This document shows positions 1 through 22,886 of a stretch of 22,886 nt of DNA, piece by piece. The notes beneath the pieces are model-generated. The model was not told the DNA's origin and did no database searches. It saw only the letters and a program-made list of their open reading frames with translations. Made by a program: the position numbers and the translations under genes. How positions within the stretch are numbered: the first letter of the stretch is position 1; every line of letters begins with the position of its first letter. Source of the DNA: Candidatus Kapaibacterium sp. (GTDB taxonomy: Bacteria > Bacteroidota > Ignavibacteria > Palsa-1295); the NCBI GenBank assembly GCA_035686785.1, contig DASRZC010000176.1:1-22886 (forward strand), read 5' to 3'.

Positions 1-274
1 CGGCTGGAATCAGCACCCGGTTTGCGGTCATTCCGAAAATCTGTTTTTCGACGCGCACATCCTTCAAAACCGCAAGACTCATGGCGTAGGTGCTATCGCC
101 ATTCAGCGAAAGATCAAGGTAACCATATTTCTCGATGGGAACGGAAATGGTTTCGCTTCCTTTCGTGATCGTCACATTGTCACCGGACCAATCGCCCGCA
201 ACGGTGTTACGATGGTTGTTGGCGCATGATATAAACAATAATGCTGGGAGCACCAGGGTGAGAAACCATTTCAT
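1..274 (-). CDS. hypothetical lipoprotein (3' end cut by window edge)
   Basis: Not in the ORF track because it runs off the edge. Minus-strand ATG at 274..272 opens MKWFLTLVLPALLFISCANNHRNTVAGDWSGDNVTITKGSETISVPIEKYGYLDLSLNGD... This is a hydrophobic signal peptide followed by a lipobox-like FISC. Confidence 0.5.
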   Translation of the reverse strand, partial: MKWFLTLVLPALLFISCANNHRNTVAGDWSGDNVTITKGSETISVPIEKYGYLDLSLNGDSTYAMSLAVLKDVRVEKQIFGMTANRVLIPA

Positions 275-375
275 AGCACCCCCGAAAACGAGCGGGTTCC
301 GCCAAAGGTGCTTCCAGGGCAGGGTAATTTTGAGTGACCAAAACGGAAACGGGTGTGTCGCTGTTCATTCGTTCG

Positions 376-591
376 ATGCAAAACCTTATCGTTATCGATC
401 CCGAAATCATGAGTGGCGAGCCGTGCTTTGCCGGAACGCGGGTGCCGGTGAAGAACCTGTTCGATTATCTGGAAACAGGCGAAACCATCGAGTCCTTTCT
501 GGATGATTTTCCAACCGTATCACGGGAACAAGCCCTTAAGGTGTTGGACCGTTCCGAAGCACTTCTCATTTCCGAGGAAGCCACCGCGTGA
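376..591 (+). CDS. DUF433 domain protein (antitoxin-like partner)
   Basis: Track ORF 334..591. DPEIMSGEPCFAGTRVPVKNLFDYLETGETIESFLDDFP fits the DUF433 pattern. ATG 376 is preferred over GTG 334 on family length. The stop overlaps the next start (GTGA at 588..591). Confidence 0.7.
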   Translation: MQNLIVIDPEIMSGEPCFAGTRVPVKNLFDYLETGETIESFLDDFPTVSREQALKVLDRSEALLISEEATA

Positions 592-911
592 GAATACTAC
601 TGGACGAGTGTGTTCCACGAAAACTTGCTCCGGAATTTATCGGTCATACCGTCGAAACCGTCCGAAGCATGGGATGGCGAGGAATTAAAAATGGCGAATT
701 ACTCGGCCGAGTAGTGGATTCCGGATTCGAAGTATTCGTCACAGTTGATAAAAATCTTGAATACCAGCAAAAGTTGTCTGCGCTGCCGCTTGCGATTATT
801 GTTCTGGAATCGTTTCGTAATACCCTCGCGGAGCTTCGTCCATTAATCCCTGCGTGCCTCGCCGCTCTGTCCGATTGTCGGCCTGGCACCGTCTATCGCT
901 TCTCCGAGTAA
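588..911 (+). CDS. DUF5615-like PIN-fold (Mut7-C-like) putative toxin
   Basis: 107 aa. MRILLDECVPRKL...GIKNGELL...VFVTVDKNLEYQQ resembles the DUF5615 proteins that usually follow DUF433. There is a 4-nt start/stop overlap with the upstream gene. Confidence 0.65.
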   Translation: MRILLDECVPRKLAPEFIGHTVETVRSMGWRGIKNGELLGRVVDSGFEVFVTVDKNLEYQQKLSALPLAIIVLESFRNTLAELRPLIPACLAALSDCRPGTVYRFSE

Positions 912-1047
912 ATAGTGCCCCCGGAACATTCCCGCCCGCTCTTCGGTTAATGGGCCGCGCTGAAAAAAGCGGCGCGCGGCGGAATGGCGCGAAATTAGCT
1001 ACGGTTCGCGGTTTCTCTCGGAATTTTGATGCAAATACCCTTGATAT

Positions 1048-1072
1048 GATAGCATATTATGGGTATGCTATC
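1048..1072. promoter_or_regulatory. 9-bp perfect inverted repeat upstream of infA (possible operator or leader hairpin)
   Basis: GATAGCATA (1048..1056) / TATGCTATC (1064..1072) with a 7-nt loop, about 40 nt upstream of the infA ATG. Confidence 0.3.
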
Positions 1073-1112
1073 GTTTCCGGGCTGCGGATTTCATGGGCAC
1101 TAACAGGAGTAG

Positions 1113-1331
1113 ATGGCCAAACAAGGGGCGATCACGGTCGATGGGGTAATTGAAGAGGCGTTGCCGAACGCAACGTTTCGGGTCAAGCTGGAAAACGGCC
1201 ATGCTATCCTCGCCCGAATCTCCGGCAAGATGCGGATGCACTACATCAAAATCCTGCAGGGCGACCGGGTGACCGTCGAGCTATCGCCGTATGACCTCAG
1301 CAAGGGGCGGATTACGTATCGGTATAAATAA
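1113..1331 (+). CDS. infA: translation initiation factor IF-1
   Basis: 72 aa with the canonical IF-1 sequence: [76 protein letters not shown] lies just upstream. Confidence 0.97.
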
Positions 1332-1364
1332 CCACCCCCTTCCCCCTCCTTGAAAAGGAGGGGG
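1330..1364. repeat. C-rich hairpin repeat, copy A (AACCACCCCC-TT-CCCCCTCCTT-GAA-AAGGAGGGGG)
   Basis: Perfect 10-bp stem, 1342..1351 / 1355..1364, with a 3-nt loop. It begins inside the infA stop codon. It matches copy B at 19063..19100 (opposite strand) in three blocks: 10/10, 10/10 and about 9/10 nt. Confidence 0.8.
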
Positions 1365-1381
1365 TAATAAGAAAGACGAAT

Positions 1382-1498
1382 ATGAAAGTACAGGCATCGG
1401 TAAAAAAGCGCTGTGAGAATTGTAAGGTCGTGACCCGAAAGGGCGTGGTGCGCGTAATTTGTAAATCGAACCCGAAGCATAAGCAGCGCCAGGGGTAA
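1382..1498 (+). CDS. rpmJ: 50S ribosomal protein L36 (bL36), zinc-binding type
   Basis: Below the track size cutoff. ATG 1382 to TAA 1496..1498 gives [38 protein letters not shown] (38 aa). It sits at the expected position between infA and rpsM. Confidence 0.92.
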
Positions 1499-1581
1499 TG
1501 GCCTTTTTTAGCTATTTTGACCTTAGTTAATGAAGCACAAACGCGCGCGCAGAACAAGCACAACTTTCTAATAGACATTAA

Positions 1582-1959
1582 ATGGCTCGAATCGCTGGAA
1601 TCGATCTTCCGAAGAACAAACGGTCCGTCATCGGACTGACCTACATTTATGGCATCGGCAAGACGAATGCTCATAAAATCCTCGTCGCGGCGGGAATTCC
1701 GGACGATAAGAAAATTGGCGACCTGACCGAGGACGAAGTGACATCCGTTCGGCAAGTCATCACGACCGATTATAAAGTAGAAGGTACGGCGCGAAGCGAA
1801 ATGCAGCTTGCGATCAAGCGGCTGATGGATATTGGCTCGTATCGCGGGCTTCGGCATCGCAAGGGGCTTCCCGTCCGCGGCCAGCGCACACGAACGAACG
1901 CGCGCACCCGCAAGGGCCGCCGCAAGACCGTCGCCGGAAAGAAGAAAGCAACGAAGTAA
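1582..1959 (+). CDS. rpsM: 30S ribosomal protein S13 (uS13)
   Basis: 125 aa. [14 protein letters not shown]...[26 protein letters not shown] is the canonical uS13 sequence. Confidence 0.97.
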
Positions 1960-1963
1960 GAAT

Positions 1964-2047
1964 TTGTAGCGGACGGGTTCCCCGTCCTGCTCTTTGAAAG
2001 AACCGAATATCCCGAAGAAGGGAAGGGCGGGAAACCCGCCCACTACA
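1964..2047. repeat. REP/REPIN-like doublet: two inverted GTAG-led hairpins
   Basis: Left unit is TTGTAGC-GGACGGG-TTC-CCCGTCC (1964..1987). Right unit is GGGCGGG-AAA-CCCGCCC-ACTACA (2025..2047), which on the other strand reads TGTAGT-GGGCGGG-TTT-CCCGCCC. The two units differ by a compensatory stem change (A:T versus G:C). Confidence 0.7.
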
Positions 2048-2054
2048 GGAAATA

Positions 2055-2459
2055 ATGGCAAAAGCAGCAGCCGGTACAAAAGCCGGTACCAAAAAGAAGA
2101 AGAAGATCCAGGCGGAGGCGCAGGGCGTCGCGCACGTGAAGGCGACGTTTAACAACGTCATGATCACGCTGACGGACCGCACGGGCAACACGCTTTCGTG
2201 GGCGACGGCCGGCAAGATGGGCTTCAAAGGCTCGCGGAAGAACACGCCGTTCGCCGCGCAGGTCTCGGCGGAAAACGCCGCGAAGGAAGCGTTCGACATG
2301 GGGCTTCGCAAGGTCGATGTGCTGATCAAAGGCCCCGGTTCGGGGCGCGAGGCCGCCGTGCGCGCCCTGCAGACCGCAGGAATCGAAGTGCTGACCATCC
2401 GGGACATCACCCCGATGCCGCACAACGGCTGCCGCCCGCCGAAGAAACGGCGCGTATAG
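2055..2459 (+). CDS. rpsK: 30S ribosomal protein S11 (uS11)
   Basis: 134 aa. [18 protein letters not shown]...[14 protein letters not shown]...[13 protein letters not shown] is canonical uS11. Confidence 0.97.
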
Positions 2460-2460
2460 C

Positions 2461-2495
2461 AGTGGCGAACGGCGAGTGCCAAGTGGCGAACGCCG
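2461..2495. repeat. direct repeat AGTGGCGAACG(G/C)CGA x2, 21-nt period
   Basis: Copies at 2461..2475 and 2482..2496 match at 14/15 positions. They sit immediately after the rpsK stop. Confidence 0.6.
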
Positions 2496-2580
2496 ATAAA
2501 TTGAAAGCGGAGAAGTAGTTTTTTAAAGCTGTAAACTTCAGTCAGACCATGATGGAGGATGAAGGCAACGAAGTACGAAT

Positions 2581-2610
2581 TTCATAATTCATACTTCATA
2601 ATTCATAATT
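2581..2610. repeat. heptamer tandem array TTCATAA x4 (STRR-like)
   Basis: TTCATAA TTCATAC TTCATAA TTCATAA TT, ending 8 nt upstream of the rpsD ATG. The same heptamer family occurs at 8743..8812 and 14788..14806. Confidence 0.8.
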
Positions 2611-2618
2611 GTTGAAGC

Positions 2619-3251
2619 ATGGCTCGTTATACTGATTCCTCGTGTAAGCTTTGCCGCCGGGAGCGGCAAAAGCTGTTTTTGAAGGGCGCGAAATGTTATT
2701 CGGAGAAGTGCCCGGTCGAGAAGCGCGCGTACCCGCCGGGGCAGCATGGCCTTAGCCGGCGCCAGAAGGTCTCGGAATATGGCATTCAGCTTCGGGAGAA
2801 GCAGAAAGTCCGCCGCCTCTATGGAATGCTTGAAACGCAATTTCGCAATACGTTCGAAAAAGCCGCGAAGCTTCGCGGCGTCACGGGCGAAAATTTGGTA
2901 AAGCTGCTCGAGCGCCGGCTGGATAACGTCGTCTATCGTCTGAACCTCGCGCCTTCCCGCAAAGGCGCGCGGCAGCTTATTATGCACCGTCATATCACGG
3001 TGAATGGCAAGATCGTAAACATTCCGTCGTATCTGGTTTCGCCGGGGGATTCGATACAGATAAAGGAATCGAGCCGTCGGCTTTCCGTCGTTCACGAATC
3101 GCTTCAGCGGACGCGCGGCGACTCCGCCGTGCCGAATTGGCTTTCGCTCGATAAAGCCAATTTATCCGGCACATTCTTAGCCGTGCCGGAACGCTCGGAC
3201 ATCCAGCTTAACGCGAACGAGCAGCTTATCGTCGAATTGTATTCGAAGTAG
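2619..3251 (+). CDS. rpsD: 30S ribosomal protein S4 (uS4), Cys-cluster type
   Basis: 210 aa. [15 protein letters not shown]...KC...KC N-terminus, [16 protein letters not shown], and a C-terminal S4 RNA-binding domain. Confidence 0.97.
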
Positions 3252-3309
3252 TGTAGCGCAAACTTTTCGGATGATCGATCATCCGTTGATGAGCGATCAT
3301 CCGTTTGCG
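3252..3309. repeat. GTAG-led composite hairpin with an 18-bp tandem repeat and a 16-bp perfect palindrome
   Basis: TGTAGC at 3252..3257. Outer stem is CGCAAAC (3257..3263) / GTTTGCG (3303..3309). Perfect palindrome GGATGATCGATCATCC at 3269..3284. Tandem units GATGATCGATCATCCGTT (3270..3287) and GATGAGCGATCATCCGTT (3288..3305). Confidence 0.75.
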
Positions 3310-3357
3310 ACCCAAAAAAGTTTTTATTCCATCACTAATCAGGAGCCCGAAGAAGAA

Positions 3358-4350
3358 ATGACCAACCTACACATGCCAGACCGGATCGAACTTGAATCGT
3401 CGTCCTCGACGAATACCTTCGGCCGGTTTATCGCCTCACCACTCGAAGAGGGTTATGGAACGACGCTCGGTAATTCGATGCGCCGCATCCTGCTCTCCTC
3501 GATTCCGGGCACCGCGTTCACGAACGTCCGCTTCGAAGGCGTGCTCCATGAGTTTTCGACCATCAAAGGCGTCGTCGAGGACGTGGCCGAAATCATCCTG
3601 AATCTAAAAGGCGTACGGCTGCGCGCCGATCAATCGAGTTCCACGCGCATCCTGATCGATGTGAAGGGACCGAAGGATTTCACGGCAGGTGATTTGCAGG
3701 AATCCTCACCGGAAATTGAAATCCTAAATCCGGAGCATCATTTGTTCACGATGTCGAATGGCGCGCGCGTCCAGATGGAACTTCGCGCCGGGCATGGCCG
3801 CGGCTATGTGCCCGCCGATGAGAATAAGAGCCTCGACGCGCCGCTCGGAACCATCGCGATCGACTCGATCTACACGCCGATCGTCAACGTCCGCTTCGTC
3901 GTCGAACCGACGCGCGTCGGACAAAAGACGGATTACGAGCGGCTGATTCTCGAAGTCTCGACCGACGGCTCGATCACGCCGGAAGAAGCGGTGACGCAAG
4001 GGGGACGCATTCTGCGCGACCACGTCAATCTGTTCGTTCGCTTTGGCGGCGAGGAAGAAGAGACCGAGCGCCGGCCCATCGCCGATAGCGAAGGCGAGCG
4101 CATCCGTCAGGTGCTGCTCACGCCGGTCGATACGCTACAGCTCACGGTACGCTCGCAGAATTGCCTGCGCGCCGCGAACATCAAGAATATCGCCGATCTT
4201 GTCCGCAAGGACGAACGGGACTTGCTGACCTTTCGCAATTTCGGGCGCAAGTCGCTCGATGAACTCGGGCGCATCGTCGATTCGCTCGGGCTGACCTTCG
4301 GGATGGACGTCGATCGTTATATCGAAGCGCCCACTGTAGAAGCGCAGTAA
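3358..4350 (+). CDS. rpoA: DNA-directed RNA polymerase subunit alpha
   Basis: Track ORF 3271..4350. The internal ATG 3358, preceded by AGGAG (3341..3345), gives 330 aa. GTTLGNSMRRILLSSIPG marks the N-terminal domain and LQLTVRSQNCLRAANIKNIADLV the C-terminal domain. Residues before 3358 are just a translation of the spacer repeats. Confidence 0.95.
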   Translation: MTNLHMPDRIELESSSSTNTFGRFIASPLEEGYGTTLGNSMRRILLSSIPGTAFTNVRFEGVLHEFSTIKGVVEDVAEIILNLKGVRLRADQSSSTRILIDVKGPKDFTAGDLQESSPEIEILNPEHHLFTMSNGARVQMELRAGHGRGYVPADENKSLDAPLGTIAIDSIYTPIVNVRFVVEPTRVGQKTDYERLILEVSTDGSITPEEAVTQGGRILRDHVNLFVRFGGEEEETERRPIADSEGERIRQVLLTPVDTLQLTVRSQNCLRAANIKNIADLVRKDERDLLTFRNFGRKSLDELGRIVDSLGLTFGMDVDRYIEAPTVEAQ

Positions 4351-4430
4351 TTGTAGCCGTGACCTTCAGGTCACGGTGTGAAAGTTTTAGGCTATCATAG
4401 CAGACCGTGACCTAAAGGTCACGGCTACAA
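4351..4430. repeat. REP/REPIN-like doublet: two inverted GTAG-led hairpins
   Basis: Left unit is TTGTAGC-CGTGACC-TTCA-GGTCACG (4351..4376). Right unit is CCGTGACC-TAAA-GGTCACGG-CTACAA (4405..4430). The units are near-identical in inverted orientation and differ in the loop (TTCA versus TTTA). The doublet fills most of the rpoA-rplQ spacer. Confidence 0.8.
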
Positions 4431-4437
4431 AAGCATT

Positions 4438-4998
4438 ATGAGACACGGAGTAAAAGGAAGAAAATTAGGACGCACGGCGAGCCACCGCGCCGCCACCCTG
4501 GGTGGTTTGGCGACTTCGCTCTTGCTGCACAAGCGCATCCGCACGACCGAAGCGAAGGCGAAGGAAATGCGCCATTTCGTCGAGCCGATTATCACGCGCG
4601 CCAAGCGATCGCTCGCGCTTTCGGGCGTTGATGCAGCGGCGGCAAAAATTCATGCGCGCCGAGAGATTGGGAAGATCATCAAGGATGAGGCCGCGATAAA
4701 ATCTCTCTTTACCGAGATCGCTCCGCGTGTCGAAAACCGCGCGGGAGGATACACCCGCGTCGTGAAGCTTGGCTACCGGCATGGCGATAACGCGGAGATG
4801 GCCGTCATAGAGCTCGTCGATTGGAACGAAGCCGAAACCGTTGCGGCCCCAGCCGCCCGCATGGCCAAGCCCCGCCCGACCCGCAACAAAGCCAAGACCG
4901 CCGAAGCGAAACTCGCCGAAGCGGAAGCCGGCGCTTCCGAGGATAAGCCGAAAAAGCCGAGGGCTGCGCGGAAGAAGAAAGCGGAAGCGGCGGAATAA
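4438..4998 (+). CDS. rplQ: 50S ribosomal protein L17 (bL17) with Ala/Lys/Glu-rich C-terminal tail
   Basis: 186 aa. [21 protein letters not shown]...[15 protein letters not shown]...[25 protein letters not shown] is canonical bL17. A low-complexity basic tail of about 60 aa follows. Confidence 0.95.
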
Positions 4999-5038
4999 GC
5001 GGATTGGATGAACGGATCGATGCAGGTTCCGGTTAAAA

Positions 5039-5236
5039 ATGGCAAGCATGATAACCGCGAAAGAACAAGTGAAAGAGCTTCTCGAAGTTCTGCCGGATGA
5101 TGTGACATTTGACGATCTTCACTATCATATTTTTGTTCGAGAAAAGATCGATCAAGGCGTGAAAGATTTGGAAGAGGGCCGAGTCCTCTCCGAGGAAGAA
5201 ATGGAAGCCGCCTTCAAGCTATGGCTCGAAGAATAG
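5039..5236 (+). CDS. putative type II antitoxin (family not recognised), partner of the ParE/RelE-like gene
   Basis: 65-aa acidic protein. Its 3' end overlaps the start of the downstream ParE-like ORF by 16 nt. The call rests on size and context only. Confidence 0.5.
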   Translation: MASMITAKEQVKELLEVLPDDVTFDDLHYHIFVREKIDQGVKDLEEGRVLSEEEMEAAFKLWLEE

Positions 5237-5536
5237 TTTGGTCCTTTACGGCTCGGAAAGATTTGGAGTCAATCTATGAGTTTCTTCATCGAAGTTCTCC
5301 GCTTTACGCAAAGCGGTTTGTGATCAAGGCGCGTGAGGCTGCGCGGTCACTCAAGCAACTGCCGGACCGAGGGCGTTTTGTTCCGGAATATCCCGGCTCC
5401 GGAATATCCCGGCTCCGGGATTCGCGAGATTTTTGTTGACAGCTATCGGCTGCTTTATCGCTTCATTTTCGACGAGATCGAGATCGTGGGAGTCATTCAC
5501 ATGTCGAGGGATTTTTCGAACGTAGAAATTGATTGA
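5221..5536 (+). pseudogene. ParE/RelE-family toxin disrupted by a 16-bp tandem duplication (frameshift)
   Basis: The N-terminal part (5221..5439, MARRIVWSFTARKDLESIYEFL...LPDRGRFVPEYPGSG) and the C-terminal part (to 5536, ...GSGIREIFVDSYRLLYRFIFDEIEIVGVIHMSRDF) are in different frames. Removing one 16-bp unit restores a single 99-aa ParE-like ORF (316-16=300 nt). Confidence 0.8.
5383..5414. repeat. perfect tandem duplication CCGGAATATCCCGGCT x2
   Basis: Units at 5383..5398 and 5399..5414 are identical, and the next 4 nt (CCGG) restart the unit. The 16-nt length is not a multiple of 3. Confidence 0.95.
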
Positions 5537-5537
5537 A

Positions 5538-5675
5538 ATGGCAAAAACCATGAAGAAAGTTTTTGACGCCGTGGAATGGGTTCGTAGCGTCCGCGATGCG
5601 AACTACAAGCGGCTCGGCCATTTGCCGCCGAAAGTTTCCGCCGTCTTTCCGAAGAGGGCAGGAACTCCTCGTTAG
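5538..5675 (+). CDS. small hypothetical protein (45 aa), possibly frameshifted
   Basis: ATG 5538 to TAG 5673..5675 gives MAKTMKKVFDAVEWVRSVRDANYKRLGHLPPKVSAVFPKRAGTPR. A second frame continues to 5719 with a charged helical-looking tail. The start lies 1 nt after the ParE stop. Confidence 0.3.
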   Translation: MAKTMKKVFDAVEWVRSVRDANYKRLGHLPPKVSAVFPKRAGTPR

Positions 5676-5743
5676 CGAGGGAACTTGACGAAAAGGACAA
5701 GCGAGCTAAGAAGAAATAGTAGAGAGATGTTAGCGGCAACTAT

Positions 5744-6412
5744 TTACCGCTGTCTTTCCACGGACGCCTGGAACTCCGTGAGATACATCGGTTCGAGCGT
5801 ATCGAGGGTGCCATCGCGTAACAGTGTCGAAGAGGATGCCGTTAGACGCGCGATCGTGGCGAGCGAAGGCGAAACATAGGTGGCGGTATCCGGAAGGAAT
5901 GGCGAGGGATGAAGCAAAAAATGGTCGTGCAATAGCATGGGGACGTTCCCAAGCTGCGAGATGGCCGCACCGTTTAGCAATCGAAGGTCCTTCGATTCCG
6001 GGAATTTCGCTATATAAAATAAATCTTCCCGATACCCAGGTGTGACGATATAGATGCTGCCAGTAGCCTTCGATTCCGCAGCCATCACTTCATGCTGCGT
6101 TAGCGGTACCAAACCGGGGCCTGCTGTGGAATTGGCGCCCGCTGCAAAACAAAATCCTTTTGCGAACGAAAGGCCGATTCTCAGTCCCGTAAAACTTCCC
6201 GGCCCAATGATGAGACCGATACGGGAGATTTCGCGAGCGGGAATTCCGCTCTCCGCCAATAACTTCGCGGTTTCGAGCGCCAGCCGCGCATCATGGATAC
6301 CGCGCTCGCCCTCGGATGCATCCGCGTGGAACTCGCGGAGCATTTCGCCATCCTCGCTGGCAATCCCAATGGCAAGATGCGCAGTCGAGGTATTGAATAC
6401 TATGATCGGCAT
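5744..6412 (-). CDS. tsaB: tRNA N6-threonylcarbamoyladenosine biosynthesis protein TsaB (YeaZ family)
   Basis: 222 aa. LAIGIA..., the GLIIGPGSFTGLRIGLSFAKG signature, and typical length. Confidence 0.88.
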   Translation of the reverse strand: MPIIVFNTSTAHLAIGIASEDGEMLREFHADASEGERGIHDARLALETAKLLAESGIPAREISRIGLIIGPGSFTGLRIGLSFAKGFCFAAGANSTAGPGLVPLTQHEVMAAESKATGSIYIVTPGYREDLFYIAKFPESKDLRLLNGAAISQLGNVPMLLHDHFLLHPSPFLPDTATYVSPSLATIARLTASSSTLLRDGTLDTLEPMYLTEFQASVERQR

Positions 6413-6420
6413 CCGTTACT

Positions 6421-7011
6421 CTAATGAGATTGTAATTTTGGATTCGAATACCGATGCAACAAAATCCATTCTGCTTTTTGAGGTTCCAGATCAGCATCTC
6501 CTAAGGCCGCGCGCCAAAGCTGATAATATTTCGTTGTTCTCCCGCTTAGCCTCGGCAAATCTTGCACAAACCACCATTGCTCAAGATAGCGGTAGCCGAC
6601 CGAATCGCGCTCAATTGTGTAATGACTTGATTGGTCCGAATAGCTTGAGTCATACTCGAATAGATCAGCGCCTGTCCCGTAACTATGACGGTTGTAGGAT
6701 TCTGATGTAGAATCGTTTTGGGAAAAAATAAGTATGATGACCCCCAAAACCAAGGGATTTATAAGAACAAATTTCCATTTATTTTTCCATAATGCGATTG
6801 CGGAAAGCGGAAACGATAAGAGAAGCACAAATAAGGATACCCACGCTAACGGTGCGGAGAATGTATGATGATACGGAAGCGCACTGCCGAATGGGGTTTC
6901 GCTGTAATCATTTGAAACAGCAGCGAATCCAATGAAAAACGTACAAATGTATTCAACCCATCCTCCGATAAGGATCAAGCTTATTTTTAGAAACGCAAAC
7001 AGGTATCGCAT
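6421..7011 (-). CDS. hypothetical membrane protein (about 3 TM helices plus a roughly 95-aa soluble C-terminal domain)
   Basis: 196 aa. Hydrophobic segments are LFAFLKISLILIGGWVEYICTFFIGFAAV, APLAWVSLFVLLLSFPLSAIALW and FVLINPLVLGVIILIFS. I recognise no family. It is AT-rich compared with its neighbours and ends 8 nt before the tsaB start. Confidence 0.55.
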   Translation of the reverse strand: MRYLFAFLKISLILIGGWVEYICTFFIGFAAVSNDYSETPFGSALPYHHTFSAPLAWVSLFVLLLSFPLSAIALWKNKWKFVLINPLVLGVIILIFSQNDSTSESYNRHSYGTGADLFEYDSSYSDQSSHYTIERDSVGYRYLEQWWFVQDLPRLSGRTTKYYQLWRAALGDADLEPQKAEWILLHRYSNPKLQSH

Positions 7012-7047
7012 TTTTACTTACCAATTAGCTATAATCGTTCCCTTCGT

Positions 7048-7299
7048 TCACGTGACAGCTTCATTCTCAACAAAATCGTGCAGCATATCGGCTCCTAAAT
7101 CAAACTCATTCGGCCAGTAGATTCCATCGCCGCCTTCGTAGATTCGTACTCGTCCAAAAAAATGAGGATCTCTGAGAGGTCGCGTCAGCGGCGCATCAGG
7201 AAGTATTGATGTCAGATCGATACGGGCTGTGGTACCATCATCGAACTTAAGCTCAAGATTTTGTTCTTTCAGCGCATGAACTTCTATAATGCTAACCAT
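7048..7299 (-). CDS. DUF2442 domain protein
   Basis: Track ORF 7048..7392. ATG 7299 gives MVSIIEVHALKEQNLELKFDDGTTARIDLTSIL...PLRDPHFFGRVRIYEGGDGIYWPNEFDLGADMLH, which fits the DUF2442 pattern. It starts 2 nt after the DUF4160 stop. Confidence 0.75.
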   Translation of the reverse strand: MVSIIEVHALKEQNLELKFDDGTTARIDLTSILPDAPLTRPLRDPHFFGRVRIYEGGDGIYWPNEFDLGADMLHDFVENEAVT

Positions 7300-7301
7300 A
7301 A

Positions 7302-7562
7302 CTACGATAAAGGTTGAATCTTCTGTAAAGTTTCCGGGAGTTTGCTCTTTCGCCAATTTTCCATAAGCTCCTCGGTATGTTTGGATGCCCATTCCCTTAT
7401 GTAGCGAACGGCTGATGCCGGCAATTGGCCCTTGATGATTTCGAGAGTTTCAATATCGAATTTAGCCTTCTTACCCTCATACTCCGCATGGAAATGGGGC
7501 CGGTCATGATCCAGGAAATACATCTTAATCACTATTCCGTAAAACCTGCTAATCTCCGGCAT
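7302..7562 (-). CDS. DUF4160 domain protein
   Basis: 86 aa. MPEISRFYGIVIKMYFLDHDRPHFHAEYEGKKAKFDIETLEIIKGQLP...IREWASKHTEELMENW carries the family's conserved PHFHA motif. The ATG (7562) abuts the gcdH stop codon (7563..7565) with no spacer. Confidence 0.8.
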   Translation of the reverse strand: MPEISRFYGIVIKMYFLDHDRPHFHAEYEGKKAKFDIETLEIIKGQLPASAVRYIREWASKHTEELMENWRKSKLPETLQKIQPLS

Positions 7563-8744
7563 CTATCCTCCATAAGCGGGTATCCCCGTAATATCCTCCC
7601 CCAGCACCAGCGTATGAATATCATGCGTTCCTTCGTAGGTGCGAACCGATTCCAAGTTCGTCATGTGGCGCATGATAGGATATTCGCCGAGGATGCCATT
7701 CGCACCGTGAACATCGCGAGCGGTTCGCGCAATTTGAAGAGCGATATCGACATTATTGCGCTTTGCGAGTGAGACTTGCTGCGGACGCATGGTGCCTTCG
7801 TTTTTGAGGGTTCCCAATCGGTGAACCAACAACTGTGCTTTCGTGATTTCCGTCAGCATGAACGCGAGTTTTTCCTGCACGAGTTGGAATCCGCCAATGG
7901 GCCGGCCGAATTGCACGCGGCTCTTCGCGTAATTTACGGAACTTTCATAGCAAGCCATCGCCGCGCCAACGGCGCCCCATGCAATGCCATAGCGCGCTTG
8001 CGTCAGGCAACTCAGCGGGCCTTTCAGTCCTTGCACGCCGGGCAGCATATTCTCTTTTGGAAGCTCGACATCCTGAAAAACGAGTTCGCTCGTCACGCTG
8101 GCGCGGAGCGAATACTTCCCCCTCATTTCCGGCGCGGTAAAGCCATTCATTCCTTTCTCGACCAGAAATCCGCGAATCGTTTTTGCATCGTCGCTATCGA
8201 GCTTCGCCCACACGACGGCGACATCGGCGATCGTCCCGTTCGTGATCCACATCTTCGCGCCGTTCAGCACGTAGCCGTTCGAAGTTGTCTTCGCGGTTGT
8301 GACCATTCCGGAAGGATTCGAGCCGAAGTCCGGCTCCGTCAGCCCGAAGCATCCGATCGCCGCGCCGGAGGCCAGCTTCGGCAGCCATTTCATGCGCTGT
8401 TCCTCGGTGCCAAACGTGAAAATCGGATACATTACCAACCCGCTCTGCACGCTGGCGAACGAGCGCATCGCCGAATCGCCGCGCTCAAGTTCCTGCATGA
8501 TGAGGCCGTAGGAAATATTGTCGAGACCGGAACTGCCATATTTTTCCGGCAGCGTTGGCCCGAGCAGGCCCAGCGCGCCAATCGTGGGAACAAGCTCGCG
8601 CGGAAACGTCATCGCCTGATTATGCGCCTCGATGATCGGTAGCACCTCAGCCTCGACGAAGGAGCGTACCGTATCGCGGACCATCCGCTGCTCCTCGGTG
8701 AGGAGCGATTCGATGTCGTAATAGTCAACCAGCATTGCGGGCAA
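7563..8744 (-). CDS. gcdH: glutaryl-CoA dehydrogenase (acyl-CoA dehydrogenase family)
   Basis: 393 aa. SFASVQSGLVMYPIFTFGTEEQRMKWLPKLASGAAIGCFGLTEPDFGSNPSGM and the C-terminal GEYPIMRHMTNLESVRTYEGTHDIHTLVLGEDITGI closely parallel known GCDH sequences. Confidence 0.9.
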   Translation of the reverse strand: MPAMLVDYYDIESLLTEEQRMVRDTVRSFVEAEVLPIIEAHNQAMTFPRELVPTIGALGLLGPTLPEKYGSSGLDNISYGLIMQELERGDSAMRSFASVQSGLVMYPIFTFGTEEQRMKWLPKLASGAAIGCFGLTEPDFGSNPSGMVTTAKTTSNGYVLNGAKMWITNGTIADVAVVWAKLDSDDAKTIRGFLVEKGMNGFTAPEMRGKYSLRASVTSELVFQDVELPKENMLPGVQGLKGPLSCLTQARYGIAWGAVGAAMACYESSVNYAKSRVQFGRPIGGFQLVQEKLAFMLTEITKAQLLVHRLGTLKNEGTMRPQQVSLAKRNNVDIALQIARTARDVHGANGILGEYPIMRHMTNLESVRTYEGTHDIHTLVLGEDITGIPAYGG

Positions 8745-8812
8745 TTATGAATTAGGAATTATGAAAATTTAGAACGCTAGTTCATCATTCATAATTCATA
8801 ATTCCTAATTCA
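8743..8812. repeat. inverted heptamer arrays forming an 18-bp perfect stem (possible terminator or insulator between the lipoprotein gene and gcdH)
   Basis: TGAATTAGGAATTATGAA (8748..8765) is the exact reverse complement of TTCATAATTCCTAATTCA (8795..8812). The arms are built from AATTATG/AATTAGG and TTCATCA/TTCATAA/TTCCTAA heptamers. Confidence 0.75.
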
Positions 8813-8844
8813 GCCTTTCCCGGAGCATCGTCGGCGATGCTGGT

Positions 8845-9528
8845 TTACTTTTGCTCGAACGAGAGCAAGTGGTTTTCGACCATCCCAAAATTGGGACGCT
8901 CGATATGCGAGAAAATCAGTCCGGTGCCGCGAGCGAACCATTCGGTGCCGGTCGTTCCCTTCACGCCGGTGTATTGTACCATCACAACGCTGTCATAGGT
9001 TTTTCCCTCTACCTGCGCCGTGCCGCCATACATGGTGACGTTCGCGGTGATATGCTCCCCTTGCGATATGAACGACCACGTGGCATTTTTTTGAAGCGGC
9101 GCTTTCAGATCGACCCAGCTATCGGTGTAATTGTCCGGCGATGGTTCGAGGCCAAGCGCCACAGCTTGCGTGTCACAAAGCGCGTAGTACCATAGCTGAG
9201 GCGTACCGTAATTATTCGAGTAGCTCCAAAGGCAGGCATAAACTGGCATGGTCTTGAACGTATCGGTATTGCCCTGCATGGACATCGTGAGCCCACCGGA
9301 AGCCGGATGGTACGGCGCATTCAGAGAGGTTACGGTATAATTATATTCGCAATTCGTCGTTGCGAGATGAATATAATAATTCCTCACGTCCGGCTCCGGC
9401 GCGGGCGTCGAAGGATTATCCGCGATCGAGGAGCAGCCCGAAGCTGCAAACCCCAATGCGAGTGAAAGAGCCGCAAGTACATAATTCTTGCAGCCCAATC
9501 CCAATTTGTTAATACCACGTTTCATCAT
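8845..9528 (-). CDS. hypothetical lipoprotein, last gene of the ECF sigma operon
   Basis: Track ORF 8845..9606. ATG 9528 gives MMKRGINKLGLGCKNYVLAALSLALGFAASGCSS (signal peptide plus lipobox ASGC). The earlier ATG would overlap the upstream gene's end. I recognise no family. Confidence 0.6.
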   Translation of the reverse strand: MMKRGINKLGLGCKNYVLAALSLALGFAASGCSSIADNPSTPAPEPDVRNYYIHLATTNCEYNYTVTSLNAPYHPASGGLTMSMQGNTDTFKTMPVYACLWSYSNNYGTPQLWYYALCDTQAVALGLEPSPDNYTDSWVDLKAPLQKNATWSFISQGEHITANVTMYGGTAQVEGKTYDSVVMVQYTGVKGTTGTEWFARGTGLIFSHIERPNFGMVENHLLSFEQK

Positions 9529-9568
9529 CTCATCTCTCTCTTTCTCTTTCTGTTGCGGTCGAACCGCA

Positions 9569-10744
9569 TTAAAACCGATACGTAAGCGCGTATTCGATGC
9601 TGCCATTCAGCGAATTGAATACGTTCGAGCCATCATAAATTACTGGCGTACTCGAAGAAAGAATGGCGCTCTCCGATCCATTTTGGTGCAGCCGGCTCAC
9701 AATAAGCGAGACTCCCCCAAGCAGTCGTTCGCCGAATGGCACTTCAATTCCAAGTTCCGCGCTCAGCATCGTGCCGAGCGAATAGAAGCCGCCGCCCGCC
9801 CCGCCGGTCACGAAAAATAGTCCTTGAACTACTGGCTCCCGGTGGCGGTAGAATAGTTCACCAGCATAGCCTTGCTGAAGTTCCATCGTTTCGTGCGTAT
9901 ATCCCGCTCCGGCCGCGGGTCTCAGACCGGCGAATGAGCCATCTGTAATTCTCAACCCGACTTGATTTTTTTCATCGAGGTTATACGCGGCTCGAATAGT
10001 CACGTCCGCGAAAGGCCCTTGCTGCGGGACGGAACCCGGAAAACTAAATCCGCTCATCGGCGAAGAAATTCCGGCTTCGAATTTTGATTCGGCATCGGCT
10101 GGCGGAAGCTCCCTCAAAGATTGAAACGTAGCATGGCTAATTGAAGGTAATGGAATGCTCGCCACTTCTGATTCTTCCGGCGCAGGATGCATCGTGATGG
10201 CGGAAGATGGATCACCCACGATCAATGAAATATCATTTGTCGTCGTCAAATTATCTCCGGGAATTTCTGAATTTACCTGCTCTATCGCCGTTCGATAAGC
10301 TGGTTCGAAGGTGCGCTGCGCGGTCTCGAACCTGGCGTTCGCCGCCATGTGCTGGATGGATATTCCCTGGTTTTTGATTTTACCGCTTTCGGCACTATTG
10401 GCTCCGGCATTTTGAAATTCGAACGAACCAGCAACTCCGGCGATAAGGATAGCGGCCACGCCCGCCGTGACTGCAATACGGCGAAGCGTCCAAAAACCAA
10501 CCGGGAGCCGCTCTTCCTCTTGCAACGCCGCAATGCGAGCGAAGACTGCTTCCTCGAGTTCTGGTGAAATGGAAATATTTTGCGCCGCACGGACCGCCAT
10601 TTGCCGGAGCGCGTCATGGGCCTCGAAAATCTCTCGGATTTCCGGACTCACCGACACGCGGTGCAACAATTCCGCTCCTTCCGAATCATTCAACCGCCCA
10701 TCGAAATAGGCAATGATCGTATCTTCTATTGGATATGCTTTCAT
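9569..10744 (-). CDS. anti-sigma-factor-like membrane protein with a beta-barrel-like C-terminal domain
   Basis: 391 aa. ATGA overlap with the ECF sigma gene. The N-terminus IIAYFDGRLNDSEGAELLHRVSVSPEIREIF resembles the anti-sigma N-domain but lacks the Cys ligands. One TM segment (IAVTAGVAAILIAGVAGSF). The C-terminal roughly 170 aa shows alternating hydrophobic/Gly-rich strand-like segments and ends ...YALTYRF. Confidence 0.55.
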   Translation of the reverse strand: MKAYPIEDTIIAYFDGRLNDSEGAELLHRVSVSPEIREIFEAHDALRQMAVRAAQNISISPELEEAVFARIAALQEEERLPVGFWTLRRIAVTAGVAAILIAGVAGSFEFQNAGANSAESGKIKNQGISIQHMAANARFETAQRTFEPAYRTAIEQVNSEIPGDNLTTTNDISLIVGDPSSAITMHPAPEESEVASIPLPSISHATFQSLRELPPADAESKFEAGISSPMSGFSFPGSVPQQGPFADVTIRAAYNLDEKNQVGLRITDGSFAGLRPAAGAGYTHETMELQQGYAGELFYRHREPVVQGLFFVTGGAGGGFYSLGTMLSAELGIEVPFGERLLGGVSLIVSRLHQNGSESAILSSSTPVIYDGSNVFNSLNGSIEYALTYRF

Positions 10745-11484
10745 CGTGCAAATACCTCCTCGATTCCGCGAGATAGATCGTCCAGTGCTTCTGTTTCAGG
10801 CAGATTGGATGATTGCTCATCCTCCGGCTCGAAACTCTTTTTTGAAACCCGCGATCGGCTTCGGCGTCCCCCCGCGAGGCGCCCCGCCAGGCTTCCTTCG
10901 TTTTTGTAATGAGGCGTGAGAAGTTGCCGAAGCTGCTTTTTCGCCCTCGTGATTCGAACTCGGACGTTCATTTCCGTCGTGTTCGTCATTTGGGCGATGG
11001 CCGCATAATCGTGTCCTTCGAATTCGCAAAGCAAAAATGCTTCGCGGTACATCGGGGCGATTTTTTTTAATGCCGAGCGGAGCAGGTCGTCCGCGATCAA
11101 TTGATCGAGCGGTTCCACCGACGCGTCCCGCGTATCGCCACCCAGCGTGTCGATCTCGGCCGGATTCCCGATCTGTACGAATTCCGGCGTGAATTTCGAT
11201 TCGCGCAGTAAATTAAGGCATACCGAGCGGGCAATCAGCAAGACCCAGCTTGTGAGTGCGCCTGCTGCTCGAAGTTGCTCGCGGCGCGTATAGACTCGCA
11301 CGAAAACTTCCTGGAAGGCGTCCTCGGCCAACATGCGGTCGCCCATATAATACAGGCAATAGCTGAAAACCCGCTGACGGTGCAGCGAATAAACGTACTT
11401 AAAACCGGCCATATCACCTTCGATGAAAGCCTCGATAAGCTTGAGTTCGTGTTCGTCTAATGTTTTGCGCGATCCTTGTGGCAT
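10741..11484 (-). CDS. RNA polymerase ECF-type sigma-70 factor with a roughly 55-aa C-terminal extension
   Basis: 247 aa. Region 2-like: RVFSYCLYYMGDRMLAEDAFQEVFVRVY...WVLLIARSVCLNLLRE. Region 4-like: YREAFLLCEFEGHDYAAIAQMTNTTEMNVRVRITRAKKQLRQLL. A basic-then-acidic tail follows. Confidence 0.85.
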   Translation of the reverse strand: MPQGSRKTLDEHELKLIEAFIEGDMAGFKYVYSLHRQRVFSYCLYYMGDRMLAEDAFQEVFVRVYTRREQLRAAGALTSWVLLIARSVCLNLLRESKFTPEFVQIGNPAEIDTLGGDTRDASVEPLDQLIADDLLRSALKKIAPMYREAFLLCEFEGHDYAAIAQMTNTTEMNVRVRITRAKKQLRQLLTPHYKNEGSLAGRLAGGRRSRSRVSKKSFEPEDEQSSNLPETEALDDLSRGIEEVFAR

Positions 11485-11705
11485 GATGACTGAGCAAGGT
11501 TACCCGCTCCACGATATAAGACACAATGGGGGTGGGGAATGTTACAAGTCGGAAATTTGGCAACTATTGATTTTTCTCATGTTATGGTTAAGCAACCTAA
11601 ATCGTGACTGTAATAATGAAGGCGGGAATTGTGTCTCTTTGGATTGAGCCGTACCTATTAAATCAAGAAACGGCTGCTTCAGTACCACATTATTTCCAAA
11701 CTACC

Positions 11706-12773
11706 ATGTCAGCATTTTTCAATAATAACCGATCTTTATCCTACCTTGTATTATTATCGACGCTCGTTATCGGCTCCTGTAAGAGCAGCACGAGTCCGTC
11801 TTCCACAACTTCTACTTCATATGCCGCCACGTATCTTGTGAGCGATACGGCTGGGTTCGGCGCTTCGCGGATCGATGCGGGTCTTCTGAACCCATGGGGA
11901 ATCGCGGTGATGAGCGATGGAAGTTTTTGGATTGCCGTCAACCACGATAGCTCAGGATTCAATTATAATACGTCAGGCCAACATGTGAATGCTACTGTCT
12001 CCATTCCGTTGCCAGGCGGCACGACCGGCGCCAGCCCAAGCGGAGCGATAATCAATACCACCACGAATGGCGACTTCAAGGGCGCAAAGGTGATCTATTC
12101 TACCGAAGATGGCATTCTCGCTACGTGGACAAGCGGCGCAAGCGCAGAGCAGGTCACCACGCCAATAGACTCCGAGGAAATAAAAGGCCTTGCGATCGGA
12201 AACGACGGCGGAGCGAATTTTATTTATGCCACCGATTTCAAGGAAAATAAAATCGTCGTCTTTAACAGTAACTTTACCCTCACGAGCAAGACCCTGAGTG
12301 ATCCATCTATTCCCTCCTCGTATGGACCCTTCGGCATTTCAAACATTGGCGGCATGCTCTATGTCACCTACGCGCTCCATAAACCATTCCCAGATAATGG
12401 CGACGATTCTGCGGTGGCTGGAACGGGCTATGTCGATGTCTATACTCCCAATGGCCAACTCGTCAAACGATTTGCCTCGGGTGGTACATTTAATTCACCG
12501 TGGGGTATCGCGGTCGCGGGCAGTGGCTTTGGACAGTTCGCGAATGCCATCCTCATCGCAAACTTTGGCGATGGGAGAATCAATGCTTTCGATACCACCG
12601 GCAAGTATCTCGGGCAGCTCATGAGCGGTGGTACCTATAGCACTCCCATTCAAATCAACGGCCTCTGGGGCATCACCTTCAATTCCATTACCGGCGACCC
12701 GAACACCCTCTATTTTACAGCCGGTCCAGACGAAGAAAACCACGGTACGTTCGGGTACGTGAAGGGGCAATGA
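11706..12773 (+). CDS. TIGR03118-like beta-propeller lipoprotein, paralog 1
   Basis: Track ORF 11604..12773. ATG 11706 gives MSAFFNNNRSLSYLVLLSTLVIGSCKS (lipobox). LVSDTAGFGASRIDAGLLNPWGIAV..., FNSPWGIAVAGSGFGQFANAILIANFGDGRINAFD and INGLWGITF match my recollection of the TIGR03118 family. Confidence 0.7.
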   Translation: MSAFFNNNRSLSYLVLLSTLVIGSCKSSTSPSSTTSTSYAATYLVSDTAGFGASRIDAGLLNPWGIAVMSDGSFWIAVNHDSSGFNYNTSGQHVNATVSIPLPGGTTGASPSGAIINTTTNGDFKGAKVIYSTEDGILATWTSGASAEQVTTPIDSEEIKGLAIGNDGGANFIYATDFKENKIVVFNSNFTLTSKTLSDPSIPSSYGPFGISNIGGMLYVTYALHKPFPDNGDDSAVAGTGYVDVYTPNGQLVKRFASGGTFNSPWGIAVAGSGFGQFANAILIANFGDGRINAFDTTGKYLGQLMSGGTYSTPIQINGLWGITFNSITGDPNTLYFTAGPDEENHGTFGYVKGQ

Positions 12774-12791
12774 ATGAGATGCAGTCCACTC

Positions 12792-12816
12792 ACCGCCGCC
12801 AACAATAGGCGGCGGT
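12792..12816. terminator. GC-rich hairpin between convergent genes (candidate bidirectional terminator)
   Basis: ACCGCCGCC (12792..12800) / GGCGGCGGT (12808..12816), a 9-bp perfect stem with a 7-nt loop. There is no clear U-tract on either strand. Confidence 0.4.
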
Positions 12817-12841
12817 TACAAGAAAAGCTTGCGGCTTCGGA

Positions 12842-13720
12842 TTACCGTCCATACGGCGCGGTGGCGCCGGAACTGCCCAGCATGGCCTTATAGCGGGCAT
12901 AATTGGCTATATTGAGTTGCGCCGCGGTTGGATTTGCGAGACCGGCCTTTTGAATGTCCGCCGTTATTGCGTCAATCCGCTCCTGATCGACGGGATGGGT
13001 TAGAAAAAGCTGCTGAAATTTGCCCGGCTGATTTGGCTCCGCGGCAAGAGACTTTGTGAGAAAGAGCTTCACGCCGCCCGGCCACCAGGGATGTCCCGGA
13101 AGCTCGTTCAAATCATCGAACGAACCCTGATCGGCTTCGCGCTCGTCATCGCGGCTGAATTTGAGGACCGTGAGGTTGCTTCCAAGATTCGCCACGATTG
13201 ATCCAAGCTGGGCATAGCCTCCGGCGGCTCCGAGCGCAAGCGATTCCAGCGCCTGTAAGCCATATTGCTGCGTCATGTTGCGCGTGGCGTGCCGATGGTC
13301 CGCGTGCGTAGTCTCATGCGCCAACACCCCAGCGAGCGCCGATTCGTTATCGATAAAATTAAGCAGGCCCGTATAAACATAAATCCCGCCCGCAGGAATC
13401 GTAAAAGCATTCACCGTTTTCGGATCGTTGATGATCGTCACGGTATAATGGAAGTCTTTATTCTGAACATTGGGGGATTGCACAATCCGGTCTTCAATGG
13501 ATTGAAGATAGGCGGTAAGGGTCGGGTTGTGCAGGATCGGATAATGCACGGGATCGGCGGCGATTTGTTGCGTCATTTGCTGTCCAAGCTGGACATCCTC
13601 CGATTTTGAAAATAGATTAATTCCCGCGGCACAGCTTACGATTGCGGAACAAACGAGCATAATACTGGCCAATATAAGAAAACGTCGCCTGTTGTACACG
13701 ATTGATTTCATCATTCTCAC
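12842..13720 (-). CDS. M48-family zinc metallopeptidase, lipoprotein
   Basis: 292 aa. HExxH site in GVLAHETTHADHRH. N-terminal signal with lipobox (SAIVSCAAG). Overall layout is like periplasmic M48 peptidases. Confidence 0.8.
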   Translation of the reverse strand: MRMMKSIVYNRRRFLILASIMLVCSAIVSCAAGINLFSKSEDVQLGQQMTQQIAADPVHYPILHNPTLTAYLQSIEDRIVQSPNVQNKDFHYTVTIINDPKTVNAFTIPAGGIYVYTGLLNFIDNESALAGVLAHETTHADHRHATRNMTQQYGLQALESLALGAAGGYAQLGSIVANLGSNLTVLKFSRDDEREADQGSFDDLNELPGHPWWPGGVKLFLTKSLAAEPNQPGKFQQLFLTHPVDQERIDAITADIQKAGLANPTAAQLNIANYARYKAMLGSSGATAPYGR

Positions 13721-13741
13721 GAGTCTTTCATTCTTCCTTTC

Positions 13742-14530
13742 TCATCTTGCAAGTACTTCGCCAATGCGCCACAGCCCGAAGCGCTCGGGATATTCGACCC
13801 CTTCGAGCACGAGGCCGTGCGCGGGCGCGATGTATTTCGCCCTCCATAATTCACGTGGCTCGCGCAAAAGTGTCTCGAATTCGTCGATCGAAAGTGTTCC
13901 CTGTCCCACCCTCACCATTGCGCCCACGAGCGCCCGTACCATTCCGCGCACAAAGCGATTGGCGCGTAGCGTGAGCGCAAAGGTCGTGCCATGAAATTCC
14001 CAGCGCGCCGATGCCACGATACACCGGTAATGCTTCACGTCCGATGTGCGCTTGCTGAAGCTTGTGAAATCATGCTCACCGATGAGCAAAGACGCCGAGC
14101 GTTCCAGCTTTTCAAACTCGACATCGCGCCGGACGGCCCAGACGAAATTCCGGTCGATCGCCGTGCGCTCCCGCTTAATGGTGTAGCGATATTCGCGCGC
14201 GAGAGCGCTATGCCGCGCGTGGAAATCCTCCGTGACGGGCCGAAGATCCCGAATCGCAATGTCCTCCGGCGTGGTGGCATTAATCGCCATGAGAAGCTTC
14301 TGTAGGGTGATCGGAATCTCATCCGGGAACTCGATGTGCGCCACCATGCCGCGCGCATGGACACCGGCATCCGTTCGTCCCGCGCCGTGTACGGTAATGT
14401 GGCGAGCAAAAAGTTGATGAAGCCCGCGCTCGATCTCGCCTTGGACAGAGCGGCCTTTGGGATGATCCCGCTGTGTTTGCCAGCCGGCGAAATCAGTGCC
14501 GTCGTATTCGATGAGAAGAGCGAGCTTCAG
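13742..14530 (-). CDS. truA: tRNA pseudouridine(38-40) synthase TruA; no canonical start codon, start position uncertain
   Basis: The frame is open over 13742..14554. Residues upstream of the first ATG (14347) read LKLALLIEYDGTDFAGWQTQ...ITVHGAGRTDAGVHARG, which is the TruA N-terminus and catalytic-Asp motif. Only CTG (14530), ATT (14542) or ATC (14548) are available as starts. The C-terminal part (RFVRGMVRALVG) is also TruA-like. Confidence 0.8.
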   Translation of the reverse strand: MKLALLIEYDGTDFAGWQTQRDHPKGRSVQGEIERGLHQLFARHITVHGAGRTDAGVHARGMVAHIEFPDEIPITLQKLLMAINATTPEDIAIRDLRPVTEDFHARHSALAREYRYTIKRERTAIDRNFVWAVRRDVEFEKLERSASLLIGEHDFTSFSKRTSDVKHYRCIVASARWEFHGTTFALTLRANRFVRGMVRALVGAMVRVGQGTLSIDEFETLLREPRELWRAKYIAPAHGLVLEGVEYPERFGLWRIGEVLAR

Positions 14531-14585
14531 AAAATTGAAAATTAAGATTGAGAATTAAGAAATTTCTGATTAAGTCCATTCCTAT

Positions 14586-14724
14586 GTCATTGTGAGGAGC
14601 ACGAATCGACCGAAGGGAGATTCGTGCGGTCCCGAGGAATCGAGGGAAGCAATCCGTTGATGTTACAATGGATAGCTTCGTCGGATTTTTCTCCCTTCGG
14701 TCGAAAAATCCTCTTCGTAATGAC
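14586..14724 (+). other. 139-nt nested-palindrome element (candidate structured RNA or MITE-like repeat)
   Basis: Outer stem 14586..14599 / 14711..14724: 14 bp, 3 of them G:T (wobble only on the + strand). Stem of 15 perfect bp: 14606..14620 / 14690..14704. A competing local hairpin, GCACGAATC 14599..14607 / GATTCGTGC 14619..14627. Inner hairpins at 14631..14645 (GGAA loop) and 14646..14655 / 14670..14679. Confidence 0.55.
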
Positions 14725-14787
14725 GTTGAGAATAGACGAAATCAGAAGTTCCTTAAGAATGCTTTTTTTTGAACACATACATCCCCA

Positions 14788-14806
14788 TTCTTAATTCGTA
14801 ATTAAA
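14788..14806. repeat. heptamer array TTCTTAA TTCGTAA TT, inverted partner of 14545..14565
   Basis: TTCTTAATTC (14788..14797) is the reverse complement of GAATTAAGAA (14552..14561). Same TTCNTAA family as 2581..2610 and 8781..8812. Confidence 0.6.
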
Positions 14807-14859
14807 GCTGGCTGATCGTAGGCGATCAACTCGGAAAGGAATTTGCATGTTACAAAATC

Positions 14860-16449
14860 ATGCGTATTCGTCGAATCTCGGCTGTGATAATTTTTGCGGC
14901 ATTGGCCGCATCTTCGGTGATGCCGGGTTGCGCGCCTTCGAAAAAGATTACGACTACGCCGAAACCAGCGCCGCAGCCGCTTCCTTCGCCCTCATCCCCG
15001 TATGTTCCTCCCACACCGCCGGAAGCGCCGGTACATATTCTCGTCGCGTATCCCATGCCGAACCAATGGCGGCCGTATGTCGATTCAAATTTTATTTTCG
15101 GCGCAGTGGGCAATCGTAACGCTTCGCTTACAATCAACGGTTATCCCGTTCCCGTCTGGGAAAATGGTGCGTTCCTCGCGTTTCTCCCCATGCCATTCGA
15201 TGGCGTGTATCATCTCGTCGCACGTCGAGGGAACGATGTCGATTCCTCAACAGTCGTTTACAGGCCGTTGGAAAAAGTTGGAACGGCCGAGCGCGCGGCA
15301 ATCGAGCATAAGACGTTCACTCCGCCCTTACTGGCGGAGATTTCAAAAGGCAGCGACACGCTCCAGACCGGCAACGATGTCGCGCCCGGCGCGCTCACGC
15401 CGGATGGGAACCGCGAATGGTTCTTCCCACGCGGAACACGGCTGAACATCATCGAGCAGGAAGGAAAATATTATAAAGTCGAGCTGGATAAAGAGACCTT
15501 CGCATGGGTCGCCGATACGAATTTTGATATTCACGCGGATTTGAAATCTTCCGAACATAATCCGCGAGGCAAGGCGGAAGCGAGTCCCGGTTATGTCGAT
15601 CTGATTTTGCCAACGGACTTCAATCCATTCCAAATTACGCCAAATGGAACGGAGCTTCGAATCCATATCTATGGCAAGTCGCGGCCATCGCTTTTAAATA
15701 CGCAGACCAGCGATCCGCTCATCCACTCCATTGGCTATGACTCGACAGGTCTTGGAACCGATTTTACGGTCGAGCTTACCAAGCCGGTGTGGGGATACAA
15801 AGCTTTTTACACAGATAATGGCGCGCTCGATGTTCGGATTCGGCGACCACCCCATGTCGATCCGAATAATCCGCTGCGCGGAATTACGATCATGCTCGAT
15901 CCGGGCCACCCGCCGGGCGGCGCCATCGGGCCGACGGGCCTCACGGAGCGCGAAGCGAATCTCGCCGAAGCCACTCGCGTGCGAGATCAGCTAACGGCCA
16001 AAGGCGCGATTGTATTGATGACCCATTCGGATTTGCATGGCATCGTCAGCGATTACGATCAGGTCGAGGAGTTGGATGCGCGCTCGGCACTTGCGGTTCA
16101 CGATAACGTCGATCTCATGGTGAGCCTGCACAACAATGCGTTCCCCGATGGAACGGACCCCTTCCTGAATTATGGCACTTCGACTTATTACTTCCATCCC
16201 TTCTCAGCGCCGCTGGCGGCGGAACTCGACCGTGCCATTTCGGAAGTCACCGGAATTCCGAATTTGGGATCGTTCCAAAAAAGCCTCGCTATTTGCCGGC
16301 CAACATGGATGCCGTGCGCTCTCACGGAGTCGCTTTACATGATGTTCCCCGACCAGGAAGCGAAGCTGCGCGATCCGAAATTCCTCGATACCCTCGCGGC
16401 CGCGCATGTTCGAGGCATCGAGAATTTCCTGCGGGAGCAAGCGCAATGA
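14860..16449 (+). CDS. N-acetylmuramoyl-L-alanine amidase (Amidase_3 type), lipoprotein with an N-terminal accessory domain
   Basis: 529 aa. Signal plus lipobox (AASSVMPGC). C-terminal ITIMLDPGHPPGG...TEREANL...DLMVSLHNNAF...GTSTYYF is the Amidase_3 pattern. The mid-region GTRLNIIEQEGKYYKVELDKETFAWV is SH3b-like. Confidence 0.85.
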   Translation: MRIRRISAVIIFAALAASSVMPGCAPSKKITTTPKPAPQPLPSPSSPYVPPTPPEAPVHILVAYPMPNQWRPYVDSNFIFGAVGNRNASLTINGYPVPVWENGAFLAFLPMPFDGVYHLVARRGNDVDSSTVVYRPLEKVGTAERAAIEHKTFTPPLLAEISKGSDTLQTGNDVAPGALTPDGNREWFFPRGTRLNIIEQEGKYYKVELDKETFAWVADTNFDIHADLKSSEHNPRGKAEASPGYVDLILPTDFNPFQITPNGTELRIHIYGKSRPSLLNTQTSDPLIHSIGYDSTGLGTDFTVELTKPVWGYKAFYTDNGALDVRIRRPPHVDPNNPLRGITIMLDPGHPPGGAIGPTGLTEREANLAEATRVRDQLTAKGAIVLMTHSDLHGIVSDYDQVEELDARSALAVHDNVDLMVSLHNNAFPDGTDPFLNYGTSTYYFHPFSAPLAAELDRAISEVTGIPNLGSFQKSLAICRPTWMPCALTESLYMMFPDQEAKLRDPKFLDTLAAAHVRGIENFLREQAQ

Positions 16450-16509
16450 CTCCGGCACCTTTATTGCTACCATTGTACCGTTACCAGTATTTTCACAATT
16501 TTTTCCATT

Positions 16510-17571
16510 ATGCTTCGAAACTACCGTATTTATCTGCTTGGCGCTATTGCCATGCTTGCCTCCAGTTGCCATTCTTCCACGACGCCACCCCCGGTCGTCG
16601 CGCCATCGACTTTTCTCGTAACGCCGCTCACAGCAGATAAAGCAAACGCGAGTAGTTACGGCACCGTCGCCACCGGGAATATCGATACGAACTTGCAGGA
16701 TTCGTGGGGATTGGCGTTCAATACAAAATTTGGCGTTCCTTGGGTTGCCAATCGTGCGAGCGCCACTTTGACGATTTATGATACCACCGGCGCTCGCAAA
16801 ACGCAGGTTTATCATGTCACGGACCAGAACAGTATGAAGGGCAGCCCCACCGGACTTGTGTTCGATTCAACGTCCTCTTTTTTTATCCCGGCTGCGGGGA
16901 TTGGAGCTAACTGGATCGTAGCCGAATTAAATGGAACGATTGCAGCAGTAGATGGTGGCGATACGACGTACCTTCTTGTGGATCGGCATTCGAGTTCAAG
17001 CTTCACGGGGCTAGCATTCGCGAAGGCTGGGGGAACACCGTATCTTTATGCGACCGATGTACAGTATAGTTCATTGGATCGGTTCGGCACAAGTTACGGC
17101 GCACCCACTACCTTCACAAATCCGCATTACAACGCCGGGTTCGCGCCATTTAACGTGGTTGTGATCGATACACAAATGTTTGTAACCTATGCCAAAGCGA
17201 ACACTACTTCTCCATATTTTGAGATTGGCTCATATTTAGGGGGTTATGTCGATATCTACTCTCTTGATGGCTCGAATCCGAGAACACTGATCTCCAACGA
17301 CTCCCTCGACCAGCCATGGGGTGTGGCGATTGCGCCTCCCAATTTCGGAACGTATAGTGGCGATCTCCTCGTCGGAAATTTTGGAGACGGACATATCCAT
17401 GCTTATAATCGTTCCACCGGCGCATTGGTCGGAACTCTGAATGATGCCAGTGGTGCTCCAATCGTCATAAATGGCCTTTGGGCGCTCGTCGTCTATAACG
17501 GGACGCTCTATTACACCGCCGGCCCGAATGCTGGGGCCGACGGCGTATTCGGGACGATCTCGGTGAGGTAA
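16510..17571 (+). CDS. TIGR03118-like beta-propeller lipoprotein, paralog 2
   Basis: 353 aa. Signal plus lipobox (AMLASSC). LDQPWGVAIAPPNFGTYSGDLLVGNFGDGHIHAYN and INGLWALV are alignable with the 11706..12773 protein. Confidence 0.7.
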   Translation: MLRNYRIYLLGAIAMLASSCHSSTTPPPVVAPSTFLVTPLTADKANASSYGTVATGNIDTNLQDSWGLAFNTKFGVPWVANRASATLTIYDTTGARKTQVYHVTDQNSMKGSPTGLVFDSTSSFFIPAAGIGANWIVAELNGTIAAVDGGDTTYLLVDRHSSSSFTGLAFAKAGGTPYLYATDVQYSSLDRFGTSYGAPTTFTNPHYNAGFAPFNVVVIDTQMFVTYAKANTTSPYFEIGSYLGGYVDIYSLDGSNPRTLISNDSLDQPWGVAIAPPNFGTYSGDLLVGNFGDGHIHAYNRSTGALVGTLNDASGAPIVINGLWALVVYNGTLYYTAGPNAGADGVFGTISVR

Positions 17572-17577
17572 GAGGCT

Positions 17578-19173
17578 TCATGCTTTGAATTCCCCGAAGA
17601 CGCCCCGCAGCGTGTCCGAAATCTCTCCTAATGTAGCGAAGGATTCGACCGCGTGAATAATATGTGGCATCAGGTTTTCACCCCCGCGCGCGGCACGCTC
17701 GATTTTTTCGAGTGAGGCATTTGCCCGCAAGGAATCGCGCCGGGCGCGCAAATCCCGAACGCGGGCGATCTGATCTTTTTCGAGTTCCGGATCGAGCCGG
17801 AGTGTTTCCGGCGTTTGTAATTCTTCCGTTACGAATTCGTTGACGCCAACGACGATCTCTTCTTTCTGCTCGACTTTTTTCTGAAATTCATACGCGCTCC
17901 GTGCGATGCGTTCCTGATAAAATCCCGCCTCGATCGCGCGCACCGCGCCGCCGAGCGCGTCTATTTCCGCTATGAGTTCTTTCGCTCGTCGAATGAGTTC
18001 CGATGTAAGATATTCTATGAAATAACTTCCCGCCATCGGATCGACGGTCTCCGCCATGCCAGATTCATACGCAAGAATTTGCTGCGTTCGTAGAGCGGTT
18101 CGCGCGGCATCTTCGGTCGGCAGAGCAAGTGCTTCGTCCTTGCCATTGGTATGGAGCGACTGCGTTCCGCCAAGTATTGCCGCCATCGCTTCGACCGTCG
18201 TTCGGACGATATTGTTCTCGATCTGCTGCGCGGTGAGCGTCGAGCCTGCAGTTTGTGAATGAAACCGGAGTTTCATCGATTCCACATTCCTCGCATGAAA
18301 CCGATCCCGCATAATTTCCGCCCAGAGCGTTCGCGCGGCGCGGAATTTCGCAATCTCCTCGAAAAAATTCGAGTGCGAATTGAAAAAGAAGGAGAGCCGT
18401 GGCGCGAACCGATCAATATTGAGGCCCGCATCGAGCGCGGCCTGAACATAGGCGATACCGTTCGAAAGCGTGAGCGCCATTTCTTCGAGGGCCGTCGCGC
18501 CGGCTTCGCGAATGTGATAGCCGGAGATGGAAATCGTATTCCACGCTGGCAATTCCTCGGCACACCAGCGAAATATATCGGTCACGATGCGCATGGAGGG
18601 CGCGGGCGGATAAATATAGGTTCCACGCGCGGCATATTCTTTTAAAATATCATTCTGGACCGTTCCCGAAAGCTTCTTCAAATCCGCGCCCTGTTTTTTT
18701 GCTTTCGCGACGTAGAGCGCAAGAAGAATCGCGGCAGTCGCATTGATTGTCATCGAAGTAGAAATGCCGGACATCTCGATGCCATCGAAGAGCACATCGA
18801 AATCTTCGATGGAGTCGATGGCAACGCCGACGCGCCCGACTTCGCCGGAAGCCATCGTGTGATCGGAGTCATAGCCGATCTGCGTCGGCAAATCGAAGGC
18901 GATGGAAAGCCCCGTCGAGCCGGAAGCGAGAAGATATTTATACCGCTCGTTCGACTCGCGTGCGCTGCCGAATCCGGCGTATTGCCGCATCGTCCATAGC
19001 CGGGCGCGGTACATTTCGGGATAAATCCCCCGAGTAAAAGGAAACTGGCCTGGCTCGGCTATCTCCCCTTCCTTAAGAAGGAGGGGGCTGGGGGGTGGTT
19101 GATCTGGAGTGGGGTAAACACGAGCTACCGGTATCCCCGAACTCGTCTCGAATTTCTCTTTGCGTAATGCCAT
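17578..19173 (-). CDS. methylmalonyl-CoA mutase family, large catalytic subunit only (no fused B12-binding domain)
   Basis: Track ORF 17578..19299. ATG 19173 gives [21 protein letters not shown]... (531 aa). [62 protein letters not shown] is the canonical mutase core. It ends ...[19 protein letters not shown], before any B12 domain. Confidence 0.9.
19063..19100. repeat. C-rich hairpin repeat, copy B, embedded in-frame in the mutase CDS
   Basis: The minus strand reads AACCACCCCCCAGCCCCCTCCTTCTTAAGGAAGGGGAG and encodes (Q)[12 protein letters not shown]. Block-wise it matches copy A at 1330..1364. It forms a 10-bp stem with one mismatch or wobble. Confidence 0.75.
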
Positions 19174-19255
19174 ACTACAAAAATACGGGGAGAACTGTCG
19201 CTCCCCTTCCAAGATGGAATGTTTTAGGCACGGCTTTGGCACTATGGATGAGGTT

Positions 19256-20383
19256 ATGAAGCACCCCGCAATCCGGCTTTCCATTATGGCGATTATCACC
19301 GCCGGGTCGCTCTATCTTGCATTTCGTGGGGTGAATTTCAACAGTCTGCTCGCCGAACTGGAAAAAACGAATATCGCGCTCATTCTCGCTGGCGTTGCGC
19401 TGCTGTTTTGCTCGCATCTCTGCCGGGCCTGGCGATGGACGGTCATTTGCCGGCCCATGAAAGTTGGCACAAGCGTCCTCACGGGATTCCGAGCAATCCT
19501 CGCCGCTTACGCAATGAATAACGTGATTCCACGCTCCGGCGAACTCGTGCGCCCCTATATTTTCGCGAAGCATGAAAAAGTCTTTATGAGCGGCACGATC
19601 GCAACGATTTTAATCGAGCGCGTTGCCGATCTCGTGGCCAACATCCTCGTCATCATGTTGGCGCTCGTGATTTTTCCGCGCGAGATCGCGAATGGGTTCC
19701 CAACCATTTCCGGCTCGCTCGGCTGGATCGTCATGGCACTCATCGTCATTCTCGCCCTCGTTATCATCATGATTTTTAGCGCCGGTAAAACAGAGCGCGG
19801 GCTCCACCGGCTGGCGGCCAAATGGCCGGAGAAAATCAAAAAGCCCGTCTATCGCGCAGCATCCGAATTCGCGAGCGGCCTGCGCGGCGTTCGCGCGAGC
19901 GGCGCGCTGCCCGTCGTCATTGGAACGATTGGCATCTGGATTTTTTACGTGCTCAGTATGTATGCGTGGCTCTTCGCGTTTCCGGATCGCTCGCTCGCGA
20001 TGGTGGGAATTATTGGCGCGTTCTTCCTGCGTGTCGTTTCCGGTATTGCGTTCCTCGTTCCCACTCCCGGCGGAGTGGGATCGTATCATTATTTTATCAG
20101 CCAGGCGCTCTTTCGTATTTTCAACGTGCCGCTGGCCTCCGCGATTGCGTATGCGACCGTAACGCATGCGGCCTTCGATCTTCTCACCACCATCCTGGGT
20201 CTTACCTTCGTGGCCAGCGAAGGCATCACCTTCAAGAACTTCGGTGAAGTCCTTCGCGCCTCCGAAGACCGCTCGCCGGAAGAACTGGCCAAAGCGCTCG
20301 GGGAAAGCCCTGAGGCCTTAGTGCTAAGTACCGTGCCAGATTCCTCCACCGAAAGCATAGAGCACCTGGCAGAAAAAACTTAG
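19256..20383 (+). CDS. flippase-like / LPG_synthase_TM (UPF0104) family membrane protein, paralog 1
   Basis: Track ORF 19160..20383. ATG 19256 ([25 protein letters not shown]) aligns with the paralog's N-terminus. It is multi-TM, and HLCRAWRW...[13 protein letters not shown]...[10 protein letters not shown] is typical of the family. Confidence 0.7.
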
Positions 20384-20401
20384 CACCTAGCACTTCGAAT
20401 C

Positions 20402-21463
20402 ATGCTGAAGCACCCAGCCTTTCGTTATGCGCTCGCCATTCTCATTGGCGGCGGCGCGCTGTATCTTGCCTTCCACCGGCAGCACTTGCACCGGCTCGCG
20501 GAAGATCTCGAAGGCGCGAATCTGTTCGTCATTGTCGCCGGAACGCTCGTGATGTTTTTGTCGCATCTCGTCCGGGCCTGGCGATATAAAATGTTCCTGC
20601 GACCCATCGCGCCGCATACGCGATTGTCCTCCGCGTTTCGCGCACTCATCGCGGGATATGCGACGAATAATTTCCTTCCGCGCGGTGGCGATATTGTGCG
20701 CCCCGTTCTCTTCTCGAAGCGCGAAAACATTCCGATCAGTTCTTCGGTCGCCGTGATGCTCATCGAACGGCTGGCGGATTTCATTGGCCTCACCGCGCTG
20801 CTCGGCATCACGATCTTCGCTTTTCGCGCTAAACTTTCGGTGGAATTTCCTGCCATCGAACTATTCTGGCTGCCTATCGCCGCGCTGCTTGGCCTCCTTT
20901 GCATCTTCGCCGTGCTCATTCTGTTTAGCGAAAAAAAGACGCGCCGCGTTATTGAATTCCTCGCCCGGGCACTCCCGAAGCGATTCCGCGGCGCAATCGA
21001 ACGCGGCGCCGCGCGCACCGAGGAGGGACTGCGCGGCGTTCGCACCGGATCGGCCGTGCCGGCTATCGTTGGAACCTTCGGAATTTCGGCACTCTACACC
21101 GCTTCGATGTTCGTTTCGACGCTCGCTTTTCGCGGTACGGGTCTCATGCACGTCGGAATCGTCGGCTGTTTTCTGCTCCAGTCCATGTCGGGCATCGCGT
21201 TTATCCTTCCGTCGCCCGGCGGGACAGGAACCTATCATTTCCTCATCAGCCAGGCGCTGGCGGTAATGTTCGGCGTTCCCCCGGCCCTCGCCATCGCATT
21301 CGCCACGCTCACCCACGCCTCGAATTATCTGCTCACGACCGTCGTAGGAATTCTTTTTATGATGGCGGATGGGATCTCGCTTACAAGTGTAAGAAAAGTA
21401 AAAGTACCGGTGGCCGCGCAGACTAACGACGCGCCAGAAATAATTCGCACAACAGCGCGCTAA
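20402..21463 (+). CDS. flippase-like / LPG_synthase_TM (UPF0104) family membrane protein, paralog 2
   Basis: 353 aa. MLKHPAFRYALAILIGGGALYLAFHR..., HLVRAWRY...NNFLPRGGDIVRP...PSPGGTGTYH is colinear with paralog 1. An 18-nt spacer separates them. Confidence 0.7.
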   Translation: MLKHPAFRYALAILIGGGALYLAFHRQHLHRLAEDLEGANLFVIVAGTLVMFLSHLVRAWRYKMFLRPIAPHTRLSSAFRALIAGYATNNFLPRGGDIVRPVLFSKRENIPISSSVAVMLIERLADFIGLTALLGITIFAFRAKLSVEFPAIELFWLPIAALLGLLCIFAVLILFSEKKTRRVIEFLARALPKRFRGAIERGAARTEEGLRGVRTGSAVPAIVGTFGISALYTASMFVSTLAFRGTGLMHVGIVGCFLLQSMSGIAFILPSPGGTGTYHFLISQALAVMFGVPPALAIAFATLTHASNYLLTTVVGILFMMADGISLTSVRKVKVPVAAQTNDAPEIIRTTAR

Positions 21464-21504
21464 AAAACGATCGCTACGCGATGTAAAAAAAGATCCACTA
21501 TGGC

Positions 21505-22605
21505 CTAATGACTCGCTGCTGAAGGTTCGGGAGTAGCTGCGGGTAGTCCTTTATCGAAAATCGCTTTTTGCTTGTTTAGCTCGTCCAGGAGTTTCTTATC
21601 CTTGATCGGATCGATCATCGCGATCGCACTGGCTTCGGTCTGCGATGCTTCGGAAGCTTTCCCCTGCTTGAAGAGAATATCGGCGCGCGTATCGATCGCG
21701 CTCGCTTTTTCCTCGGGCGAGGAGGCCAGAGCCTCCGCGCGTTTGGAATATTCCATCGCGCGGTCGAGCACGGCGGAGTGCTGTGCCGCGGCCCAGGCGA
21801 AGAAATTGAACGAGGCACCATCTTCGGGGTGGGACATCGCCCACCGGTCGATGCGGCGCGCGGCGTTCTCCGGCTGCTGGGAATTGAAATCGTTCCGAAT
21901 GAGCAGCATGTTCGCCTGGTTGGCATCGACCTCGTTCGGAAAAACGCGGAGCGCGCTATCGAGAATGCGTTCCTGCTCGTCCCCGGAAGAAAGAAAACCG
22001 ACGGCATACAGCGCCTCGGCATTATTACCACCTTTGTTTTGTGGATCGAGGGCCAGCACTCTTTTAAATGCCGCCACGGATTTTGCAGTCTCGTTATGTT
22101 CGGCGTAGTAATTTCCGGCCGTGAACCATTTCTTCGGATCGGCCGTCGAGGTTGCGCTTTCCACTTCGTTGATAACCGCTTTCGATCCGCCGGAAGCCGC
22201 TAACTCGAGCGATTGCGCGAAGCGCACCGCGTCCTCATAGCCGACCACGCGATCGATTTCCTTGCCGCCCTCGTCGAAAAAGATGATCGTCGGATACCCG
22301 TTGATGCCATATTTTTTCGCAAGCTCGATGCCCTCGCCTTTTTCCGCATCGATCTTCACCGGAATAAACTTCGCATCCGTAATCTTCGTGACGTTCGCAT
22401 CGGTGTAGGTATTTTTGTCCAGCACTTTGCACCATCCGCACCAGGTCGTATAAAAATCGACCATGATCACCTTATGCTCTTTCGCGGCGGCCTGCTTCGC
22501 TTCCTCGAACGAAACGTTTCGAAAATGGACTTCCGCGCTCGCCAGGTTCGTTATCATACCAAGCGCCAGTGTGATGACTGCTATCTTAATTTTCATACGT
22601 GCCAT
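21505..22605 (-). CDS. secreted thioredoxin-fold protein (CGWC active site) with a helical-repeat C-terminal domain
   Basis: Track ORF 21505..22638. ATG 22605 (MARMKIKIAVITLALGMITNLASA signal) avoids overlap with the upstream gene. VIMVDFYTTWCGWCKVLD...INGYPTIIFF is a thioredoxin fold. The C-terminal half looks TPR-like. Confidence 0.75.
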   Translation of the reverse strand: MARMKIKIAVITLALGMITNLASAEVHFRNVSFEEAKQAAAKEHKVIMVDFYTTWCGWCKVLDKNTYTDANVTKITDAKFIPVKIDAEKGEGIELAKKYGINGYPTIIFFDEGGKEIDRVVGYEDAVRFAQSLELAASGGSKAVINEVESATSTADPKKWFTAGNYYAEHNETAKSVAAFKRVLALDPQNKGGNNAEALYAVGFLSSGDEQERILDSALRVFPNEVDANQANMLLIRNDFNSQQPENAARRIDRWAMSHPEDGASFNFFAWAAAQHSAVLDRAMEYSKRAEALASSPEEKASAIDTRADILFKQGKASEASQTEASAIAMIDPIKDKKLLDELNKQKAIFDKGLPAATPEPSAASH

Positions 22606-22625
22606 AAAAAATTTCTCTAAACAAT

Positions 22626-22886
22626 TTATTTCTCCCAATGAAATTTGACCGTCTCGGTGCGTGGACCGTCGGACAGCCTTGCAAAGTAATCGCCGGAGGC
22701 CAGCGCGCCGGCCGGGATCACCGAAAGCGCGCTGCCGTGGTTCAACGAGAGTTCGCTCATGCTTCGCCCCAGCACATCCACGATTTCAAGTCCCGCGCCA
22801 TTCGTAACGATAGGGGCATAGGTTAGTTTCAGCGCGCCCGGTTCCATGAAAACGCGAAGCGGCTCTTCGATTGCGCCATTCTCGGC
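22626..22886 (-). CDS. C-terminal end of a secreted protein with a T9SS type A sorting domain (5' part outside window)
   Basis: The frame is open to the window edge. ...LKLTYAPIVTNGAGLEIVDVLGRSMSELSLNHGSALSVIPAGALASGDYFARLSDGPRTETVKFHWEK has the length and pattern of a Por/T9SS C-terminal domain. Confidence 0.55.
   Translation of the reverse strand, partial: AENGAIEEPLRVFMEPGALKLTYAPIVTNGAGLEIVDVLGRSMSELSLNHGSALSVIPAGALASGDYFARLSDGPRTETVKFHWEK

Follow-up and report, generated by a model that had tools for sequence, protein, structure and literature searches.

A putative DhiT/DhiA-type toxin-antitoxin pair behind gcdH and an adjoining orphan membrane-protein gene in a Kapabacteria contig

The AT-rich block between gcdH and tsaB of a Candidatus Kapaibacterium sp. 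(GenBank assembly GCA_035686785.1) very probably consists of two parts with separate histories, a toxin-antitoxin (TA) pair of the DhiT/DhiA type that has long been resident behind gcdH and an unrelated orphan gene for a membrane protein. The stretch that was analysed, referred to here as the window, comprises positions 1 to 22,886 (22,886 nucleotides) of contig DASRZC010000176.1. The pair (7048-7562) would be a toxin-first type II TA module in a short form of 86 + 83 amino acids, in which, if it acts like those family members that have been tested, the DUF4160 protein is expected to arrest growth and the DUF2442 protein to neutralise it by direct binding. It appears to be a long-standing passenger in this clade of Kapabacteria that is joined to the 3' end of gcdH by a 0-nt junction. 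The gene for the protein with three transmembrane (TM) helices would have entered or arisen between the antitoxin and tsaB in the lineage of the window only.

Layout and base composition of the locus

The minus-strand order gcdH, DUF4160, DUF2442, membrane protein and tsaB (Table 1), with junctions of 0, 2, 36 and 8 nt as read from the sequence, is exactly as an earlier, preliminary description had given it, and judged from this spacing co-transcription of the block with its neighbours is plausible. All three acyl-CoA dehydrogenase domains are found in the gcdH product, which is 85-92% identical to its orthologues in four relatives (L091, L098, L101 and L183) and has an intact C-terminus, and the tsaB product matches TIGR03725 over its full length at 82 bits (cut-off 69.3). 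There is no Rfam match in the whole window.

Table 1. Features of the gcdH-tsaB locus, in the order of the minus strand
Feature	Position	Strand	Remarks
gcdH-like acyl-CoA dehydrogenase	7563-8744	minus	host gene upstream of the pair; the 390-aa call begins at 8735
DUF4160 protein, 86 aa	7302-7562	minus	Pfam PF13711; predicted DhiT-family toxin of a type II TA pair
DUF2442 protein, 83 aa	7048-7299	minus	Pfam PF10387; predicted short-form DhiA-family antitoxin
A-rich spacer, 36 nt	7012-7047	minus	antitoxin stop codon to start of the orphan; read from the sequence
196-aa ORF, orphan membrane-protein gene	6421-7011	minus	three predicted TM helices, no family
tsaB	5744-6412	minus	downstream host gene; TIGR03725 match

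The block has a GC content of 43.4% (42.6-44.8% in its three genes taken individually) compared to 53.5% in the contig, 56.9% in gcdH and 55.2% in tsaB, and it is the lowest-GC stretch of 1142 nt in the contig, about 3.6 SD under the mean. The preliminary description was thus right about the direction of the bias, but the size that it gave, 32-50% inside the block against 57-67% in the host genes, was too strong.

The DhiT/DhiA-type pair

DUF4160 and DUF2442 proteins form a TA family that has been studied in Dickeya and Thermus. The pair had been described as TA-like in architecture, which its match to the DhiT/DhiA family bears out. The accompanying statement that no function is established for it is outdated, given the NCBIfam models for toxin DhiT and antitoxin DhiA and the experiments on family members (PMC8198452, PMC12724237), and the label of an uncharacterised system does not apply to a pair of the known DhiTA family. 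The autoregulated dhiTA operon of Dickeya dadantii 3937 (DUF4160/DUF2442, toxin first) encodes a toxic protein that is neutralised when the antitoxin is co-expressed (PMC8198452; NF048015 and NF048016). Like the window pair it combines the same two domains in toxin-first order, with genes that lie a few nucleotides apart or overlap. Unlike the window pair, it has an antitoxin of about 160 aa and its own autoregulated promoter, whereas the window antitoxin has 83 aa and the toxin gene begins immediately after the gcdH stop codon. The Thermus thermophilus 'Persistence Enhancing Module' has the same short form and sizes as the window pair, with a toxic ORF 1 (87-aa DUF4160) and a neutralising ORF 2 (92-aa DUF2442); it stabilises plasmids, which cannot be introduced if they lack ORF 2 (PMC12724237). 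For this Thermus pair a confident predicted interface between toxin and antitoxin is reported. The Thermus module differs in being plasmid-borne and located downstream of a replication gene, while the window pair is chromosomal and lies in a housekeeping operon at a position conserved in the clade. DUF4160 has also been named among the effector domains of Menshen systems (PMC12065111), and in 79 of 80 DUF4160 loci in viral contigs a DUF2442 ORF follows immediately downstream, again in toxin-first order.

The DUF4160 protein matches Pfam PF13711 with 82.2 bits (gathering cut-off 23) over residues 9-70 and phrog_14333 with an E-value of 3e-32. The NCBIfam model for DhiT, NF048015, is matched from end to end (E 7e-24) with 84.3 bits, which is under the equivalog cut-off of 100 bits; by these profile scores the protein is a member of the same superfamily as Dickeya DhiT, but not its equivalog. 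All 17 columns that are invariant in an alignment of 37 homologues are kept, including E3, R6, H19, H23 and H25. The AlphaFold2 model of the protein is confident (pLDDT 94), and a fold search with it against the PDB provided no mechanistic lead (best E 0.35), which is consistent with PMC12065111. The conserved cluster of His, Asp and Glu residues (E3, D18, H19, H23, H25) invites the speculation that the toxin could be a metal-dependent enzyme, possibly a nuclease.

The DUF2442 protein, whose start codon is located 2 nt past the toxin stop codon, matches PF10387 with 44.6 bits (gathering cut-off 23.9). The DhiA model NF048016 scores 21.4 bits (cut-off 200), and only positions 1-40 of its 160 are matched; on this evidence the antitoxin is a short form of 83 aa and not a full-length DhiA (about 160 aa). 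Residues 6-79 align with the N-terminal domain of NE0471 from Nitrosomonas europaea (PDB 2AUW, E 0.002), to our knowledge the only solved structure that contains a DUF2442 domain. NE0471 differs from the window protein, which consists of the N-terminal domain alone, in having 170 aa with an extra C-terminal domain, which we take to be lambda-repressor-like (SCOP). Neither protein of the pair has a DNA-binding domain detectable with Pfam or NCBIfam, and because the antitoxin does not have the C-terminal half of Dickeya DhiA, autoregulation of the Dickeya type may not apply.

The pair in related Kapabacteria

Relatives of the locus were identified from protein-level matches to tsaB and DUF4160, whose contigs were then looked up. 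The pair is present in five other Kapabacteria lineages (L098/L099/L100, L101, L102, L183-186 and L097). Wherever a contig reaches the end of gcdH (all but L097) this gene is located directly upstream of the pair, and its stop codon abuts the toxin start codon wherever that start codon survives. Except in L100, which does not extend to the toxin stop codon, this codon is followed by 2 nt and the antitoxin ATG at every locus. The DUF4160 orthologues at this site are 75-81% identical. Across the pair pS is 0.65-0.9 and pN 0.07-0.19, with saturated synonymous sites and a dN/dS of about 0.05-0.15 (about 0.07 for the toxin against L102), while gcdH itself has a dS above 1 in lineages that share the site and the junction geometry of the pair. 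The GC content of the pair is 40-47% in every lineage compared to 51-56% in the flanking gcdH. A gcdH scan of 185,579 species genomes returned 80 loci of 62-73% identity, none with tsaB, DUF4160 or DUF2442 nearby, and a tsaB scan of JGI metagenome contigs gave distant matches only (at most 47% identity).

These relatives bear on the proposal that the whole 1.1-kb block is a recently acquired cassette, inserted between gcdH and tsaB in a single horizontal event. Such an event would agree with its rank as the lowest-GC stretch of the contig and with an empty site in a relative of about 80% DNA identity, but it is highly improbable given that the pair is found at this site, its 0-nt and 2-nt junctions unchanged, in lineages so far diverged in gcdH and in the synonymous sites of the pair itself. 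The low GC is just as marked in the pair of every other lineage, and since it has been stable over long divergence, the atypical composition is no evidence of recent transfer. L097 represents an intermediate state, in which DUF2442 is followed by 22 nt and then tsaB with no membrane gene in between; the block is therefore not present or absent as a unit. No direct repeats flank the block, and no integrase or tRNA was found at it. The ATGCCG that is common to the DUF4160 and tsaB start codons was discounted as a repeat, as just three of its bases are informative.

The block had also been considered accessory, and here the preliminary description is supported by L091/L092, in which gcdH overlaps tsaB by 4 nt and nothing lies between the two host genes. 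DNA homology of the window to L091/L092 ends at positions 7582 and 6400. In L183-186 the toxin has decayed; its start codon in L183 has changed from ATG to AAG and is followed by a frameshift, which leaves a 73-aa remnant. The pair appears dispensable, being cleanly absent from L091/L092 and having a decayed toxin in L183-186. The absence in L091 may reflect loss of the pair or, in another possible scenario, repeated gain through recombination in gcdH. Taken as a long-term resident, the pair would behave as a dispensable addiction module that is under purifying selection in most lineages, with one deletion and one decayed toxin.

The 196-aa membrane protein

The third gene of the block encodes a protein of 196 aa whose hydrophobic helices span approximately residues 2-37, 52-76 and 86-103 and are followed by a tail of about 95 aa that has no family. 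Profile searches, which assigned the DUF4160 and DUF2442 proteins, placed this one in no family. Searches of plasmids and phages were negative, as were those of PADLOC, PHROGs and NCBIfam, and among 1.84 billion representative proteins the protein has no homologue and finds only itself. Its sole match other than itself (P0242, E 1.8e-4) is a 760-aa T9SS-secreted protein and was treated as due to chance or composition, and a Pfam hit to DUF4064 was sub-threshold (17.5 against 32.1 bits) and was attributed to similarity of TM segments. A single-sequence structure model reached a pLDDT of 58, too low for a fold search.

An orphan of this kind could be a chance frame or a decaying remnant in inserted DNA. 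The lack of any homologue would fit a non-functional ORF, as would the poor structure model and a GC3 of 43% compared to 60-70% in the host genes. The contigs that carry the gene are moreover nearly identical (three at 100% and one with a single mismatch outside the gene), so that there is no variation within it from which selection could be gauged. This interpretation is nonetheless unlikely. When the 635-nt interval is shuffled, no more than 0.1% of the shuffles yield so long an open frame, which makes the ORF probably a real gene, and the three hydrophobic helices are clean and the gene is tightly packed, with 36 nt and 8 nt to its neighbours and an A-rich leader before its ATG.

The gene is missing from L091, L097, L098, L101, L102 and L183. 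In L098 the position after DUF2442 is taken by an unrelated ORF for a secreted 169-aa protein, and in L101, L102 and L183 a convergent hemL-like aminotransferase gene comes straight after DUF2442. The 196-aa gene is specific to the lineage of the window and not part of the TA module, and it is the only part of the block that fits a recent arrival.

This distribution also weighs on the earlier suggestion of a single uncharacterised system of defence or abortive infection made up of all three genes, with the pair sensing or controlling a membrane-disrupting 196-aa effector. The genes do lie on one strand with gaps of 2 nt and 36 nt and no predicted terminator between them, they are similarly low in GC, and three TM helices would suit such an effector. 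The systems that combine abortive-infection or TA genes with a membrane effector in PADLOC-DB resemble the block in layout only, two small genes and then a membrane protein on one strand. No PADLOC-DB model matches the three proteins (0 matches at E up to 1), and the check for an association of membrane-protein homologues with DUF4160/DUF2442 elsewhere found none, as the protein is without homologues. In none of 67 non-redundant DUF4160-DUF2442 loci is a protein with at least two TM segments encoded next on the same strand, and the closest orthologous pairs, those of L097, L098, L101, L102 and L183, do without the membrane gene. Tested members of the family act as two-gene modules (PMC8198452, PMC12724237). 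Two of the outcomes that the preliminary description had itself listed as fatal to its idea were thus observed. A three-gene defence system is therefore barely credible, and nothing points to a functional tie between the 196-aa protein and the pair. The two probably share a transcript, given the 36-nt and 8-nt spacings, and there may be a regulatory link between them.

Expression and the relation to gcdH

A scan for promoters and terminators gave counts no higher than in shuffled sequence. The 100 nt that precede the toxin start codon contain no sigma-70-like promoter, in a scan that does not extend to Bacteroidota-type promoters, and there is no terminator-like or promoter-like site in the 36-nt spacer. 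As neither protein of the pair carries a DNA-binding domain, the pair would most likely depend on the gcdH promoter, with transcription reading through into it and with coupled translation.

A possible extension is that the pair has been domesticated and would now serve the gcdH operon as a regulatory appendage, for instance by linking growth arrest to dehydrogenase expression. The 0-nt junction with gcdH kept across deeply diverged lineages would be expected of such an appendage, as would strong purifying selection on both genes, the lack of a DNA-binding domain in either protein and the missing sigma-70-like promoter. The clean deletion and the decayed toxin described above, however, fit a dispensable element, and the promoter evidence comes from a scan that does not represent Bacteroidota-type promoters. 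Domestication is accordingly improbable. Slightly more so is a bolder version, in which the pair, long kept behind gcdH without a promoter and coupled to it in translation, would serve as a domesticated growth switch tied to dehydrogenase expression, and the new membrane protein would have been recruited into its transcript in the lineage of the window.

Significance

With respect to annotation, the favoured interpretation of a resident pair followed by an unrelated orphan would make the two small genes a type II TA module of the DhiT/DhiA family (DUF4160/DUF2442) and the 196-aa ORF a lineage-specific hypothetical membrane protein. Beyond annotation the finding has little consequence, being an ordinary one in a known TA family. 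It also carries a caution, as the pair, low in GC throughout its long divergence, illustrates that atypical composition is no evidence of recent transfer. What the locus does offer is a single chromosomal site at which the life cycle of a TA module can be followed, mostly intact, once deleted and once with a decayed toxin, with varying passengers behind it, and throughout this series the pair stays joined to the stop codon of a housekeeping gene.

Identity of the pair behind gcdH

The DUF4160 and DUF2442 proteins encoded behind gcdH are best described as a newly identified member of the known DhiT/DhiA toxin-antitoxin (TA) family. The former matches the NCBIfam model 'type II toxin-antitoxin system toxin DhiT' from end to end (E 7e-24), its score of 84 bits falling short of the equivalog cut-off of 100 bits, and the latter matches 'antitoxin DhiA' weakly over the first 40 positions. 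The toxin retains all 17 residues that are invariant in a 37-member alignment, including E3, R6, H19, H23 and H25, and its confidently predicted structure (pLDDT 94) has five strands and two helices; the search of this model against the PDB gave no significant match (best E 0.35). A DUF2442 ORF is located directly 3' of DUF4160 in 79 of 80 viral-contig loci, the sole exception being a 509-nt fragment. The dhiTA operon of Dickeya dadantii 3937 carries the same DUF4160/DUF2442 annotation with the toxin gene leading; DhiT is growth-inhibitory in both Dickeya and E. coli, its toxicity disappears when the antitoxin is co-expressed, and the toxin-antitoxin complex represses the operon promoter (PMC8198452). 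A short-form pair (87 and 92 aa) raises the persistence of Thermus thermophilus plasmids, and a plasmid without its second ORF cannot be established (PMC12724237). A 2025 survey counts DUF4160 among effector domains and remarks on its pairing with DUF2442 (PMC12065111).

Gene organisation and expression

Features of the window, a metagenome contig (ENA ERZ27256814 k141_280484)
Feature	Position	Strand	Remark
DUF433	334-591	plus	third TA-like pair, 334-911
DUF5615/PIN-like	588-911	plus	4-nt overlap with DUF433
ParD/RelB-like ORF	5039-5236	plus	65 aa; second TA module, 5039-5536
ParE toxin gene	5221-5439 and 5333-5536	plus	two frames, 3' of ParD/RelB-like ORF
Tandem duplication in ParE	5382-5418		TCCGGAATATCCCGGC, 2.3 copies
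tsaB	5744-6412	minus	
196-aa ORF	6421-7011	minus	
DUF2442 protein	7048-7299	minus	83 aa
DUF4160 protein	7302-7562	minus	86 aa
gcdH-like acyl-CoA dehydrogenase	7563-8744	minus	
gcdH upstream intergenic region	8738-8822		two heptamer arrays
Heptamer array AATTATG	8743-8765		3.3 copies
Heptamer array TTCATAA	8781-8812		4.6 copies
253-aa protein	8845-9606	minus	
391-aa protein	9569-10744	minus	
ECF sigma factor	10741-11484	minus	

The proteins of the contig carry the NCBI label 'Candidatus Kapabacteria bacterium'. Reading of the sequence bears out the junctions of the preliminary description: the toxin ATG immediately follows the gcdH stop TAG, only TT separates the toxin stop TAG from the antitoxin ATG, and spacers of 36 and 8 nt lie ahead of the 196-aa ORF and between it and tsaB. 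Unlike the 'long' DhiA antitoxin, the pair has no helix-turn-helix (HTH) part. With a 0-nt junction, no DNA-binding domain and no predicted terminators, the pair is probably expressed from gcdH by read-through and coupling.

Among 71 non-redundant DUF4160-DUF2442 pairs of the viral collection (L103-L182), a separate small HTH_3 (XRE-type) gene is found directly 3' of DUF2442 in 12 and the HTH is fused to the DUF2442 ORF in three, so that the DNA-binding part of 'long' DhiA seems to be a detachable module. Examples from this collection are L108 (3552-3794), L124 (3536-3730), L161 (3643-3852) and L174 (3522-3944), the last with a second DUF2442 protein that matches HTH weakly.

The two heptamer arrays upstream of gcdH are opposed and jointly form an imperfect inverted repeat with arms of 23-28 nt. 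This palindrome is conserved, since the same region of the Kapabacteria relative L091 (5862-5939) aligns to the window in reverse orientation; it has no Rfam match and could serve as an operator or form a structured leader.

Residence of the pair in Kapabacteria

The block from the 196-aa ORF to DUF4160 (6421-7562) has a GC content of 43.4%, compared with 53.5% for the contig, 56.9% for gcdH and 55.2% for tsaB, and no other 1142-nt stretch on the contig is as low. Its AT-richness is therefore real, although the earlier hand counts (32-50% versus 57-67%) exaggerate the contrast. The recent acquisition read from it is contradicted by the relatives, where the pair occupies the same gcdH site across the clade with low GC in all lineages. 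Contig look-ups of the closest DUF4160 and tsaB homologues yielded six informative loci.

Kapabacteria loci compared with the window
Locus	Identity to window	Gene order
L098/L099/L100	gcdH 88%, toxin 80%, antitoxin 72%	sigma, anti-sigma-like gene, lipoprotein-like gene, gcdH, DUF4160, DUF2442
L101	toxin 79%, antitoxin 72%	gcdH, DUF4160, DUF2442
L102	toxin 81%, antitoxin 73%	gcdH, DUF4160, DUF2442
L183-186	toxin remnant 75%, antitoxin 76%	gcdH, DUF4160 remnant, DUF2442
L097	tsaB 73%, antitoxin about 72-74%	DUF2442, tsaB
L091/L092	gcdH 92%, tsaB 70%, DNA ~80%	gcdH overlapping tsaB, no pair

In L098, L100, L101 and L102, the four loci whose toxin start is intact, the toxin ATG abuts the gcdH stop as in the window, and the decayed toxin frame of L183 starts at the same point. 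Wherever a locus extends to the toxin stop (all except L100, and including the fragment L097), two nucleotides separate that stop from the antitoxin ATG. The pair has 40-47% GC in every lineage next to a gcdH of 51-56%. Between lineages the pair genes differ at 65-90% of synonymous and 7-19% of non-synonymous sites (dN/dS about 0.05-0.15 where computable), and gcdH has a dS of 1.2-1.9. The conserved junctions, the lineage-wide low GC and the high synonymous but low non-synonymous divergence argue that the pair has resided behind gcdH throughout the divergence of these lineages under purifying selection; its low GC is accordingly a stable trait and not a sign of recent transfer.

The antitoxins of L097 (7-261) and L098 (7264-7518) are 86% identical (dS 0.52), and the L097 antitoxin is thus closer to that of L098 than to that of the window (7048-7299; 72%), whereas the tsaB of L097 groups with that of L091 (82%). 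This disagreement between the pair tree and the neighbouring-gene tree is a hint that TA alleles have been exchanged by recombination.

The 196-aa orphan gene

The 196-aa ORF is probably a genuine gene, because an open frame of this length occurs in at most 0.1% of shuffles and three clean hydrophobic helices are predicted in its product. Word-indexed searching across 5.8 billion protein clusters returned only the protein itself, and exhaustive HMMER against 1.84 billion representatives added one marginal match (E 1.8e-4), a 760-aa T9SS-secreted protein regarded as spurious; nothing matched in plasmid or phage DNA, or in PADLOC, PHROGs and NCBIfam. The ORF recurs on five other contigs, all of the same organism; three of them show 100% identity wherever they align, and a fourth has a single mismatch at its end.

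The proposal of a three-gene unit, possibly a defence system, in which the membrane protein is tied to the pair, finds no counterpart elsewhere. Of 67 non-redundant DUF4160-DUF2442 loci that extend far enough downstream, not one carries a same-strand neighbour with at least two TM segments, and one has a neighbour with a single TM-like segment. The relatives conserve the TA part only: L097, whose tsaB is the most similar among them, has a 22-nt spacer between DUF2442 and tsaB and no membrane gene; in L101, L102 and L183 the next gene after the antitoxin is hemL-like and convergent; and in L098 a different ORF, of 169 aa and with a signal peptide, begins 127 nt past the antitoxin. Both the missing association and the conservation of the TA part across the clade had been named beforehand as outcomes that would count against the proposal. 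The gene is best described as a lineage-specific orphan membrane gene unrelated to the TA pair.

Other TA-type pairs

A second TA module lies between rplQ and tsaB. Its ParE gene is broken into two frames by a perfect 16-nt tandem duplication and is probably an inactivated toxin. A third, TA-like pair (DUF433 and DUF5615) occupies an intergenic stretch shortly 5' of infA and of the rpsM-rpsK-rpsD-rpoA-rplQ cluster; with DUF4160/DUF2442, three small TA-type pairs are therefore found between housekeeping genes on the contig. In L099 (2388-2773), a HicA toxin gene and its small partner ORF lie shortly upstream of the sigma-factor gene, a further sign that the Kapabacteria genomes of this set are rich in small TA modules.

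Absence and decay of the pair

L091 and L092 share the upstream synteny of the window, but gcdH and tsaB overlap by 4 nt (ATGA) and DNA homology to the window ends at 7582 and restarts at 6400. In L183-186 the toxin start is changed from ATG to AAG and followed by a frameshift with stop codons within the first 13 codons (L183 5961-6222; several samples), which leaves a 73-aa remnant without nine invariant N-terminal residues beside an intact DUF2442 antitoxin. Comparison of these loci indicates that the pair is dispensable at the gcdH site, and the intact, toxin-decayed and deleted (or, for L091, ancestrally empty) states at one site are those through which chromosomal TA modules usually pass.
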